Shown one piece after another: positions 1-64,000 of a DNA stretch of 64,000 bases; within the stretch, counting starts at the first letter, position 1, and the number at the start of each line of letters is the position of its first letter. The stretch is from the NCBI GenBank assembly GCA_963844965.1, contig CAWJQC010000004.1, forward strand, positions 41,609 through 105,608, in the 5' to 3' direction. The translations under genes and the position numbers were made by a program. The notes below the pieces were generated by a model. It was not told where the DNA came from, searched no databases, and saw only the letters and a list, made by a program, of their open reading frames with translations. This DNA is from an uncultured bacterium (GTDB taxonomy: Bacteria > Patescibacteriota > Minisyncoccia > UBA6257 > 2-01-FULL-56-20).

Positions 1-633
1 TTTTCCAATCCGCCGACCATCAAAAGCTGTTTATACTGCTGCGGCGACTGCGGCAAAGCGTAAAACTGTCCTTTGAAAATGCGTGACGGCACAAGATAAT
101 CGCGTGCGCCTTCCGGCGTGGATTTTGACAGCACCGGCGTTTCTATTTCCAAAAATCCTTTCCCATCCAGAAAATCTCGTATTAACTTGATTATTCTGTG
201 CCGCGAAATCAAGTTTTTCTGCAAGCGCGCGCGCCGCAAATCCAAATATCTGTATTTCAGGCGGGTTTCCTCGTTGATCTCGTAACCGTCGGCGTCAACG
301 GAAATCGGCGTGGCTTCCGAGCGATTCAGGATTTCCAGTTCGGTCGCGCTGACTTCATAGTGACCGGTCGGCAACTTGTCGTTCACCATCGCCGGCGGCC
401 GCTTCTTGACCTCGCCTTTCACTCGCACGACATATTCCAGCCGCAGGTCGCCGGCGCCTGATAATGATGGCCCTCCGCCAGAGGCGGATCCGCCTTCGGC
501 GGAAAAAACGACCTGCGCTAAACCGCTCCGGTCGCGGAGGTCAATAAAAACCAATTTCCCGTGGTCGCGCCGCGCGTGAACCCAACCGCAAAGCTCAACT
601 TCTTTGCCTTCGTTTTTTATGATTTCTGATACA
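1..633 (-). CDS. aspS: aspartyl-tRNA synthetase, N-terminal part; partial, 3' end runs off the window start
   Basis: Minus-strand translation gives [39 protein letters not shown] ... [51 protein letters not shown]. This is the class II AspRS anticodon-binding domain and motif 1. ATG at 631-633. Confidence 0.8.
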
Positions 634-656
634 GATACCCGCATGGATTGGCGTCC

Positions 657-920
657 TTATTTAGCTCTTGCCTTATCAACCCTATCTATGGCGCTCTGAT
701 ACTGATCGCGTATCTTTTCAAGCTCCTTGCGCTGATCGATCAGTGCATTTGCTGTCGCCTGACCATGCCTGACGCCATATTTTACTTGTTCTTGAATCTG
801 CTTCTGAAGCTCCGCAATCTCTGCTAACTTCTTCGCAAGTTCTTCCTTGTAAATTTCGTACATTTCCTCGTCTTCTTGCGAAGCTTCGCCGCTATTTTGA
901 ATTATTTCTTTCCCGTCCAT
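657..920 (-). CDS. hypothetical coiled-coil protein upstream of aspS
   Basis: ORF MDGKEIIQNSGEASQEDEEMYEIYKEELAKKLAEIAELQKQIQ... ends 24 nt before the aspS start. No recognisable domain. Confidence 0.35.
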   Translation of the reverse strand: MDGKEIIQNSGEASQEDEEMYEIYKEELAKKLAEIAELQKQIQEQVKYGVRHGQATANALIDQRKELEKIRDQYQSAIDRVDKARAK

Positions 921-950
921 ATGAGTATGATATAATTTCACTATACACCA

Positions 951-1439
951 ATGCTGACTTTTGAACAAATGATCTTGCGACTCATCGTCGCCCTCGCCCT
1001 CGGAGCGCTCATTGGCCTTGAGCGCGAACTCATCGGCAAAGAAGCCGGAATACGCACGACGATGCTTGTTTCAAGCGGAGCGACAATCTTCTCAATCATC
1101 GCGATGACTCTCCCCTACCTTGTCGCGACGGACGCGTCGCAGTTGCCCGACATCCTCGCGCACAACGGCGGCTTCCTCACAATAATAGGAAACATCATCG
1201 TCGGCATCGGCTTTATCGGCGCAGGCATAATACTCAAGGAAGAAGGGCGCGTGCGCAGCCTGACCACCGCGGCGGATGTCTGGTTCGCCGCCGCCGTCGG
1301 CATTCTTGTCGGTATTGGCCTGCTCAGCTTCGCTGTCGCTTCCGCAATACTCGTTGCCGGCCTTCTCTACTTACTGCGAAAAGTTAGGCTCTCCGAATAC
1401 GTGCGGCCGGAAGATAAGGCCGAAAACGTGTCGGACTAA
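951..1439 (+). CDS. mgtC: MgtC/SapB family membrane protein
   Basis: N-terminus LGALIGLERE plus multiple TM segments, 162 aa; typical MgtC family signature. Confidence 0.7.
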   Translation: MLTFEQMILRLIVALALGALIGLERELIGKEAGIRTTMLVSSGATIFSIIAMTLPYLVATDASQLPDILAHNGGFLTIIGNIIVGIGFIGAGIILKEEGRVRSLTTAADVWFAAAVGILVGIGLLSFAVASAILVAGLLYLLRKVRLSEYVRPEDKAENVSD

Positions 1440-1455
1440 AAAACTTGTACCTTCT

Positions 1456-1486
1456 ACGCAAACAAAAACGCCCCGTTCATCGGGGT
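1456..1486 (-). terminator. rho-independent terminator after RNase P RNA
   Basis: Minus strand reads CCCCGAUGAACGGGG followed by UUUUUGUUUG. Confidence 0.5.
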
Positions 1487-1489
1487 ATT

Positions 1490-1908
1490 TTTGTTGCTGG
1501 CAATCCGTAAGCCGGATTCTGTCGCGCCTGCCTGTCGGCAGACGATGCGATCATTTATCTGGGCCCTTGATTGCTCGCGGGCTCAAGCGGCACTTCCACC
1601 TCATCGGCGGACACGGCCTTGCACCCAGTAAGGATTTAGCCGTTTCATCTCCACTTTTTTATCCCTATGGCGGAGCTGGACCGACTAGCTTGGGATTGGG
1701 TCCGTCCGACTTTTTCAAATCGGACCGTTTCTGCTCGCACCTCTATTCTTACGAACGACGGCTGTTAGCCGCTACTATTTTATCCCTCCCCAGTTTTGCC
1801 AGTAATGTCACTGGCAAAACTGGGGAGGGATGGTGTCCGGACTTTCCTCCCTACATTTTCTAGAATTTTAAGAAAATGTAGGGCGATCGCCTAGATTGCC
1901 AGCTAACT
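1490..1908 (-). ncRNA. rnpB: RNase P RNA, bacterial type A
   Basis: Minus strand contains GGGAGGAAAGUCCGGACACC (P4 5' strand) and CGACAGAAUCCGGCUUACGG (ACAGAAnCCGGCUUA, P4 3' strand). P1 pairs GUUAGCUGGCAAUC with GGAUUGCCAGCAAC. P3 hairpin is CUACAUUUUC..GAAAAUGUAG. The overlapping plus ORFs 1276-1863 are spurious. Confidence 0.8.
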
Positions 1909-1996
1909 ACAGTGTAACATTCTATCAAAAAAAATCAAGTCCGGAAGCAGTGTTCGCGACTAGCCGGTGATATTTTAATTCACGGCGGACATACCT

Positions 1997-3091
1997 TCAA
2001 CTTATATTGAAAAGCAACTTGAATATGATAAAACACAACGCCGCGAGAACCCCACTCGCGATAATATTAACAAAGCAGACAAATCCCGAATCTTTTACCA
2101 GCCGCCAGCAAACCGCTTTAAAGCGGGATGCCACATCCGCTTCAGCTGTTGAGGATGAGATAACCTGCGCCGTGGAAAGCGGGTAACCGAAAATTGTAAA
2201 AGTATAAATCACGAACGCCGATGCCATTTGCGGCGCGAAGGCGCGCGTCGGTTTAACTTTGCGTGAACGCACCCCCACTGCCTTAATCGCCCTCCAACCG
2301 CCGGCCATCACGCCCGCGGCGATGCCAAGCGAACACAACGCTATCACCCACCACGGAATAACCACCGAATCTCCCGCTCGTAAGACATTAATGCCGACTA
2401 TCACAAGTGTGAAAGCAATGACGCCCATCGCCTTTTGTGCTTCATTCGCGCCACAAGAGAACGTCTGTGCCGCCAAAGACACAGCTTGCATATTTTTAAA
2501 CGATCTATCGGCGCGGTGTCCAAATAGTCCCGAAAAACGGACCGCCACTTTAGCAAAAATACGCGCGACAGCAAACCCGACGAGAGGAGCGATAAGCATT
2601 ATAACTACGATCAAGAGCACTTTCAGCCAATGAATCGGCTGAAATCCCCAAGCGATTAAAAACGCACCGACAAGCCCGCCGATGAGCGCGTAAGATAAGG
2701 AAGACGGGACCCTAAGGCGCCTGGCCAAGAAGTTCCACACTATCGCCCCAAGCAGCGCGGCTATAATTACGAACGCGCCTACGCTCCTTTCTCCCAAAAA
2801 GCTCGGGTCAATAATTCTCTGGCTAATGGTTCTCGCTACCGCCGTTCCCAAAAGAAACGCGCCGGCAAAATTTCCCGCCGCCGCGAGCAAAAACGCCCGG
2901 GTCGGTGAAACAGAACCAGACATAATCACCGCAGCTGTTCGGTCAGACGAATCGCCAAAACCATTCATGAAGTCAAAAAACAAGCCGAGCGCTATAGCGA
3001 TCGCCGCGAGCAAGATTGCCAATCCGGTCACCGGTTCTATGACTTGCATCAATGTAAAAGTTAAATCGTTCGCGAATCGGCGCCCTAACAA
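1997..3091 (-). CDS. inorganic phosphate transporter, PiT family
   Basis: Polytopic membrane protein with duplicated PHO4-like motifs (GFGDSSDRTAAVI ... CGANEAQKAMGVI). Confidence 0.65.
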   Translation of the reverse strand: MLGRRFANDLTFTLMQVIEPVTGLAILLAAIAIALGLFFDFMNGFGDSSDRTAAVIMSGSVSPTRAFLLAAAGNFAGAFLLGTAVARTISQRIIDPSFLGERSVGAFVIIAALLGAIVWNFLARRLRVPSSLSYALIGGLVGAFLIAWGFQPIHWLKVLLIVVIMLIAPLVGFAVARIFAKVAVRFSGLFGHRADRSFKNMQAVSLAAQTFSCGANEAQKAMGVIAFTLVIVGINVLRAGDSVVIPWWVIALCSLGIAAGVMAGGWRAIKAVGVRSRKVKPTRAFAPQMASAFVIYTFTIFGYPLSTAQVISSSTAEADVASRFKAVCWRLVKDSGFVCFVNIIASGVLAALCFIIFKLLFNIS

Positions 3092-3162
3092 GTTAGTGGG
3101 CTCTAGAGTGCTTTGTTTATATTCAGTTAGCCCGCGAACTCGTCAACTGAACAATTTTTCAA

Positions 3163-3595
3163 CTATAACCCATTCTTGTTCAAAACCTCATTCACGACTC
3201 TATCCGCTTTTCTGTTCTCCTCGCGCGGCACGTGGCGGAATTCCACCATTTTAAAGTCAAATTTCAAATTCCATACACCGACGAACAGTGGCTGCAGGTT
3301 TTCTTCCATGATCTTATACTTGCCGTTCAGTTGTTTCACCACGAGTTCGGAATCCATCCTTATTTCAACATCCGACTCCTTCGCTTTCGCTTTGCCAATG
3401 AGCTGTTTTATTTTTTTAAGCGCGAAAATGACCGCTTCGTATTCGGCCTGATTGTTGGTCTTCTCGCCTAGATATTCGCCATATTCTTTATTATCAATCA
3501 CAACCCCGATAGCGGCCGGACCTGGATTTCCCCTGGAACCGCCGTCGGTATAAACGACGTATCTTTGATTCTTTGAATAATTGACCCTTCTTCAT
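3163..3595 (-). CDS. rnhA: ribonuclease HI; N-terminal region disrupted by a 1-nt frameshift
   Basis: The frame holding YVVYTDGGSRGNPGPAAIGVVIDNKEYGEY...AEYEA (RNase H catalytic core) has no start codon. The ATG at 3593-3595 overlaps the TGA of the upstream gene (ATGA) and reads MKKGQLFKESKI in a different frame. Confidence 0.65.
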
Positions 3596-4545
3596 TTTAG
3601 CCTTTCAACAACTTCCATAGCGACCCTTCCAGCGTCTTCCTTACTTTTGAAGAAAGCACCCGCGGCGCCCTTGTGGCCGCCGCCGCCGTATTTTGCCATA
3701 AGTTCACCAGCATGAATTTTTGCCTCGCGCATTCGCCAGGGATTCGCTGAAAGCCCTACCTCAAAAAGGTTGTCGCTCCTTTGCAGGCGGACGGCATAGA
3801 TGGTCTTCGGATAAAGATAGTATGGCGCGAACCGCAGCTTGCCGCTACCTGCCAATGTCAGGTCTATAAATGTCGCCTTGCCGCGAACTTTTATGTTCTT
3901 CCGGTAAAATCTCAATCCCAATCTTATCTTTTTGCGCGCACCGGCTGCGCATTCCTGAACGCGCGGGTCTTTAGCTATTTCCCTGAGCGACTTCCGGGAA
4001 AGAAGGTCTATGAGCGGCCGGCGCGTGCTGTTATCATTGGCGTTCTTTTCAATGAAGGCGTCAATGCGGAGTGCCGGCTCCTTTACTTCAAGCGTCTGCT
4101 TGGCGGATCCATAACCCGCTCCGTCAATAATGTCCAGCCATTTCGTCAACTCCTTGAAGTGCTTGGGTGGTTTCCAGTCGAAACCGACGCGCAGTGACGC
4201 CTCGGTAAAATGGCACGCCGACTTATACGACGGATCGTAACGGCGGAACTTGGATGGTCTGAACTTTTTCCGCCAGCTTTCTTTCTGAAAAGCGGTCGGA
4301 TGGTGGTCAAACCAAAAAAAAGCCCCTGGGTGGTATTGGAAATCCAAAACGATGGCCGGATTGCGCCTGCCGCGGAAGAGTTTGTGCTTCAAAAAGAATT
4401 TTTCGTCCCGCCACTGCGGTAAAATATCAAAACCGAGAGGAACATAACGCTCAATATCGTCGCCGCGGTCGCGCAAAAATGCAAGCATCACCGCCGCTGA
4501 CGCCCATCCGTCAAAATCGTTGTGAAAATAGACGTCGTAAGTCAT
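3592..4545 (-). CDS. DHH/DHHA1 phosphoesterase, NrnA-like nanoRNase/pAp phosphatase
   Basis: Motifs HNDFDGWASAAV (DHH motif I), WFDHHP, and YGGGGHKGAAG (DHHA1 GGGH motif). Confidence 0.7.
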   Translation of the reverse strand: MTYDVYFHNDFDGWASAAVMLAFLRDRGDDIERYVPLGFDILPQWRDEKFFLKHKLFRGRRNPAIVLDFQYHPGAFFWFDHHPTAFQKESWRKKFRPSKFRRYDPSYKSACHFTEASLRVGFDWKPPKHFKELTKWLDIIDGAGYGSAKQTLEVKEPALRIDAFIEKNANDNSTRRPLIDLLSRKSLREIAKDPRVQECAAGARKKIRLGLRFYRKNIKVRGKATFIDLTLAGSGKLRFAPYYLYPKTIYAVRLQRSDNLFEVGLSANPWRMREAKIHAGELMAKYGGGGHKGAAGAFFKSKEDAGRVAMEVVERLK

Positions 4546-4769
4546 TCTCTATTATGATAACGCCTGCCGCCCCTCCTCGCCAACTATCTGAAGTCATCGG
4601 CGAAAAATTCATAACCGCAGATTAGCACGGGCGTGGAAAGAAAATACCAGAATACCACGTCGTCTATGGGAAAAATATGGCCGAAAACAAGAATTGGAAA
4701 GATATATTTTCCGGGTGACCAGGACCCCGTAATTTAGACACAAAGGTCGAAACAAACTACCATTGTGTC

Positions 4770-5033
4770 ATGAGCAACAAAAAAGGGCATCGGATTGCAA
4801 AGGAAGTGAAGGCGGACATCCTCCGCCGCGTGAAGGAAGAAGGCGTTTCGGTGGCCCAAGCCGCGAAGGACCACGGCTTGCACGAGTCCACCATCTATAA
4901 CTGGCTCGGAGCCGGAGCGGCAGGCGCTCCCTCGTGGAGCGAGTTCTCCCGCCTGCAGAAGCAGAACCGCGAGCTCTTTGAGGTGGTGGGCGAGCTCACC
5001 GTGAAGCTCTCTCAGGCCCAAAAAAAGAGTTGA
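4770..5033 (+). CDS. IS3 family transposase OrfA
   Basis: 87 aa HTH/leucine-zipper protein; ends at the slippery motif CCAAAAAAAG. Confidence 0.8.
   Translation: MSNKKGHRIAKEVKADILRRVKEEGVSVAQAAKDHGLHESTIYNWLGAGAAGAPSWSEFSRLQKQNRELFEVVGELTVKLSQAQKKS
5021..5031 (+). other. programmed -1 ribosomal frameshift slippery site of the IS3 transposase
   Basis: CCAAAAAAAG heptamer (A AAA AAG) exactly at the OrfA/OrfB overlap. Confidence 0.6.
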
Positions 5034-5812
5034 CGGAGAAACGGGACAAGTCGGCCCTGGCCAGGGCCATGGGCGTCTCACGGGCATCGCTCTACTACGT
5101 TCCGAAACAGTACGCGAAGGATTGGGCATTCAAGATCCTGATCGAGGAAGAGCTGCGGCGCCATTCCTCGTACGGCTCGCGGCGCCTGGCGCAAGCCCTC
5201 CACGCGAACCGCAAACGGACCAGGCGTGTGATGAAGCTCTTTGGCATCAAGCCATACCGGAGGCGGGGCAAGAAATATCGTAAATCAAAGGCATCGCGGG
5301 CCTTTCCGAACCTCTTACTTGCCATCATGCCCTCGTACGCGAACCACGTCTGGGCAACCGATTTCACGGAGTTCCTGTATCGCGGCAAGAAAGTGTACGT
5401 GTCCACGATACTCGATCTTTTCACGAGACGATTGATGGGCGTCCATGTGGCGTTGCGGAAAGGATCGCCCCTCACGATACAGACCCTGGCCAACGCGCTT
5501 TTCCACCATCCGCATCCGGTCATCTTCCATTCGGACAACGGCAGCGAGTACAAGGCACGAGCGTTCACCGATACACTGGGGGACTGTGGCATCACGATCT
5601 CGCGGTCGCGGCCCGGTGCCCCATGGGAAAACGGCTACCAGGAATCGTTCTATGACAAGTTCAAGATTGACCTCGGTGATCCCAACCGGTTCGGGACCTT
5701 CGGCGAGCTCGTGGCGGAGATCTACAGCACCTTGTGGCAGTACAACCACACGCGGATCCACTCCGCCCTCAAGATGCCGCCGTCCGTGTTTGCCGAGAAG
5801 ATTGCGGCTTAA
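5030..5812 (+). CDS. IS3 family transposase OrfB (DDE/rve integrase core)
   Basis: WATDFTEF, HSDNGSEY and PWENGYQESF give a D, D, E triad in rve-like spacing. Confidence 0.85.
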   Translation: MTEKRDKSALARAMGVSRASLYYVPKQYAKDWAFKILIEEELRRHSSYGSRRLAQALHANRKRTRRVMKLFGIKPYRRRGKKYRKSKASRAFPNLLLAIMPSYANHVWATDFTEFLYRGKKVYVSTILDLFTRRLMGVHVALRKGSPLTIQTLANALFHHPHPVIFHSDNGSEYKARAFTDTLGDCGITISRSRPGAPWENGYQESFYDKFKIDLGDPNRFGTFGELVAEIYSTLWQYNHTRIHSALKMPPSVFAEKIAA

Positions 5813-5864
5813 CGAAAAAAAACGGCAAAAAGCCGTCGAATCACTGTCTAAAGAAACCTATCCT

Positions 5865-6128
5865 TTACAGGTGTTTATAGCTGCCATCTTCTGGTGCCCA
5901 AGACTCAAACAATTTCTTTAAGTCCTCTATGATTCCCACCTCCCACTCCATAATAACAAGCGCTGCAGTCGTTCCAAAAACGAATATGTGCGCGATTCCG
6001 TCCGAGAGGCCGGATTGCTTGACCACCGCAGCAACCCGATCGGTGATGTTTATAAAATCGTAGTGACCTTTTGTTTTGACGGAAAGGATCATCGCCATAT
6101 TATCTCGAAAGTTGCGGGTGGGGTGCAA
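5865..6128 (-). pseudogene. YjbQ/UPF0047 family gene remnant (N-terminal 87 aa only), next to the IS3 right end
   Basis: MAMILSVKTKGHYDFINITDRV...HIFVFGTTAALVIMEWE...PEDGSYKHL matches the YjbQ N-terminal two-thirds. A stop sits 13 bp from the IS end, and the about 50 aa C-terminus (AHLKASLLG...GTWQ) is missing. Confidence 0.55.
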
Positions 6129-6442
6129 ACGATTCTACCGCAAACTGGTTTTTTTTGCGGTTTTGACATGTCCATGTTTCCCAACTCTATCACTTTAATT
6201 CTATCAGAACAGAGAAAATTATATGCATCTCGGTCTGTCCGATACTAAAACTAGGTGCGGGGAGTAGTGGACGACGTTAGAACCTGTTTGATGGAAAATG
6301 CCAGCAAATTCAGTATCCCGAGTCTTGTGAGTTAGGTTCCCCCACCCTATCACCCACCATATCTACTCCGGTGGTTGGACGACATAAGGGCCTGTAAAAA
6401 AACCGAACATTCTTATCGCGATCAGCTTTGAGAAATTAACTT

Positions 6443-7498
6443 CTAGTTCCCCATCTTCGGCCCGCTTACGTCGCCATTGTTATTATATCCAGACTTTTCC
6501 CACGTGCCTTTGTAATTAATATCATCGGACAACTCAATTTTGGTTATCCATTTTATCCATTTGTATCCCCATTTTTGTTCCGCAACAAGCTGAAACGGGA
6601 AGCCTTTTTCTGCCGGAATGACAACGTTATTCATTTTATAGGCCAAGAGAATATTATTATTTTCAATATAATCCAGGGGCAGTGAGGTGGTATAACCATC
6701 GCTCGCATAAAATATGACAACTTTTGCTTGTGCTTTAATACCGGCCGATTCCAAAAGGTCTTTGACCAAGACCCCTTCCCATAAAATTTTTGCAGTCCAG
6801 CCCTCGACACAATCAAGCTCCACAACCTTAGAATATTTCTGAAAATTTAGAACTTGATCGTAGGTATAACTTTTTGGAGTCTGGACCAAGCCAGAGATTT
6901 CCAATGAGTAATTATCAATGTCTATATATTGAGTTCCTTTAATCGCGTTATCCTGAATATCGGCAATTGATGATAATTTTTCTCCCTGGTACTCCTTAAC
7001 CTGACTATCTGTTAATTGTTTTGTTGCGTAATCAGACGATAATTTAATTCTGATAAAAGAAATGCTTGCGATTCCGGCCAGCACCAAAAAAATTATTAAA
7101 AACCAAATTTTGGTTCTCAAACCTAAAAATTTATTTTCAGGAGTTGCGTTGAGTGTTTTTTCGGAAACTTTAATTCGGCCCAAGACGATATTCATCAATG
7201 CCAAAACTACTATAATAATACCCGACCAATCATGTGCAAAATTTATCCAAAATAACGGCAAAGGCGCATAGCCAATTACATGATACAATTCCAAAAACTT
7301 AAAAACGCCCGTAATAACCAGTATTGGAACAAAAAATATCAAAACCAGTCGAACAATTTTTCTTAATGCAATCACGCTTTTATTATATCGTTTCCATCCG
7401 AAGTCAACAAAAGCGAAGAGCGTCAAAAAACCACCCCGTGTGCGGAGCGGCGGAAATTTACTCCAACGGGTGGACGGTGTTAGAATATAAATCGCCAA
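6443..7498 (-). CDS. molybdopterin-dependent oxidoreductase (MsrP/YedY-like Mo domain) fused to an N-terminal membrane domain; AT-rich
   Basis: C-terminal LDCVEGWTAKILWEGVLVKDLL...GYTTSLPLDY is the sulfite-oxidase-like Mo-pterin fold. The N-terminus has 3-4 TM helices. GC is about 33% against about 54% in the flanks. Confidence 0.55.
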   Translation of the reverse strand: MAIYILTPSTRWSKFPPLRTRGGFLTLFAFVDFGWKRYNKSVIALRKIVRLVLIFFVPILVITGVFKFLELYHVIGYAPLPLFWINFAHDWSGIIIVVLALMNIVLGRIKVSEKTLNATPENKFLGLRTKIWFLIIFLVLAGIASISFIRIKLSSDYATKQLTDSQVKEYQGEKLSSIADIQDNAIKGTQYIDIDNYSLEISGLVQTPKSYTYDQVLNFQKYSKVVELDCVEGWTAKILWEGVLVKDLLESAGIKAQAKVVIFYASDGYTTSLPLDYIENNNILLAYKMNNVVIPAEKGFPFQLVAEQKWGYKWIKWITKIELSDDINYKGTWEKSGYNNNGDVSGPKMGN

Positions 7499-7555
7499 AA
7501 GTTAGAACCTCAAATTGCTTACCGGATAAGCGTTAACCGAGAAAAATTATCGTAG

Positions 7556-7626
7556 CGGGGGCAGTAGGAATCGAACCCACGTTAGCGGTTTTGGAGACCG
7601 CTGTCCTGCCACTGAACGATGCCCCC
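7556..7626 (-). tRNA. tRNA-Trp (anticodon CCA)
   Basis: GGGGGCAUCGUUCAGUGGCAGGACAGCGGUCUCCAAAACCGCUAACGUGGGUUCGAUUCCUACUGCCCCCG folds as a cloverleaf with anticodon loop CUCCAAA. Confidence 0.85.
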
Positions 7627-7628
7627 TT

Positions 7629-7652
7629 GCGCTCCGACCATGGTCGGAGCGC
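7629..7652. other. perfect 24 bp palindrome directly 5' of tRNA-Trp
   Basis: GCGCTCCGACC ATG GTCGGAGCGC; possible rpmG terminator or tRNA processing stem. Confidence 0.45.
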
Positions 7653-7724
7653 AATTTTCAAATCACAATTTCCAATTTTCAAACCATTACTGAATTACCA
7701 CTAATTACAACTGAATTACATCTA

Positions 7725-7907
7725 TTACTTCCCTCCTATCTTAACCTCCTTGTGTGCCGTATGTTTTCGGCACCACTTGCAGAATTTTTTATATTCCAGT
7801 TTCCGCTCAACTTTCTTCTTGTTCTTGGTCGTATAATAATTCCGCCGTTTGCAGACGGAACAACGCAGGGCTATTAAATTCTCGGAATGCTTGGATTTAG
7901 CTGCCAT
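7725..7907 (-). CDS. rpmG: 50S ribosomal protein L33
   Basis: MAAKSKHSENLIALRCSVCKRRNYYTTKNKKKVERKLEYKKFCKWCRKHTAHKEVKI. Confidence 0.8.
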   Translation of the reverse strand: MAAKSKHSENLIALRCSVCKRRNYYTTKNKKKVERKLEYKKFCKWCRKHTAHKEVKIGGK

Positions 7908-8027
7908 GGAATCAGAAAGTAGAAGGTAGAAAATAGAATTTAGAACATAGAACTGAGGGCGCGGAGAGAACAATCCTCAAAATTCCACACAGGAAATCTT
8001 AGCAGAAAACCGGTTTTCGCGCAAATC

Positions 8028-9822
8028 TTAAACGGTCCCTCGGGGTGACGCGCGGAACGCAGCCTCAACATCCAGGTCCTCCCAGCCGGCTTTCTTCAAT
8101 TCGCCGCGAATCACGTCGTCCACAAACGCGGCGGCGCGGGCGGCCCTGATATATTCCACGAGCTCCGGATTCTGGGAACCGGCTTGGGTTGATTTCACTT
8201 CCGCGGCCGGAGAAGCGGCGGTTGCGGCGTCCGCGCTAACTTGCCGCGCGGCTTCAGGGTTCGCCGCTGAAGCCGCTGAATTGTTTTTCTCCGCTTCTTC
8301 CCGCGTCGCCTCATGTTTTATAAGTTCTTTCTCTTCCGTCTCCAGCTTCACTATTTCCTCCTCCTCTTTTTTCATCCGCTTGCGAAGCATGACTACGACA
8401 AACGCCGCTATTATCAGAACCAACACTCCGCCGCCCGCGATAAGCCACGCGGTGAGTCCGACTCCGCTCAGCCGCTCCTTTATGACATCCCATGGCGTAT
8501 CAAGCGACCCGCCCGCGGCGATAAGCGCCGCGCACTGCTCTATATACGGGTCAGCGTATTTGTTTACGGAGAATTTCGCGTCGGAATTCTCGGCTATCTT
8601 GAATTGCTCCGTCGCTTTCTTGCACTGCTTGGCGTGCAGAAGCGCGAGACCCTGTTCCATTGAATCGGTGAAGCCGCTTGTATCGTTTTTCAGCGACTGT
8701 GCGTCAAGCGCGGCTTTCGCCAGTTCAACCGGAACGGCGGATGCGAAATTATCCCCTAAAATGTCGCTGAGCCCCGATTCAAATGTCACCAAACCAATGA
8801 CCTCTCCGTCAGCTCCGAAGAGCGGCCCTCCGCTTGAACCTTCGGAGATCTTCGCGTCCGATTGCAATATTTTGAAATCCTTATTTTGGGAATCTTTGAT
8901 GGCGGTTATCACTCCCTGTGTGAACGTCGGCTCAAGATAATCTTGCGACCCGATACTGGGCCGTACCCGGAAAGCCAAACACGTAAATTTTCTGGCCGAC
9001 AGCGGCCAACGCCGAAGCGCCGAGCTTCATGGCCGCGAGGTTACTTTCGCCAATCTTAAGAATAGCGACGTCCTTGTCGTCAAGGTTGTAGTTATCATTC
9101 ACGCTCAAAACCGTTGCCGGAAACGAATCTTTGATAAGTTCGGTGAGTTTTTGTTTCGTTGATGTCGGATTCAGCACGACGACCTCCCGCAAGATGTCAA
9201 AGCGGCTGTTGGCTTCCAGGGCGGATAAAATTTTCTTTCCATATTCTTCTCCCATGCTTTCCGCATCCAGCGAGTCAATCCCTTTATCTTTATAATACTT
9301 TTCCAAGTCCTGTATTTCATTCGGTTTCAAGGAGAACATTTCTTTGAATATCACCGACGTCATAGCCGCGCCGAGTATCGCCTGCCGCATGGTCTCTTCC
9401 GAAACAACATGGGAGTTTGTGAGGACCAGGCCGGATGGATTCACGACGAAACCGCTGCCCGCGAGATACTGCTCCGTGGAAGTGCCGTTAACGGCGCCTG
9501 ATTTCGGAAACGACACGGCAAACGTTCGGAGGTCAATGCTAAAATCGGGCACCGTTGAGGTTACCAGGAAATGCGTGAGCACCCGAACAATGGACGGCTT
9601 CGTTATGTCCGCCAATTCCTCTTCGCTCATCGCGAGCGGCTGCGGCGTGGGCATGCTCCAAAGATCGGAGAGCGACGCCGTCCCCGATCTCCCACCGCCG
9701 GGCAAACTGCGGAGAGCAACGGCGCCCAAAAACGCCGTGCTCACAAAAAGCGCGACCAAAAACAAAAAGAGCGGTAGCCATATCCGTCCACCTTCCCTAC
9801 CGTTGCCGATAAATGGCATGTA
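8028..9822 (-). CDS. membrane-anchored trypsin-like (S1) serine protease with a C-terminal TM segment and acidic/Ala-rich tail; split by a frameshift near 8950
   Basis: The N-terminal ORF carries the catalytic His (VLTNSHVV) and Asp (DVAILKI). The second frame carries the Ser motif GSSGGPLF. The two ORFs overlap at 8932-8978. Confidence 0.6.
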
Positions 9823-9949
9823 TAAATTATAACAAACCCGGAATGAGCCTGGCACTTCACGACAACTTAAACGTGGGTCTGAATTAACTCGTTCAAATCC
9901 AGCCAAAACTTAACCCGTTGCCCTAAACACTTCGTGTCGGGCAGCTAAA

Positions 9950-9985
9950 ACAAAAAAGCAGGCGATTCACCTGCTTTTTTGTTTT
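9950..9985. terminator. bidirectional rho-independent terminator hairpin
   Basis: AAAAAAGCAGG CGATTCA CCTGCTTTTTT, symmetric with U/A tracts on both sides. Confidence 0.5.
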
Positions 9986-9991
9986 AGGCTG

Positions 9992-10064
9992 AGCCGATGG
10001 CCGGATTTGAACCGGCGACCTACTCCTTACCATGGAGTTGCTCTACCAGCTGAGCTACATCGGC
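9992..10064 (-). tRNA. tRNA-Thr (anticodon GGU)
   Basis: GCCGAUGUAGCUCAGCUGGUAGAGCAACUCCAUGGUAAGGAGUAGGUCGCCGGUUCAAAUCCGGCCAUCGGCU; anticodon loop AUGGUAA. Confidence 0.85.
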
Positions 10065-10200
10065 GAACTTAGTCCCGACGCGCTTCGGGCATCGGTTTAA
10101 GTTTACTATTACGAAAACGCACAGTCAAAACACCGTGTTTTTATCCCGTCACACGGTCCTCATTTCTGGCGTGCCGGTGATTCTTCAAAAATAGCCCGGA

Positions 10201-10452
10201 CTAGGCGGCACCGGCCGTGTCGGATTTGTCCTTGCTTATGCCGAGCTTGTTCATTAAACCCTTTCTCGTTTTCTCCAGCTCGGGCAACAGCACTCGGTCC
10301 TCTACCGTAGAATTACCGGCTCCCATCCACATGTTCAATTCTGCAATCCGCTTCTCAAGATTCTTAAGCTCGGCTATATCGGCCTCGCGCCTTGCCATTT
10401 TTGCCTCATCCTCTAACCTTTTTTCTTTTCGTTCAAACCATCCCATAAACAA
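10201..10452 (-). CDS. small coiled-coil hypothetical protein (83 aa)
   Basis: ORF only; lies between the two Thr tRNAs. Confidence 0.3.
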   Translation of the reverse strand: MFMGWFERKEKRLEDEAKMARREADIAELKNLEKRIAELNMWMGAGNSTVEDRVLLPELEKTRKGLMNKLGISKDKSDTAGAA

Positions 10453-10540
10453 ATGTTAGCAAGCAAACGCCACAATATCAATATTTATGCCTACGCGTCT
10501 TATTTAAACCGAACTGTTTTACCCCACACTTTCCGCCGAA

Positions 10541-10577
10541 TGAGCCGAGGAGAGGAGTCGAACCTCCAACCTACGGT
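10541..10577 (-). other. tRNA 3' fragment (T arm plus acceptor 3' strand, discriminator U) abutting tRNA-Thr(TGT)
   Basis: Reads GUAGGUUGGAGGUUCGACUCCUCUCCUCGGCU. The T stem GGAGG/CCUCU and T loop UUCGACU are present, but the segment upstream is occupied by the Thr tRNA, so no anticodon arm exists. Confidence 0.5.
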
Positions 10578-10605
10578 TTATCCCGATTTTGCAAAATTTG
10601 CCTTG

Positions 10606-10677
10606 AGCCGGCGGTCGGATTTGAACCGACGACCTGCTGTTTACAAAACAGCTGCTCTGCCGCTGAGCTACGCCGGC
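10606..10677 (-). tRNA. tRNA-Thr (anticodon UGU)
   Basis: GCCGGCGUAGCUCAGCGGCAGAGCAGCUGUUUUGUAAACAGCAGGUCGUCGGUUCAAAUCCGACCGCCGGCU; anticodon loop UUUGUAA. Flanked by ATTTTGCAAAA direct repeats. Confidence 0.85.
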
Positions 10678-10794
10678 AATTTTTTTGCAAAATCGCGGAC
10701 TCGCGATATTGTAAGCAAATCGTAGATTTGCACAATATCGGAGCAAAACCGTTGCTCCCTGCCCCGCACCGAGCTTTGCTCTGGTGCGCGGGTG

Positions 10795-10812
10795 CCATTG
10801 AACTACCTCGAC
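10795..10812 (-). other. possible tRNA 5' fragment (acceptor 5' strand plus start of D arm) matching the 3' fragment at 10541-10577
   Basis: GUCGAGG UA GUUCAAUGG. The first 7 nt pair with CCUCGGC of the downstream fragment (one G-U). The D stem is never closed. Confidence 0.3.
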
Positions 10813-10912
10813 AAATATGCCTGAACCCAAAAATTATTCTAACAGAAAATTGAAAAATCGGCAATTTTCATCAAAAAAGCCCCGCGCTCGAAGCACGGGG
10901 CTACTCAAAATA

Positions 10913-11152
10913 TCATTGCGCCAATACCTTGTTAGGTTGAGCAACTTGCCGTCTCCCGGTGTATCCCCTGATCTCACTCAGCCCGGCATAAATGACGTGA
11001 CCAACCATCAATTCCGGACGATCTTCGTCCATACCCCCTACAAACTCACAGGGAAAACCGGCTCCCATAACAAGCTGGCAAGCATCCCTTGATTCGTTTG
11101 ACACTCCAAAGATCAGAAGGGCTTCATCTCTGATGGGGATTTCTGTTGCCAT
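10913..11152 (-). CDS. hypothetical small protein (about 80 aa)
   Basis: ORF MATEIPIRDEALLIFGVSNESRDACQLVMGAGFPCEFVGG...; no assignable family. Confidence 0.3.
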   Translation of the reverse strand: MATEIPIRDEALLIFGVSNESRDACQLVMGAGFPCEFVGGMDEDRPELMVGHVIYAGLSEIRGYTGRRQVAQPNKVLAQ

Positions 11153-11311
11153 TACAAGTCTCCTTTCGTAATTCATAATAAACTACTTTCATAATAAGTC
11201 GCGGCGCAAATTTTGTCAAATTTTCACGCATATGTGCATAAATCCTCTTTCGCGGACGCGAGAATTTCTCTATGATTAAGGAAACAACAACCGAGACCGT
11301 CAAAATTTTTT

Positions 11312-14300
11312 ATGTCCAAGTTCACGCATCTCCATATCCACTCCCACTATTCTCTGCTTGACGGCCTCACAAAAATTGACGACCTTGTCGCGCGGGTAAA
11401 GGAACTCGGAATGGATTCGGTAGCGCTCACCGACCACGGCGTTCTCTACGGCGCCGTTGAATTTTACAAAAAGGCGCGGGCCGCCGGCATAAAACCGATC
11501 CTCGGCCTCGAAACCTACGTCGCGCCGAGGGACAGGTTCAGTAAAGAAACGAGTGAGCGGTATTATCACCTCATACTCCTCGCGGAAAGCAACACCGGCT
11601 GGAAAAATCTCATAAAACTTTCCACCAAAGCGCACCTGGAAGGGTTTTATTACAAACCCCGCGTTGACAAAGACCTTCTGCGGGAATGCCACGAGGGACT
11701 CATCGCGCTCTCGGCATGCCTAGGCAGCGAGATCGGCCAGGCGCTCCTTGAAGGCAACACGGAAAAAGCTGAGCGCATCGCTCGGGAGTATGAAGAAATA
11801 TTCGGCAAAGGAAATTATTTTCTGGAGATCCAAAAACATCCGCGCATTGCCGATTCAGAAAAGATAGAGACGGGACTCATAGACCTGTCGCGCGCTACCG
11901 GCATCCCTCTCGTCGCCACGCAGGACAGCCACTACCTCCGCTCAGAGGATGCGGAATACCACGACGTGCTTCTCGCTGTGCAGACCGGCAATCAACTCGC
12001 CGACCAGGACCGCCTGACGATGAAAGACGATGACTTCTCCCTCCTTTCTCCGGAAGCAATGGCGGAAAAATTCGTGCGCGTTCCCGAAGCCATCGCCCAG
12101 ACTTCCGTTATCGCCGAGCGCTGCAATGTTGAACTGCAACTCGGAAAAGTTATCCTGCCGAATTTTCCCAAGCCGGAGGATAAAACCGCGAACGAATACC
12201 TGAGCGACTTGATAAACGAAAAGATCGGTAATCGCTTCACAAAAGAAAAACAAACTCCTGAACTTTTGAAGCGATTGGAATACGAGCTCACTACGATCGA
12301 GAAGACCGGATTCGCCGATTACTTTTTGATAGTCGCGGACATGATCAACTGGGCCAAAACCCACGGCATAGCCGTAGGCCCTGGCCGCGGTTCCGCCGCC
12401 GGAAGCCTGGCTTCGTATATCCTCGGCATAACGGACATCAATCCGCTTGAATACAACCTCCTTTTTGAGAGATTCCTGAACCCCGACAGGGTTCAAATGC
12501 CGGACGTTGACATGGATTTCGCCGACACGCGGCGCGATGAGGTCCTGGCATATCTGCGCGAAAAGTACGGCACCGACCATGTGGCGCAGATAATAACTTT
12601 CGGAACGATGATGGCGAGAGCGGCGTTGCGGGACGCGGGCCGCGCGATGGGATTTAGCTATAATTTCTGCGACCAAATCGCCAAGCTGATCCCGTTCAAT
12701 CCGACACAAGGAATGAAAGAAGGATGGCTGGACAGGTGTCTCGCCATGGTGCCGGAACTTAAATCCACCTACGAAGGCAATGTGGACGCCAAGCGCCTCA
12801 TTGACACCGCACGGCATCTTGAAGGAGTGGCGCGCCACGCGTCGGTCCACGCCTGCGGTACGGTGATCTCCAAAGAGCCGCTCGTGAATTACCTGCCGTT
12901 GCAGCTCGCGCCACAGGACAAAAACAATGTCATCACACAATTTGAGATGCACAGCGTGGAAGACCTGGGACTCCTCAAAATGGATCTCTTGGGACTCAGG
13001 AACCTCACCGTAATAGAGGAAACCGTACGCCTCGTGAAAGACACGCGCGGCGAGGAGTTGAAAATTTCCGAACTGCCGCTCAACGACAAAAAAACATTTG
13101 AACTTCTGCGGGCGGCGAACACCACGGGCGTCTTCCAGTTCGAAAGTTCCGGCATGAAACGCTATATGAAGGAAATTGAACCGACAAGCATTGAAGACCT
13201 AATCGCCCTCGTCGCTCTTTTCCGCCCCGGCCCGATGGAACTTATTCCGTCCTTTATCAATCGCAAGCATGGGCGGGAAAAAATCACATATCTTCATCCC
13301 CTGCTTGAACCAATCCTAAAAAACACCTACGGCATCGGCGTTTATCAGGAACAAATGATGCAAATCGCCCGCGACCTCGGCGGCTACACGCTCGCGGAAG
13401 CCGACACCCTGCGGAAAGCGATCGGCAAGAAAATAAAAAAACTTCTGGACGAACAGAAAGAAAAACTCATAAGCGGCATGCGCAAAAAAGGCATACCGCA
13501 AAAGACGGCGCAAGCTATCTGGGAACTCTTCCCACCTTTTGCGCGCTACGGTTTCAACAAATCGCACGCCGCCTGCTACGCCCTGATCGGCTACCGGACT
13601 GCATATCTCAAAGCGCACTATCCGGAGGAATTCATGGCGGGACTCCTCAATTCCGAGCTGAGCGATATTGACCGCATCTCGGTTCTCATAGAAGAAGCGA
13701 AGCAGTCCAACATCGGGATACTGCCGCCGGACATTAATAAAAGTTTCGTAAATTTCACACCAGAGGGAGAAAAAATCAGGTTCGGTCTGGTAGCTGTGAA
13801 AAATGTCGGCGAAGAGATAGCGAAGAACATCATAGAAGAACGGATCCGCGGCGGCCCGTTCAAGAATTTTGAGGATTTCCTCTCGCGGGTTCAGCACAAA
13901 GACCTGAACAAAAAATCCCTGGAGTCGCTCATAAAAGGCGGCGCGTTTGACTCGCTTGGCGTGGAGCGCAATCAGGCCCTCCAAGGAATGGAGGATGTGC
14001 TCAGGTTCGCGAACGTTTTCCGCAAAGGCGCAGCATCCATGAATGGCAGAAGTACTTCCCTCTTCGGTGTGAGCACGCCCAAAGCTTCGTTAAAATTGAA
14101 AATTGTTCCGCCGGCGACAAACGAGGAAAAGCTTGCCTGGGAAAAGGAACTCCTCGGATTCTACCTGTCCGAGCATCCTCTGAAGGCCTACGAGAAAAAA
14201 ATAAACGGCTACAACGCGAAGCCGATATCCGAAGTGCGGAAGATAACGAACGGCCAGCTTACGGTGCGGACCGCGGGCCTTGTCTCACAAATCAAAAAAA

Positions 14301-14509
14301 TTCTCACGAAGAACGGCCAGCCGATGCTCTTCGCGAAAATTGAGGACCTCTCCTCGCAGCCTATTGAGGTTGTCGTATTCAACAGCACTTTAGAAAAAAC
14401 GGCGAAGGCCTGGGTTCTAAACAACGTCGTCCTGCTTGAAGGCCGCGTCAACTGGCGCGACAACGAACCCAAAATCATCTGCGAGCGAGCGGCGAAGCTG
14501 GAAGCGTAA
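11312..14509 (+). CDS. dnaE: DNA polymerase III alpha subunit (compact, 1065 aa)
   Basis: N-terminal PHP domain (HLHIHSHYSLLDG), polymerase core and C-terminal OB region; intact ORF. Confidence 0.9.
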   Translation: MSKFTHLHIHSHYSLLDGLTKIDDLVARVKELGMDSVALTDHGVLYGAVEFYKKARAAGIKPILGLETYVAPRDRFSKETSERYYHLILLAESNTGWKNLIKLSTKAHLEGFYYKPRVDKDLLRECHEGLIALSACLGSEIGQALLEGNTEKAERIAREYEEIFGKGNYFLEIQKHPRIADSEKIETGLIDLSRATGIPLVATQDSHYLRSEDAEYHDVLLAVQTGNQLADQDRLTMKDDDFSLLSPEAMAEKFVRVPEAIAQTSVIAERCNVELQLGKVILPNFPKPEDKTANEYLSDLINEKIGNRFTKEKQTPELLKRLEYELTTIEKTGFADYFLIVADMINWAKTHGIAVGPGRGSAAGSLASYILGITDINPLEYNLLFERFLNPDRVQMPDVDMDFADTRRDEVLAYLREKYGTDHVAQIITFGTMMARAALRDAGRAMGFSYNFCDQIAKLIPFNPTQGMKEGWLDRCLAMVPELKSTYEGNVDAKRLIDTARHLEGVARHASVHACGTVISKEPLVNYLPLQLAPQDKNNVITQFEMHSVEDLGLLKMDLLGLRNLTVIEETVRLVKDTRGEELKISELPLNDKKTFELLRAANTTGVFQFESSGMKRYMKEIEPTSIEDLIALVALFRPGPMELIPSFINRKHGREKITYLHPLLEPILKNTYGIGVYQEQMMQIARDLGGYTLAEADTLRKAIGKKIKKLLDEQKEKLISGMRKKGIPQKTAQAIWELFPPFARYGFNKSHAACYALIGYRTAYLKAHYPEEFMAGLLNSELSDIDRISVLIEEAKQSNIGILPPDINKSFVNFTPEGEKIRFGLVAVKNVGEEIAKNIIEERIRGGPFKNFEDFLSRVQHKDLNKKSLESLIKGGAFDSLGVERNQALQGMEDVLRFANVFRKGAASMNGRSTSLFGVSTPKASLKLKIVPPATNEEKLAWEKELLGFYLSEHPLKAYEKKINGYNAKPISEVRKITNGQLTVRTAGLVSQIKKILTKNGQPMLFAKIEDLSSQPIEVVVFNSTLEKTAKAWVLNNVVLLEGRVNWRDNEPKIICERAAKLEA

Positions 14510-14600
14510 TTTTAGAAAATAGTAAGTAGAAATTAGAAAATAGAATTTTGTCGGGATTTTCGGCGAAGTTCCGATTTCTATTTTCTATTTACTATTTTCT
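14510..14600. repeat. word-repeat palindromic spacer (tagaaa/ttctat words) between convergent dnaE and the cytidylyltransferase gene
   Basis: AGAAAATAGTAAGTAGAAATTAGAAAATAGAA ... TTCTATTTTCTATTTACTATTTTCTACTTTCTA, imperfect inverted arms. Confidence 0.5.
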
Positions 14601-15006
14601 ACTTTCTATCTACGATATTGCTTTTATATCTATGCGGCTCGTGCGCCCTCAAAACAACCATCTTCGGCCGCCAACGAAATTCCTTGCGGTGATTTTTCAG
14701 GTCCTCTTTGAGCGCCACCTGGTCGTAACCCAAAGCGATAACGTCGGGCTTGTGCTTTTTCACGACCTCGTAAACGCCGAGTTCAGCGTCGCCGAGCGCG
14801 ACCTCGTCAACAAGAGGTTCTTTTCGCAGGTCGTCAATTCTCCGCGCGAGATTTCTCTGCGGCAGACGGCCCTTCAAGTACTCAGCCGTATGGTCCTGCG
14901 CGACTGCGACGAGCAAATAATGGCCGTATTCCCTGGCTTGTTTAAAAAATTGACGGTGACCTTCATGGATGCCGTCAAAAACGCCGAAGACCAGAACTTT
15001 TTTCAT
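14599..15006 (-). CDS. cytidylyltransferase-like nucleotidyltransferase (HIGH motif; TagD/HldE-domain-like)
   Basis: MKKVLVFGVFDGIHEGHRQFF... about 135 aa, Rossmann-like HxGH signature. Confidence 0.5.
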   Translation of the reverse strand: MKKVLVFGVFDGIHEGHRQFFKQAREYGHYLLVAVAQDHTAEYLKGRLPQRNLARRIDDLRKEPLVDEVALGDAELGVYEVVKKHKPDVIALGYDQVALKEDLKNHRKEFRWRPKMVVLRAHEPHRYKSNIVDRK

Positions 15007-15068
15007 GTATCACGCAACATGAAACATGTAGCAGTTAAAACGGTGCTACATGTTTCGTGTTATATGTT

Positions 15069-16517
15069 TCATTTTTTCGGACGCATCAGCGGGAAAATCA
15101 CGGTCTCGCGCACGGGCTTGTCCATCAAAATCGCGAATAGGCGCTCTGACATGCCGAAACCGGCGGCGGGCGGCATACCGTACTCCATAGCTTCCAAGTA
15201 ATCCTCGTCCAGCCGCTGGGCTTCATTGTCCCCTTCCGCACGCAACTTCATCTGCTCCTCAAACCGCGCGCGCTGGTCAAGGGGGTCATTCAGTTCCGAA
15301 AAACCATTTCCCACTTCCGTGCCACAGGCCACTACCTGAAACCGTTCCGCGACTTTCGGATTTTTCCGACTGCGTTTGGCCAAGGGTACTAATTCAACCG
15401 GTGGGTCAACCAAAAAGCACGGCTCAATCAGTTTGGGTCGGATGGCTTTCTTATATATCAGATCAATAAGGCGTCCTCTGCCGAGATTTTCCTCCGGCTG
15501 CAGGCCGAAAGAACGTGCCGTGATAAAAAGCTCTTTGCGCGTGGCAACCGTCGGGTCAAGCCCGGCAGCTTTCTTAAATTCCTCCACGTAATTCACTTTC
15601 GGCCACCTCTTCCCCCAGTTTATTTTTTTGCCGCCGAAGGTCACGGTAAAACCGCCGCAGGTTTTTTTGACAACGGCTTTGTACATTTTTTCCACGGACG
15701 CCATCATGTCGTTGTAATCGGCGTAAGCCCAGTAGTATTCCATGTGCGTGTAGTCCTGCAGATGTTCCTTGTCTATGCCTTCGTTGCGGAACACGCGGCC
15801 AATCTCAAAGACCCTTTCAAAACCGGCGACGAGAAGTTTTTTCAAAGACAGTTCCATGGATATGCGCAGGTAGAAGTCAACATCCAGCGCATTGTGATGC
15901 GTTTTGAACGGCTCGGCGTCCGCGCCTCCGGGAACGCTCTCCAGAACGGGCGTTTCCACTTCCAAAAATCCTTCGCCCTTAAGATAATTGCGGATAGTTT
16001 CCCAAAAAACGGCTTTCTTCTCAAAAAGCACCTTTGCTTCCGGATTCATAAGCAAATCCAGGTATCGTTTCCGCAGGCGCGTTTCAATGTCTTCCAGCCC
16101 GTACCACTCGCTCGGCAACGGACGCAGGGATTTCGCCAGTATTTTAAGCTCTTTAACTTCCAGACTTTCCTCTCCTTTTTTCGTCTTGAACAACGAGCCA
16201 CCCGCGTAAATAAAATCGCCGATGTCCAAAACGGATTTCCAAAATTCAAAATCCGGCAAATTGTCTTTCTTCAAAACCAGCTGCAGCTTGCCCGTGGCGT
16301 CTGCCAGATCAAGAAACACGATATTCCCCTGGTCGCGCGAGCCCAAAATGCGCCCGACCAAAGAAATCTTCTTCCGGGATTTCGCCAGCGCGTTGAATCT
16401 TTTCCGCGCCTCGGCAATCGCAAGCGTCCGCTTCGCCTCCGGCGGATACGGGTCGAGCTTCACTTTCTTTATTTCTTCCAGCTTCTTCAACCGCTCTTTG
16501 ATAAGATCGTCAAGCAT
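15069..16517 (-). CDS. lysS: lysyl-tRNA synthetase (class II)
   Basis: OB anticodon-binding N-terminus plus class II core (FRNEGIDKEHLQDYTHMEYYWAY, motif 3 at the C-terminus). Confidence 0.9.
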   Translation of the reverse strand: MLDDLIKERLKKLEEIKKVKLDPYPPEAKRTLAIAEARKRFNALAKSRKKISLVGRILGSRDQGNIVFLDLADATGKLQLVLKKDNLPDFEFWKSVLDIGDFIYAGGSLFKTKKGEESLEVKELKILAKSLRPLPSEWYGLEDIETRLRKRYLDLLMNPEAKVLFEKKAVFWETIRNYLKGEGFLEVETPVLESVPGGADAEPFKTHHNALDVDFYLRISMELSLKKLLVAGFERVFEIGRVFRNEGIDKEHLQDYTHMEYYWAYADYNDMMASVEKMYKAVVKKTCGGFTVTFGGKKINWGKRWPKVNYVEEFKKAAGLDPTVATRKELFITARSFGLQPEENLGRGRLIDLIYKKAIRPKLIEPCFLVDPPVELVPLAKRSRKNPKVAERFQVVACGTEVGNGFSELNDPLDQRARFEEQMKLRAEGDNEAQRLDEDYLEAMEYGMPPAAGFGMSERLFAILMDKPVRETVIFPLMRPKK

Positions 16518-16755
16518 TAGATTAATTATGCCCCATTATCAATCAAAATTCAAAATCGGGATAACATAAAAAGCTGTTTTTGCCGACAGGCTAAAACACC
16601 TTATATCCAAAAGAATTGAGTGGCGTTTCTTGGGAAACCCGCAGCCGATTTAGCTAGGTCTTTGCCGAAAGGCAAAGTAAATCGGCGAGGACAAGTCGAA
16701 TTTGCCGCCGGAGCAAATTCGACGGGTTCCCAAGAAATCTCGCCGCTCGATTCCC

Positions 16756-17215
16756 TCACTCTATCTTAGTAATCTGGTATACAATCTGTCCCGCCGGCGC
16801 GTTAACGGTCACGCTGTCGCCGACTTTCCTGCCGATGAACGCTCTGCCGAGCGGCGATTCGTCGGAAATCTTTCCTTCCTCCGGCTTCGCTTCATAAGAA
16901 CCGACTATCGTGTAACGCGCAATCTGATTCTCCTTTCTTGGCGAAAACCGTGGAGCAGACGCCAACTTTCTCCGCTCCTTCTGTCTTCTTTATAATCACC
17001 GCTTTTTTCAGAAGTTCCTCCAGATCAAAAATCCGCGTCTCAACGAGCGCCTGCTCTTCCCTCGCCTCCGCGTACTCGGAATTTTCCGAAAGGTCGCCGT
17101 ATTCCTTCGCGTGACGCAAACGCTCCGCGATTTCCGCGCGTTTCGTATTTTTCAGAACGTCAAGTTCCTGCTTCAATTCCTCAAGACGTTCTTTTGTTAA
17201 GTAATATCTGTCCAC
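16756..17215 (-). CDS. greA: transcription elongation factor GreA; single-base frameshift near 16945
   Basis: N-terminal coiled coil with GDLSENSEYAEAREEQ in one frame. C-terminal ENQIARYTIVGSYEAKPEEGKISDESPLGRAFIGRKVGDSV in the adjacent frame. An extra base sits in AAGAAAGGAG. Confidence 0.7.
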
Positions 17216-17277
17216 GATAGAAAATTAAAAAATTTAAAAATCAAAATGCAAAATTTGGGTGTCCTACGGACCAGATT

Positions 17278-18141
17278 TTATAATTTGTCAATTTTAAATT
17301 TTTCATTGTTATTTTGAACTTTGATTTTTACATTTTCAACTTGATACTTGCCGGTCCACAGCCACCAACGAATTTTACACGTTTCCCATAAAGTTTTCAA
17401 GTAGGCGGAAGCCGGAAGCCTTGAGCGGGCATCGTTCACCCAATGAACCGGAATTTCCTTAATTTTGTAGCCGAATTTCTTGGCCAATGCCAGGATCTCC
17501 ACGTCAAATCCCCAACCGCTGATTTTTGATAAATTGAAAATTTTTTCCGCTGCCTCATCCGTAAACGCCTTGAAGCCACACTGCGTGTCCCAAATCTTCG
17601 GCAACAGCAGTGCTTGAATGATCAAATTCCCGACCTTTCCCGGGATCTGGCGGTAGAAGGGCTGCGGCGGGTCAAGTTTGCTTCCTTTGAGCACGCGGTC
17701 ACAGATCACGACATCATATCTCTCGCGCGCCGCCACGGTCGGCGCAGAAAGCGTTCCCAGTTTCATATCATCCGAATCCGACTCAACTGGTACGCCTCCC
17801 GGAGCAAAATACGGCATCATGGCATTGAAGTGATCTATGGACGTAGAATTGTCGGCATCGGTGAAGAGCCGAATCTTCCCCCTTGCGAGAAGCATTCCCT
17901 GCCGGACAACTCCGCCCTTGCCCTTGTTCTCGGAATTATCTATCAGCTTGAGGTTTTTGATAAGCTTCGCCATATTGCTGACGATTTGGGCGGTGTTGTC
18001 CTTTGAGCCGTCGTTCACGACCAAAATTTCGTAGGAATATTCCGCGTCTGCCAGGCGCTTGTCAATATCAACGAGCGTCAAGGGCAGCCGCTCGGCCTCG
18101 TTGTAGGCGGGAATGATGATAGAAAGATAGGGCTGGGCCAT
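17278..18141 (-). CDS. family 2 glycosyltransferase (DPM1-like)
   Basis: IIIPAYNEAERLPLTL ... VVNDGSKDNT ... DADNS motifs. Confidence 0.75.
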   Translation of the reverse strand: MAQPYLSIIIPAYNEAERLPLTLVDIDKRLADAEYSYEILVVNDGSKDNTAQIVSNMAKLIKNLKLIDNSENKGKGGVVRQGMLLARGKIRLFTDADNSTSIDHFNAMMPYFAPGGVPVESDSDDMKLGTLSAPTVAARERYDVVICDRVLKGSKLDPPQPFYRQIPGKVGNLIIQALLLPKIWDTQCGFKAFTDEAAEKIFNLSKISGWGFDVEILALAKKFGYKIKEIPVHWVNDARSRLPASAYLKTLWETCKIRWWLWTGKYQVENVKIKVQNNNEKFKIDKL

Positions 18142-18276
18142 TGAAATAGAAAATAGAATTTAGAAAGTAGAAAGTAGTAGGTAGTAGGAAGAAAAAACTG
18201 AAAATTTCTAAATTCTAATTTCTGATTTCTAAACAATTAAAATTATAACACAAAAGAAACAGCTGAAATTCCACGC

Positions 18277-19038
18277 TCAAATCTTGGTTAGTATTCTTGT
18301 TCCCTGTTCTGTTATAGCAACCGTATGTTCCCAATGAGCGGATGGTGAGCCGTCGGCGGTGATAAAACTATCGTCGGCGAGCTGCTTTGTCGCCCCGGAG
18401 CCCATCGCTACCATCGGCTCAATCGCGAGCACCATTCCTGGCACAAGTTCTTCGCCTTCGCCTTTGCGGCCAAAATTCAGAACTTGCGGCTCTTCGTGAA
18501 GGTCGCGGCCGATACCGTGACCCGTGAGCGAACGAACGACCGAGAAACCATTTTTTGTCACGAACTTTTCAATAGCACAACCGATGTCCCCCACCATTTT
18601 TCCAGGCCTCGCTTCCGCAATACCAATATTAAGTGCTTCTCTCGTGACGTGAATTAATTTCTGTGCTTCACGGCCGATAGCGCCAACGGGAACGGTAATC
18701 GCCGAATCGGAATAAAATCCCTTGTATTTTAGTCCCAAATCCAATTTAAGAAGATCGCCGCTCTTCAGCGCGTAATCCGACGGCAACCCGTGCACGACAA
18801 CGTCGTTCAGGGATGCGCAAATCGTAAATGGATATGGCTTTTCGGAGCCCGCTGGTCGGTAACCCAAAAACGCCGGCTCGGCTCCAGATTCTTTTATCAG
18901 CTTCTTCGCCAATTTGTCCAAAAAAATTGTGGTGACGCCCGCGCGGACCTCTTTCCTAAGCGCCTCAACAACCGAAGCGAGCCGCTGCCCAGCCTCGGCC
19001 ATGATTTCAACCTCAGCGGGAGTTTTTATGGTGGTCAT
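18277..19038 (-). CDS. map: methionine aminopeptidase type I
   Basis: Pita-bread fold motifs (VVHGLPSDYALKSGDLLKLDLG, HGIGRDLHEEP). Confidence 0.9.
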   Translation of the reverse strand: MTTIKTPAEVEIMAEAGQRLASVVEALRKEVRAGVTTIFLDKLAKKLIKESGAEPAFLGYRPAGSEKPYPFTICASLNDVVVHGLPSDYALKSGDLLKLDLGLKYKGFYSDSAITVPVGAIGREAQKLIHVTREALNIGIAEARPGKMVGDIGCAIEKFVTKNGFSVVRSLTGHGIGRDLHEEPQVLNFGRKGEGEELVPGMVLAIEPMVAMGSGATKQLADDSFITADGSPSAHWEHTVAITEQGTRILTKI

Positions 19039-19793
19039 TACGAAAACAAAACCCGATAAAAGTCCACTGAGCCGGCGGAGGCCTTCCTCACGGTGGTTTT
19101 TCTGCCGATGCCGCGCGTTCGCAGCATAATCGTACCAATTATCTTGTTGAGCACTTTATATGGCGCGGCTCTGGCGTTAATAACTTCCAGGTTGTAACCC
19201 AATTTATCCAAAATATTGAAAACCGGCTCGGTGCGATTCTTATACTCCTTAAGACGTACCTTGATCACCTCCGGTTTATCCAATGAACGTCTGTAAAAAT
19301 TTCCGCCGCACACGGGGCAATACCTCGGCTTAACCTTGGGGTAATATTTCGCAAGCAGCGTGTAGCCGCAGGATTTACACACCATGCGGGCGCCGTTTCT
19401 CTTGATTGAATATTCTGCCGGCAGCCGCAACTCAAAAATAAATATATTCTCCCGGCCATAAAGCCGATCCAAAATCGGCATAAGCCGCTCGCCTTCGTAA
19501 ACGGTGCGCGGCGAGCCGCTGAAAGCGACGCCGAATCCCGCCTGCGCGATCTTCGTGACCGCGTTCGCCACCTCGCGCGAAACAAAGCTCGGTGTCATCA
19601 AAATCCCGCCATCAAAAAGTTTCCGCTCGCGCTTTACAATTTTTTCTTTCTGCCGCGCCTGGTCGTGCACAACCGATTCCAAAAATTTTCCCGTGTCAAA
19701 ATGAATCAGGTTCAGTTTTTGCGCCAATAAATTCGCCTGTGTTCCCTTACCCGAACCCGGCGGCCCGTAAATTATAATGGCGATTTTTTTCAT
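19038..19793 (-). CDS. adk: adenylate kinase with Zn-finger LID domain and a C-terminal extension
   Basis: IIIYGPPGSGKGTQ P-loop; CKSCGYTL..CPVCGG LID. Confidence 0.85.
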   Translation of the reverse strand: MKKIAIIIYGPPGSGKGTQANLLAQKLNLIHFDTGKFLESVVHDQARQKEKIVKRERKLFDGGILMTPSFVSREVANAVTKIAQAGFGVAFSGSPRTVYEGERLMPILDRLYGRENIFIFELRLPAEYSIKRNGARMVCKSCGYTLLAKYYPKVKPRYCPVCGGNFYRRSLDKPEVIKVRLKEYKNRTEPVFNILDKLGYNLEVINARAAPYKVLNKIIGTIMLRTRGIGRKTTVRKASAGSVDFYRVLFS

Positions 19794-19915
19794 CCCGTTA
19801 GAGACAGGGAACGCTTCGCCAGTTAGACGAACCGCTATCTGTCATTATTATTTTTGATAAATGAAGTTGGTTTGTGTAAATTAAGCGTCCCCGTAGCGAA
19901 GCGGTCTCTAACGGG
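19794..19915 (-). promoter_or_regulatory. long-range stem-loop leader ending immediately at the adk start codon
   Basis: CCCGTTAGAGAC (19794-19805) and GTCTCTAACGGG (19904-19915) are perfect 12 bp inverted repeats with nested CGCTTCG/CGAAGCG. The 3' arm directly precedes the ATG. Confidence 0.4.
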
Positions 19916-20004
19916 ATTCATGCACTTGAAACAATTCTAACACAAGATGCCCCTGCAATTTAAGGGGGATTTATGCACAGCAAATCGGCACACGCCATGT
20001 CGCG

Positions 20005-20035
20005 ACAAACAAAAACCCCGATTCTCATCGGGGAT
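20005..20035 (-). terminator. rho-independent terminator after the P-loop NTPase gene
   Basis: Minus strand reads CCCCGAUGAGAAUCGGGG followed by UUUUUGUUUG. Confidence 0.5.
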
Positions 20036-20040
20036 GCAAA

Positions 20041-20679
20041 CTATTCCGGCTCAATACCAAGAACATCGCAAACGGCGCAGAAAAGGCGCTCTTTCTTCTT
20101 TTTGAAACCTGTAGAATTATCAATTACCGTCAAATTTCTGTGTGGTCGCCAACCGGCGAGAATGCGCCGATCCAAAGCGCGGGCTTTTTTAGGGGTCTCG
20201 TATCTCACTTCGTTGCTTTTATTCCCATAATGCTTCTCTGCGCCCAACGCGGCCGTCACAAGGTGTATCACGGCGTCGTATCTCGTATAGATGTCGTGAA
20301 GCAACATTTCCTTGTCTTTCAAAATCTTTTCCAATGAAACTAGACCGTCGTATCCAACCCGATCGACGATTCCACGATCGCACAAGATTACTATATTTTC
20401 ACGGGGCAAGGTTTTTGCCAAAACCTCAGTCCCGTCTTCAAGGGCTAGTTGCAAATCAACAATATATCTCCCCATAAGGAAAGAGGTGTGTGAATCTTCC
20501 GCAACAATTCTCTTTATGTCGTATGCGCCCGTGCCTATACCGAAAAGGATGGTTGCAGCTTCCGGAACGAGCAATGGTTGCCAACCAGCCGCCTTCAACT
20601 TTCTAACGACGTACTTTATTCCCAGCGTTTTTCCCGAACAAGGCCCACCGGTAATGGCAATCTTTATAATCCTTCCCAT
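20041..20679 (-). CDS. P-loop NTPase (AAA_28/NadR-like nucleoside or nucleotide kinase fold)
   Basis: Walker A IAITGGPCSGKT near the N-terminus; about 210 aa soluble protein. Confidence 0.45.
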   Translation of the reverse strand: MGRIIKIAITGGPCSGKTLGIKYVVRKLKAAGWQPLLVPEAATILFGIGTGAYDIKRIVAEDSHTSFLMGRYIVDLQLALEDGTEVLAKTLPRENIVILCDRGIVDRVGYDGLVSLEKILKDKEMLLHDIYTRYDAVIHLVTAALGAEKHYGNKSNEVRYETPKKARALDRRILAGWRPHRNLTVIDNSTGFKKKKERLFCAVCDVLGIEPE

Positions 20680-20836
20680 TTGCGACCTCCCGGAAGATAA
20701 TTTCAATTTCGCTGCCTAAAATATATCAGAACCTTAAAATTTGTGCAACAAAAAGTTTTGTATGGTAGCGGTCAATGGACAACAACGTAGGAATGATTTA
20801 GAATTTAGTCAGCATCACAAAATACGGGAGGTGGCA

Positions 20837-21193
20837 ATGGCTACTAAGAAAAAATTCAGATTGACGAAGAAAGAGCGCACAAAACGGAATCCGAAAGGAA
20901 AAATTTCCCGCCGAATTGCCGAATTGCGCCGGAAATTTAAAAAATTTTCAAAGACGCCTACAGACAACGTGTCTATTCGTTCCTTGGTTCGCTCTAATAT
21001 TAAGCGCAAGATTAAGATGCTGAACGACCACCTGAAGGGCAAGATTGATATTTTTGCCGAGATTGCGAACGAAAAACCCAAGACCGAAGTTCTGCGTTCG
21101 GCAGAGCAGCAATTATCTTTAGCTCAAATCAGGGTAGACACGCTCAAGAAAGAATTGCAGAGAATTGTCTGGCTCAAAGATTTGGTCGGTTAG
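20837..21193 (+). CDS. hypothetical Lys/Arg-rich coiled-coil protein; opposite strand to its neighbours
   Basis: GGGAGGTGGCA precedes ATG 20837. MATKKKFRLTKKERTKRNPKGK... Confidence 0.4.
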   Translation: MATKKKFRLTKKERTKRNPKGKISRRIAELRRKFKKFSKTPTDNVSIRSLVRSNIKRKIKMLNDHLKGKIDIFAEIANEKPKTEVLRSAEQQLSLAQIRVDTLKKELQRIVWLKDLVG

Positions 21194-21379
21194 ATGTGGA
21201 ATTTACCAGACAAAATAACGGCGCCCCCTCGGCGCCGGATTTTTTTCGGCAGTTGCACATGCTTAGTTATCTAAATTTTCCCAATGCGGAGGCCATTGCC
21301 TCTCAAAAAAGAAAGGGCCGGATTATCCATCCGGACCCTGCGGCCTGCCGTGGCCGCTTCAAACCGGTCTCGCCCCGCC

Positions 21380-21814
21380 TCATTTGCCAACTTTCGGAGT
21401 GACGTCAGCCGCCGGAACGGCAAACTTGATCTCTTCTATGTCGCTGCCAAAGTCAGTACCAAGGTTATAGACAAACCTACCAACACATACCTGCTCTCCG
21501 ACTACCATCTTCAACCCTGGTTTAACAGGAACAGAACGGATCCTGTCACGCTGACTCTTGATTGCGACCCTGTCGAGGCCGAGGACCCCATCAGGTATCA
21601 CCTTCACGACGGTATAACGATAATCGTCAATGCCCTTGACATAGATGCGCAGGGACTCCCGACTGACGAGATCAATGTCTTTTTGTTCGCGCAACGCTTC
21701 TTGCTTGACGACATCGCGGGCGTGATCGTAGGCGGGTTGAGTTGCCCTCCAAACGATTCCCGCCAGAAGCAATACCGCAGAAATTAATAAAGCGACCGTA
21801 AAGTTCTTCCCCAT
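21380..21814 (-). CDS. hypothetical membrane-anchored protein (single N-terminal TM)
   Basis: MGKNFTVALLISAVLLLAGIVW... 144 aa. Confidence 0.4.
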   Translation of the reverse strand: MGKNFTVALLISAVLLLAGIVWRATQPAYDHARDVVKQEALREQKDIDLVSRESLRIYVKGIDDYRYTVVKVIPDGVLGLDRVAIKSQRDRIRSVPVKPGLKMVVGEQVCVGRFVYNLGTDFGSDIEEIKFAVPAADVTPKVGK

Positions 21815-22144
21815 GTTTCTTCCCTCCGATTTGAGATACCCAACCAGAAAAAGCTGGGCTATAAGACCGAAAACTAGATTGTGCAGAACTACTTATATGT
21901 TAGCATATAGTCAATAATAAGTCAAGTGCTTAAAAACGCTTGATTTTGTTGGCTAAAACGTACTTCGCCCTGCTATCAAGAAAGCGCACGGAGATTCTTC
22001 GCATGGCTCAGAATGACACCGGCTCTTTATAAAAAATCCGTTTTGCGCCAGCAAAACTCCTTATTTCCTACAGCATTGAGGGATGTTTCTTTGGAACCAG
22101 AAGCGGAGGCCGCGCAAAAATGAATGAGTGCGGCGAAGATTTTT

Positions 22145-22176
22145 AAAAGCCGATTTTGCCGTGAGGCAAAATCACC
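22145..22176 (-). terminator. rho-independent terminator downstream of secY
   Basis: Minus strand reads GAUUUUGCCUCACGGCAAAAUC followed by GGCUUUUAAAA. Confidence 0.5.
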
Positions 22177-22292
22177 TTAAGCACTCGCAGAAGTTTTTGT
22201 TTCGCGAGGGTGTATCGCAGGAGCGAAGGCGACGAGATGCAGCGCGTTTTCAGCAGAAAACGACGCGACCATCGCGAAATAAAAACTGGAGC

Positions 22293-23564
22293 TACTCGAT
22301 GCCCTCGTATTCGCGAACCGTCAGCTGCGAATCCACCTGCCTCATTGTCTCCAAGCGCTACCGCGACAACGATCAGAAGCGCCGTGCCCGAAATATTCAG
22401 GACCTGGACGCCGGTAAAGCGCTGGATGACGAGCGGCAAAACCGCGATCAAACCCAGAAACGCTGCGCCGAAAAACGTGATGCGGTTAACGATACCGGAA
22501 AAGAATTGGGTGGTCGCCTCGCCGGGCCGGATACCCGGAACGAATCCGCCACCCTTCTGGAGATTTTTGGCGACCTCTTCCGGATTGAACGTAATGGCGG
22601 TGTAGAAATATGTGAAAATGAAAACCAGGGCGAAGTAGAAAATTCCGTAAAAAATCTGATTGTTCAAAAACGCCGTCACGAAGCCGTTTATTTTAAGCGC
22701 GAGACTCGGAGAAAAAATGGTCGCGGCCTGAGCGATGAACTGCGGGAACAGAAGGACCGAGATCGCGAATATCAAGGGAATCATTCCGGCCTGGTTCACC
22801 TTGAGCGGTAGATAGCTTTGCGCGCCGCCATACATTTTCATGCCGCGAACCCGCCGCGCGTAGGCGACGGGAATTTTCCGTTCTCCCTCGTTCAGATAAA
22901 CCACGCCGGCGATAAGCAAGACGGCCACTACAACGAAACCGATATACGTCGGCAAAAGCGCCGGCTGATACGAAAGAAGCGCGAGTCCGAAAGACGAAGG
23001 CAGACGGCTCACGATACCCGCTAAAATTATGAGCGATATGCCGTTCCCCACCTTCTCTTCGCTTATAAGTTCTCCGAGCCACAAGGCGAGCATGGAACCC
23101 GTAACGATTACCACGACGTTCCTTATCATACTGAAAGGATCCGGCCTGTCTATGACGTTCTGGGATATGAGGAGCGTCAAAAATCCGTAAGCCGAAACGA
23201 CGGCCAGCGGCACGGTTATGAAACGCGAGTAGCGGTTGAACTTCGCCTGGCCGCGGGCTCCTTCCTCGTAATACATCTGCTTAAACTTCGGGAAAATAAT
23301 CGTGAGAAGCTGCATGATGATCGTAGCCGTGATATATGGTCCAACGCCAAGCATGACAACGGACATGTTCACAAGTCCGCCGCCCGAGAAGAAATTCAAA
23401 AATCCTAAGAGCTGATTGGAGTTGAAATAATTCTGAAGTCTAAGCGCGTCCACCCCCGGAATAGGTATCGCGGCCAGGAGCCGGTAAGCGATCAAAAACA
23501 GTGCGACCTTCAAAATTTTGTTGCGAAGGTCCTTGATTTTAAAAATTTGGAGGAATCTGTTCAT
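22293..23564 (-). CDS. secY: preprotein translocase SecY; C-terminal single-base frameshift. The ORF as sequenced runs to 22143; the corrected frame ends at the TAG at 22293-22295
   Basis: Ten-TM SecY fold. After ...VAVAL the frame reads ALGDNEAGGF... junk. The +1 frame gives ETMRQVDSQLTVREYEGIE*, the canonical SecY C-terminus. An extra G sits in CTTGGAGAC. Confidence 0.85.
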
Positions 23565-23656
23565 CTCAATAGTAAACCGCAGAATGCGACGTATTTAATG
23601 GTTGCTTGATCGCGGTTGTGTCAAATCCGATCATTTTACATGTCGCGTTGTCCATT

Positions 23657-24097
23657 CTACTTTATTGTGCCGCCGGCTTTTTCAATCTTCTCCTTGGCGC
23701 TTTTTGATACCCCGATGCCTTCCACCGCAACCGGCACGGTAATTTCCCCGTCACCTAAGATTTTAACATCTCCCGGGTAATTCGCCTTCAAAAGTCCGCT
23801 TTGCGCCAAAAAATCCTTGTCCAGCAAAATTTGCTTCCCGCCGCTTCCGGCGACCTTCAGAACAAGCGACAAATCGTCAAGATTGAATATCGTAGGCTTG
23901 GAACTCTTCGGTTTGTTCCTAAAACCCCGGCGTTTGGGAATGCGCAAAATCAAGTCGCGCTCCGCTGGGCGAATCCTGTGGCCAGCCCTGGATTTTTGAC
24001 CCTTCTGTCCGCGTCCGGAAGTCGTGCCGCGCTTGCCGCCGCGGCCAATGCGCTGCGCCTTCTTGTGGCTTTTAACTTGTAGTTGATGCAGTTGCAT
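23657..24097 (-). CDS. rplO: 50S ribosomal protein L15
   Basis: MQLHQLQVKSHKKAQRIGRGGKRGTTSGRGQKGQKSRAG... Confidence 0.9.
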   Translation of the reverse strand: MQLHQLQVKSHKKAQRIGRGGKRGTTSGRGQKGQKSRAGHRIRPAERDLILRIPKRRGFRNKPKSSKPTIFNLDDLSLVLKVAGSGGKQILLDKDFLAQSGLLKANYPGDVKILGDGEITVPVAVEGIGVSKSAKEKIEKAGGTIK

Positions 24098-24562
24098 TTA
24101 GGCTTTAAGTTTCTTCAACGCTTCTATGGTCGCCAGGGCATTAGTCAGTTTATTTGGCGTTCTGCCGAGACATTTTGCCGTCGCGTCCTTTACGCCGGCC
24201 AAAGACAGCACAAATCTTACCGCCCCGCCCGCCCTAAGACCGTGCCCGGCCACGGCCGGTTTGAGCAATACCTCAGCCGCGCTGAACTTCGCCGTTACTT
24301 CGTGGGCTATCGTGCGGCCGTCCTTCAGATTCACTTTCAAAATATTTTTCTTCGCCGCCGACTTTGATTTGGCGATTGCCTGCTGGACATCCGCGCCCTT
24401 GGCAACCCCTATCCCGACTCTGCCCTTCTCGTCACCAATGACCAAAGTCGCCCGGAAACGGAATCTTTTGCCTCCGGCGACAACGCGCGTCACGCGGCGA
24501 AGGTCCAGAACCTTCTCCTTGAATTCCTCCCTTTTTGCGATTGTTTCTCTACGCTTGAACAT
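24098..24562 (-). CDS. rpsE: 30S ribosomal protein S5; no L30 gene between S5 and L15
   Basis: dsRBD plus S5 C-terminal domain (VVAGGKRFRFRATLVIGD...GHGLRAGGAVR). Confidence 0.9.
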   Translation of the reverse strand: MFKRRETIAKREEFKEKVLDLRRVTRVVAGGKRFRFRATLVIGDEKGRVGIGVAKGADVQQAIAKSKSAAKKNILKVNLKDGRTIAHEVTAKFSAAEVLLKPAVAGHGLRAGGAVRFVLSLAGVKDATAKCLGRTPNKLTNALATIEALKKLKA

Positions 24563-24707
24563 GTTGGCGTTAAATTTCTAATATCTAATTTCTAATTTCT
24601 AAACAATATTTGAAATTCCAATGACAAAAACTTAAAATGGTCTGTTTTCAATTTGGGACTTAGAAATTGGGGTTTGTTTAGGATTTAGAAATTAGGAATT
24701 AGGGCTT

Positions 24708-25064
24708 TTATATCCTAAGTCCGCCCTTTCTGGCTCCTTCGGCCAGCGCTTTGACGCGACCATGGTACTTATACGCGCGGCGGTCCAACACCGCCTCCTT
24801 GACGCCCAACTCCACCGCTCTTTTCGCGATGAGTTCGCCGACCATCAGAGCTTCTTCGCTTTTGGATTTCTTCGCAGCCTTAATTTCGCGCGACGACGCC
24901 TGGGCAAGAGTGTGCGATTTGCCATCATCGATCAGCTGAGCGTAAATGGAACGACTGCTCCGCGAAACCGCAAGACGCGGCTTCGTGGCCGTGCCAAAAA
25001 TCCTGGCTCTGTTACGCGCCGTCCGCCGCACCCTTTTTTCGTTTAACAGTTTTTTCGGATTCAT
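24708..25064 (-). CDS. rplR: 50S ribosomal protein L18
   Basis: [29 protein letters not shown]. Confidence 0.85.
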
Positions 25065-25074
25065 ATCCAAAGCA

Positions 25075-25626
25075 TTATGCCGGGGCCGTTGTCGCCGCTC
25101 CGGCTTTTTTGCCGACTTTTCGCTTTATTACCTCGCCGCGATAGTGTATCCCCTTTCCCTTATATGGTTCGGGCTTCTTCAGCGCCCTGATATTCGCGGC
25201 CACCTTGCCGACCAGATCTTTATCAATGCCGGAAATCTTTATCGCGTTCTTCTCTACCACTACGGCAATGCCTTCCGGAATTTTCAGGCGAACCGGTTGC
25301 GCGTACCCCAAGAAAAGAACAAGCTCGTTCTTTTCGGTTTGAGCGCGATAGCCAACGCCCTCAATTTCCAGATTCTTCTCAAAGCCATTTGTGACTCCCT
25401 CAACGGAATTTTTAACCAGAGACCAAGCCGTGCCAGCAAGCGCCCGAGCGCGTCCCTCGTTGTCAGTTCCTTCGATCCGGATATCCTCACCCTCTACCTT
25501 AACACGAATTCCCGGATTGACGGCAATCTTTATTTCCCCGCGAGGTCCCTTAAAGATCAAAAAGGAACCCTCGTTTTTCACGGTAACGCCCGGCGGTAAT
25601 TTGACTGGTTTTTTGATTAAACGGCT
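25075..25626 (-). CDS. rplF: 50S ribosomal protein L6
   Basis: [33 protein letters not shown]... two L6 repeats. Confidence 0.85.
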
Positions 25627-25736
25627 CATTGATAACAAATGGAAAATGTAAATATCAAAATGTAAAATGACAACCCAAAATGCAAAAATTTTTAATTCTG
25701 AATTGTAATTTTGATTTTTGCATTTTAAATTTTACG

Positions 25737-26117
25737 TTACCATATTTGAAATAAATATTCCCCGCCGACTTTGTTTTTCCTGGCGGTTTTGTTACTCATT
25801 ATGCCTTTAGGCGTGGAAATAATACCGACGCCGTAGCCGTGTTTTACCGGCTTCAGGCTTCTGTAATCCGCATAGATGCGCCGGCTCGGCTTGCTTAATA
25901 TTTTGAAATCGTTTATGGCCGGTTTTTTACCGCCACCGGCAAGTTTAATTTCTATCGCGCCGCGCACACCGGCACTTTTCTTTTCAACGGCTTTCACGTA
26001 GCCCTCTTCGGCCAAAACTTTGGCGACGGCAAAATCAAACTTTGAGAGGGGGGTGGTGATTTTTTCTTTCCCCGAACGCTCGGCGTTTTTTATTTTTACC
26101 AGCAGATCGTAGTACAT
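25737..26117 (-). CDS. rpsH: 30S ribosomal protein S8
   Basis: MYYDLLVKIKNAERSGKEKITTPLSKFDFAVAKVLAEEGYVKAV...; start placed at the internal Met by L14/S14 spacing. Confidence 0.85.
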   Translation of the reverse strand: MYYDLLVKIKNAERSGKEKITTPLSKFDFAVAKVLAEEGYVKAVEKKSAGVRGAIEIKLAGGGKKPAINDFKILSKPSRRIYADYRSLKPVKHGYGVGIISTPKGIMSNKTARKNKVGGEYLFQIW

Positions 26118-26125
26118 AAATTTTA

Positions 26126-26311
26126 TTACCAAGACGCCTTTTTGACCCCGGGTATTTCCTGCTGCGTTGCCATTTCCCTGAAGCAAATCCTGCAAAGATT
26201 GAATTTCCTTATGTAGCCGCGTTTTCTGCCGCAACGAAAACACCGCCGCACAATTCGCGTGGAATATTTTGGCGTTTTTTTGCTTCTTGCGATGACAGAT
26301 TCTTTGGCCAT
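26126..26311 (-). CDS. rpsN: 30S ribosomal protein S14 type Z (zinc-binding, 61 aa)
   Basis: [61 protein letters not shown]. Confidence 0.85.
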
Positions 26312-26392
26312 GATTATAAATAAATTTTCAATTTTTAATTTTCAATTTTAAAATGTTTGGAAATTGTAAAATTGAGAATTATAAAATTGTTT

Positions 26393-26911
26393 TCATTTCT
26401 TCTTTAGCGGCAATCCTAACTCCCTAAATTTCTCTATCGCCCATTGCCGATCTTTCTTGCGCGGAACGATGCTCACTCCCAACGAAAAAGAGAGTGGCGA
26501 TTCTTCCGGCTTCACTTCAGGAAAAACAAATTGTTCTTTAAAGCCGACGTTCAGAACGCCTCCGCGATCAACCGCGCCAAGATCTACCCCCCTGAAATCT
26601 CGGACCCTTGGCCATACTATCTTAACCAAGCGCTCAAAAAAATCAACCATTTTTCCGCGCCTTAATGTAGCTTTCAAGCCGACGATCTGGCCTTCGCGCA
26701 CCTTGAAGCCGGATATCGATTTTTTGGCGCGCCTTACCTGAGGCTTCTGGCCCGCAATGAGCGCGATGTCGCGCGATACCTGCGGCAGCCCCCTTTCCTC
26801 AAAGTTGGGGTTTTGAGCTGCGCGACCCACGCCGGCGTCAATGACGATCTTCTCTAAAAACTGTGTTACACGCCGACTGTTCTCGGATTGTTTTGGCTGT
26901 TCGTATTTCAT
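26393..26911 (-). CDS. rplE: 50S ribosomal protein L5; start uncertain (26911 or 26926)
   Basis: KIVIDAGVGRAAQNPNFEE...GKMVDFFERLVKIVWPRVRDFRG. Confidence 0.8.
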   Translation of the reverse strand: MKYEQPKQSENSRRVTQFLEKIVIDAGVGRAAQNPNFEERGLPQVSRDIALIAGQKPQVRRAKKSISGFKVREGQIVGLKATLRRGKMVDFFERLVKIVWPRVRDFRGVDLGAVDRGGVLNVGFKEQFVFPEVKPEESPLSFSLGVSIVPRKKDRQWAIEKFRELGLPLKKK

Positions 26912-26912
26912 T

Positions 26913-27218
26913 TTATGTTGTGGCATTACATTTCTTGCAATATCGGACTTTTCGCCCAGATTCAAAACGGTAACCAACGCGCGTCGCTTTCTTGCAACCT
27001 GAACATACCAGCATCACCTTGGATGCCGGCATCGGACGCGGAACCATGACCGTTTCGCCTTTCTGCCCCTGTCTCTTCGGACGCACGCGCTTCTTATAGA
27101 GATTTAGTCCTTCAACGGTAGCGCGTCCATCGTCTGGAAAAACATTCAAAACGGTGCCGCTTTTGCCGCGATCTTTGCCGGATAATATTTTAACTTGGTC
27201 GCCTTTCTTTATGTGCAT
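26913..27218 (-). CDS. rplX: 50S ribosomal protein L24 with Cys-rich C-terminal extension
   Basis: MHIKKGDQVKILSGKDRGKSGTVLNVFPDDGRATVEGLNLYKK (KOW). Confidence 0.85.
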   Translation of the reverse strand: MHIKKGDQVKILSGKDRGKSGTVLNVFPDDGRATVEGLNLYKKRVRPKRQGQKGETVMVPRPMPASKVMLVCSGCKKATRVGYRFESGRKVRYCKKCNATT

Positions 27219-27229
27219 GATTGAAGTTC

Positions 27230-27599
27230 TTATACAATTTCTTCGGCCATCGTCATTAATTTTTCAAAACCTTTTTCCTTGAGCTCGCGCGGTAAAGGAC
27301 CGAAGATCCTGGTCGCTATCGGTTCCTTCTTGGCGTCAATCAGCACAACCGCGTTCTCGTCAAAACGCACGTAAGAACCATCCAAACGCCTTATGGGACT
27401 CTTTCGTGCGCACGATGAGCACCCGGACGATGTCCTTTTTCTTCACGGTTTTTCTGGGCTCGGCGACCTGAACGGAGGTCACGATAACGTCACCCACACC
27501 TCCATATCTCCTGCGCGTTGCTCCCAAAATTCTAAAGCAACGGACGATTTTCGCGCCGGAATTATCAGCAACCTTTAAAATACTCCTTTCTTGTATCAT
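27230..27599 (-). CDS. rplN: 50S ribosomal protein L14; single-base frameshift near 27355
   Basis: [43 protein letters not shown]...VRTK in frame 1, then [41 protein letters not shown] in the next frame. An extra A sits in ACGAAAGAG. Confidence 0.8.
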
Positions 27600-27668
27600 T
27601 GCTTTGTAAAATGTTTACTGCGACATGTGAAATGTTTTATTTATATGATCTTTCCATGTCGCTTGTCG

Positions 27669-27929
27669 CTATTCTACTTTTGCCACGATTCTCCATCTTT
27701 TCTCTTTTGATGTCGGCCTTGTTTCCTCTATGACAACCTTATCGCCAACGCGATATTCGTTTTTCTCGTCATGCACTTTAAACCGCGCGGTGACCCTATA
27801 GTACTTTTGGTACTTGGGATGCTTTTTAAACCTTTCTATTTCAATTACCCTCGTCTTCTGCATCTTGTCGCTTACCACCACGCCCTCAAGCTTCCTATGA
27901 TTTAATTTTGCGTTGGATTTTTCCGCCAT
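27669..27929 (-). CDS. rpsQ: 30S ribosomal protein S17
   Basis: RKLEGVVVSDKMQKTRVIEIERFKKHPKYQKYYRVTARFKVHDE. Confidence 0.85.
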   Translation of the reverse strand: MAEKSNAKLNHRKLEGVVVSDKMQKTRVIEIERFKKHPKYQKYYRVTARFKVHDEKNEYRVGDKVVIEETRPTSKEKRWRIVAKVE

Positions 27930-27934
27930 GATAA

Positions 27935-28144
27935 TTATTTGTTGCCGTTATTTTCGGCCTCGCGCATGAAGGTAAGCACCCTCGCGATATCTCTGCGCAG
28001 TTTTCTTAATTCTTCCACGTTCTTGACCTTGCCGGCTGCCAAATCAAACTTCAAAACTCTTAGGCGCTCTCTCCACTCCTTGAGGAGTTTCGCAAGTTCC
28101 GGCATCGGCTTGGTTTTTAATTCTTGGATCTCTTTACGTTTCAT
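27935..28144 (-). CDS. rpmC: 50S ribosomal protein L29
   Basis: MKRKEIQELKTKPMPELAKLLKEWRERLRVLKFDLAAGKVKN. Confidence 0.85.
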   Translation of the reverse strand: MKRKEIQELKTKPMPELAKLLKEWRERLRVLKFDLAAGKVKNVEELRKLRRDIARVLTFMREAENNGNK

Positions 28145-28148
28145 ATCG

Positions 28149-28560
28149 TTATTTACTAATGACCTTGCTTTTGAACGGCAGTTTATATCCGGCGAGGCGC
28201 AGGGCTTCCTTTGCCATATCCCCGTCCACGCCGTCTATTTCAAATATAACCCGACCGGGCTTCACGGGGAATACGTAGTGGTCAACGCTTCCTTTCCCGC
28301 CGCCCATGGTGGTTTCCGGCGGCCGCATGGTGACCGGCTTATCCGGGAAAACGCGTATCCAGAGCCGGCCGCTGCGCTTCAAGTGATTCGTAATGGTTTT
28401 CCTCGCAGCTTCAATCTGCTTGGAATTCAACCACGACGGCTCAAGCGCCTTCAGACCGTACTCGCCGTAATTCAACCCCAAACCGCGCGTTTCCACCGGC
28501 GCGCTTGCGCGACCTGCCCTTTTGCCACTTCCTATGTTTTACTTTTTTGGGAATCAACAT
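28149..28560 (-). CDS. rplP: 50S ribosomal protein L16; single-base frameshift near 28480
   Basis: ATG at 28558-28560 gives [25 protein letters not shown]. The downstream frame gives [30 protein letters not shown]... An extra T sits in CGGTTTGGGG. Confidence 0.8.
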
Positions 28561-28645
28561 GGTTTTATAAATTCGAAACTTAAAAATCAAAAGGCAAAAG
28601 TGGGATTAAAAAGTTTTAAATTTTGACCTTTGATTTTGTTATTTG

Positions 28646-29329
28646 CTACTTTTTGTTTTCTGTTTTGTCTTTTTGGAATATCTCTCCTTTATATATCCAA
28701 ACCTTGACTCCCACCGTTCCATACGTGGTGTAGGCGACGGCGTGGCCGTAATCTATATTGGCGCGGAGGGTGTGGAGCGGCAAAGAACCGCCCTGCGCCG
28801 CAAGCCACTCGCGCCTCGCAATCTCGTTGCCGTCAAGCCGGCCGGAAAGAAGCACTTTTGCGCCTTTCACTTCCTTGTTTTGTTTGACGCCTTCAAGATA
28901 TTTTTTCATCGTCCTGCGGTAAGGCATGCGTTTTTCCAGATCCCAGGCGATCTGCTGCGCAACGTATTGTGCAGAAATTTCGGACCTTTTCAGTTCCTCA
29001 ACGTTCACACTCAAGTTCCCGGTCAATTTCTTGACTCCCTTGAGCTTCCTTACTGCCGCCTCAATCGCCTTGTTCAGTTCTTCTATGCCTTTGCCGCCCC
29101 TGCCGATTATGAAACCCGGCCTTGCGGCTTTTATCCAAATCTTGATATTTCCGCCGGTGCGTTCTATCTCCACGGCAGCGATGCCCGCCTGCCCGATTTT
29201 ATCCGTAATCACCCTTCTAACTGCTTCATCCTCTTCCAGAAATTTTGCGTAATTCTTGGAAAACCAGCGCACTGGCCAATTCTTGGTAACACCAAGCCGA
29301 TATGATAACGGATTTATTTTTTGTCCCAT
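28646..29329 (-). CDS. rpsC: 30S ribosomal protein S3
   Basis: MGQKINPLSYRLGVTKNW... KH and S3-C domains. Confidence 0.9.
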   Translation of the reverse strand: MGQKINPLSYRLGVTKNWPVRWFSKNYAKFLEEDEAVRRVITDKIGQAGIAAVEIERTGGNIKIWIKAARPGFIIGRGGKGIEELNKAIEAAVRKLKGVKKLTGNLSVNVEELKRSEISAQYVAQQIAWDLEKRMPYRRTMKKYLEGVKQNKEVKGAKVLLSGRLDGNEIARREWLAAQGGSLPLHTLRANIDYGHAVAYTTYGTVGVKVWIYKGEIFQKDKTENKK

Positions 29330-29337
29330 GATTTTAT

Positions 29338-29853
29338 TTATTTGGCGAATCCAGCCTTTCTGCTGAAAATTCTCCTGAAGAAACCGGGTCTTTTCTTCGG
29401 CTCGGCGACTTCTTTTTTGGCCTTTTCAACTCTTTTCTTTTTCGCCGGTTTTTCCTCTCCCGGCGGCAACTTAACTTTTTTAGGAACAACTATCTTGAAC
29501 CGCGGCGAAGCCAGATCCGGTTTCTCCGCTAAAATCATAGTAACGTGGCTCATTTTTCTCTGTATCGGCGTGGCTGTGCCGCGCGCGCGGGGCAGATATC
29601 TTTTGAGCATGGGGCCCTGGTCAACGCGCACACTCTCAACGAGAAATCTTTCTTCGGCTAAGCGCTTATTGTTCTTGATATCGGCGACGGCGGAACGCAA
29701 AAGCTTCAAAAGCGGTACGGCGGCTCGGCGCCTTATGGACATAAGCTGCGCTTCCGCTTCGTGGATAGGCAGTCCTTTAAGCAGATCGGCAATGGCGCGC
29801 ACCTTGCGCGGAGTCATTCTAAGATAATTCAGTTTTACTGTTTGCTTATTCAT
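29338..29853 (-). CDS. rplV: 50S ribosomal protein L22 with basic C-terminal extension
   Basis: YLRMTPRKVRAIADLLKGLPIHEAEAQL... Confidence 0.85.
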   Translation of the reverse strand: MNKQTVKLNYLRMTPRKVRAIADLLKGLPIHEAEAQLMSIRRRAAVPLLKLLRSAVADIKNNKRLAEERFLVESVRVDQGPMLKRYLPRARGTATPIQRKMSHVTMILAEKPDLASPRFKIVVPKKVKLPPGEEKPAKKKRVEKAKKEVAEPKKRPGFFRRIFSRKAGFAK

Positions 29854-29865
29854 GCGTAATTTTTA

Positions 29866-30198
29866 TTATTTCTTGACCTCCTTTGCCGGCGCGGCAGCCG
29901 GTGCTCCAGCGACAGCGGCGCTCGCCTCCAACTCACGCTGCATCTTGCCGCCGTGCCGCGTGAACTTCCTCGTCGGCGCGAATTCTCCCAAGCGATGGCC
30001 GACCATTTCTTCGCTCACTTTAACCTCAATGAAGATCTTGCCGTTGTGAACGCCGAAAGTGAATCCCACCATTTCCGGTGAAATCTCCGAAGCCCGCGAC
30101 CATGTCTTAACAACCACCTTGTCGTCGGGCCTGAGTTTGGAAACCTTCTTAAGAAGTTTCGGGTCAACATAAGGACCTTTCTTTAGCGAGCGGCTCAT
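29866..30198 (-). CDS. rpsS: 30S ribosomal protein S19
   Basis: [19 protein letters not shown]... [17 protein letters not shown]. Confidence 0.9.
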
Positions 30199-30274
30199 AA
30201 TGATAAATTTTCAATTTCCAATTTTCCAATTTCCAAACGTTTGGAAATTCTGAACTTGGAATTATTTTCTCCGT

Positions 30275-31087
30275 TTAATTATAAGTTTTGCTCGACCATT
30301 TTTTCTTATTGCGGGTCTTGTGCCCGCCGGTAACCTTACCCCACAACGTTTTTGGTTTTCTCGTGCCGCGCGGCTGTCTGCCCTCGCCGCCGCCGTAGGG
30401 ATGATCAACCGGATTCATGGCTGTGCCGCGGACGGTCGGCCTCACGCCAAGCCAGCGCGAGCGGCCGGCTTTTCCTATTGTAACCAAATTATGCTCGGGA
30501 TTGGAAAGTTGTCCGATGGAAGCGAAGGAGTTCCAGGAAACCCTTCGTATCTCGCCGGAGGACAACTTCAGGTCCGTATAGCCATCGGCGTTCGCGAGGA
30601 CCTCCACGTAAGAACCGGCGGAACGGGCCAGCTTCCCGCCCACGCCCGGCTTCAATTCTATATTATGTACTTGGTAGCCAACTGGAATATTCTTCAATCT
30701 TAACCTATTTCCGATTTTAAGAGGCGCGGTATCGGACGTCACGATGGTATCCCCGACCGCGAGCCCCTGAGCCGCGAGAACGTAGCGGCGCTCGCCATTG
30801 GCGTATAAAACCCTGGCGATGAATGTGGTTCTGTAAGGATCATATTCCAAAGTTTCAACCTTGGCCGGCATATCCGGGAATTCGCTCTGCACGAAATCTA
30901 CCATCCTGTACAGCTTTTTGTGACCGCCGCCCTGATGGCGCACCGTGATTCTTCCCTGCGAGTTCCTGCCCGCGTGGTCCTGAAGGCGCCTAAGCAGCGG
31001 CTTATACGGTTCTGTTTTTGTAAGCGCACCATAATCGGGTACCGTCATCTGCCTGCGTCCCGGAGTTGTTGGCTTGTAAGCTTTCAT
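30275..31087 (-). CDS. rplB: 50S ribosomal protein L2
   Basis: GRNSQGRITVRHQGGGHKKLYR...GAGSYVEVLANADGY... Confidence 0.9.
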   Translation of the reverse strand: MKAYKPTTPGRRQMTVPDYGALTKTEPYKPLLRRLQDHAGRNSQGRITVRHQGGGHKKLYRMVDFVQSEFPDMPAKVETLEYDPYRTTFIARVLYANGERRYVLAAQGLAVGDTIVTSDTAPLKIGNRLRLKNIPVGYQVHNIELKPGVGGKLARSAGSYVEVLANADGYTDLKLSSGEIRRVSWNSFASIGQLSNPEHNLVTIGKAGRSRWLGVRPTVRGTAMNPVDHPYGGGEGRQPRGTRKPKTLWGKVTGGHKTRNKKKWSSKTYN

Positions 31088-31094
31088 CGGAAAA

Positions 31095-31370
31095 TTATTG
31101 TATGTCTATTTTTTGTCCGGCCTTAAGCGTCACAATCGCTTTTTTGTATCCAGATTGTTTGCCGCGCAGGGCGCCGACGCGCTTATGCTTGGCCGGGCGA
31201 TTGACGATATTGACTGCGACCGCATCGGCTTTGTAAATTTCTTTCACCGCTTTTTTGATCTCCGGCTTGGTGGCGTCATTCCTCACGAGAAAAACGTATT
31301 TGCCGAACTTGGACAAGTCGGTCGCTCTCTCTGTCACCCACGGTTTTTTTATCAAAAATACGCTGCTCAT
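31095..31370 (-). CDS. rplW: 50S ribosomal protein L23
   Basis: KPWVTERATDLSKFGKYVFLVRNDATKPEIKKAVKEIY. Confidence 0.85.
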   Translation of the reverse strand: MSSVFLIKKPWVTERATDLSKFGKYVFLVRNDATKPEIKKAVKEIYKADAVAVNIVNRPAKHKRVGALRGKQSGYKKAIVTLKAGQKIDIQ

Positions 31371-32011
31371 GATTTGTAACGTTTACCCATAATTTCAACG
31401 GCTTTTCTGTCCATGAAAATATTCTTATAGTTCAAAATGTCGTAGAGATTCAGCGACTCCGGAGGAACAGTTTTTGTCTTGACCAAATTCCGCGAGGCGC
31501 GCGCCAAATTTTTGTTTTCTTTGTTCGCGACAAGAAGTAGATCAAATTTTTTATCCTTCTTTTTCAAGTTCAAAACCGGCGCGAGCGCCGCGGCAAGAAC
31601 CTTGGTTTTCGGCCGCTCCACGTTCAAATCTTCAAAAATCCTCACGTCATTGTCTTTGAGTTTGCGCGAGAGCGCGCTCACGAGAGCCAGACGCTTCATT
31701 TTCTTGTTTATCTTCTGCGAATAATCGCGCAACTTGGAAGGTCCGTGCGCCTTGCCGCCGCCAACCCACAACGGCGAGCGGATAGAGCCATGCCTCGCGC
31801 GCCCCGTTCCCTTCTGCCGCCACGGCTTTCTGCCGCCGCCTCGGACTTCGGCGCGGGTCTTTGCGTGCGCCCACGGGCGTCTGGCGTTCGCAAGCTGGGC
31901 AACCAAAACCTGTTGCACAAGCTCCGGATTCCACTTCACGCCAAAAATCTTGTCGGGTAGTTCAATCTCGCCGACCACCTCGTTTTTTAAATTATAAACC
32001 GCGGCTTTCAT
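31367..32011 (-). CDS. rplD: 50S ribosomal protein L4
   Basis: RRPWAHAKTRAEVRGGGRKPWRQKGTGRARHGSIRSPLWVGGG. Confidence 0.9.
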   Translation of the reverse strand: MKAAVYNLKNEVVGEIELPDKIFGVKWNPELVQQVLVAQLANARRPWAHAKTRAEVRGGGRKPWRQKGTGRARHGSIRSPLWVGGGKAHGPSKLRDYSQKINKKMKRLALVSALSRKLKDNDVRIFEDLNVERPKTKVLAAALAPVLNLKKKDKKFDLLLVANKENKNLARASRNLVKTKTVPPESLNLYDILNYKNIFMDRKAVEIMGKRYKS

Positions 32012-32012
32012 T

Positions 32013-32564
32013 CTATTTTCTATTTTCTATTTTCTGTACTTCCAAAATCCCTCCCCTCGCTCCGGGAACCGCTCCCTTTATAAAAAGCAATCCGTTCTCT
32101 TTATCAACGCCGGCGACCTTCAAATTTTTTACCGTCACGCGCTCGTCGCCCATGTGGCCGGCCATGCGGTGGCCCGGCGTAACCCGCTGGGGCGCGGTGC
32201 TGCCGATGGAACCGCCGGCGCGGAAACGGTTTTTCTGTCCGTGTGTTTTCGGTCCGCCGGCGAAACCATGGCGCTTGACGACACCAGCAAAGCCACGTCC
32301 CTTCATCGTGCCCGACACGCGCACCACATCACCTTCCTTGAAAGCATCAACCTCTATTGCGTCACCAACTTTAAATTTCTCGCTTTCGGTTCTGAATTCC
32401 CGCTTTTGCTTTCCGAGAGCGAGCTGAACGGCTTCATATCCGTCCCGTTCGTTAGTGCGAACAAAAGTTACCTTATTCGGCTGCGCGCGAAGCACCGTCA
32501 CGGGCACGACGGTTTTGTCCTTCCAAATCTGGGTCATCTTCAATTTTTTCGCCAGGATAAACAT
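32013..32564 (-). CDS. rplC: 50S ribosomal protein L3
   Basis: MTQIWKDKTVVPVTVL... GRGFAGVVKRHGFAGGPKTHGQ. Confidence 0.9.
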   Translation of the reverse strand: MFILAKKLKMTQIWKDKTVVPVTVLRAQPNKVTFVRTNERDGYEAVQLALGKQKREFRTESEKFKVGDAIEVDAFKEGDVVRVSGTMKGRGFAGVVKRHGFAGGPKTHGQKNRFRAGGSIGSTAPQRVTPGHRMAGHMGDERVTVKNLKVAGVDKENGLLFIKGAVPGARGGILEVQKIENRK

Positions 32565-32765
32565 AACTTAATAAAAATCCGCCCAAGCACACCCGGGCGG
32601 TCCGGCTGTCCTTGTGAAAACGTTCTTAATTATTGTCCAGAACGTCCATTAAAGAGACAAGCTAATACTACGCCGGAATGCCTGGAACGTCAATAGCACC
32701 CCCTCCACAAGCAAAATCGGCCTGATTTTGCCGCCTTGCCTTCTAAAATGTCGGTAAAATAAAAA

Positions 32766-32790
32766 GCCGGGCCGTTAGAACTTCAGCCCG
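32766..32790 (-). terminator. rho-independent terminator between the inserted module and rplC
   Basis: Minus strand reads CCGGGCUGAAGUUCUAACGGCCCGG followed by CUUUUUAUUUU, immediately after the stop of the 32800-33903 gene. Confidence 0.55.
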
Positions 32791-32799
32791 GCAACTTGC

Positions 32800-33903
32800 T
32801 CACCGAAGAATGAAACGTCCCGGTTTGCTTGAGTAATCAGAGAAGAAATTCGCATACGGGAAACGCAGAACACCATAGCCGTGCGTCACGCTTTTTGAGA
32901 CGAACGCGGGCCTTTCTCGTTTCCATCGCTCATACTCTTCTTCCTTGAACAGCACGACGCGTAGCGGATTGCGCGATTCATCAATAACGGCAGGAAGAGC
33001 AAACTCCCAAAACGCCATGTCGTCCTGTTCGTCGCGCGTGAAGAGCGAACGAACGTCGGCGATATCGCCTTCGGCCCAGAACGCGAATCCGCCGCAGGAA
33101 GTCAAATATATTCTCTCCAACTCTTTCGGCCGAATACCCTCCAACTTCAACAAATCAAATCTGTTACAAACAGCCAAAGGCTTTAACCGAGAATAGTAAA
33201 AAAGTTGTCGCGCTTCCTTTCTTACACATTTGGCAAATATGTCCTCGATGTAGGCGGCGAGGAACGGGAGCTCGTGACTAATGTCGGCATCAAAACAGTT
33301 GACCGAATGTTCAACCGGCAGGGCGTATTTCCAAATGCTCGGAATCGTTTCTTGGAGAATGGCAAGTGTGTCCGGCACCGACCCGCCGATAGTACTGAGA
33401 GAATTGAGGCCGGGAACCGTTTCGCCGTGTATGAAGTGCCGGTGGCAAACCGACACATACCGGAGATATATACCCATGCCGTCGCTGTGCATGAATTCCA
33501 GAAGACGCAGGGTTTTTTCCGGCGCGAACATAACGAGCACGCATTTCTTCGTTTTCTCAATCGGCACCGTTTCGCCGGGCAGTACGTGCCCTTTATCCCC
33601 GAGCGCGCGGAGAAGTTCTTCGGCGGCTTCATCGCAACCGTCACGCCGGAGCTGGGCATAAAAATCGGCGAGAACGCGCGCATCGCTGAAAAGTCCGTTA
33701 AGTTCGTTCAAAAACGCGGTTGGGGTGTCGGCTTTATCGGCGATATTTGCCAACGTTTCCGTCATAAATCCGAGTTTGCCGCGCCTTCGCCCAAACACTT
33801 TATGGCCGGCGAGTTTCTGAAATAACCGGTCAAATTGCTGTCCACGAAGAACCGTCTTTCCTTCAGGCACCTGTTTCATGGGAACCTCCTTGTTCCGAAA
33901 CAC
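32800..33903 (-). CDS. hypothetical cytoplasmic protein (367 aa); first upstream gene of the module inserted in the S10 operon
   Basis: Intact ORF with no TM; Cys/His-containing segment ...YLRYVSVCHRHFIHGETVPG...; no family assigned. Confidence 0.45.
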   Translation of the reverse strand: MFRNKEVPMKQVPEGKTVLRGQQFDRLFQKLAGHKVFGRRRGKLGFMTETLANIADKADTPTAFLNELNGLFSDARVLADFYAQLRRDGCDEAAEELLRALGDKGHVLPGETVPIEKTKKCVLVMFAPEKTLRLLEFMHSDGMGIYLRYVSVCHRHFIHGETVPGLNSLSTIGGSVPDTLAILQETIPSIWKYALPVEHSVNCFDADISHELPFLAAYIEDIFAKCVRKEARQLFYYSRLKPLAVCNRFDLLKLEGIRPKELERIYLTSCGGFAFWAEGDIADVRSLFTRDEQDDMAFWEFALPAVIDESRNPLRVVLFKEEEYERWKRERPAFVSKSVTHGYGVLRFPYANFFSDYSSKPGRFILR

Positions 33904-34082
33904 ATCTGAAGCAACACTTCCTGGGAAATGCCTATTCGTCTGCCTTTCAGCAGACCGTCTCCTGGGAAACGTGGATTAGCGCATTTTCAAAGAACATGCA
34001 CCGAACAAATCATAAGCAATGCGGACTTCTAAGTCAAGCGCATCGTAGATGCGGCCGACACCGAAAATCTTCCGTTCCCAAT

Positions 34083-35000
34083 TTACTGTGCCACCATAAG
34101 CGTCCTCCTTATTGAGTCAAACTGATTAAGCAATGCCGTGCGGTCAAATTCATGGACAACGCCAGGCGGATAGTTATAAATATCCGTGGAGTGTATGAGA
34201 TAGCGCACCGCGAGGCAGGGATTTGTGCCGGGAACGGCCCAGACTTGTTCTTCGTAAAAATTGCCCGCCGCCCCTTCGGTCGTCGTAGCAACGGAATACT
34301 CCGCGCCGCCGTCGGTCACATTCTCTGCGACCAGATTTTGCCGGTCAAGAAAAGGAAGCGCGCTGCAATCCTTTATGTTCGGAGTTTCTTCAACCGACAC
34401 GCCCGTGTCGTAGTGTGAAAGATTGGTACCGGTCGCCATCGCGGCGGGAATAACAAATTTGACGCCGCTGATATCCTTGCCCGGGCCGAGTTCCTGATAC
34501 TTATACGAAGCGTCAACGGAGTAGCCCACGGGATAACGTATGGAAAAACCCGCCGTTCCGCTTGCGTAAGTTTGCGGCAAACCGCCCGAGTCTGGCGCAA
34601 GCACAATACAGCCAACGTAATTTTTCTCTTCGTTATTCTCAAAAACGAGCGCGCCGTTGCCCTTGCCCCAGAAAACGAACGACTCGTCACTGTTGGCGTA
34701 ACGTATTCCGTCCGCCGATATTGTTTGCGGCAAAGTGAATCTGCGCCCGTCGCTTAAAACCAAGGCAACGCTCCCACCGGGAACCGGCGGCTCGCCGGGC
34801 TTTACGGGCGGCGGAGTTCCCTTGTAAAAACTTGCGTCAATCGTCTTTCCGCCATTGCACAGATAGGTAACTTCATTGATAGGCGCGGGCGCCGCGGACT
34901 TTTCCGGCGCGCCGCGGCGGGCGTACCAAAACCACACGCCAAAAAACACCAAGATGACCGCGAGCACCGCAAACAATATTTTAATATTCCTAAATTCCAT
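34083..35000 (-). CDS. membrane-anchored protein with MliC-like (lysozyme-inhibitor-type) N-terminal domain plus unknown C-terminal domain
   Basis: TM anchor MEFRNIKILFAVLAVILVFFGVWFWY, then VTYLCNGGKTIDASFYKG...LVLSDGRRFTLPQTISADGIRYANSDESFVFWGKGNGALVF (MliC/PliC-like pattern). Confidence 0.45.
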   Translation of the reverse strand: MEFRNIKILFAVLAVILVFFGVWFWYARRGAPEKSAAPAPINEVTYLCNGGKTIDASFYKGTPPPVKPGEPPVPGGSVALVLSDGRRFTLPQTISADGIRYANSDESFVFWGKGNGALVFENNEEKNYVGCIVLAPDSGGLPQTYASGTAGFSIRYPVGYSVDASYKYQELGPGKDISGVKFVIPAAMATGTNLSHYDTGVSVEETPNIKDCSALPFLDRQNLVAENVTDGGAEYSVATTTEGAAGNFYEEQVWAVPGTNPCLAVRYLIHSTDIYNYPPGVVHEFDRTALLNQFDSIRRTLMVAQ

Positions 35001-35098
35001 GATTTTAGTTTTTAGAAACGCCCGATCCGATAAGCACAGGTGGCACTCTGTGGAGATAGCGAGAGGCACCAGTTGCAACTTCGCCAAACCAACCGCCG

Positions 35099-35410
35099 TC
35101 AGCTGTAAGCCAAAATGATAAACACAATCGCGACGATTACGACGAGGAACGTAATGGTTGCCGCAACAAGATTTATCGCTTCCCTTTTTTTGCCGTTAAA
35201 GTACCAAAGAATCGGCCGGCCGAAGATAACAATGCCCATTACAGCCGCGGAAATCACAAAAACAAGAAGAAACGCCGAGACGACCAGCACCCCGCCCCCG
35301 GGACCGAAAACGTGGTTCGCGTTTGAAATCAAAAGAGCGACGAGCCCCACGTAGGCCGCGGCGGCAAGCGCGTTAAGCAAGCCGTAGCCGATTATTCGTT
35401 TTGTTTTCAT
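35099..35410 (-). CDS. small integral membrane protein (3 TM, 103 aa)
   Basis: Hydrophobic profile; ORF tightly packed between neighbours. Confidence 0.4.
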   Translation of the reverse strand: MKTKRIIGYGLLNALAAAAYVGLVALLISNANHVFGPGGGVLVVSAFLLVFVISAAVMGIVIFGRPILWYFNGKKREAINLVAATITFLVVIVAIVFIILAYS

Positions 35411-35422
35411 TGTATAGAAATA

Positions 35423-36814
35423 TTACTGCTGGCATGCCTGGCCCGTCAGCCACGGTCCACTCGTGGCGTTGGGATCGTATGGCACGAGCGGCACTACGCA
35501 CGACCAGGAAAGGCCAGTGGATTTGAGCACGATTTTGCTATCGCTTCGGTCCGTTATTACGCTACGCAGTCCGATGGTAATTGTCGGGTCAACGCCGGAA
35601 ATGCCCATGCGGTGCACCCCCAATATTTCAATCGGGAGCATTCTCTGGGTGGTTGGTCCTAATGGGAAGGAAAACGGAACGTTAATGTTCTCTCCGCTGT
35701 GCGTGAAGGGAATAGATGGGTCAGCCGCCAGATTTTCCAGGTGATAATCGGTTGACGGATCATCAGCTACGCGCAAAACCAGCGGCGAATCGGCGACATT
35801 CAAAGCCGTGTAAGAAATATCAACGTTTAGTCCGGTAATCGTAATCTGGTTGGAATCTATATTGTTGAAAACAAGACCACCATTGTCCGTACTTTCCTGA
35901 AGCACGGTGCTCATGGCCGACGGCGAAGTGACGATCAGTTGGCCGGGGTCGGTCGTAAAGGAAAAATTTTTGGACTGAACCCGCTGGTCGTTTCCGGAAG
36001 TCTGAGCCAAACCGATGGCACAAGCGTATGAAGTTCTCACATCGAACATCGGATTTTGGTCGGTATCGTCGGAAGACGGGATATTCGGCGGCGGATTGCA
36101 GGAGAACGAAACGAAAAAACGCGGCACCGAACCGCTGCCGCCGATGGAAGTTTCGTCCAAACCCCATATTACACTGCTTTTTGTGCCTGCGAACGTGGTA
36201 AATTTTGCTTCGTATGGGCCGTCAAACCGTTCGTTCAAAGAAAGCGTGGTGGCGTCCAAAAACGTCCGCGCCGTAATTACCGCCGGGACGGAAGCGGCGG
36301 CTGTTGTCGGGGTCGTAGCGGATTTTGCCTGCGCTCCGGCCTTTTTACTTGTAGTTTTCCCACCGGACTGGGTGGTCGCGGCGGCCGTCGTGGCGGTCGT
36401 TGTGGAAAACGGCACATCCACGCTTGGCAATAGTCCCGCCACAATCTCCGTCTGTGCATCCAAACTCGCGACGCTTGAGGTGGCAACGCTTGAAGTAGCC
36501 GTGGAAGTTGAGAACGCAATAACACTTTGCATCATGGCAATCTCTTTCGGGACGCCTACTGCCATGCCCAGGCGTGCCTGCATGCCCATAACTTCAATCG
36601 TCTGTTTATAGGAAACAATTTCCGTCAAAGTTTTCGCCGCGAAAACTCCTCCGAAGAGGATTGCCGCGAGCCCGACAAGAAAAGGAACTCTCGTGCTGAA
36701 CAACTTCAAGATTTTTCCGGAGATATTTCCGCCGCCCAAAAAAATGGCCTTGAAGCCGCCGGGTCTGGCGGGCTTTTCACGGCGCACAATATCTTGTACG
36801 CGCCTGTTATTCAT
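35423..36814 (-). CDS. membrane-anchored extracytoplasmic protein with Ser/Thr/Ala-rich linker and Cys-containing C-terminal domain (463 aa)
   Basis: N-terminal TM (VPFLVGLAAILFGGVFAA), low-complexity STTTATTAAATT linker, C-terminal beta-rich region with paired Cys. Confidence 0.45.
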   Translation of the reverse strand: MNNRRVQDIVRREKPARPGGFKAIFLGGGNISGKILKLFSTRVPFLVGLAAILFGGVFAAKTLTEIVSYKQTIEVMGMQARLGMAVGVPKEIAMMQSVIAFSTSTATSSVATSSVASLDAQTEIVAGLLPSVDVPFSTTTATTAAATTQSGGKTTSKKAGAQAKSATTPTTAAASVPAVITARTFLDATTLSLNERFDGPYEAKFTTFAGTKSSVIWGLDETSIGGSGSVPRFFVSFSCNPPPNIPSSDDTDQNPMFDVRTSYACAIGLAQTSGNDQRVQSKNFSFTTDPGQLIVTSPSAMSTVLQESTDNGGLVFNNIDSNQITITGLNVDISYTALNVADSPLVLRVADDPSTDYHLENLAADPSIPFTHSGENINVPFSFPLGPTTQRMLPIEILGVHRMGISGVDPTITIGLRSVITDRSDSKIVLKSTGLSWSCVVPLVPYDPNATSGPWLTGQACQQ

Positions 36815-37109
36815 TTGACGTATTGTTATATATTACCTCAGGACGCGTGGGGATTCAAACGTAGGCAAAATCGCAGTTTTGTTGCGGCAGGGCAAATCAC
36901 CCGGAGCGCTGAAGGATTAAAAAACAAAGCCGCAACCACGACTGTTCACTTTTTATGAACAATCATTTTATCGCTTGTTAAAAATTGAAACTGCCGACCG
37001 TGGATACAAAAATCTTTCAAAAGCCCGAAAAGAAAACACCCCGAAAACGAATTGGCTTTCGGGGCGACTTGTTAGAAAAAAACAGGAGTCAGGATTCTAT
37101 TCTCTGGTT

Positions 37110-37554
37110 TCAATTGAGGCCCGTTGCGGCAAGAAGTGTGCGGCGAATCACCGAATCGTGTCCCATCTCATTGTATGTGGCCGCCTCTATACGCCTCTCC
37201 AAAACAGCAGGAAGCCCAAGTATTTCTTTCTTGACCTCCCGTTCGGCAGAGCTCGCCACACCTTCCGTAATCATCGCGTATACCGCAGTCAACGGATAGT
37301 AGTCATTTTCCGCGGTGATGATGACACCGAGCGGCGTCAGCTTCCATCGGTGGGGTCTTTGCGCAGATACTCAAGAATACGCTGTAGTCGTAGATATCGC
37401 GCCCCAACAGTGCGCCGAAGAACAGCAACAAAACACCCTGAATTCCTACGACCACGTGATGACCTTGTATTTGATCTTTTGAAAAAAGAGCGAAAGCGGT
37501 GCATATTCCACCAAACACCAGCAGCACGACAAGCGATGGCTTAGCGCCCTTCAT
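37110..37554 (-). CDS. small two-TM membrane protein, probably frameshifted (two adjacent ORFs 37303-37554 and 37110-37292)
   Basis: MKGAKPSLVVLLVFGGICTAFALF...GVLLLFFGALLG in one frame. ...GVIITAENDYYPLTAVYAMITEGVASSAEREVKKEILGL... continues in the next frame. Confidence 0.3.
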
Positions 37555-37826
37555 ATACCCCCCCTTCCTCTTTTTTATCTTTGGCCTATCCAGCTGGCCT
37601 CAACCTAACACAGCGAAAGTTATTAGTCAAATGCGGCGGCTTTTTATAACTTGCGCGCTGATCACGGCAAAAATCTGCCGCCGGCCGGGAATGCGGGGGT
37701 TTAAACGAGGTCCAGCTGGTCCTCGGCCACAGGGTTTTAGAAAACCAATTCAAAACTGCCCTTTCCTGCGCTTCGCCGAAGGCTTCGGCAAGGCGAGCGG
37801 GCGGTGGTGAAAAAAATTACCTAGTT

Positions 37827-38174
37827 CTATTTGCCGTCGGCGCTGCTGGCCGGAAACTCGGAAGACGCGTCTCCGTCGTTCATCCATTGCCAAATTTCGG
37901 CTCGGCGCTTTTCGGCGCCGGGAAACACGTCATCGGGTATGGCAATACGCCGCAATTCTTCTTCGGTCAAGCTGCTGAGGTTAACCGACGAGGGGTCTTT
38001 GCCTAAAAGAGATTTGAGCGTTTTAAGGCTCGCTTTTATCCGTTTCGGGGCGAGAGCGTCCTTATTCCACAACTCTGAATCTTTTCTAATTGCGTCCAAA
38101 TTTTCGTGCGCCAGGGCGATCCTGTCGTTCCTGGAGAGTTCGTTCCCGCCAATCTTATCTGCAGGTTCTGGCAT
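37827..38174 (-). CDS. hypothetical cytoplasmic protein (115 aa); first gene after rpsJ
   Basis: ORF only; acidic C-terminus. Confidence 0.4.
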   Translation of the reverse strand: MPEPADKIGGNELSRNDRIALAHENLDAIRKDSELWNKDALAPKRIKASLKTLKSLLGKDPSSVNLSSLTEEELRRIAIPDDVFPGAEKRRAEIWQWMNDGDASSEFPASSADGK

Positions 38175-38287
38175 AAATTTATATTACAACAATTTAATTT
38201 CTAAGTCCAAGCCCTGAATTAACAGAGAAATTCAAAACCGCCTTTTCGGGCGGCTTTGTTTCTGCGTAATTCCGCGTAGTTCCGCGC

Positions 38288-38618
38288 TTAGACCATTTTG
38301 ATTTCCACATCTACGCCAGCCGGTAAATTCAGATTGCTCAGCGATTCCACGATTTTCTGACTGGGATTCAGTATTTCCACGAGGCGCTTGTGGACGCGGA
38401 GCTCAAACTGCTCGCGCGAGTCCTTGTGGACGAATGTTGAACGATTTACGGTGTAGCGCTTAATCTCGGTCGGCAGCGGAATCGGCCCTACGATGCGCGC
38501 GTCCTGCCTCTCGGCGGCTTCAATAATTTGCCGCGCCGAATTATCAATCAGCTTGTGATCTGTATGACTTGATTCTCAGCCTGATTTTTTGCGGAAGGTC
38601 CGCTACTTTTTTGGCCAT
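38288..38618 (-). CDS. rpsJ: 30S ribosomal protein S10; single-base frameshift near 38555. Missed by the ORF track
   Basis: [19 protein letters not shown] then, after a shift, [64 protein letters not shown]...GVDVEIKMV. Confidence 0.75.
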
Positions 38619-38929
38619 TATTTTTTCCTATTGAGGGAATTCATCCGGATGTTCGTCCTCGTATTTTTCAAGAAGTCCGTTGTACAGATTTATATCCCTT
38701 TCGAGTTTGGAGCAGGATTCAAGCTCCCAGTGCCCGATATCCCCTTGACGGGACGCCGCTGGCTCGCCACTTCCGCAAATTGGCTCTCTAATCGCTTAAC
38801 CAGGGCTTTCAGTTTTTCGTAGTCCTCGTGATTTTGAGGCGGATTTTTCAACCAGCTCCTGTTGTCAAAGTTAGTTTCTTTTTCCTCACCAAGCTAATTT
38901 TGGATTCACTGCGATTTTTTTCACCCATA

Positions 38930-40132
38930 TTATTTCAGTATCTTAGTCACCGCTCCTGCGCCGACCGTCTTGCCGCCTTCGCGGATGGCAAAACGCTGTT
39001 TTTCTTCAAGCGCGACCGGGAAATGAGTTTCACGGTGAGTTTAACGGTGTCGCCCGGCATGACCATTTCCATGCCTGCCGGCAAGGGTCACTTCGCCCGT
39101 AACATCGGTCGTCCTGATATAGAACTGCGGCTTGTAGCCGTTGAAGAACGGCGAGTGGCGGCCGCCTTCCTCTTTTGAAAGCACGTAAACCTCGCGCTCG
39201 AATTCCGTGTGCGGCGTGACGCTGCCCGGCTTCGCGACAACCTGCCCGCGCTCCACGTCTTCTTTCTTCAGGCCGCGGAGCAGAACGCCGACGTTGTCGC
39301 CCGCCATGCCTTCGTCCAAGAGTCTTATTGAACATTTCAATGCCCGTGACGACGGTCTTCTGCCGTCGGCCTGCAGGCCGACGATCTCCACTTCTTCGTT
39401 CACTTTCACCTTGCCGCGCTCCACGCGGCCGGTCACGACCGTGCCGCGTCCTTCAATCGAGAAGATGTCTTCGATCGGCATAAGGAACGGCTTGTCGAAG
39501 TCGCGGACCGGATCGGGAATGAATGTCATCCACCGCTTTGATAAGGTCCAAGATCGGTTTCGCGTCCGGGTCGTCGGCGATTTCGCGGCCAACGCTTTCA
39601 AAGCCGAACCGCGGATGATCGGAGTCGTGTCGCCCGGGAATTCGTATTTCTTCAAAAGCTCGCGGACTTCGGACTCAACGAGATCAATGAGTTCCGGATC
39701 GTCCACCTGATCGCACTTATTAAGAAACACGACGATGGTCGGCACGCCGACCTGGCGGGCAAGCAAAATGTGCTCGCGCGTCTGCGGCATCGGGCCGTCG
39801 GTCGCGGCGACGACCAAAATCGCGCCGTCCATCTGCGCGGCGCCCGTGATCATGTTCTTGATATAGTCGGCGTGTCCCGGCGCGTCAATGTGCGCGTAGT
39901 GGCGCTTCTCGGATTCGTACTCCGAATGGTGCAGGGCGATCGTGATGCCGCGCGCCTTTTCCTCCGGAGCGTTGTCAATTTGGTCCACTCTCTCTTCTTT
40001 CTTCGTCAGACCCTTCAAATGCAAAACGTGCATAATCGCGGCGGTCAGGGTCGTCTTGCCGTGGTCAACGTGGCCGATCGTGCCGATGTTCATGTGCGGC
40101 TTGGCCCGGTAGAATTTTTCTTTTTCAGCCAT
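38930..40132 (-). CDS. tuf: elongation factor Tu; at least four compensating single-base indels (1203 nt = 401 codons overall)
   Basis: [18 protein letters not shown] and NKCD motifs are intact. Out-of-frame islands: [22 protein letters not shown] should be [21 protein letters not shown]; the C-terminus is restored as [20 protein letters not shown]...[29 protein letters not shown] in alternate frames. Confidence 0.8.
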
Positions 40133-40259
40133 GGTTTTATTATTTTATTTTTATTTATTTTTTTAGTGAGAACCTGGCCTGATGGATATCGCGTATGAAA
40201 AGCCCCAAACCAATCGACCGGGGCCGCGAACACATCATCGGACCTTATAATGCTAGATT

Positions 40260-40440
40260 ATATACCATTCCCCCAACTGCTGTCAATTGCCATTGTGGAA
40301 TGATTGTGGACGGCGAAAGGGGGCAGGATTTGGACAAATCATAGATAGATAGCATGAATTAATTTATTACTTATTAACGGATTAACGAATTGCGAATTGA
40401 ATCCGATGCGTTAATACGTTAATTCGTTAATTTTAATAGA
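40260..40440. repeat. AT-rich palindromic TTAACGAATT/AATTCGTTAA repeat cluster upstream of tuf
   Basis: GGATTAACGAATTGCGAATTGAATCCGATGCGTTAATACGTTAATTCGTTAATT; operator- or promoter-like. Confidence 0.4.
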
Positions 40441-40482
40441 ATAAAAAACCCGCCGACGCTTACACCTAACGCGCGGCGGGCT
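40441..40482 (-). terminator. rho-independent terminator after the secreted hypothetical gene
   Basis: Minus strand reads GCCCGCCGCGCG..CGUCGGCGGG followed by UUUUUUAU. Confidence 0.5.
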
Positions 40483-40492
40483 CGTTCAAGAC

Positions 40493-41296
40493 TCATTTCC
40501 CTAGAGCGGAAAACGCCTCGTTGCCGGGATACTTTCTATGAAGGTAATCGTGGATATTAGCTTTGTCATCTGCGGTATATTGGCAGGCGTTTTTCTTGTC
40601 CGTGATTATCTTCAAAATCACGAACCAAACGTCGTCGGCGTACATACCGCCGTCCAGAGCCACCGATTCGAATATTAATTCCCGGCCGCGATAGTCGTTG
40701 TTCGGAATGCCGAACAGTGTTGTCACCACGGGATGCGACGACGCCCTATAGTTCGTAAGGCCGAGAAGGAATTTCGCGCCACGGTACTTTGAGGCGGAAG
40801 CGACGGCAACGGCGGACTGCAAGGTGTTTTTTGCCGCCCACCACGAGCCGCAGCCATACAACAGAACTGCCTTGGTATATAGAAGATTCGCCTCTACATA
40901 CTGATAAAAATCAATCTGCTTGCCGTTTCCTATTTTCTTATCAGCCTTGTTGATGCCCACATCAAGCAGCTTGAAAAAATCCGCGCGCGGGCCGTCCTCC
41001 AATTTAGGCGCGTCCTTTTTTTGTTCGTGCCGAAGCCGGAAAAGCCAGCTCAAAGATAGCCGCAGTTCACCGACGGGATCGTCCGGCTCCATTTCCGCGT
41101 ATTTTCTGAACTTGGCGTCGGCGCAGTTATAATCGCTGTTGTAAAAACAATTCAGGCCCGCCTCAAGCACAGCACGGCTCTCGGGCCTCATCTCACGGTC
41201 CGAGATAGAATCCGCAGAAAAAACCGGGGCAGCCGAACCCGAGAAGAGACACACCGACATAAAAAAGATGAGCATCCTCGTTCTCTTCGCGCCCAT
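40493..41296 (-). CDS. secreted hypothetical protein (signal peptide, 267 aa) inserted between fusA and tuf
   Basis: MLIFFMSVCLFSGSAAPVFSA signal-like N-terminus; no family. Confidence 0.45.
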   Translation of the reverse strand: MGAKRTRMLIFFMSVCLFSGSAAPVFSADSISDREMRPESRAVLEAGLNCFYNSDYNCADAKFRKYAEMEPDDPVGELRLSLSWLFRLRHEQKKDAPKLEDGPRADFFKLLDVGINKADKKIGNGKQIDFYQYVEANLLYTKAVLLYGCGSWWAAKNTLQSAVAVASASKYRGAKFLLGLTNYRASSHPVVTTLFGIPNNDYRGRELIFESVALDGGMYADDVWFVILKIITDKKNACQYTADDKANIHDYLHRKYPGNEAFSALGK

Positions 41297-41436
41297 TTTT
41301 CTCCTTTCAACGGCAAAATTTCAACGCAAGCCCATCAGCTACGAAGCATTATACGGAAATACTTCATAAAAGTCAAACAAATTGCCAAATTGCCCCGAGG
41401 GCGCAAGAGAACGCGACCAGGATCTCCGGCAAAAAA

Positions 41437-43541
41437 TTACCGTTTTTTGCCTTCGATAATCAACTGCGCAATGTTCTGCGGCACTGGCTCATAATGGTCA
41501 AATTCCATCGTGAACGCTCCCCTGCCTTGCGTCATGGAACGCAACTCGGTCGCGTAGCCGAACATTTCCGCGAGCGGAACTTTGGCGTCAATCACTTTCA
41601 CGTTGGGCCGGTCGGAAATTTCCTCAATCCTGCCGCGCTTGGAGTTCAAGTTGCCGCTCACCTCGCCCAAAAATTCTATCGGGATGATAACCTGAAGCTT
41701 CATTATCGGCTCCAATATGACCGGCTTCGCGCGCTTCGCCGCTTCCTGCAGGGCGATGGAGCCAGCAATTTTGAAAGCCGCCTCCGACGAGTCAACTTCA
41801 TGGAAAGAGCCGTCATAGAGCGAAACTTCAAGGTCGGTCATCGGGTAGTGGGCAACGACCCCCTTACTCAATGCTTCCACCACACCTTTTTCCACCGCCG
41901 GGATGAATTCGTTCGGAATGATCCCTCCCTGATATCGTCTATGAAAACAAATCCCTTGCCGCGCTCCAAGGACTTCACGCGCAGCCAGACATGTCCGTAT
42001 TGTCCGCGGCCGCCGGATTGCCTGATATATTTGCCTTCCGCCTCCGCTTCGCCCATAATCGTTTCTTTATAGGCAACCTGCGGCCGCCCCACCGAACCCT
42101 CAACACCGAACTCCCGCTTCATCCTGTCAACAATAATTTCCAGGTGCAACTCGCCCATGCCAGAAATAATCGTCTCGCCAGTTTCCAGGTCGCCCGCCAC
42201 GCGGAAAGTCGGGTCTTCTTCCGCCAAGCGGTGCAGGGCAATGCTCATTTTTTCCTGGTCGGCTTTCGTCTTCGGCTCAATGCGAATGCCGATCACCGGC
42301 TCGGGGAATATGATCTTCTCAAGCACTATCGGCGCGTCGGGACTGCAAAGCGTGTCGCCGGTCGTCGTATTCTTCAAACCGACGATCGCCGCGATATCTC
42401 CGGCATGCACTTCCTCCATTTCTTCGCGGTGGTTGGCGTGCATCCGCACCACGCGGCCGACACGTTCCTGCTGGTCCTTCTTGGAATTCAAAACGTACGT
42501 GCCGCGCTTCAAAACGCCGGAATAATTCCGGAAATAGGTTAAAGTGCCGACGTACGGGTCTGTCGCAACCTTGAAAGCCAGCGCCGAGAACGGCTCTTCG
42601 TCCTTGGGGTGCCGCACGATATCGGCGCCGCTCTTCGGGTCAATGCCCTTAACCGGAGGAAGGTCCGTCGGCGCGGGCAAATATTCCACAACCGAGTCAA
42701 GCATAAATTGCACGCCTTTGTTTTTCAGGGCCGAACCGCAAAGCACCGGCACAATTTTGTTGGCAATAACGGCTTTGCGCAAAACGCGGCGCAAATCTTC
42801 AATGTCAAGCTCAGTACCATCCAAATACTTGGTCATCAAGGCATCGTCATTGTCCACAATGCGTTCCACAAGTTCATGCCGCGCCTTCTTCACGTGCACT
42901 TTCATATTTTCCGGCATCGGAATTTCTGTAATCTTTTCGCCATGTTCACCCTCCGAGCCGTACGCCTTTTCGGTTAAGAGGTCTATCATTCCCACGAATT
43001 CACCCTCAAGGCCGATGTTCAACTGCAAAGGCAGTGCGTTCGGCGTGAGCCGTTCTTTGATTGACTGCAAACTTTTTTCAAAGCTCGCACCCAAGCGGTC
43101 AAGTTTGTTAATAAAGCAAATCCGCGGCACGTGGTACTCATCGGCATAGCGCCAGTTCGTTTCCGACTGCGGCTCAACACCTGCGACGCCATCAAAGACG
43201 ACAACCGCGCCGTCCAAAACGCGGAGCGAACGCTTCACCTCCACCGTAAAGTCAATGTGCCCCGGCGTGTCAATCAAATTTATCATATGCTCAAATTTTT
43301 TGTCGCCCTTGCGGTAAGTCGGAATCCAGAACGCCGTCGTTGCGGCGGAAGTAATCGTAATTCCCCTCTCACGTTCCTGCTCCATCCAATCCATCACCGT
43401 GTCGCCCGTGTGCACCTCGCCGATTTTGTGACTGACGCCCGTATAAAAAAGCACCCGTTCGCTCACGGTGGTTTTGCCGGCATCTATATGGGCGATGATG
43501 CCGATGTTACGGACCTTCTCGACAGGATACATTCTAGGCAT
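41437..43541 (-). CDS. fusA: elongation factor G; single-base frameshift near 41880
   Basis: N-terminal ORF has [17 protein letters not shown] and NKLD. C-terminal ORF (41437-41895) holds domains IV-V. The two overlap at 41868-41895. Confidence 0.85.
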
Positions 43542-43755
43542 TGAATTTGAATAAACTTATTTTAATTCTCGCGCATATTGATGCGGGAAAGGGGTCGGGA
43601 AAACGGGAGTTTTCCCGTATAGGAAAAAGGCCGGAGGCCGAGTTAAAAACCGAGAGGTTTTTAAGGAGCGGGTTGCTGTATAGCGACTCGCGACCGTCTA
43701 TATGCGCGATTATTCCTATATTTCTTACTTTTTCTACTGGATATTGTCGCGGCAT
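43534..43755 (-). other. upstream mini-ORF duplicating the first 20 codons of fusA ([20 protein letters not shown]), then unrelated sequence; overlaps the fusA start
   Basis: 19/20 aa identical to the true EF-G N-terminus ([20 protein letters not shown]), but 18 of 20 codons differ at synonymous sites (AT-rich codons). Followed by hairpins GGCCUCCGGCC and CGGGAAAACUCCCG(U4). Confidence 0.45.
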
Positions 43756-43763
43756 AAAATAAA

Positions 43764-44150
43764 TTATTTATCTTCTTCAACTTCCGGCAAACCTGTTCCG
43801 CCTCTCACCCCTTGGCCGCCGCTCTCCACGTAAGACATGGTGACATCGAATGCGTTCCGGAGATAAGGAATTTTGGCGGGACTGCTGTTGCCTTCCTCTA
43901 TCTCCGACCAGCTAATTTTGCCTTTTTCCAAAAGAGCGCTCAGAACTTCTATTTTTGATTTGGTGCCGAAATCCAAAACCGTTTCCGGTGGTGCATAAGC
44001 GATGTTTTTACCCTGCCGAAGCGCTTCCAATTCGTGGCGTTTCGCTCGTTCCTTATATTCTTCCAATTTTAATCGCAATTGCTTTACGCGCCGTCCGTCA
44101 GTAGGCAAAACTATCTCTAAACCACTTTTTTCGGCTTCCGGACCTTTCAT
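43764..44150 (-). CDS. hypothetical protein (128 aa) inserted between rpsG and fusA
   Basis: ORF only; charged, coiled-coil-like. Confidence 0.4.
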   Translation of the reverse strand: MKGPEAEKSGLEIVLPTDGRRVKQLRLKLEEYKERAKRHELEALRQGKNIAYAPPETVLDFGTKSKIEVLSALLEKGKISWSEIEEGNSSPAKIPYLRNAFDVTMSYVESGGQGVRGGTGLPEVEEDK

Positions 44151-44278
44151 CGTGGCAAATAATTACCGGGCGAAGTGCGCGAATGCCCTGTTCGCTTCCG
44201 CCCCCGCACCAAAGCTACGCTTGGTACGGGACTCCGCCTCTTCTAAATATCTTAAATTAAGGTGGCTACGCATTCTGT

Positions 44279-44746
44279 TTATCTGGCAAAGTGTGCAAAG
44301 GCACGATTAGCCTCAGCCATCCGGTGCATATCTAACTTCTTTTTGATTGCCGCGCCTTCATTCTTGGAAGCGGCAATGATTTCTTCCGCCAATTTGTCGG
44401 CCATGGGCTTGCCTTTGCGGCTGCGCGCAGTGCCGATTATCCAGCGGATTGCCAAAATAAACCTGCGTTCGGGGCGCACTTCAATCGGCACTTGATAGTT
44501 CGCGCCGCCGACCCGCCGCGATTTCACCTCCAATAAAGGCGAGGCGTTTTCAACGGCTTTCTCAAAAACCTTCAGGGAATCTTCTTTCGTGATTTCTTTC
44601 ACTTTATCAAACGCGTCATAGACAATTTTTTCGGCAATTGATTTCTTGCCGTCGCGCATCACGTAATTAATAAAACGCTCCACGTCTATGCGCTCATGCT
44701 TTATGTCCGGCTTGTGATATTTTTTGTAAACTCGTTTTTTGCGCAT
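44279..44746 (-). CDS. rpsG: 30S ribosomal protein S7
   Basis: ...[56 protein letters not shown]... Confidence 0.9.
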
Positions 44747-44829
44747 TGTTACATATGGTTGTCATTCCGAGCTTTGCGAGGAATCTCATGAGATCCTTCA
44801 CTTCGCTCAGGATGATGCTCTGCGGAGCG

Positions 44830-45240
44830 TCATTTCGGCCGCTTTACACCGTATTTACTGCGCTGCTGTTTCCTGTTATCCACTCCGGTCGTGTCCAAAA
44901 TTCCGCGGATAACGTGGTAGCGCACGCCCGGCAAGTCCTTCACGCGGCCGCCGCGCACGAGAACGATGGAGTGCTCCTGCAGGGTGTGGCCTTCGCCGGG
45001 AATATAAGCCGTGATTTCCATGCCGTTCGTGAGACGGACGCGCGCGACTTTGCGCAGAGCCGAGTTCGGTTTCTTCGGCGTTGTCGTGAAAACCTTGAGG
45101 CAAACGCCGCGCTTGAACGGTGAGCCGGAATCCACCGGCCGATTCTTCAGCGTGTTGAAATAATAAGACAGCGCCGGCGCCTTGGTCTTTGCTTTAAGCG
45201 GCTTCCTTCCTTTTTTAATTAGTTGACGGATTGTCGGCAT
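44830..45240 (-). CDS. rpsL: 30S ribosomal protein S12
   Basis: [12 protein letters not shown]...[59 protein letters not shown]. Confidence 0.9.
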
Positions 45241-45410
45241 CCTTAGATAATCTCCAATTTACAATACCCAATTTCCAACTAAATTTCCAGATTAACAAAA
45301 TTAGCAGCCAGCCACAGCCGCTACATTAGGAAAGTGTACAGTAAACGGCGGCCAGTGTCAAACCCACCACGCTTACCCACCGCGCCTAAGAGAGATAAAA
45401 AAAAGCCGCT

Positions 45411-46124
45411 TCAAAATCCGAAAGACTGCCCCGTGATGAGCGTGAAAAGAAACTGAATGATGGGCGCTATGAGCTGAAATCCGAAGAATACGAAAATGAG
45501 AACGAGAATCATGCCGTAGCGCTCCAGGAAATATGCCGCGCGGTAGCTCGCTTCGGTTTTCGGCAAAACGGCGAATAAAACCTTGGAGCCGTCAAGCGGC
45601 GGAATGGGAACAAGGTTGAATACGGCGAGCAGAATGTTAATAAGAGTTATCACAAAAAAAGCATATAAAATCATAGCAACTGGCGAAGTTAGTAAAGTTA
45701 AAACTAGGTCCGTTCTGCCAGAAAGCACGGCTATAGCCATATTATTTCGCAACATTTCGGATACTGGCAAAAACCGACTAGCAATTCCAAAAAAAATTGC
45801 TATTAACAAGTTTGAAGCTGGCCCAGCAACGGCGATTTTTCCAGCTCCAGAAAGAGGATCGCGCAGATTATTCGGGTTGTATGGCACGGGCTTCGCCCAA
45901 CCGAAGACCATGCTGCCTCCGGTCAAAAAATAAAGAGAAACCGGCAGCAGAAACGAGCCGAAGAAATCCAGATGTTTTATGGGATTCAAAGTCAGCCGCC
46001 CGGCGAGCCGCGCCGTGGGGTCGCCCAAGTGCTCGGCGACGACGCCGTGCGAAACCTCGTGGATTACGGCGGACATTATGAGTATCGCGAGCCAAAATAA
46101 AAAAGCGATTGTGGATGTCATATC
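45411..46124 (-). CDS. site-2 protease family (M50) zinc metalloprotease
   Basis: HEVSHG (HExxH) within a TM helix, multiple TMs, LDG motif. Confidence 0.7.
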   Translation of the reverse strand, partial: DMTSTIAFLFWLAILIMSAVIHEVSHGVVAEHLGDPTARLAGRLTLNPIKHLDFFGSFLLPVSLYFLTGGSMVFGWAKPVPYNPNNLRDPLSGAGKIAVAGPASNLLIAIFFGIASRFLPVSEMLRNNMAIAVLSGRTDLVLTLLTSPVAMILYAFFVITLINILLAVFNLVPIPPLDGSKVLFAVLPKTEASYRAAYFLERYGMILVLIFVFFGFQLIAPIIQFLFTLITGQSFGF

Positions 46125-46222
46125 AACAATAATATCCGAAAACCGCGGTCTTTGCCAATTAAGAAAAAACAAATTAAAATGAGCATGTCGCCCTCGTGGT
46201 GAAACTTGCCCTCCCACCTTTG

Positions 46223-46294
46223 TCCCTGTAGCTCAACGGATAGAGCGTGTGGCTTCGAACCACAAGGTTGCAGGTTCAAATCCTGCCAGGGACG
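46223..46294 (+). tRNA. tRNA-Arg (anticodon UCG), embedded between perfect 13 bp inverted repeats
   Basis: GUCCCUGUAGCUCAACGGAUAGAGCGUGUGGCUUCGAACCACAAGGUUGCAGGUUCAAAUCCUGCCAGGGACG. Flanks are CCCTCCCACCTTT / AAAGGTGGGAGGG. Confidence 0.85.
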
Positions 46295-46327
46295 CAAAGG
46301 TGGGAGGGTGAAGATATCATATGTGGC

Positions 46328-46375
46328 TTCGAACCACAGGTTCCAGGTTCGAGTCCTGGCGAGGGCACACACAAC
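46328..46375 (+). other. partial duplicate of the tRNA-Arg 3' half (anticodon arm through acceptor), att-like repeat
   Basis: UGUGGCUUCGAACCACAGGUUCCAGGUUCGAGUCCUGGCGAGGGCA lies 33 nt after the intact tRNA. Confidence 0.5.
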
Positions 46376-46464
46376 ATTTCGTATCGCGGCATCGTGGGGG
46401 CCGACGCTCTAGCGCGACCCCGAGAGGCCTACCGATACGGAATATCGTCCTCCTTATTTCTCTA

Positions 46465-46716
46465 TTAAGAGCCGGCAAAAATACTTTTGATAAGGCTTGT
46501 AATGCCGCCTGCTATCAGCACGATCACAAAACCGACTGCCGCATACGTAAGGGTCTTCTTCCCTTTCGAAAATTTTTCAGGATCGCCAGCCGCCGTCATC
46601 ATTTGAAACCCGCCGACAAGCACCATTATACTTGTGAGCGGCGCTGCAATATCGTAAAAAAGAAATCCCGCCACACTATTCGCGACGGACACCAAGCTGC
46701 CCCCCCATTCGTACAA
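46465..46716 (-). CDS. small two-TM protein resembling TrbC/VirB2-type conjugative pilins
   Basis: LVSVANSVAGFLFYDIAAPLTSIMVLVGGFQMMTAAGDPEKFSKGKKTLTYAAVGFVIVLIAGGITSLIKSIF. The pattern matches VirB2/TrbC pilins by eye only. Confidence 0.35.
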   Translation of the reverse strand: MYEWGGSLVSVANSVAGFLFYDIAAPLTSIMVLVGGFQMMTAAGDPEKFSKGKKTLTYAAVGFVIVLIAGGITSLIKSIFAGS

Positions 46717-46883
46717 TTTGGATCGAACGGATTAAAAAGTTGGTTGGGAGGGCACGCGGCAAAAGCTAACTTCGCGACGGTTAAGGCGCTGACTGTTATT
46801 AAAATCTTTGTTGTGCGGCGGATAATATGCATATGGATTATTATAGCATACGAGATAGCGTGGCAGAAGCCCATTTTGTTTAG

Positions 46884-48278
46884 CTATTTCTGCAAGCTCA
46901 GAATTTTATTCCTGAACGTCAACTTACTCTTGAAGCAAGATAGCAATTCGCGTTTCTCGACCGTGCTGCCCTTTTTGAGAAGATATTTTGCGTACGTTTT
47001 AAGGTCAATTTCTTTAGTGGCCGCTTTCGATCCTTCTCCCAAGACATCGTTCGCGAATTTGCGATATCGTTCCATCTCGTCTTCGAATTTCTTCTGCATC
47101 CCAATCTCACTGATATCCATCTCGTCAATGATAGCGAGAAGTTGAGCGATCAATTCCTCTTCGCGAATGTATCCGCACTTGCAATCCTTATCTTTCGAGC
47201 GTGAGCATCCATAGTACACGTACCGCGCCGTCGTTCCATCCTTGTGCGCCTTATATTTCTCGCACGCACTGATGCCCGATCCGCATAGGCCGCACGAGAT
47301 CAGTTTCGTAAACGAAAATTCCTTTATCTCCGACCTGATGACAAAATCTCGGTGCAGCTGCTCCTGTACTTTATCGAACAGCTCCCGCGAAATGATTGCT
47401 TCGTGCTTGCCGCTGTACCAGTTACCGCTCTTCAGTGGATACTCAAAGATGCCGCAGTAAAATGGATTTTTGAGGATGATATAAATATTGGATAACGAAA
47501 GCACTTTCCCATTCTTTGTTCTGAATTTGATTTCCGACTTCAGCCAATGATAAAGCTTCCGGCCCGACCATTGTTCGTCGGCGACTTTCTGGAGCATTTG
47601 CTTGATGACGGGCGCTCGCAGGGGATCAATGATAACTTCACAAGGACGGTCGGTGCTCTTCTCGTTAAGATACCCTGTCGGTGCGATAGACGGACGCAAA
47701 CCTTGTTCGCACCGCATCCGTAATCCGCGCTTCACGTTTTCCGATTTGTTATCATTCTCAAGTTTCGCTTGGCTGCACAAAATCATCAACATGAATTTCT
47801 CGCTCGGCGAGTTCGTGAATTTCTGGCTGAAGGTTCTGATCTCGATAAGTAATTTTTGATCCATCAAGTCCACCAAGCCGCCAAGGTCGCCCGCGTTGCG
47901 GCTCAAGCGATCCGGCGCCCATGTAAGGATACCGTTGAATTCGCCGGAACGAATATCAATAAGCAACTCGTTAAAAATTTTTCGCTGGCCGACAGCTTTT
48001 GCGGAATGGCTTTCCTTTCTAACTTCGGCGATCTCAAGGTTATCGCGCTCGGCGATTTTCAGCATCTCCTTTATCTGACTATCAATGGAAAGCACTTGCT
48101 GTTCCTCGCTCTCCGTACTTTTCCTCGCATAGAGGCAGTATTTTATTTTTATCGCTTCGGCCTTTGTCGCAGAAACGCCCGACTGATCCCAGCCCTTTGG
48201 TATATTTGTTATTTTCTCCATACCTAAGGGATGCCGCAACGGCGGAAGGAGTCCAGAGCATCCTTGTCGGTAACTCAA
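46884..48278 (-). CDS. large serine recombinase (integrase)
   Basis: N-terminal resolvase domain with YARKSTESEEQ (catalytic Ser), recombinase domain, Zn-ribbon CGLCG..C and coiled-coil C-terminus. Confidence 0.8.
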   Translation of the reverse strand: MSYRQGCSGLLPPLRHPLGMEKITNIPKGWDQSGVSATKAEAIKIKYCLYARKSTESEEQQVLSIDSQIKEMLKIAERDNLEIAEVRKESHSAKAVGQRKIFNELLIDIRSGEFNGILTWAPDRLSRNAGDLGGLVDLMDQKLLIEIRTFSQKFTNSPSEKFMLMILCSQAKLENDNKSENVKRGLRMRCEQGLRPSIAPTGYLNEKSTDRPCEVIIDPLRAPVIKQMLQKVADEQWSGRKLYHWLKSEIKFRTKNGKVLSLSNIYIILKNPFYCGIFEYPLKSGNWYSGKHEAIISRELFDKVQEQLHRDFVIRSEIKEFSFTKLISCGLCGSGISACEKYKAHKDGTTARYVYYGCSRSKDKDCKCGYIREEELIAQLLAIIDEMDISEIGMQKKFEDEMERYRKFANDVLGEGSKAATKEIDLKTYAKYLLKKGSTVEKRELLSCFKSKLTFRNKILSLQK

Positions 48279-48377
48279 AACTCGATATCAGGCGACGAAG
48301 GGGCAAAGAAGGCAAGCAGAGTGATTTCCCCAGCCACCCTCTTTAAGACCATTTATAAACGAGCTATAATAATTCTA

Positions 48378-49343
48378 ATGTTCAGTACCAATGCGCGACG
48401 GGTAATGTGTGTCGTTGCAGGTTTGATTTTGACTTCGCTCGCTTGGATCGGATGCGCGAATTATTTCAACTGGTACGCCGACACAATCGGTCCCGTGGCC
48501 TGGTTTGGCACCCTGTTCCTATTTGCCGCAGCAGGAGTCGGCGCCGGTCTGCTCTTCGAAAAATCGACCAGGGCTCATTATCAGTCTGCAATGACGGCAA
48601 ATCCCCAACTTAAGGAACGAATGGAAACTACTCTCGGAAGGCGCCTCAAGTTTGGCTACGTGCTTGCCGGGCTTTATGTCGCCTATAGGCTTTTCGGATA
48701 TTATCTGTTTTTTGTTCTCGGCTTCTCTTTATCTCCAGCGGCCCATCTTCAACTGATTCTTTCGGCGGTCGTTGAGGCGGTTGTCGCCTTAGTGTGTTTG
48801 TTGCTTTATTGGGAGCGCGGAGAAGATGCCAGTACGGCGAATATAAAAAAGCATTTGCTTGTCTATGTTATTTTCTTCTTCGTTCTCGCAGTGGTTGACG
48901 GTGTCGCACTGCTTGTCTTGAAGCCCGCTTCGGCGGTAGTTCAAACACCCGCAACTCTCGAATCCGCGCTCGAAGCATTTTCCGCCGAGGAATTTTCCGG
49001 GGCAGCAGCAAAAGGGGCGCAAGCGCTACAAGTAAAAGATATGGTCGGGATAGCTTCGGCGCTCCAGAAGATCAATGCTCATTTTAACCAATCATTAACC
49101 AGCGCGGATCTTTATGACATGCGGTACACCATTAATTGGGGCTTGAATGAAGCAATTGCATATTACCAATTCGAGGCCGACGATCAATCCATTTACGCTC
49201 TTCAGCTTACCGAAAATCTTGCGACCAGCAATATTGCCGAGAGTTATTATTCGTTTCCGGCAGGTAGCACCTCCGCTCTAACCGGACAGAGGTATCTCTT
49301 CGTGGCAAACGGATTCAAACGCGGCCGAAACTTTGTTCCTTGA
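48378..49343 (+). CDS. hypothetical polytopic membrane protein
   Basis: Four or more TM helices followed by a soluble C-terminal domain; no family. Confidence 0.4.
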   Translation: MFSTNARRVMCVVAGLILTSLAWIGCANYFNWYADTIGPVAWFGTLFLFAAAGVGAGLLFEKSTRAHYQSAMTANPQLKERMETTLGRRLKFGYVLAGLYVAYRLFGYYLFFVLGFSLSPAAHLQLILSAVVEAVVALVCLLLYWERGEDASTANIKKHLLVYVIFFFVLAVVDGVALLVLKPASAVVQTPATLESALEAFSAEEFSGAAAKGAQALQVKDMVGIASALQKINAHFNQSLTSADLYDMRYTINWGLNEAIAYYQFEADDQSIYALQLTENLATSNIAESYYSFPAGSTSALTGQRYLFVANGFKRGRNFVP

Positions 49344-49522
49344 TACTGCAGGTGCTTATCTCAACCTACCTATGCAATCTCCGATTATGAACGAAGACCT
49401 TTATTATCCTTTAACGGCATCTGCTCCTTCGTGGACAGTGTCCGTCCTCTTTACGAGCACTACGGAGGAGGGACAACAGCAAGTTCACGCTCTATAATAC
49501 CTTTGACGCGAATACCGAGCGG

Positions 49523-49918
49523 GTGACGACGAGTACTTACGTTCCCTCCGGAAACTATTTGCCCTTGTCACCACAATCGCCATCCGTGTCGATGAACGTT
49601 GCTCCGCCTCCCTCAAATTCCTCCCTGAAAATAATTTCTCCTGCCAACGGACAGAAATTGAAGCAGGGGTCAACATACACGATTAGCTGGCAGTCGTCTG
49701 GTGATTTCAATTTTGTCGTCGGGAATATCGTCGCTCCCGTTCCGGGCGAAGGGGGTGTAGGAATATTCCAAGCCCCCGCGACTTCAAGCCGCTATAGCTG
49801 GACCGTGCCGACCGGCTTCCCACCTGGGATGTATAAACTGGGGCTTGCGGGCAGCGATCAAGATTTTGTGAATCATAATTTTGCCTCGTCCAGTGTTTCA
49901 ATCTACATCATTCCGTAG
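49523..49918 (+). CDS. Ser/Thr-rich beta-sandwich (Kre9/KNH-like) surface domain protein
   Basis: ISPANGQKLKQGSTYTISWQSSG ... YSWTVPTGFPPGMYKLGL pattern. Confidence 0.35.
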   Translation: MTTSTYVPSGNYLPLSPQSPSVSMNVAPPPSNSSLKIISPANGQKLKQGSTYTISWQSSGDFNFVVGNIVAPVPGEGGVGIFQAPATSSRYSWTVPTGFPPGMYKLGLAGSDQDFVNHNFASSSVSIYIIP

Positions 49919-49959
49919 TAAAACTTATTTAAGATGAGACGCGGCCTTGGGACACCCTT

Positions 49960-50420
49960 TTAGTGCCTCATTTGTCTCATTTGCATAAAAAAGCCTTATT
50001 TTATGGGCATCGATTTTTCGGAATGAGACACTGCTTTGTATAAATCGGACACGTCCAGAATGGCATTTCTGTGTCCGATTTGTCCGATTTGCCTCCAAAA
50101 TGTTACACACCACAAAGTGCAAAAGTTGTGTAACATTTGTAACATTTTGAGGAAAAGCGGGGGGTTGGAACATGGGAATGGGACACGAAAAATCGACCTC
50201 TTGTGTCCCATTTGTTCCATTTTGTAGAAATGAGCCCTGCTGCGTTACGTTTGCCGCGTTACATTCCGAACGCTCAGAAATCTTTGATTTATCTACCTAA
50301 CAGGACAGCTCCCCAAAAAAGTGCCGCCCTCTCAACTTTTCACATCGCGTTACATTTGTTACATGTTACATTTGATCCCTCCGAAAACCGCGACCGTGAG
50401 CCTTCCAAGGGAAATTTGGG
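49960..50420. repeat. iteron-like direct and inverted repeat field
   Basis: Repeated GGGACAC(N)..TGTCNNATTTG units (49997, 50080-50100 tandem TGTCCGATTTGTCCGATTTG, 50200-50225). Also GTTACATTTGTTACATGTTACATTTG, TGTAACATTTGTAACATTTTG and GCGTTACGTTTGCCGCGTTACATTCC. Confidence 0.5.
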
Positions 50421-50580
50421 GTCGTCCTCAAAAACCCTTATACTGATTGCACAGGGAAAGTCCGCATCCGCGAGGGGGCACAACAAAACTATATCTTTTT
50501 AGTTACCGCACGGTTGTCGTCGAGACGCGTGAAAAACAAAAAAGGAGCTTGCAGAGCTCCTCTATCTAACTCAACCTAAC

Positions 50581-51300
50581 TCAACGGGATGCGGCGGAAA
50601 CATGGGACAGCACGTCCGCAATGGCGTTCACGAGAACTCTTAATCCGTCTCTCCGGTAGAAAATTTCCTCACCGTCTGCCGGTCCGAAGCGATCAATGTG
50701 GCGGTGAGATTTTTTCCTTATGAAACGACTGTTCGAAAGAGCGTGTAAGTTTACCCTTATGTTCTCAATCATTTTCTCGTGATAAGGGTTCTCCCTGCCA
50801 TGCCATTGCTCACAAAGGGCAATCTCGCCTTCGGCGGTCGTAAAAAACAACGACCGAAGGAAGTAATTAAAGTGACGCTCAACGGCAGTCTCAACCAATC
50901 TTTGCAACTCCGGCCCGCTTTTCGCGCTTCCCAAGACCGGTATCGCCGAGATATCGTTACCATACTTCTTTTTGGCCAAGTGGTCCCAGGCATAACCAAG
51001 AGCGATGAGCCAACGTTTGCCGTGGACGGTGGCAAGGAACACGTCGCCGTACTTCATATATAACCTTTCCGAATTATTGCCGTTGACGGCATGGTCGTCA
51101 ACGATCGCGTAGACAGATGACGGAATGGGCAACTCGATTTTCCTACGGGGACGCAATCTATAATCATCCCAAAGTCCGTGAAATACCCCGTAGGTAAGTT
51201 CCTCAGGCGTAATCAACCGCCTGAACGGATGGACAATAGAACGAAGAGCACCGTGCTTTCCTTCCAGCACTTCCTTCAGGCGTTTTCTAAAAATTTTCAT
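50581..51300 (-). CDS. hypothetical protein (about 240-274 aa)
   Basis: ORF only. Confidence 0.35.
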   Translation of the reverse strand: MKIFRKRLKEVLEGKHGALRSIVHPFRRLITPEELTYGVFHGLWDDYRLRPRRKIELPIPSSVYAIVDDHAVNGNNSERLYMKYGDVFLATVHGKRWLIALGYAWDHLAKKKYGNDISAIPVLGSAKSGPELQRLVETAVERHFNYFLRSLFFTTAEGEIALCEQWHGRENPYHEKMIENIRVNLHALSNSRFIRKKSHRHIDRFGPADGEEIFYRRDGLRVLVNAIADVLSHVSAASR

Positions 51301-51628
51301 CCGACCCCCAATCAAAAGATTTTCACTCAAACAACTGCAAGCAGTATAACGAAATTTTTTGAATTTGGCAAATTTGATATTTTTCGCCGCAGAAGCCAAC
51401 GCCACTTCTCGGCCATAAAAATATCCGCAAACGGCAACCGTTTGCGGATTTCAACTTATCGCGACGCACTCTCAACGCACCTCACGCACAAAACACGCAC
51501 CTGCCGCCAAGGAATCTCGCCCTCAGCGGCGAGAAGAAAATCTCCGGCCAATATAAAGCCCATGGATTCAAGAATTCGCGCGCGGCATTTGCAACAATTC
51601 ACTTTCACGCCGACCTTCCTTAGAATTT

Positions 51629-52648
51629 TCAATCGCGCCTCTTCAAAACAGGCGGCTGCTCCTCGCCCTTATTACCTTTATTCTCGCCGCCCTGCTGTGT
51701 CTGGTCGGTCGGCTCGCGCTTCTTAAGCGTCGGCTTTCCTTCGGTTACTTTCCTTCTGCTCGTCACAATTTGCAGCCGATCTTTCACGTCATCAAACTCG
51801 GATGTAGACACGAGATACTGGTCCTTTTTCGGAAGAATTTCCTTAATCTCCTTCTCTATTTTTATAATCCTGTCACCAGTTGGCGGATGGTCGGCAAAAA
51901 CGTTTGGCACGCTTCCGGGTATTCGCCTTTCTTCTTCAATAACCTTGGAAAACATACCTACGTAGGACTCCGGGTCGTAGCCCGCCTTATACATGTACTG
52001 CAATCCCAGATAGTCCGCCTCGGCCTCGTCGTTGCGGCTGAATTTTAAAAACGCAATAGGTATGCCAAAGTTCATGGCCTCCATAGTCGCAATGTAAACA
52101 GGATAAGACATGGGTACGAAGATAAGAGGAATTGTGGCGTATTGGAGGAGCGTGGCTTTTGTCATCTGCGACGCCCAATGCCGGCACGCAACGTGCGCAA
52201 TCTCGTGCGCCATCACTCCGGCAACCTGACTTTCTCCATCGGCAACAAGAAGCAGGCCAGAATTAATATACAAGAACCCGCCAGGGAGAGCGAAGGCGTT
52301 GATTCCGGGCGCATCTATAACTTTCACCGTAAGAGGAACTTTCAGGTCCGAATTCCGCGCAATGTTCTGAGCGACGCGGTTGACATACTCGCCCACCACA
52401 GGGTCGGTCAAAAGTTTCGCCGATTTCTCAACTTCGGTGGAGTATTGTTTCCCGATGGCAATCTCTTTTTCAATGGAAATTATTGACTTGTGCGCGACCT
52501 TGCGGTTGCCGATTTCTTCGGGGTTGTCTTTGCTCTTCTGTCCGTCCGCCGAAGCGCCATAAGCCCTGGGAGGGCACGCCATAATGGCCAAAAGGATAGC
52601 AAGAATAATTACAAGAATCAGGTATCGTTTCTTGACCGTACCGCTCAT
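51629..52648 (-). CDS. M48 family zinc metallopeptidase (BepA/YcaL-like), secreted or membrane-anchored
   Basis: HEIAHVACRH (HExxH), GINAFALPGGFLYINSGLL; N-terminal signal/TM. Confidence 0.7.
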   Translation of the reverse strand: MSGTVKKRYLILVIILAILLAIMACPPRAYGASADGQKSKDNPEEIGNRKVAHKSIISIEKEIAIGKQYSTEVEKSAKLLTDPVVGEYVNRVAQNIARNSDLKVPLTVKVIDAPGINAFALPGGFLYINSGLLLVADGESQVAGVMAHEIAHVACRHWASQMTKATLLQYATIPLIFVPMSYPVYIATMEAMNFGIPIAFLKFSRNDEAEADYLGLQYMYKAGYDPESYVGMFSKVIEEERRIPGSVPNVFADHPPTGDRIIKIEKEIKEILPKKDQYLVSTSEFDDVKDRLQIVTSRRKVTEGKPTLKKREPTDQTQQGGENKGNKGEEQPPVLKRRD

Positions 52649-52881
52649 AAGCCACCTCCTTTTCCAGATTCAACCAACTGCTTCCACTCTACCAAAAAGC
52701 GGGAAAAAATCCAGAACCTGTCCAAGTCGTTGCGGAAAGACGTTTTTGGATATAAAATAATAAAACCGGCCGCGAAGCCCGACATAATCAGCGCCATTCG
52801 GCTTAATAAAAATCCGCCCATAGCTCCCACCTTCGCCGAGGCTTCGGCGGGCAAGCAACTGGCCCCGCACCAAAATTTATC

Positions 52882-52954
52882 CGCGCGTAGCTCAACTGGC
52901 AGAGCAGCTCCCTCTTAAGGAGACGGTTGCAGGTTCGACTCCTGCCGCGCGGAC
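52882..52954 (+). tRNA. tRNA-Lys (anticodon CUU)
   Basis: CCGCGCGUAGCUCAACUGGCAGAGCAGCUCCCUCUUAAGGAGACGGUUGCAGGUUCGACUCCUGCCGCGCGGA; anticodon loop CUCUUAA. Confidence 0.8.
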
Positions 52955-53084
52955 TGGAAAAATTAAGGATAAATTTGGTGCGGGTTAGACGCCGCAGCTC
53001 TCCTCTTACAACCGCGTAGCGAGGCGAGGATAAAAATCGCCAATTTTTATTTTCGCCGAGCGAGCGGGTGGCGAAACAGGTTTT

Positions 53085-53125
53085 CGCAGGAAAAGGTTCC
53101 AGGTTCAAGTCCCTGCTTGCCAGCA
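53085..53125 (+). other. tRNA T-arm-like repeat matching the fragment at 46328-46375 (candidate att core)
   Basis: AAAGGTTCCAGGTTCAAGTCCCTGCTTGCCAG versus ACAGGTTCCAGGTTCGAGTCCTGGCGAGGGCA (21/23 identities in the core). Confidence 0.4.
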
Positions 53126-53623
53126 GGCAGGCAGGTGGGCGGACACAGAATCGAGGATCTCCGGCAGCTCACCTCTTTTTTATTGACAACACACACGTTA
53201 TTTTTTAATCTAAACAGTAGCGTCTGTTAAAAATTAAAAATCGGGAGCGGCAATGTATAGTCTGTTTGGAAGATTCGAGCGGATAGGCGAAGCGAAATAT
53301 TCCGCCGAGGAAATCTGTCTTTTCCGGTTAATCGACCTTCTATTACATCGCGGATGGAGATTCCTGGGATGCCTGTGGAACGGCAAAAAATATAAGATAA
53401 AAATAAAAAATCTCCGCACCGGCAAAAAACGCTCTTTCAAATCAGGACGCCCATATTGGCTCTCAAGCGATGCCGACGGAAATTTATTCTAACCCCACCG
53501 AATGAACAGGTGGGTTTTTGTTTTGGGGTAAATTTGGTATAATATGTGCGCGATGTGCTTGGCTCATATTGGGAAAACGTGGCGCCGGACACCGAACAAA
53601 TTCCGTTCTATGTATAAATCATT

Positions 53624-56305
53624 ATGAGTGGGATAAAAATAAATCTTTCTCTCAGCGAAATCCCAGGCATCGGCCCGCGTTTTCTGGAACGGCTGGGAAA
53701 ACTCGGCATAAAAACCGTCCGTGATCTCATTTATCATTTTCCGGCCCGCTACGAGGATTTCTCCCAGATATACAAAATTTCCGACGTTGAGCCGGGGGAA
53801 CAGGTAACAATACGTGGCGTTGTTGAAGACACCAAACTGCGGCGGACTTGGAGAAAACACATGACAATCGCCGAAGCCCTGATCCGCGACGATTCCGGAA
53901 CGATACGCGCCATCTGGTTCAACCAACCATATGTTTTGAACACTCTGCGGGTCGGGCGCACGGCGAATTTCGCAGGCAAAATATCCATATCGGACGAGGA
54001 CGAAATTTATTTGAGCCACCCGGCTTATGAAATCGTCGGCAGTCGGGAGTCGGGAACGGAGAAGCAAGAAACAAAACATACAGCGCGGCTCGTCCCCATT
54101 TATCCCGAAACGCGCGGCCTCACATCCAAGGGGTTGAGATATCTGATCCAGCCAATTCTGAAAAACAGCGAACAGCTGGAGGAATGGCTGCCGCCGGAAG
54201 TTCTGCGCGAAAATAATTTTCCCGAAATAAACCTTGCGCTCAGATCCATACACTTCCCCGAAAAAACCGAGGATGCTCTTGTCGCGAAAAAACGCTTCAC
54301 TTTTGAAAACCTGTTCCTGCTGCAACTCGCCAATCTTGAACAAAAATTGAAACTCGCGCGCGAAAAAGCGCCAGTGATCAAAACCGACATAGAACACCTG
54401 AAAAAAATGATCTCGGAACTGCCATACGAACTCACGTTTTCGCAAAAGAAATCATTGTGGGAAATCATCCAGGACCTCGCCAAAAAACAGCCGATGAACC
54501 GCCTGCTCCAGGGCGACGTGGGCTCCGGCAAGACGGTTGTCGCGGCGCTCGCCGCGGTAATTACCGCGGAAAACGGGCTGCAGACCGCGTTTATGGCGCC
54601 AACCGAGGTTCTCGCGAGACAGCATTTTGAAACATTGAAAAAATTATTCGCCGGAATTCCCTCGATCCATCAACCCGTAGTTGGGCTTCTCACGTCAAGC
54701 GAAGCAAAAATCCTCTACGCGACAGACCTTGAATCAAAAATCAAAAAACCGGAGTTGCAGGAAAAAATAAAAAACGGCGAGGTAAAAATAGCCATCGGCA
54801 CGCACGCTTTGATACAAAAAGACGTGGCGTTCGGCAATCTTGCCTTTATCATCATTGACGAACAGCATAGATTCGGCGTCTCACAACGAGCTGCGCTCGT
54901 TCGCGGACAGACGCAGAATGATAATACGCGGACAGACGCTGAACAACTACTATACGAAAAAACGACGTTTGAGATAAGAAAAAGTCTGTTTGAGGTGAGA
55001 AAACAACTGGGCCTTGGTCATAAAGAAGTGGTGTATCAGAAAGCATTGGAGGAGGAGTTCAAGAAATCCGGTGTAATATTTGAGAAAGAAAAGAAAATTC
55101 CTGTCGTTTATAACAAGAAAAAGATTGGCGTTTATCAACCGGATTTTGTCATAGATAATGAAGTAATTTTGGAACTTAAGGCTCTTCCCTTTATCGGCGG
55201 CATCGAAAAAAAACAGCTGTGGAATTATTTGAGGGGTTCGGATTACAAACTCGCGCTTATGGCAAACTTTGGACCGGAAAGATTATCCATAGAGCGGGTA
55301 GTATACGATATTGCGCGGAGTCGGCGGCTGTCAGCGTCCGGTCAGCAACTGTCCGCGCCTATCCCCCACCTCCTCTCAATGTCCGCCACGCCAATCCCAC
55401 GCACGCTCATGCTCACCGTCTTCGGCGATTTGGATATATCGCTCATCACCGAACTTCCCGCCGGCAGAAAAAATATCGTAACAAAAATAATCCCCCCACG
55501 GGGCAGGAGCGAAGCCTATGAATTCATCCGCGGCGAAGTGAGGGCCAGCCGGCAGGTTTTTGTCATCTGCCCCCGCATTGACAAACCGCAGACAGGCGCA
55601 GACCACACGCAGACAAACGCAGACAAGACACAGACAGACGCAGACAATTTTCAGCGGCTGTCTGCGTCAAGTCAGCGACTGTCCGCGTTAAGTCCACGTA
55701 AGTCCGCGTTAGTGTGGGAAGTAAGATCCGTGAAAGAAGAATTTGAAAAATTATCCAAGAAAATTTTTCCGGATTTGCGCGTCGCCATGCTCCACGGCCA
55801 GCTCAAGCCAAAAGAAAAAGCGGGTATCATGAAGGACTTCCGCAACTACAAAATAGATATTCTCGTTTCAACTTCCGTCGTGGAAGTTGGCGTGGACGTG
55901 CCGAACGCAACAATAATGATGATTGAAGGCGCCGATCGCTTCGGGCTGGCTCAGATCTACCAATTCCGCGGACGCGTGGGGCGCGGCGAACACCAATCCT
56001 ATTGCTTCCTGTTCACGGATTCGTCCGCCAAAACTACGCGCGAGCGGCTGCAGGCCGTCCTTGAAGCCAAGAACGGCTTTGAGCTCGCCGAGAAGGACCT
56101 GAAGATCCGCGGTCCCGGCGAATTCCTCGGCACGGCGCAGACCGGCTTTCCCGACACGGCGATGAGCGGCCTCATGAACCCGGAGCTCGTGAAAGCAAGC
56201 CGCGAAGCGGCGGCAAAAATCGTCCAAAAAGATCCGCTTTTCAAAAATTATCCGCTCCTGAAAACCAAATTAAACGAGTTCCGGAAGGAAATCCACTTGG
56301 AGTAG
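53624..56305 (+). CDS. recG: ATP-dependent DNA helicase RecG (893 aa) carrying two in-frame insertions
   Basis: Wedge/OB N-terminus; helicase motifs GSGKTVVA, IIIDEQHRFGV, SATPIPRTL, TSVVEVGVDVPNA, QFRGRVGRG; intact ORF. Confidence 0.85.
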   Translation: MSGIKINLSLSEIPGIGPRFLERLGKLGIKTVRDLIYHFPARYEDFSQIYKISDVEPGEQVTIRGVVEDTKLRRTWRKHMTIAEALIRDDSGTIRAIWFNQPYVLNTLRVGRTANFAGKISISDEDEIYLSHPAYEIVGSRESGTEKQETKHTARLVPIYPETRGLTSKGLRYLIQPILKNSEQLEEWLPPEVLRENNFPEINLALRSIHFPEKTEDALVAKKRFTFENLFLLQLANLEQKLKLAREKAPVIKTDIEHLKKMISELPYELTFSQKKSLWEIIQDLAKKQPMNRLLQGDVGSGKTVVAALAAVITAENGLQTAFMAPTEVLARQHFETLKKLFAGIPSIHQPVVGLLTSSEAKILYATDLESKIKKPELQEKIKNGEVKIAIGTHALIQKDVAFGNLAFIIIDEQHRFGVSQRAALVRGQTQNDNTRTDAEQLLYEKTTFEIRKSLFEVRKQLGLGHKEVVYQKALEEEFKKSGVIFEKEKKIPVVYNKKKIGVYQPDFVIDNEVILELKALPFIGGIEKKQLWNYLRGSDYKLALMANFGPERLSIERVVYDIARSRRLSASGQQLSAPIPHLLSMSATPIPRTLMLTVFGDLDISLITELPAGRKNIVTKIIPPRGRSEAYEFIRGEVRASRQVFVICPRIDKPQTGADHTQTNADKTQTDADNFQRLSASSQRLSALSPRKSALVWEVRSVKEEFEKLSKKIFPDLRVAMLHGQLKPKEKAGIMKDFRNYKIDILVSTSVVEVGVDVPNATIMMIEGADRFGLAQIYQFRGRVGRGEHQSYCFLFTDSSAKTTRERLQAVLEAKNGFELAEKDLKIRGPGEFLGTAQTGFPDTAMSGLMNPELVKASREAAAKIVQKDPLFKNYPLLKTKLNEFRKEIHLE
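54903..55357 (+). mobile_element. in-frame insertion inside recG encoding a GxxExxY-type PD-(D/E)xK domain, bounded by inverted repeats
   Basis: Left end is a tandem CGCGGACAGACGC (54903, 54927). Right end is GGCTGTCAGCGTCC...CAGCAACTGTCCGCG (55349-55357 is the reverse complement of CGCGGACAG). Encoded segment: GLGHKEVVYQKALEEEFKKSGVIFEKEKKIPVVYNKKKIGVYQPDFVIDNEVILELKA...LMANFGPERLSIERV. Confidence 0.5.
55588..55712 (+). mobile_element. second, cargo-less in-frame palindromic insertion of the same repeat family inside recG
   Basis: CAGACAGGCGCAGACC...GACAGACGCAGACAATTTTCAGCGGCTGTCTGCGTCAAGTCAGCGACTGTCCGCG. Translates as QTGADHTQTNADKTQTDADNFQRLSASSQRLSALSPRKS between conserved RecG blocks. 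Confidence 0.45.
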
Positions 56306-56571
56306 TGCCTTCGGTAAAAATGCTTTTCGGTAAAACTCGTTTTCAAACGACCGTCCGCTCATTCCGACAATCAATAGGCGGTAGCAGTGCCGCAAACGCC
56401 GTTCAGATAATTTTGAAGCGTTGCTTCCCAAGCATAATCGTTGCCAGCGGCGCAGAAGTGGGACAAGTGGCTCCACTTGTTACCTATTTCACATAAGCCT
56501 GCGTTTCCTTCCGATGCTCTGCCGGATTCTTTTGATCGGCTCTCGCTATTTTCGTGGAACTTGTTATGTCA

Positions 56572-59017
56572 CTACTGCTCCATATGACCGACAAGGGTGC
56601 ATGTATAAAAGTTACCAGTGCATTGGGATGAATTAGTAACATCCCAACAAGTTGAATAAGTCTCCAGCGCGCCACTACAAGGAGTGGTATTAGCGCATGA
56701 ACTGTTGTAGTAACGAATATAAGTCATATACTGCGGGCAGAAGTAAATCGGCGTCCCGCCTGTAACTTTAAGAGTGCCGGGAATGATGACGTTGCCGTTT
56801 GCTAGAACCTGTATAGCTGCTCCGGTTGTAGTAGCTGTACCAGTATTCGGCATACTGCCGCCAATACCGACGTTGCCGGCATAGTTGATGACTAATTTAT
56901 TTGATTCTGCCGCACTAGGATAATTTCCCACCATAAGCATGGCGCCCTGATTAACATCGCCCACATCGAGCAGCACCGCATCCGCATTGGTCGTAGCCGC
57001 GGTGCCGTAGAACGTGCCGGTATTGGTATCCCTGTTCTGCTCGAACTGGGTGCCGTAATCACCGGTGTTATACAAGAACGAATAGGTGGGATTACTAAAA
57101 TCGCTGTACATCTCAAGGCCGGGGCCGGTACCGGCAGTATTTGAATATGCATAAAATTGATAGTTGGCGGGCGCCGCCGCTCCCACCCCGATTCCGGAGG
57201 TGAATAAACCTCCTCCAGTTACCGTCAGTTTCTGGGTCGGCGCCGTATTCCCGATGCCGACGTTGCCGGAGGAATTCCAAATACCGGTGCCAGGCATCGT
57301 AACGTTGCCAGTAAAGGTCGGGCTCGCTAAAAGCGCCGCTCCGGTAACCTGCGCTACCCCGTAGTCACCAGATGCCGCCACCACGGCTCCGGTTCCGCCA
57401 AATACCGAGGTGACGCCGCCGCTCGGCCAAGCCGTGATGCAATTCGCCCCGGAGATGCAATATTGAGTGGCGTTTGCGGTAACCGTTGACGTACAGAGCG
57501 TACCCTCCGCCTGAGTTTGTGAAATACCCACCGTAGCCGCCGGAGTTGGTGGCTAATCCATAAACTCCTACGCCGTTACCTGCCGCTGACTGTCCGGCAA
57601 CCCCTACCCAGTAAGAAGCGCCGACCTGTCCGCCGAGAATCCCATTCGTTGTGGCGTTGCTATTATTTCCCGTTACCGAGCCGACCCATGATGAATTGAC
57701 GGCGCTCGTGAAACTGCCTACGCCAGCAACAACCAACGGATATGCCGGCGTCGTCGTCCCGATGCCGACGTTGCCGTTCGTGATGGAGAAATATGGACCA
57801 CCCCCCATCCCAGTGCCAAGCGCCAAATTGAGGCCATAAGATTGTGACGTCAAATCAGCGTATGTAAATGCTCCGTTGCTGGTGGTGAACTTTATCCAAT
57901 CTACGTTTGACCCGTTTGTATTGTCTAGCCGTAAGGTAGACGTACTTCCACTCTGAATATCAAGTTTTGCGACCGGCGCCGTGTTCCCGATGCCGACGTT
58001 GCCGTTGTTATTTATAAACAAGGCGGGTGACGCGCCGGATGAGTCAGAACCCTGAGTCAAAAAGGCCATTGGAGAACCGTTACTGCCGATCCGGGCCCAG
58101 TTCGCAACTGCTGCCGGTCCAAGCTGTAGCAAGGCATCGGTACCGTTAGATGTCAAGTCAAACTTGGCGAATTTTGACCCGTTCACGACATGCAACGTCG
58201 TTGCCGGCGACGCCGTCCCGATGCCGACGTTGCCGCCATATGCAAGCGTCATTATTTGGGAGTACCAACTGCTGGGGTTCTGATACCCAATCGTCAAGAC
58301 CGAATTATCTGACGCTGGTGCAAAAACATACCCATTATTACTGCCAGCCATATCGCGGAGCTTGAAGGCTCCAAAGACATCAAGTGTATTTTGTGGTGAC
58401 GGCGTCCCGATGCCGACCGAGCCCGAGAAATACCCGCCGCCGTAGACGGAGAGGGCCTGCGGCAAGTTGCTGGCGGAGGATGTGGTAACGCCCAGAGCGG
58501 AAGAAACAAACACACTGTGGGGGAACCCGTAGGGAACGCCGGAATCGGCCTCTAGAGAATTGAACACCGCGGGCGTGACATAGCCGGCGTTGACGGTCCC
58601 GTTAAAATTGCCGTGGATCGTGCCGTTCACGTCAAGCTGGTAGCCAGGCGACGCCGTCCCGATGCCGACAGAACCGTCATTGCGCACGACAAGTATGGGC
58701 GACGAATTCGGATAAAGGATCTTCAATGTGTAATTCGCGGCATCAGCGGACGAAGAAGCAACGATGAGGAGTTTGGTTTCCGGCAGAGGCGTGGGCGTAC
58801 CAACGCCCAGATTCCCAGCCGCATTAGTGCTTACCGCTCCCGAACCGAAACCGGGGGTGGGAGGAGGAGAGGCAAACGCGTAGTAGGTAGTAGGTAGTAG
58901 GTAGTAGGTAGTAGCGAGAATGACGAAAAACAAAACGTGCGGCGCAAAACTCGGACGCACACCGTAAAACTTGCGGCGGAGCTTTTGCTGTTTTTGGAAC
59001 AAATCTGCGTCCATCAT
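56572..59017 (-). CDS. large repetitive surface protein (GNVGIGT-type Gly-rich repeats, Cys-rich C-terminal domain); frameshift near 57400-57530
   Basis: Two overlapping ORFs (57365-59017 and 56572-57531) in the same direction. Repeated NGNVGIGTTAP / SYGLNLALGTGMGGGPYFSITNGNVGIG units. Probable signal peptide MRPSFAPHVLFFVILATTYYLLPTTYYAFA from a GTG start. Confidence 0.5.
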
Positions 59018-59040
59018 AATAATTTACTACCTACTACCTA
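58879..59040. repeat. long inverted repeat (GTAGTAGGTAGTAGG x5 versus CTACCTACTACC) bracketing the start and signal-peptide coding region of the surface protein gene
   Basis: 58879-58913 GTAGTAGGTAGTAGGTAGTAGGTAGTAGGTAGTAGC and 59017-59040 CTACCTACTACCTACTACCTACC. Confidence 0.5.
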
Positions 59041-59251
59041 CTACCTACCGCTTTTAATTGTTTCGGGGCGACAATCTCATAGCTTTATTATATAAGAACA
59101 GGGAAAGATATGTAGAAAGGGGTGTGCATAGGCGCGAAAACTGCCCGAGCGGCGGCCGCAAATTTCCCGGCCATCCGGGATATAAAAAAGGCTCTCGCGA
59201 GGAATTGCGAATTGCGAATCCTCACGAGAGCCAAACATACCGGAGGGGAAT

Positions 59252-59959
59252 CTAGTGGCCGACGATGGGTGGAAGACCGGCCTGGTAGCGGCGGTAATTC
59301 CCCATGTACCGGTCCGCCACCTGAATATTCCGCACGCCGTACCAAACGTGAACCGTGCTAAGGTAACCGGCAAAGCCGATGCTTGCGAGACGCTCGGCCC
59401 TCACCATTCTCCTGCCCCACTTATGTCCCCCCCATTTATGCTCTGTCCAGCGAGGGATAGCCGAAGAAAAGTAGGAAAAAACGACATCGAACGCCGAGGC
59501 GCTCCCTAACACCCCAGCAATATTGCGATTGCCAAATTGGGTATATAGGGAGTCCGTCTCACGGGGGCCCTGCTGGCTAGCATAACGCAAACCGTTGCTA
59601 GCGACGTACTCTGGAATAAAGGGTGGCGTAGAGAGGGAACGGAACGTGGTTATGTTGTCAAACGCAAATGGCCCGCGCTCAACACCCCACATCCAAGCCT
59701 GTGTCCTCTCAAGCTTGCTCTGGTCCCGGTTTAACTTGCCGCCAGGCCAAGCCATAACCCTAAACACCTTATCAAAGGTTGATGGCTCAACCGGTGCCGC
59801 CGAACGCAAGGGCGAGATAGCGGGTGCGAGTGCCGGTGCAGACGCGGCGGATGCCGCCACGGGCGTTGACGCTAAGGGCAGTTCGGTAAGACCGTCTGCC
59901 GGAAACGCGCGAACCGAAATGATTGTCAAGATTGTCAACAAAAGCACCAGTCGCTTCAT
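59252..59959 (-). CDS. secreted hypothetical protein
   Basis: Signal peptide MKRLVLLLTILTIISVRAFPA. A palindromic TTGCGCAAAGCAATTTGG / CCAAATCGCTTTGCGCAA site lies upstream. Confidence 0.4.
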   Translation of the reverse strand: MKRLVLLLTILTIISVRAFPADGLTELPLASTPVAASAASAPALAPAISPLRSAAPVEPSTFDKVFRVMAWPGGKLNRDQSKLERTQAWMWGVERGPFAFDNITTFRSLSTPPFIPEYVASNGLRYASQQGPRETDSLYTQFGNRNIAGVLGSASAFDVVFSYFSSAIPRWTEHKWGGHKWGRRMVRAERLASIGFAGYLSTVHVWYGVRNIQVADRYMGNYRRYQAGLPPIVGH

Positions 59960-60097
59960 AACGACCTCCTCAAAAAGATTTAATTTAATTGCGCAAAGCA
60001 ATTTGGCTACTCCCAAGAATAACCAAATCGCTTTGCGCAAGCAATATATTCATTTTTCAAGATACTTGCCTATCTATGCTAATTATAGCACAAATAA

Positions 60098-60700
60098 ACA
60101 ACCTGTCAACCCCCACCTTTTTCCGAAAAGGTGGGGGTCAAGTGGCCGCGGCGGCTGACCCGCTGAAGCGACGATACCCTACAACTCATAAATCTCATCT
60201 CGCTTGCCTATTTTGAGTATATAAATTGCGCCATTTCTAACGTCAAATACCAACCTATAATCGCCCACGCGAAATCTGAACTCCCCGCCGCGGTTGTCAG
60301 CCAAACGCTTGGCAAACCTCAACGGATTATCCTCTGACGCATAAATGCGCATCTTCTTTGCTTTGCGATGCGCACTTGAACTTCTCTCGGCAGGGATTCC
60401 AACTGCTTAGCCGCCCGCTTGGCATAGAAAATCTTCGTTACAATCCCAACTTCTTAAACAGCTTATCCTGCGATATAGTTTTTTTTGCCTTGATTTCTTT
60501 TCTCGCTTCGCGGACATCCAAAATATGCGCGAGGTAGCCAAGCAGGGCGCCGAAGCGAGCATCCGTTTTCCTCAAACGCTCGTATTCTTGTTTTGGTATA
60601 GTAACCGTGGTCATATAAGTGCATTATAGTAAACCGGCGGCGGATATCAACCCCCACACCAAACGAGGACTTTCCGGGTCCCGCGCCGAAGGCGCATGTC
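60098..60700. repeat. about 0.6 kb direct repeat, copy 1 (degenerate RelE-like toxin plus intact antitoxin)
   Basis: About 97% identical to 62117-62715. Toxin start codon is ATG to ACG, plus a 5 bp indel. Terminal hairpins CCCCCACCTTTTTCCGAAAAGGTGGGGG and CCCCCACACCAAACGAGGAC. Confidence 0.7.
60438..60614 (-). CDS. orphan antitoxin (59 aa) of the degenerate repeat copy
   Basis: MTTVTIPKQEYERLRKTDARFGALLGYLAHILDVREARKEIKAKKTISQDKLFKKLGL, identical to the copy-2 antitoxin. Confidence 0.45.
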   Translation of the reverse strand: MTTVTIPKQEYERLRKTDARFGALLGYLAHILDVREARKEIKAKKTISQDKLFKKLGL

Positions 60701-60737
60701 CTCGTTAGGATTCTCGATAGGAATTGCCGGTGCGACA

Positions 60738-60956
60738 TTACAACAGAGAAACAAACTGCTCCGGTGCAAGTTCGGCATCACGTAGTATTTTGCGAAGCAG
60801 AGAAACATCCACTGCCTTATAGTTCGGCACCGTTACGGATTTCTTGCCGGGACAGGACAAACGAATATGGCTGCCGCGCTGGCGAACTTCGCGATAACCG
60901 AACTTTGCCAAAGCAGAAATAATCTTGCGGCCGGAGATAACAGGCAGTTTAGACAT
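60738..60956 (-). CDS. hicA: HicA-family toxin (YcfA-like mRNA interferase)
   Basis: GYREVRQRGSHIRLSCPGKKSVTVPNYKAVDVSLLRKILRDAEL. Confidence 0.6.
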   Translation of the reverse strand: MSKLPVISGRKIISALAKFGYREVRQRGSHIRLSCPGKKSVTVPNYKAVDVSLLRKILRDAELAPEQFVSLL

Positions 60957-60962
60957 GACGAG

Positions 60963-61214
60963 CTATACGGCAATTGTATGTAAGCTGATTTCCTGCGGCT
61001 TGTAATCCTGCAAAATTTGCCTGGACTGCTTTTCTTCCAAAATAAGCATTATAACCTCTCGGATATTGCGGAGCGCCTCGTCAATCGTCTTGCCCTGCGC
61101 ATAACATCCTTCAAAAACAGGGCATTCAACAACATAAAACCCGCTCTCTCCTTTTTCGGCGAGGAGCGGCAATTGCCGGCCGCGGCCTATAAATTTTGCT
61201 CTTGTTCTTGCCAT
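60963..61214 (-). CDS. hicB: HicB-family antitoxin
   Basis: GFYVVECPVFEGCYAQGKTIDEALRNIREVIMLILEE (HicB/UPF0150 RNase H-like fold pattern). Confidence 0.6.
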   Translation of the reverse strand: MARTRAKFIGRGRQLPLLAEKGESGFYVVECPVFEGCYAQGKTIDEALRNIREVIMLILEEKQSRQILQDYKPQEISLHTIAV

Positions 61215-61493
61215 AGTGAAATAATACCACAACCCTTTAGGCGGTCAAGTGAAATTGGTAGCCAAAATCGCCCTGCCACACTAAAACCCCTTTAAATTCT
61301 TCCAGCAAGCAAACTGCCCGCGCTTTTCCGCGCGGGCTTTTTTTAAATCCCCGCTGAATACCCAGCCGAGACGTGGCGGAGACGAAACAGTGAGATATCT
61401 TTCTTTCCTCGCTTCGCAAGAAATCTTGCCGTTCCTCCGCGAGCCAATATCTACGGCCCCCGGCTGGAGGGATGAAATGAAATGGACGCTCAA

Positions 61494-61688
61494 CTATTTC
61501 TGTTTAATCTCTCTAATACCGAGGTCCCGGCAGATTTTCTTTGCCAAAAATTCATTGATTTCGCTATGGCGGGGCACCGTAGACGAACGTCTGACTTTGG
61601 GGTTAAAAAAGACGCTGTGCTTGGCGCCTTCCCGAACAAAAACACACCCCTCATGCTCAATGTGGCAAATTAAAACAACTCGCTTCAT
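61494..61688 (-). CDS. hicA: HicA-family toxin, second pair
   Basis: GAKHSVFFNPKVRRSSTVPRHSEINEFLAKKICRDLGI. Confidence 0.55.
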   Translation of the reverse strand: MKRVVLICHIEHEGCVFVREGAKHSVFFNPKVRRSSTVPRHSEINEFLAKKICRDLGIREIKQK

Positions 61689-61691
61689 TCA

Positions 61692-61907
61692 TCAAACTGT
61701 AAGCAGCTGCCGCGTCAACTTCTGTTTGCCGGCCTCGGCATCAGCCAGCGCCCGGTTGGTTTCCAAAATTAGCCGAAGCGCTTCTTTAAGATTTTCTTTT
61801 ACTTCCTTCACGCTTTTCCCTTGAGTATTTACCCCGGGCACTTCCTCTATCCAGCCGACATACCATTTACCGCTTTTTTTAAACACGGCTGTAAATTTGT
61901 ATTTCAT
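61692..61907 (-). CDS. hicB: HicB-family antitoxin, second pair
   Basis: MKYKFTAVFKKSGKWYVGWIEEVPGVNTQGKSVKEVKENLKEALRLILE. Confidence 0.55.
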   Translation of the reverse strand: MKYKFTAVFKKSGKWYVGWIEEVPGVNTQGKSVKEVKENLKEALRLILETNRALADAEAGKQKLTRQLLTV

Positions 61908-62203
61908 GACTGCCATACATTTAAGATAATCCCAAAGCATGTAGCTGTCAACTCCTCTCAACTCCCGAGAAAACCCAGATGGCGAGCTTCTCCCTGCCTC
62001 GATAGGGTAGAAAAACAACTCAAACAGCCCAACGAAATTCGTTGGGCTGGATTTTTTTAACCAATGGCGTCACCCGCCGTTGAATTCCTTAATATCTTTT
62101 GGCGAACACCGTTTAAACTACCTGTCAACCCCCACCTTTTTTCCGAAAAGGCGGGGGTCAAGCGGCCGCGGCGGCTGACCCGCTGAGCTGAAGCGACGAT
62201 ACC

Positions 62204-62458
62204 CTACAACTCATAAATCTCATCTCGCTTGCCTATTTTGAGTATATAAATTGCGCCATTTCTAACGTCAAATACCAACCTATAATCGCCCACGCGAAAT
62301 CTGAACTCCCCGCCGCGGTTATCAGCCAAACGCTTGGCAAACCTCAACGGATTATCCTCTGACGCATAAAAGCGCATCTTCTTCGCGATGCGCATTTGAA
62401 CTTCTCTCGGCAGGGATTCCAACCGCTTAGCCGCCCGCTTGGCATAGAAAATCTTCAT
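62204..62458 (-). CDS. RelE/ParE-family type II toxin
   Basis: MKIFYAKRAAKRLESLPREVQMRIAKKM...EFRFRVGDYRLVFDVRNGAIYILKIGKRDEIY. Confidence 0.7.
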   Translation of the reverse strand: MKIFYAKRAAKRLESLPREVQMRIAKKMRFYASEDNPLRFAKRLADNRGGEFRFRVGDYRLVFDVRNGAIYILKIGKRDEIYEL

Positions 62459-62634
62459 TACAATCCCAACTTCTTAAACAGCTTATCCTGCGATATAGTT
62501 TTTTTTGCCTTGATTTCTTTTCTCGCTTCGCGGACATCCAAAATATGCGCGAGGTAGCCAAGCAGGGCGCCGAAGCGAGCATCCGTTTTCCTCAAACGCT
62601 CGTATTCTTGTTTTGGTATAGTAACCGTGGTCAT
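62458..62634 (-). CDS. cognate antitoxin (59 aa); stop overlaps the toxin ATG (TAATGA)
   Basis: Same sequence as 60438-60614; coupled to the toxin. Confidence 0.5.
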   Translation of the reverse strand: MTTVTIPKQEYERLRKTDARFGALLGYLAHILDVREARKEIKAKKTISQDKLFKKLGL

Positions 62635-62946
62635 ATTAAGTGCATTATAGCAAACCGGCGGCGGATGTCAACCCCCACACCAAACGAGGACGCGCGCCTT
62701 CGGCGCAGGACCCGGAAAGTCCTCGTTTGGTGTGGGGGTAAATTATGCCGAAAAAGCCGGAAGGAAAGATGCGATCTATGTTTCTCCCGCAAGAATACCC
62801 CCGCCGCAGGCGGGGGATGAATTGCGGTTCGAGAAACATAAACCCCGCCGATGGCGGGGTGAACTACCACCTAACATGCTGCATGTGCTAAGTATTTCGT
62901 GCGCAGCACGGCAGTTGAGATACCACCGCTGTGAGGCGGTGGTAGT

Positions 62947-64000
62947 TCATTTCAGAAGAGCGTCAACTTTTTCTTGGAGCGCGGCGTTCTGCGCCTGAAG
63001 AGCGCTGATCTCTTGTTGCTGCTCCTTGATGGATTCTATCATCGGCGCGATAAGCCCAGTATAATCCAGACCAAGGGTTCCGCTCGCGTCAGTTTCCACC
63101 AACTGCGGGAAAACCGTCTGTACATTCTGCGCGGTTAAACCGAGCTGCTCTCCACTGCCCATCAGTTTTGTATCTTTCCATTCAAAGGAAACCGGCGTCA
63201 GTAACTCAAGCTCCGCAAGCGAACCCGACAGTGGAACTATATTCTTCTTCAAACGCTCGTCGGAGCTATTTATCCACTGCCCAGCATTGTTTGTATACTC
63301 GCCGTGGGCTCCCTGAAAGTCATACGTACTGCCGGAACCATAGACGCCGATTGCAGCAGTTGAAAACACCCCATACCCTGCGGGATTACCGAAGTATCCA
63401 GCGGAACCGTTCGCGCCCGCGGTATCCGAATATCCTTCCACCCCAACCCCAGTACCAGCGTTGTAGCCATAGACGGCGGGAAGACCATTACCAGTACCGT
63501 AGCCATAGACCCCATACCCAGTCGCACCAGCAGTGCCATAGACACCATACATAGAGCCGGTGCCATAAATCCCTGCCCCAGCTTGCCCGGCGCCACCGAC
63601 GCTTAATGTTGACGCCGGTGCCGTCGTCCCGATGCCGACGTTGCCGTTCGTGATGGAGAAATATGGACCACCCCCCATCCCAGTGCCAAGCGCCAAATTG
63701 AGGCCATAAGATTGTGACGTCAAATCAGCGTATGTAAATGCTCCGTTGCTGGTGGTGAACTTTATCCAATCTACGTTTGACCCGTTTGTTTTGTCTAGCC
63801 GTAAGGTAGACGTACTTCCACTCTGAATATCAAGTTTTGCGACCGGCGCCGTGTTCCCGATGCCGACGTTGCCGTTCGTGATGGAGAAATATGGACCACC
63901 CCCCATCCCAGTGCCAAGCGCCAAATTGAGGCCATAAGATTGTGACGTCAAATCAGCGTATGTAAATGCTCCGTTGCTGGTGGTGAACTTTATCCAATCT
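62947..64000 (-). CDS. tail-fibre-like repetitive protein with C-terminal peptidase S74 intramolecular-chaperone domain; partial, 5' end beyond the window
   Basis: C-terminal SSDERLKKNIVPL...LNPVSFEWKD... (S74 SDxRxK motif) plus coiled-coil. GNVGIG repeats. Shares identical 260 bp modules with the gene at 57365-59017. Confidence 0.6.
   Translation of the reverse strand, partial: DWIKFTTSNGAFTYADLTSQSYGLNLALGTGMGGGPYFSITNGNVGIGNTAPVAKLDIQSGSTSTLRLDKTNGSNVDWIKFTTSNGAFTYADLTSQSYGLNLALGTGMGGGPYFSITNGNVGIGTTAPASTLSVGGAGQAGAGIYGTGSMYGVYGTAGATGYGVYGYGTGNGLPAVYGYNAGTGVGVEGYSDTAGANGSAGYFGNPAGYGVFSTAAIGVYGSGSTYDFQGAHGEYTNNAGQWINSSDERLKKNIVPLSGSLAELELLTPVSFEWKDTKLMGSGEQLGLTAQNVQTVFPQLVETDASGTLGLDYTGLIAPMIESIKEQQQEISALQAQNAALQEKVDALLK

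Follow-up and report, generated by a model that had tools for sequence, protein, structure and literature searches.

In-frame nuclease-bearing inserts in recG of a Patescibacteria genome: a candidate family of mobile cassettes translated through with their host genes

Palindromic elements lying in frame within protein-coding genes have reportedly been known from Rickettsia since the work of Ogata and colleagues in 2000 (the Rickettsia palindromic elements, RPEs), and we know of no enzyme ever identified as mobilizing such RPE-like palindromes. Among small PD-(D/E)XK nucleases, homing endonucleases such as I-Ssp6803I drive homing, and T7 endonuclease I cuts branched or cruciform DNA. The ORF-bearing intervening sequences of 23S rRNA, in which a stem surrounds a small ORF, are removed by RNase III. 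Coding palindromes have also been described in nematomorph mitochondrial genes (PMC6649704), and the GxxExxY/PDDEXK_3 family has been listed as being of unknown function since 2012 (PMC3424549). In the searchable non-paywalled literature we found no description of in-frame nuclease cassettes of the kind analysed here, or of GxxExxY domains residing inside other genes.

We have analysed the recG gene of an uncultured member of the Patescibacteria (CPR) together with the whole 64,000-nt stretch of DNA in which it lies (the window), and find that recG holds two inserts built from one repeat family, the first of which encloses a GxxExxY nuclease domain. We suggest that both inserts probably represent an undescribed family of in-frame mobile cassettes of Patescibacteria that are translated through with their hosts.

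Table 1. Features of recG and its surroundings, with positions counted from the first nucleotide of the window
Feature	Position	Strand	Description
recG	53624..56305	+	Single uninterrupted ORF, 893 aa, holding elements 1 and 2
Element 1	54902..55357	+	Cassette of autonomous type: left arm, nuclease ORF without start or stop, right arm; 456 nt = 3 x 152
Left arm of element 1	54902..54943	+	Two CGCGGACAGACGC(A/T)GAA blocks, direct repeats; each block contains two CGCRGA-type units
GxxExxY/PDDEXK_3 nuclease domain	54962..55297	+	aa 447–558 of RecG, PF13366 match
Right arm of element 1	55321..55357	+	TCGGCGGCTGTCAGCGTCCGGTCAGCAACTGTCCGCG, repeat family and inverted pairs; ends in CTGTCCGCG
Element 2	55587..55708 (approximate)	+	Cargo-less hairpin, same repeat family as element 1 (CGCRGAC)
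Possible solo right-arm array	38256..38286	+	TTCTGCGTAA TTCCGCGTAG TTCCGCG; three units, intergenic

The recG gene and its two inserts

In a profile search, the recG product matched the RecG NCBIfam equivalog NF008168 with 765 bits (curated cut-off 718) and carried the Pfam domains RecG_wedge, DEAD, Helicase_C and RecG_dom3_C; insert-free RecG orthologues are ~705–730 aa long. The open 893-aa ORF bears out the original prediction of two in-frame inserts in an intact recG, and in an AF2 model of the whole protein (mean pLDDT 81.5) the helicase core and the nuclease are both folded confidently and the arm-encoded stretches are disordered. To our knowledge, recG has not been identified as an essential gene in these organisms.

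Element 1 has the termini CGCGGACAG and CTGTCCGCG, with a 9-nt perfect terminal inverted repeat (54902–54910 and 55349–55357), and was found between DEQHRFGVSQRAALVRGQ and PIPHLLSMSATPIPRT of RecG, that is, between helicase motifs II and III. The translated insert (about 151–152 aa, with zero Cys) starts at VRGQ/TQND and ends at QQLSA/PIPH. Within the left arm, which translates to RGQTQNDNTRTDAE, the CGCGGACAGACGC copies start at 54902 and 54927, and aa 430–440 form a disordered linker in the AF2 model (pLDDT below 50); the right arm translates to RRLSASGQQLSA, and aa 564–576 are disordered as well. Since a neighbouring reading frame across this stretch contains 11 stop codons, the open frame of insert 1 is not due to chance. 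The same site is filled in ~45 of 120 RecG orthologues and is a clean loop in the empty orthologue L081.

The cargo had been assigned to GxxExxY/PDDEXK_3, and two profiles confirm this near full length and above their cut-offs: PF13366 at E 8.5e-28 (97.5 bits vs 22, profile positions 3–116 of 117) and TIGR04256 at E 1.5e-29 (102.7 bits vs 35, profile positions 3–116 of 116). The motifs GHKEVVY, PDF and ELK are present, and the catalytic-type residues E468 (55025–55027), D507 (55142–55144), E517 (55172–55174) and K519 (55178–55180) are all intact; these four are invariant across 23 embedded copies. Members of the family usually have ~125 aa, whereas the recG cargo is not a small stand-alone protein but an internal domain lacking its own start and stop. 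Its PD-(D/E)XK fold is similar to that of the Cas4/RecB-family nucleases, and the four-cysteine Fe-S cluster of that family is absent from the Cys-free insert 1. With Pfam and NCBIfam profiles only PDDEXK_3 was recovered from the cargo, and no transposase (DDE, HUH or serine/tyrosine recombinase). In a PDB profile search the T7 endonuclease I junction resolvases were the only solved proteins detectable by sequence, and weakly so (E 0.16); hhalign gave a probability of 76% for the cargo against a T7 endonuclease I sequence, a 50-residue stretch of which agrees with the PDB match, and Pfam Phage_endo_I on one cargo homologue scored below threshold. Judging from its sequence, the cargo is predicted to act as a nuclease and may promote homing. 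The family is large, with 6959 clusters (50% identity) matching the recG insert at E ≤ 0.001. Public records name entire RecG fusions ‘GxxExxY protein’ (NCBI annotation).

Element 2, whose edges are fuzzy, consists of a left array (55587–55647) of six CRCRGAC units, at 55587, 55597, 55608, 55618, 55629 and 55639 (a spacing of 10–11 nt), and a right array (55651–55708) of two or three inverted 21-nt units. It translates to QTGADHTQTNADKTQTDADNFQRLSASSQRLSALSPRKSA with the frame open, and aa 653–690 are a disordered loop in the AF2 model. The fold of -57.7 kcal/mol (z = -6.7 vs shuffled sequences) and the lack of cargo uphold the view of insert 2 as a cargo-less hairpin, and the repeat analysis agrees that a common repeat family is found in both inserts. 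L081 has an orthologous hairpin that is shorter by 42 nt (2 x 21), and in the close relative L082 another palindrome family occupies the site; the hairpin family at RecG site 2 differs between RecGs that are 89–92% identical.

Within the window, a 13-mer motif (≤2 mismatches) occurs in 11 copies vs 2.2 expected, a count reached in 0 of 100 shuffles, and nine of these copies sit within recG. The possible solo array follows directly after a terminator-like hairpin (38239–38254); its unit is of the kind seen in the right arms of free-standing copies, which have TAA/TAG spacers, and it may be a member of the element family. A six-frame HMM search detected no second full cassette outside recG within the 64-kb window. 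The expectation that the repeats would recur elsewhere in the genome is thus answered only in part, the window having no second full copy and at most the possible three-unit array; across Patescibacteria, however, the cassette lies in many genes (see below). The window also contains palindromes made of heptamer arrays, AT-rich, located between genes and repeating every 7 nt, which we do not assign to the element family.

Distribution across host genes, frame and repeat arms

Homologues were collected by an exhaustive representative protein search with the insert (a word-indexed protein search gave 4 matches only). It returned 31 clusters at E < 1e-30, and the top-scoring matches lie nearly all inside larger proteins, the Pfam domains of which are interrupted by the cassette. 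Hosts include RecG (four sites), LepA, LeuRS, SecA, GatB, RtcB, DHFR, AsnB and transketolase, as well as GT2 and GT4 glycosyltransferases, Wzy and a P-type ATPase; besides recG, at least 17 unrelated gene families, mostly housekeeping, have in-frame cassettes across Patescibacteria. A viral contig scan for phage carriage yielded only relatives 27–37% identical, and PADLOC gave no match to a defence system.

A DNA-level search, independent of gene calling, confirmed 388 loci, and the best 80 were analysed; in this sample, which consists of the loci closest to the embedded query and leans towards embedded copies, the frame is open across both junctions in 78 cases (>250 codons downstream and >45 codons upstream), vs a chance expectation of about one third. 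Nearly all of these 80 loci have inverted arrays (median local score 30.5 vs 16 for the direct-orientation control), with arm units spaced by 10 nt (206 cases), 11 nt (105) or 12 nt (31) and the core ACGCRGA common to arms in different hosts. The best partner of a left arm is its own right arm at 13 of the 80 loci (chance 1), and the latter ranks within the top five partners at 31 (chance 5). GC3 is 0.27 in the cassette vs 0.43 in the host within one ORF, the cassette being lower at 76 of 79 loci. No target-site duplication was seen: flanking direct repeats at 77 loci are no longer than mismatched-flank controls, and none is visible at recG. A 5-nt ATGTT repeat at one free-standing copy was rejected as such a duplication on the strength of the same test.

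The comparative data all come from metagenome-assembled genomes (MAGs), several of which bear implausible taxon labels, and artefacts of assembly or binning have to be considered, as does a chance repeat. However, hundreds of assemblies produced independently in different projects show the same arm-nuclease-arm architecture, with intact ORFs and with repeat statistics far beyond shuffled controls, and we regard the probability of an artefact as negligible.

It could also be argued that the inserts are removed after transcription or translation, as introns or inteins are, either through pairing of the arms in mRNA or through protein splicing. The arms indeed form a long-range stem closing around insert 1, insert 2 is a strong hairpin, and the RtcB ligase is present in these genomes. 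RNA excision, however, would not need the 3' junction to be in frame, as it is at 78 of 80 loci, and arm mismatches are A.C in 93 cases vs G.T (compatible with G.U) in 36, whereas selection acting on a sense-RNA helix would give the reverse. As for an intron or a known RNA, an Rfam scan gave only sub-threshold miRNA-like matches on insert 2 (21–28 bits vs gathering thresholds of 54–100), which are generic hairpin noise. Further, the recG inserts have no intein features, as had been claimed: Pfam matches at E ≤ 0.01 include no Hint or intein family, and the junctions (R-G-Q...S-A/P) lack the Cys/Ser and His-Asn signatures, those in LepA and LeuRS being just as unsuited to intein splicing. The catalytic residues, moreover, are of the metal-dependent D..ExK type and not the Y/H/K set of EndA. 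Removal of the inserts appears very unlikely to us.

The same RecG site can also be filled by a second nuclease family, which is 26% identical to the recG cargo, has ATCCGAA arms, and is found elsewhere as free-standing copies, in MnmA, GT4 and pilin leaders and at another RecG site; each enzyme family goes with its own arm motif (CGCRGA in family A, CCGAA in family B). Free-standing Patescibacteria GxxExxY copies have the arm-ORF-arm layout of the embedded cassettes, and in one such copy the ATG lies in the first arm unit and the stop codon in the right arm.

These data bear on the proposal that the nuclease is an ancestral domain of RecG, domesticated since the clade ancestor and serving, for example, to couple junction cleavage to branch migration. 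Such a role would suit an enzyme that works on branched DNA, as RecG does, an insert that is widespread in RecG, and a cargo whose only sequence-detectable solved relatives are the T7 endonuclease I resolvases. It would be functionally senseless in LepA, LeuRS, SecA, GatB, DHFR, glycosyltransferases or pilin leaders, where the cassette is also found, and does not account for a different nuclease family at the same RecG site. The hosts closest to the window recG are either empty (78% and 74%) or have inserts just 50–52% identical. The original prediction had set a segment shared by orthologues without flanking repeats against a mobile element; inverted arrays accompany the cassette at nearly all loci, and the segments in RecG orthologues always have them. 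We find an ancestral RecG domain extremely improbable.

Selection, phylogeny and turnover

The dN of the cargo is ~0.1 vs a pS of 0.6–0.8 and, by this measure, the cargo is under strong purifying selection. Since synonymous sites are near saturation in both insert and host, recent transfer is not demonstrable by dS. The best match to the recG insert is about 66–68% identical and lies in a host 66% identical and, given this and the saturation, the recG copy in the window is probably an old resident.

The cargo phylogeny appears to disagree with that of the hosts: LepA hosts that are 43–50% identical have inserts 81–85% identical, and LepA hosts that are 61–63% identical have inserts 53–57% identical, an incongruence that could look larger than it is because the cargo is so strongly conserved. 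The RecG tree (our trees are neighbour-joining or identity-based) needs at least 16 gains or losses of the cassette, and RecG pairs 89–92% identical disagree in cassette presence, in site and in element family; in one discordance the cassettes, at site 1 vs site 3, are 51% identical. The nearest neighbour of an insert shares its host site in 40 of 45 RecG inserts and 22 of 27 LepA inserts, so that long vertical inheritance at these two sites accounts for much of the pattern.

Taken further, the latter finding might mean that the cassettes are fixed relics, once mobile, with the RecG and LepA copies now vertical passengers, the ORF of which is kept open solely by the fact that a stop codon or misfolding would destroy the host protein. 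Besides the same-site neighbours and the saturated synonymous sites, the occupancy of one site across many Patescibacteria classes, the single cassette copy in the window and the correlation of cassette GC with host GC (r = 0.81) are all in line with such passengers. However, foldability alone would not hold four catalytic-type residues invariant, at the low dN given above, in more than 10 unrelated hosts, and the differences in occupancy, site and element family between hosts 89–92% identical, together with the decoupling of insert from host identity, argue against a purely vertical history. We consider fixed relics unlikely.

A proposed mechanism and comparison with known systems

In the mobile-cassette reading that we favour, a full element comprises two inverted arrays of a 10–11-bp unit (in this family, core ACGC(A/G)GA and termini 5'-CGCRGA...TCYGCG-3') enclosing an ORF, devoid of its own start or stop codon, for a Cas4/RecB-like PD-(D/E)XK (GxxExxY) nuclease. 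Upon insertion into a surface loop the host frame would stay intact, since the total length is divisible by 3 and neither arm has a stop codon in the frame used; the nuclease would be produced within the host protein, as an internal domain on disordered arm-encoded linkers (TQTDAD-type from the left arm, RxSA-type from the right). Element 2 would be a non-autonomous hairpin, with arms but no cargo. With regard to mobility, we infer that the arm arrays are what the nuclease binds or cuts, in the form of phased duplex sites or of an extruded hairpin or cruciform. The breaks may be mended by copying, which would lead mostly to same-site, homing-like spread among orthologous genes, at times to a jump to a new site, and also to loss of the cargo or to precise loss; selection would retain only in-frame insertions in permissive loops.

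Were this true, the cassette architecture would give the uncharacterized GxxExxY family a biological role, as the enzyme behind a new class of mobile elements in prokaryotes, and would represent a new form of selfish DNA in which a nuclease is expressed solely as part of a host protein. The cassettes would explain why RecG, LepA, LeuRS, SecA and other Patescibacteria proteins are oversized, accounting for part of their puzzling insertions and inflated lengths. The labelling of entire RecG proteins as ‘GxxExxY protein’ is an annotation error. They would also supply naturally validated permissive loops and linkers, useful for domain insertion into conserved enzymes. The cargo is a candidate new nuclease that may be structure-specific or repeat-specific, and the cassette family provides a testable case for the mobilizing enzyme of RPE-like palindromes.

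Like the RPEs, element 2 (and likewise the other cargo-less hairpins) is a short palindrome, in frame and translated with its host, and to this extent the Rickettsia-like manner of insertion originally proposed holds; the likeness is one of analogy and not of family membership. RPEs are single palindromes from a different phylum, with a different sequence and no known autonomous form encoding an enzyme, whereas here there are arrays of a 10–11-bp unit and a full element with a nuclease. Inverted repeats are also tolerated within essential genes in the nematomorph palindromes (PMC6649704) and in the 23S rRNA intervening sequences, but these belong to other genetic systems and have no nuclease cargo. 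MITE/TIR pairs and REP-RAYT (REPIN) systems similarly combine an enzyme-encoding element bearing inverted repeats with short non-autonomous hairpin derivatives; unlike them, the cassettes show no target-site duplication and no DDE or HUH transposase, and their enzyme, without its own start or stop, is expressed within the host protein.

The cargo itself is a bona fide member of the free-standing GxxExxY proteins by HMM score and motif, and resembles I-Ssp6803I and phage T7 endonuclease I in being a small PD-(D/E)XK nuclease, its sequence similarity to the latter being weak and confined to the catalytic core. As with homing endonuclease genes, a nuclease ORF occupies a conserved site of a conserved gene and is sporadic among close relatives, but here it is continuous with the host and does not lie in a self-splicing intron, an intein or a separate gene. 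Homing-endonuclease inteins are likewise in-frame, selfish, nuclease-bearing inserts beside the most conserved motifs, helicases included, sporadic among close relatives and with a phylogeny decoupled from that of the host. The cassette differs from these in lacking a Hint splicing domain and splice-junction residues, in apparently being kept in the mature protein, in having a nuclease of the PD-(D/E)XK and not the LAGLIDADG or HNH type, and in being flanked by repeat arrays. We tentatively propose that, next to introns and inteins, the cassettes may offer mobile elements a third way of residing within conserved genes: an element that is neither spliced out nor placed between genes but translated as a loop-out domain of the host protein, and whose nuclease would recognize its own helically phased arrays or their cruciform and drive homing-like copying, ectopic jumps and the trans-mobilization of cargo-less hairpins.

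Two in-frame segments in recG

The product of the recG frame is assigned to RecG by NCBIfam equivalogs and by Pfam (RecG_wedge, DEAD, Helicase_C and RecG_dom3_C), and the intact frame contains the two extra in-frame segments that the original prediction had claimed, neither of which has a counterpart in ordinary RecG. Segment 1 is bounded by blocks of CGCGGACAGACGC at 54902 and 54927 on the left and by an inverted array terminating in CTGTCCGCG on the right; it measures 456 nt (152 codons) from first to last terminal base and encodes a complete GxxExxY/PDDEXK_3 domain (PF13366, E = 8.5e-28; TIGR04256, E = 1.5e-29; nearly the whole model), with 11 stop codons in the neighbouring frame. Segment 2, which consists of six CRCRGAC units at 10–11 nt spacing followed by inverted units, is predicted to form a hairpin by itself (−57.7 kcal/mol, z = −6.7). 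The repeat family common to both segments occurs 11 times in the window (2.2 expected), and nine of the 11 copies lie inside recG. Every detail of the original prediction that could be checked is correct.

Positions of features in the window and in loci fetched from other genomes (L-handles)
Feature	Sequence	Position	Strand	Remarks
recG host ORF, 893 aa	window	53624–56305	+	single uninterrupted frame (ORF listing)
Segment 1	window	54902–55357	+	between helicase motif II (DEQHRFGV) and motif III (SMSATPIPRT)
Segment 2	window	about 55587–55708	+	between VICPRIDKP and LVWEVRSVKEEF
M48 peptidase gene	window	51629–52648		syntenic together with recG, as in relative L082
tRNA-Lys	window	52881–52954		just upstream of recG
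Listed ORFs overlapping tRNA-Lys	window	52490–53108		look spurious
Solo right-arm-type array	window	38256–38286		three 10-nt units TTCYGCGTAR
Terminator-like hairpin CCGCCTTTTCGGGCGG, then TTCYGCGTAR units	window	38239–38286
7-nt-unit palindromes	window	14513–14609, 17221–17336, 18144–18232, 24573–24702, 26323–26385, 30197–30265
7-nt-unit palindromes	L082	20786–20909, 22496–22584
GTAGGTA/TACTACC inverted repeat	window	58883–58913 and 59025–59048		perfect over 24 nt
Large surface-protein-like ORF	window	57365–59017	−
Added cargo-less hairpins	L046	about 5267–5349
Added cargo-less hairpins	L074	3555–3616
Added cargo-less hairpins	L080	6849–6918
Added cargo-less hairpins	L044	4887–4965
Added cargo-less hairpins	L051	5081–5150
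LeuRS with two insertions	L057	3152–6895
Second element family	L082	about 11950–12100		site 2
Second element family	L097	7270–7800 and site 2

No second full cassette is present in the window outside recG. The TTCYGCGTAR array, near which there is neither a nuclease gene nor a left arm, resembles in its units a cassette-family right arm standing alone. Many intergenic palindromes of the window have arms of tandem AT-rich 7-nt units, e.g. (TAGAAAA)x5 ... (TTTCTAT)x5, and are rich in stop codons; they are located between genes or immediately behind a gene. Their design (inverted short-unit arrays) is similar to that of the recG arms, but their period is 7 nt and they are non-coding. They could serve as terminators or regulatory sites, or could represent another family of repeats. 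Further, the GTAGGTA/TACTACC repeat brackets the start codon and first ~35 codons of the surface-protein-like ORF and is partly coding, its downstream arm being translated as ATTYYLLPTTYY.

Host genes, arm arrays and the nuclease domain

Used as the query of an exhaustive HMMER search, the 151-aa insert matched 6959 clusters at E ≤ 0.001, of which 31 reach E < 1e-30, and the best-scoring ones lie almost all inside larger proteins at varied positions. In these hosts, identified by Pfam as RecG, LepA, LeuRS, SecA, GatB, RtcB, dihydrofolate reductase, asparagine synthase, transketolase, a P-type ATPase, GT2 and GT4 glycosyltransferases, Wzy-type ligases and type IV pilin leaders, the insert divides the host Pfam domain into two matched stretches; the hosts represent at least 17 unrelated families. 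A search of species-representative genomes at the DNA level, chosen to sidestep gene-calling bias, yielded 388 confirmed loci, of which the top 80 were retrieved. Among these 80, which are the loci most similar to an embedded query and come exclusively from Patescibacteria MAGs, the nuclease frame is open for >250 codons downstream and >45 codons upstream in 78, the share expected in frame with an unconstrained 3' junction being one third. About 46 of the 80 occupy RecG site 1, and 27 a single position in LepA that is flanked by the GITIK and DTPGH motifs. An artefact has to be weighed where all genomes are MAGs; we give it a negligible probability.

At nearly all of the 80 loci the left flank matches the right flank once the latter is reverse-complemented (median local score 30.5; 16 in the direct-orientation control, 21 when arms from other loci are used). 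Each arm consists of three to five units that share a conserved ACGC(A/G)GA core; the units are spaced by 10 nt in 206 cases, by 11 nt in 105 and by 12 nt in 31, i.e. one helical turn, and since alternating spacings of 10 and 11 nt add up to 21 nt, or seven codons, the frame is kept. Whatever the host, the cassette termini, 5'-CGCRGA...TCYGCG-3', encode Arg-Gly (or Arg-Arg)...Ser-Ala. The own right arm is the best partner of the left arm in 13 of 80 loci (chance 1) and among its top five partners in 31 (chance 5), which indicates that the two arms of one element evolve together; arm mismatches (A.C 93 versus G.T 36) have no G.U bias and thus give no hint that a sense-RNA helix is under selection. 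One free-standing copy, located between two ABC-transporter genes, has the layout of the embedded cassettes: the first of its arm units contains the ATG, and the stop codon falls within the right arm. Free-standing Patescibacteria homologues typically end in ...SA*, which is the right-arm end.

By sequence, the cargo is a genuine GxxExxY-family protein; the function of this family is listed as unknown (PMC3424549). E468, D507, E517 and K519 match residues invariant in 23 embedded copies from different hosts. Kinship to T7 endonuclease I, a junction-resolving enzyme that is the sole solved relative by sequence (at non-significant E values), is a lead only: there is one weak Pfam match in one homologue, a weak PHROG endonuclease match, and an hhalign probability of 76% against a T7 endonuclease I sequence. 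AF2 predicts a confident cargo core (pLDDT above 90) with disordered arm-encoded tails, and for full-length RecG a confident helicase and a confident nuclease domain, disorder being confined to aa 430–440, 564–576 and 653–690, stretches that coincide exactly with the arm-encoded parts and insert 2. These models fit a nuclease that loops out on flexible tethers. We suggest that read-through probably yields the cassette product as a domain within the host protein, with the arms also serving as disordered linkers; removal of the insert after transcription or after translation we regard as very unlikely.

Cassette fusions were also observed in which a type IV prepilin cleavage motif follows immediately (G|FTLIE...; proteins P0160, P0161 and P0187, loci L101, L102, L104, L109, L111 and L125), where prepilin peptidase would presumably free the nuclease from the pilin in a natural equivalent of splicing. 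Two LeuRS proteins combine the cassette with another in-frame domain (serine-hydrolase/alpha-beta-hydrolase, aa 658–822, in L057; NUDIX, aa 301–419, in P0147), and further in-frame cargo-less CGCRGA hairpins lie in a second LepA site, the Wzy N-terminus and the RecG wedge.

Probable movement between genes and genomes

The 120 top-ranking RecG homologues come without exception from Patescibacteria; the PDDEXK_3 domain is present in about 45 of them, which are 850–950 aa long, and the remainder measure about 705–775 aa. In all cassette-bearing RecGs but two the domain sits exactly at site 1 of the window; the empty site is a clean loop of 34–40 aa, and a few proteins of intermediate length (e.g. 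P0075) look like arms without cargo. Low-complexity peptides flank every RecG insert (TQTDAD-like on the left, RxSA-like on the right), and the DNA encoding them is mutually reverse complementary. Site 2 holds cargo-less hairpins in many orthologues, independently of the state of site 1; P0045 and P0061 make use of a site in the wedge domain (site 3), and another element family occupies one within the DEAD domain (site 4; L100). Direct DNA comparison with the two closest relatives showed an empty site 1 and a site-2 hairpin of the window's family, 42 nt (2 × 21) shorter, in L081 (encoding P0011), and a cassette at site 1 and a different palindrome family on CCGAA/TTCGG at site 2 in L082 (encoding P0006). 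Seven whole RecG proteins of 860–910 aa (P0016, P0019, P0021, P0024, P0028, P0045 and P0106) are annotated publicly as 'GxxExxY protein', a mislabelling of RecG-nuclease fusions, and several cassette-carrying MAGs bear implausible taxon labels (Spirochaetia, Nanoarchaeota, Gammaproteobacteria, Saccharibacteria).

A second family, whose nuclease is 26% identical to that of the window, has arms on ATCCGAA/TTCGGGT (peptides SELSEK and FGSFGS), so that the arm motif co-varies with the nuclease family. It uses the identical RecG sites 1 and 2 and another RecG site, and is found free-standing and in MnmA, GT4 and pilin leaders.

The distribution of cassettes departs from that of their hosts. Compared with the window's RecG, site 1 is empty in P0011 (host core 78% identical) and P0026 (74%) and filled in P0006 (73%), P0009 (71%) and P0010 (66%), with inserts 52, 50 and 68% identical, respectively, the last being the best match. 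On a neighbour-joining tree of the RecG core, one of the simple methods used for our trees, cassette presence needs at least 16 changes (36 with randomised states). Hosts 92% identical differ in carrying a cassette (P0068) or an empty site (P0121); P0006 and P0011 (89%) have site-2 hairpins of different families; and P0034 (site 1) and P0045 (site 3), also 89% identical, carry cassettes only 51% identical with differing arms. Similarly, inserts 81–85% identical sit in LepA genes only 43–50% identical and inserts 53–57% identical in LepA genes 61–63% identical (Spearman 0.06–0.15 for LepA host versus insert identity). Inserts group weakly by host in sequence identity (means of 0.60 within RecG, 0.63 within LepA and 0.58 between them), with close cross-host pairs (GatB versus LepA, 82%; LeuRS or GT2 versus LepA, 74%); the nearest neighbour occupies the same site for 40 of 45 RecG and 22 of 27 LepA inserts, so that same-site propagation dominates. 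Within one ORF, GC3 is 0.27 in the cassette versus 0.43 in the host (cassette lower in 76 of 79 loci), and cassette GC tracks host GC (r = 0.81). We conclude that the cassette is very probably a DNA-level selfish element with past transfers both from gene to gene and from genome to genome.

Since synonymous sites are near saturation, none of the transfers can be classed as recent, and it is here that a fixed relic has to be considered; we find it unlikely. The cargo is under strong purifying selection (dN about 0.1 at pS 0.6–0.8), which, in hosts as unrelated as LepA and glycosyltransferases, is best explained as selection at the level of the element. A domesticated accessory domain of RecG is highly improbable.

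Proposed mechanism and comparison with known systems

We suggest that the nuclease may recognise its own phased arm arrays, or a hairpin or cruciform formed by them, and that the element would be copied when the resulting breaks are repaired. Most copies would enter the corresponding site of an orthologous gene, through recombination in the strongly conserved flanking sequences, and an occasional one would land in a different place. Selection would then retain in-frame insertions in permissive loops only, and cargo-less hairpins may be deletion derivatives or be mobilised in trans. Taken jointly, an active nuclease, recognition of its own arms and copying by break repair have, in our judgement, somewhat better than an even chance.

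The cassette fails the defining tests of every class considered: it has neither the Hint domain nor the splice residues of an intein, no intron ribozyme, neither the target-site duplication (none detectable at 77 loci, with a mismatched-flank control) nor the transposase of a TIR transposon or MITE, and no HUH enzyme as in the REP-RAYT system. Full-text searches of papers outside paywalls gave no description of in-frame palindromic or nuclease elements in CPR or in the GxxExxY-family literature. On both grounds we rate the architecture as categorically new, and we infer the mechanism of its mobility. Rickettsia palindromic elements are palindromes inserted in frame and translated, and the homing endonucleases of inteins place a nuclease beside conserved motifs with a sporadic distribution; the cassette works like a hybrid of the two.

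Follow-up and report, generated by a model that had tools for sequence, protein, structure and literature searches.

A run of toxin-antitoxin operons in a probable Patescibacteria/CPR genome carries palindromes of a dispersed, apparently undescribed family of MITE-like mini-elements

A cluster of toxin-antitoxin genes was analysed within a window of 64,000 nucleotides, which is probably part of a bacterial chromosome of the Patescibacteria/CPR. We consider it likely that the arrangement is a run of four operons that includes a recent duplicate with a dead toxin, that its palindromes belong to a dispersed, MITE-like CPR family, and that a break occurred within one of these palindromes. A toxin-antitoxin cluster with a decayed duplicate is routine, and a duplication around other such pairs is ordinary. 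The hairpins matter more than the cluster, as they reveal an element family that is apparently common across the Patescibacteria/CPR. In-frame palindromes in housekeeping genes, here including uvrA, leuS and tsaD, are best known so far from Rickettsia, and the CPR represent a second reduced-genome, host-dependent lineage that carries them. The elements account for some of the 20-30-residue insertions in CPR proteins that had lacked an explanation, and short-read assemblies break at them. In the one case found, two paralogous copies that separated recently differ in the orientation of the loop and in an arm bulge that one of them has lost, beside a break point within the element; through this pair (B1 and B2 below), a change driven by a palindrome can be dated.

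The locus is a run of four predicted type II toxin-antitoxin operons on the minus strand, each with a near-consensus promoter. The features are given below by their positions in the window.

60082..60109, minus strand: sigma-70-type promoter TTGACA-16-TATAAT for the downstream gene 59959..59252, 12/12 hexamer matches
60095..60670, unstranded: direct repeat copy 1, ending with the left arm of element B1
60110..60137, unstranded: hairpin A1, perfect 28-nt palindrome CCCCCACCTTTT-TCCG-AAAAGGTGGGGG, flanked by TCAA (60106-60109) and TCAA (60138-60141)
60179..60438, minus strand: disabled RelE/ParE-type toxin gene, copy 1, with ATG to ACG start, +5 nt frameshift at ~60356-60361 and six substitutions
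60438..60614, minus strand: antitoxin copy 1, 58 aa, every base identical to copy 2
60623..60650, minus strand: promoter of toxin-antitoxin copy 1, TTGATA-16-TATAAT, abutting element B1
60651..60707, unstranded: truncated element B1 with left arm (60651-60670), 27-nt loop in flipped orientation (60671-60697) and a remnant of the right arm, GTCCTCGTTA (60698-60707)
60738..60956, minus strand: HicA toxin 1, 72 aa (PF07927, 55.5 bits; cut-off 27)
60963..61214, minus strand: HicB-like antitoxin 1, 83 aa (PF15919, 30.4 bits; cut-off 27), promoter 61221-61248
61494..61688, minus strand: HicA toxin 2, 64 aa (PF07927, 34.9 bits; cut-off 27)
61692..61907, minus strand: HicB/UPF0150-like antitoxin 2, 71 aa (PF21748, 26.3 bits; slightly below its cut-off, 27.3), promoter 61923-61951
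62114..62691, unstranded: direct repeat copy 2
62129..62157, unstranded: hairpin A2, imperfect version of A1 (one additional T, one T-to-C), TCAA/TCAA flanks
62204..62458, minus strand: intact RelE/ParE-type toxin, copy 2, 84 aa, its ATG overlapping the antitoxin stop codon (TAATG)
62458..62634, minus strand: antitoxin copy 2, 58 aa
62644..62671, minus strand: promoter of toxin-antitoxin copy 2, TTGACA-16-TATAAT, 12/12 hexamer matches, abutting element B2
62672..62738, unstranded: element B2, complete 67-nt palindromic mini-element; arms 62672-62691 and 62719-62738 perfectly complementary, loop 62692-62718

Five promoter-like sites with 10-12 of 12 hexamer matches were identified at the locus, all on the minus strand, and three of them abut the GGGGG of a palindrome. 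The promoter of the downstream gene has its -35 box within repeat copy 1 and its -10 box in the unique flank. The two HicB-HicA pairs are divergent and unrelated.

The direct repeats of ~0.58 kb each hold the antitoxin and the RelE/ParE-type toxin on the minus strand, with the two HicB-HicA pairs between the copies. Of the 583 columns of their alignment, 560 match, 11 are mismatched and 12 contain gaps, so that the identity is 98.1% without gaps and 96.1% with gaps. An earlier note on this DNA had described a unit duplicated at about 97% identity, a RelE/ParE-like toxin and a small antitoxin in each copy, two HicB-HicA pairs bracketed by the copies, and a first copy that had lost its toxin start but kept its antitoxin. 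These descriptions held, the lost start being read as CGT on the plus strand at 60436-60438. The antitoxin is 58 rather than the reported 59 aa long, and the 5 bp indel that was mentioned is a 5-nt insertion in the copy 1 toxin, one of four indels between the copies (1, 5, 5 and 1 nt). The homology starts ~15 nt before hairpin A and stops within the right arm of element B; in copy 1 beyond 60707, past the right-arm remnant, no homology to copy 2 was detectable. No third copy of the repeat was found within the 64-kb window.

The copy 2 toxin matches the Pfam family ParE_toxin (PF05016, 35.7 bits; cut-off 23), and its closest solved structures are of the RelE type (PDB 2khe, 9g12, 3g5o and 3bpq). 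The antitoxin had no match in Pfam, NCBIfam or PDB, and only two relatives (62% and 57% identity) were found among 5.8 billion proteins, giving a family of three members. Both relatives precede a gene of the ParE family and overlap it through TAATG as in the window, and the relatives of the pair bear different hairpins. Profile match and conserved coupled pairing support a genuine type II pair of the RelE/ParE superfamily, with an antitoxin that, judged by its sequence, lies outside any described family. As in RelBE/ParDE and HicAB systems, small overlapping antitoxin and toxin genes share their own promoter, and degenerate toxins beside intact antitoxins, as in copy 1, are common among type II systems in general. 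These predicted systems differ in the antitoxin of no described family and in the Hic gene order of HicB then HicA. Between the two copies, no change was observed in the 177 nt of the antitoxin, compared with seven events in the 255 nt of the toxin (Fisher p = 0.045), a contrast that is statistically weak and marginal. A recent duplicate whose toxin then decayed explains this pattern without an anti-addiction role (an idea reviewed for type II systems in PMC7354431 and PMC12548467), because the cognate toxin and antitoxin are both intact in the other copy, 2 kb away.

Each repeat copy had been said to end with a 20 bp inverted repeat whose 27-nt loop is oppositely oriented in the two copies. 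The inverted repeat is complete in copy 2 (20-21 bp), whereas the right arm of copy 1 stops after 10 nt. The inversion is real, as the loops match at 24/27 positions as reverse complements and at 7/27 directly. In agreement, covariance model R1 of the element scored the two copies on opposite strands, with 61.3 bits for B2 on the plus strand and, for B1, 25.3 bits (minus strand) against 13.7 bits (plus strand); a scan of the window with this model returned four element copies, all at the toxin-antitoxin locus. The arm 20-mer occurs three times in the window and in none of 100 shuffles, and the copy 2 hairpin, whose loop contains a GC mini-hairpin, folds with -31 kcal/mol (z = -7). Both long copies lie between genes, and for neither is the length + 4 divisible by 3. 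B2 is flanked by TCAA and TAAA, which agree at 3/4 positions and form no exact target-site duplication. In B1, the left arm has no bulge, whereas what is left of the right arm is the beginning of the bulged type; this asymmetry shows that the flip involved the loop alone and not the whole element. The loops differ at 3/27 positions, compared with ~2% in the rest of the repeat, and a 20-mer of the B loop had no match in the JGI metagenomes.

Hairpin B is a member of a family of elements, mostly 60-90 bp long, with the termini CCCCCACACCA...TGGTGTGGGGG. Their anatomy consists of termini of the form CCCCCAC(ACCA)...(TGGT)GTGGGGG, a variable inner stem with compensating changes and a GC mini-hairpin in the loop. 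The arm 19-mer was found at 23 loci in genome contigs, nearly all of them CPR metagenome-assembled genomes, with up to five loci per genome, and the termini pattern was found at at least 120 metagenome loci, which yielded 128 elements. The copies occupy unrelated genes and intergenic sites that have no toxin-antitoxin genes nearby. Exact 4-nt flanking repeats were observed in 17/32 copies of the genome set and 62/127 of the metagenome set, where a shuffled-pairing control gave means of 4.6 (maximum 12) and 11.6 (maximum 24), respectively. These target-site duplications read TTTA, TAAA, TCAA/TTGA and others, and empty sites were found in homologous genes that lack the element. LeuRS shows a precise insertion of 25 aa when compared with PDB 1h3n. 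Between about a quarter and a half of the copies are intragenic and in frame. Among copies embedded in open reading frames, length + 4 is divisible by 3 in 32 of 36 (p = 7e-12), and in all 12 of the genome set.

The inner stem showed covariation, with double changes at 6/6 pairs and a score of 0.259 against 0.071 for shuffled and at most 0.042 for slid alignments, counted on an alignment fitted to the model and including both strands of each element. Exactly one arm is bulged in 71 of 72 AACG-type copies; the mini-hairpin lies beside the unbulged arm in 28 copies of this type and beside the bulged arm in 13, both arrangements including the same loop subtypes. Anatomy, gene assignments, family membership, target-site duplications, in-frame copies and both loop orientations were observed directly. 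As both orientations occur across the family, the inverted loop of the window is one instance of a general flip. Such flips are rare, given that all 10 orthologous element pairs in other genomes share the same orientation; B1 and B2 form the only candidate for a flip in situ, and it coincides with the truncation of B1, so it may be a by-product of that rearrangement. The family had no match at or near any gathering score in Rfam 15, and no description of it was found there or in the searchable literature. It appears to be a dispersed, MITE-like group of palindromic mini-elements that is common in CPR and apparently undescribed.

Among known elements, the Rickettsia palindromic elements (RPEs), reportedly first described by Ogata et al. 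in 2000, offer a close parallel in habit. They are likewise multi-copy palindromes of a reduced-genome, host-dependent lineage, many of them in unrelated housekeeping genes with the frame left open, and frame-preserving copies in coding genes were also found here at the family level. However, RPEs (reviewed in PMC10969869) measure ~100-150 bp compared with 60-90 bp in CPR and have no sequence relationship to the CPR elements, which also differ in their clear 4-nt target-site duplications, termini of 11-13 nt conserved over many CPR lineages, conserved 1-nt arm bulge and two loop orientations. With bacterial MITEs such as Correia, ERIC and RUP (PMC10969869, PMC3184786, PMC2229807), the CPR elements share terminal inverted repeats, target-site duplication, the absence of transposase coding, dispersed copies, frequent sites beside promoters or terminators and occasional intragenic copies. 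The characters of a MITE were thereby found together: small, dispersed, transposase-less elements with inverted termini and target-site duplication, present or absent at homologous sites. Unlike MITEs, the CPR element forms one long hairpin with a covarying inner stem, about a quarter to half of its copies being intragenic in frame, and no larger partner insertion sequence that combines these termini with a transposase gene was found in the small sample of ~0.9 Mb of fetched loci.

REP/BIME sequences carry a GTAG or CGTC head on a palindrome of 20-40 nt and are moved by RAYT transposases (PMC3733652). They resemble the CPR elements as short, GC-rich extragenic palindromes and possible terminators, and an extrahelical base in the imperfect stem matters in them as well. 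Membership was rejected since the GTAG/CGTC head is absent and the termini read CCCCCAC; in addition, the CPR elements are often intragenic and are flanked by 4-nt duplications, which HUH-type single-strand transposition does not make. Elements of the IS200/IS605 type have subterminal hairpins and no target-site duplication, and this assignment was rejected because the CPR palindrome extends to the very ends of the element and 4-nt duplications often flank it. Integron cassettes have attC sites with RYYYAAC...GTTRRRY cores between them and an intI gene nearby. They were rejected as well, because the hairpins between the operons are mutually unrelated and the boundary TGTCAAC does not fit RYYYAAC; none of the 10 neighbouring proteins scanned was recognised as an integrase, and there is just a large serine recombinase 12 kb off. 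Small hairpin-associated inversions in plastids and template switching at quasi-palindromes are reportedly the subject of work by Kelchner and Wendel (1996), Ripley (1982) and the Lovett laboratory. The loop inverted between short arms (B1) and the change from an imperfect to a perfect palindrome (B2) are similar, whereas both states here recur within a mobile-element family.

Two contigs produced with a different assembler largely dispel the possibility of an assembly duplication, which the earlier note had named as the finding that would undo its reading. A Logan contig (L001, run ERR10755942) is 100% identical to window positions 60405-62216 and reaches from copy 1, with the ACG codon, antitoxin 1 and the flipped loop of B1, across both HicBA pairs into the left end of copy 2; a second contig of the same run is 100% identical to 59079-60138, which covers the unique left flank and A1. 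This de Bruijn assembly, whose reads are probably those of the source record, contains both inner junctions and the outer one on the left, while B2 and the right outer junction lie outside its contigs. Two strain variants of one locus could have been stitched together, with the loop orientation chosen by the assembler at the palindrome; the source is probably a metagenome-assembled genome, the copy divergence of ~2-4% is a typical strain distance, and assemblers do break at such palindromes, as one contig (L027) ends exactly at the end of A1. We regard this as extremely unlikely, because a single contig of the separate assembly links variants specific to copy 2 through both HicBA pairs to variants specific to copy 1, another joins the unique left flank to the perfect A1, and the 21-nt arms are shorter than the usual k-mers, which means that the orientation was set by the reads.

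The preferred reading, that of a duplicated operon broken within a dispersed palindrome, supposes that two small palindromes were already in place on the segment when it was duplicated. Hairpin B (~68 nt), immediately 5' of the -35 box, is a copy of the dispersed family rather than a cassette-specific recombination site; since TTGA is a favoured target, insertion at a TTGACA box would regenerate the box and leave the promoter intact. The rearrangement that placed the second copy beside the HicBA pairs probably broke inside the palindrome of element B, because the repeat homology ends inside its right arm. After or during this event, an inversion between the inner 9-bp segments of the arms would have turned the loop of one copy, and the 1-nt arm bulge would have been lost from the other, as expected from strand switching or recombination within the hairpin.

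Three other origins were weighed. Campbell-type integration, in which circular DNA carrying a homologous operon and two HicBA pairs recombined into a resident single-copy operon, would make the 2-4% divergence and the differing state of element B a contrast between donor and recipient rather than post-duplication change. The outer junctions do look ancestral, as the left flank of copy 1 completes a 12/12 promoter and copy 2 has a complete B, and the inner ones are odd, since B1 is truncated and A2 has no more than 15 nt of promoter spacer on its left; the excess of differences in the loop also fits. It nevertheless seems rather doubtful to us, as no relative was found with a single-copy locus or with the toxin-antitoxin genes and HicBA on another replicon (the antitoxin family has only three members in the database, and the B-loop 20-mer has no metagenome match), and the large serine recombinase (46884..48278) is separated from the locus by 12 kb with housekeeping genes between. 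The model implied by the earlier note was a self-contained cassette delimited by its own hairpins, in which cruciform recombination flipped the loop and an anti-addiction role preserved the orphan antitoxin. The boundaries of the repeat near hairpin A and in hairpin B, the unchanged antitoxin and the truly inverted loop speak for it, but hairpin B occurs with target-site duplications in many unrelated genic and intergenic contexts of other genomes without toxin-antitoxin genes, the relatives of the pair bear different hairpins, the intact pair 2 kb away makes antitoxin 1 redundant rather than protective against an incoming element, and the statistical contrast is marginal; a cassette of this kind is quite improbable. 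Independent insertion of isomeric elements at the same preferred target after the duplication would require no flip in situ. Both loop forms are known as dispersed copies, the family favours TCAA/TTGA-type targets, and no flip was seen in the 10 orthologous pairs. Even so, the left arm lies at exactly the same base in both copies, the repeat homology runs through the arm, and the loops are of one rare subtype with 24/27 identity and no match in the JGI metagenomes, which makes this origin very improbable.

A broader idea, which we put forward as a speculation with the odds against it, is that the CCCCCAC...GTGGGGG palindromes form a CPR-wide mobile system that is handled as folded hairpins, unlike double-stranded transposon ends, and is active in genome evolution. 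Handling as a folded single strand is suggested by a one-base bulge that is almost always present, by covariation in the inner stem and by the occurrence of two loop orientations, each of them a trait of elements that are recognised or resolved when folded in this way. The two orientations resemble the flip/flop pattern in the terminal repeats of parvoviruses. If true, such a system would have added peptides of 20-30 aa to essential proteins, insulated promoters, and provided break points at which small operons, this cassette among them, are duplicated and shuffled.

Hairpin A had been described as a perfect hairpin at the start of each copy, which applies to A1; A2 is interrupted by its extra T and the T-to-C change. 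It lies just 3' of the toxin gene and probably ends transcription. An intrinsic terminator of the operon that arose in place, unrelated to the element family, is possible though somewhat doubtful: the hairpin lies 41 nt past the toxin stop codon, with a stem of 12-13 bp and a moderately T-rich tail, A1 scored a weak 17.9 bits with model R1, and short forms of this kind are rare (five in ~1 Mb, two with flanking repeats). Against this, its 7-nt termini CCCCCAC/GTGGGGG are shared with the family, exact TCAA/TCAA flanks are present at both copies, and a 26-nt counterpart with the same flanks was found in a contig of a Nealsonbacteria genome (L019). Hairpin A is a probable short-form palindromic element related to the family.

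Hairpin B, which lies at the edge of a ~0.58-kb direct repeat with toxin-antitoxin genes, is a member of a dispersed, partly intragenic family of palindromic elements of CPR bacteria that resembles MITEs, transposable elements of miniature size with inverted repeats. A scan with one genome per species located the arm 19-mer CCCCACACCAAACGAGGAC at 23 loci, nearly all in CPR metagenome-assembled genomes (Nealsonbacteria, Parcubacteria, Minisyncoccales, Saccharibacteria and Jorgensenbacteria), with up to five loci per genome. In each case, the 19-mer was the left arm of a palindrome of ~70-86 nt, in the order CCCCCACACCAAACGAGGAC, loop, then GTCCTCGTT(A/C)TGGTGTGGGGG, and the loop of 30, 33, 36 or 45 nt held a GC mini-hairpin and an A/T-rich tail. 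More copies were recovered from the same loci by a regular-expression scan, with compensating inner stems (GGGGGC/GCCCCC, GAGCGA/TCGCTC, AAGGAT/ATCCTT). A metagenome scan for CCCCCACACCA-N38-68-TGGTGTGGGGG gave at least 120 loci, with 128 elements of 60-90 nt among the matches listed. The inner stem of 121 model-aligned matches presented double changes at all six pairs and 94% pairing, and the covariation score was 0.259, while shuffles gave 0.071 and slid partners no more than 0.042; these counts lean towards structure, as the alignment was fitted to the model and contained both strands of each element.

No Rfam 15 family matched the hairpins, either at the gathering threshold across the whole window and 16 related loci or at E up to 1 in 59900-63000. 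The literature search returned no paper with the element sequence and none linking CPR to MITEs or to Rickettsia palindromic elements (RPEs), and a 2024 review of prokaryotic MITEs makes no mention of CPR (PMC10969869). The kind of element is known (MITEs, RPE-like elements); the family itself appears to be new. A 20-mer specific to the loop and arm of hairpin B had 0 matches in the JGI metagenomes, and therefore there was no close relative of this locus to compare. The attC sites of integron cassettes, IS200/IS605-type ends and REP/RAYT were considered as models and rejected on sequence grounds.

The flanks of the elements and empty sites in homologous genes are evidence of mobility. Exact 4-nt direct repeats flanked 17 of the 32 copies at the genome loci, where 5000 trials with shuffled left/right flank pairings averaged 4.6 and reached at most 12, and 62/127 copies at the metagenome loci listed (shuffled mean 11.6, maximum 24). 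The most frequent repeats were TTTA and TAAA (16 each), followed by CAAG/CTTG and TCAA/TTGA (7 each). After in silico removal of the element plus one copy of the repeat, five loci aligned across the junction to homologous genes lacking the element, and the gap is visible in the L094/L015 alignment. A search of ~0.9 Mb for a larger element that has the same ends and carries a transposase found none. Some orthologous pairs had elements more similar than their flanks, as in L069 4077-4144 and L103 1147-1214 (element 68/68 identical, flank 78%) and in L009 and L016 (element 97%, flanks 87-89% identical). In other orthologous pairs the flanks were more conserved than the element, so no general claim is made.

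Twelve copies at the genome loci were located inside long open reading frames, with the frame continuous through the element. Among the host proteins, UvrA has at least two copies and TsaD two, and the others are LeuRS, a protein-isoaspartate methyltransferase, an FAD-dependent reductase and glycosyl-transferase/hydrolase-like proteins. The element in LeuRS is a precise 25-residue insertion relative to Thermus LeuRS (1h3n), and a 535-aa membrane glycosyltransferase holds an in-frame copy with a B2-like loop. Element length plus 4 was 75, 78, 81 or 90 in 12/12 of these copies, and a multiple of three in 32/36 ORF-embedded copies among the metagenome matches listed (p = 7e-12). Given this constraint on length, we infer that the intragenic inserts are translated. 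Inserts of this kind have been described for RPEs (PMC10969869), which the CPR elements resemble in their in-frame intragenic position. In the window, the two long copies lie between genes, and their length plus 4 is 71, which is not a multiple of three. A 52-aa concatenate of element-encoded segments proved an uninformative query and returned no database candidates. Single genes may also hold several copies: the uvrA gene of a Nealsonbacteria locus (L005, 4994-7827) has at least two in frame, with four palindromes within 3 kb, and a tsaD gene has two (L015, 5213-5422).

In the window, the two copies of the direct repeat (~60095-60670 and 62114-62691) aligned with 560 matches, 11 mismatches and 12 gap columns (MAFFT, BLAST). 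They differ by four indels of 1, 5, 5 and 1 nt, where the earlier note, which is largely correct as an observation, had listed a single 5 bp indel; a 5-nt insertion is indeed present. All genes in the toxin-antitoxin region lie on the minus strand.

Features of the toxin-antitoxin region
62671-62644, minus: promoter of copy 2, TTGACA-16-TATAAT
62634..62458, minus: antitoxin of copy 2, 58 aa
62458..62204, minus: toxin of copy 2, 84 aa, its ATG overlapping the antitoxin stop codon as TAATG
62129-62157: hairpin A2 (hairpin A of copy 2)
61951-61923, minus: promoter of the HicB gene at 61907..61692
61907..61692, minus: HicB 2
61688..61494, minus: HicA 2
61248-61221, minus: promoter of the HicB gene at 61214..60963
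61214..60963, minus: HicB 1
60956..60738, minus: HicA 1
60651-60707: hairpin B1 (hairpin B of copy 1), truncated
60650-60623, minus: promoter of copy 1
60614..60438, minus: antitoxin of copy 1
60438..60179, minus: toxin remnant of copy 1
60110-60137: hairpin A1 (hairpin A of copy 1)
60109-60082, minus: promoter of the downstream gene
59959..59252, minus: next gene after A1

The toxin matched Pfam ParE_toxin PF05016 (35.7 bits, cut-off 23) and its closest solved structures are RelE-type; an exact-protein look-up of the 84-aa sequence gave no record. The antitoxin, which is 58 aa long and not 59 aa as first described, had no match in Pfam, NCBIfam or PDB. In the two HicB-HicA pairs that the copies bracket, as had been said, both HicA proteins belong to PF07927 and HicB1 to PF15919; HicB2 scored just below the UPF0150 cut-off, and the two pairs share only a distant kinship with each other. 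The six toxin-antitoxin proteins had 0 matches in NCBIfam or PADLOC. Among 5.8 billion proteins, only two antitoxin relatives were detected (62% and 57% identity), both immediately followed by a ParE-family gene, in one case with the same TAATG overlap. At their loci, one hairpin precedes the promoter and a second, of terminator type, lies downstream, and the sequences of these hairpins are unrelated to those in the window, which shows that the hairpins do not travel with the toxin-antitoxin genes. At the closest relative of the pair (L002, 647-1143), another small overlapping gene pair (80 + 85 aa) follows, which is probably a further toxin-antitoxin module, and these genomes may usually carry such modules in arrays.

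The loss of the copy 1 toxin start beside an intact antitoxin was also borne out. The antitoxin genes of the two copies are identical, and in the copy 1 toxin the ATG has become ACG, with six substitutions and a +5 nt insertion besides. The difference between toxin (7 events in 255 nt) and antitoxin (0 in 177 nt) is of marginal significance (Fisher p = 0.045). This gene-level interpretation is correct but ordinary, and the anti-addiction label given to the orphan antitoxin is speculation.

An assembly duplication, which had been raised as a way in which the two copies could be spurious, is unlikely given that Logan contigs reproduce the inner junctions and the left outer one. The exact antitoxin sequence is also present on a 1.8-kb Logan contig of run ERR10755942, which equals window 60405-62216 at 100% identity and joins copy-2-specific variants, both HicBA pairs, the flipped loop of B1, antitoxin 1 and the ACG codon. 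A second contig equals 59079-60138, with the unique left flank and the perfect A1, and stops precisely where the palindrome ends. The right outer junction and B2 (hairpin B of copy 2) lie outside these contigs, which were probably assembled from the same reads as the source record.

The 27-nt loops of B1 and B2 match at 24/27 positions as reverse complements and at 7/27 directly, in agreement with the opposite orientation noticed earlier. In the AACG-type subfamily, exactly one arm has an extra base in 71/72 copies (CCATAACG versus CCAAACG), and arm orientation can therefore be read independently of the loop. The GC mini-hairpin adjoins the unbulged arm in 28 copies of this type and the bulged arm in 13, and the same loop-tail subtypes are present in both forms; in the course of the family's evolution, the loop has thus switched its orientation with respect to the arms on more than one occasion. 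The loop flip is recurrent in the family, and the inversion in the window is one instance. In other genomes, none of 10 pairs of orthologous element copies presented a flip, so flips are rare.

The 20 bp inverted repeat that was described at the end of each copy holds for copy 2 only, where both 21-nt arms are present. B2 is a rare copy with perfectly complementary arms, and B1 has an unbulged left arm, the opposite loop and the start of a bulged-type right arm that ends after GTCCTCGTTA, beyond which there is no homology with the copy 2 flank. With the covariance model of the family, the plus strand gave the higher score for B2 (61.3 bits) and the minus strand for B1 (25.3 versus 13.7 bits). 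In both copies the repeat homology crosses the left arm at an identical base. On the simplest reading, one element was therefore present before the duplication and would then have been altered twice: one copy had its loop flipped, and the other lost the bulge. Mutation at quasi-palindromes and inversions associated with hairpins are well established, and a flip together with bulge loss would be the expected product of strand switching or recombination within the hairpin, which we infer to be behind the changes in B1 and B2. The flip in the window coincides with the B1 truncation, and the two may be the same event.

Hairpin A is probably a short relative of the element family, now at a terminator position. 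Its seven terminal bases, CCCCCAC/GTGGGGG, are those of the family, both copies have TCAA on each side, and a 26-nt palindrome with TCAA flanks occurs in a Nealsonbacteria genome. The covariance-model score of hairpin A is weak (17.9 bits) and short forms like it are rare (5 in ~1 Mb), and a home-grown terminator is a serious alternative. The hairpin had been reported as perfect in each copy; this is true of copy 1 only, copy 2 being imperfect.

A1, B1 and B2 each directly precede a TTGA(C/T)A-16-nt spacer-TATAAT promoter on the minus strand. Where TTGA is the target that is duplicated, insertion at a -35 box would rebuild the box downstream of the element and so keep the promoter. The -10 box of the A1 promoter lies in the unique flank, and after A2 only ~15 nt of the promoter spacer are copied, with no -10 box following. 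Taken with the completeness of B2 and the truncation of B1, this promoter pattern suggests an ancestral state for the two outer junctions and a derived one for the two inner junctions. Two origins would be compatible with this: a circular toxin-antitoxin plus HicBA segment could have integrated through homologous recombination, or a local duplication could have been broken in the palindrome, with the HicBA pairs inserted afterwards.

Several further features were observed in the neighbourhood. Strong terminator-like hairpins with plus-strand T-runs lie upstream of each HicB (61316-61345 and 62025-62058), amid local genes that are all on the minus strand. Three further GC-rich hairpins, CCCCCGCC..GGCGGGGG, ACCCCGCC..GGCGGGGT and TACCACCGC..GCGGTGGTA, are present at 62798-62944, between B2 and the S74 stop codon, and gave weak sub-threshold Rfam noise only. 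The genes at 62947-64000 and 57365-59017 are neighbours whose products are repeat proteins carrying GNVGIGT motifs. One of the two proteins has a Peptidase_S74 intramolecular-chaperone domain at its end, as phage tail fibres do, and a 158-nt segment is repeated inside this S74 gene at 98% identity (63615-63772 and 63843-64000). A perfect 24-nt inverted repeat of GTAGTAGGTA-type units was located at 58883-58913 and 59025-59048. One arm lies inside the 5' end of a 550-aa ORF (57365..59017, minus), where it encodes TTYYLLPTTYY, and the other in the leader, so that the pair encloses the start codon; the repeat could mask the ribosome-binding site or, alternatively, be the mark of an invertible segment.

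Further away, the RecG helicase (53624-56305) has a PDDEXK_3 domain, a PD-(D/E)XK nuclease domain, at residues 447-558 between DEAD and Helicase_C. The EF-G gene (41437-43541) seems split, with a 557-aa ORF that stops within domain IV followed by an overlapping 152-aa ORF in another frame. A large serine recombinase (46884..48278, minus) adjoins tRNA-Arg (46222-46295), with a partial tRNA-like match nearby (46307-46359), and 46222-48278 may be the edge of an integrated element.
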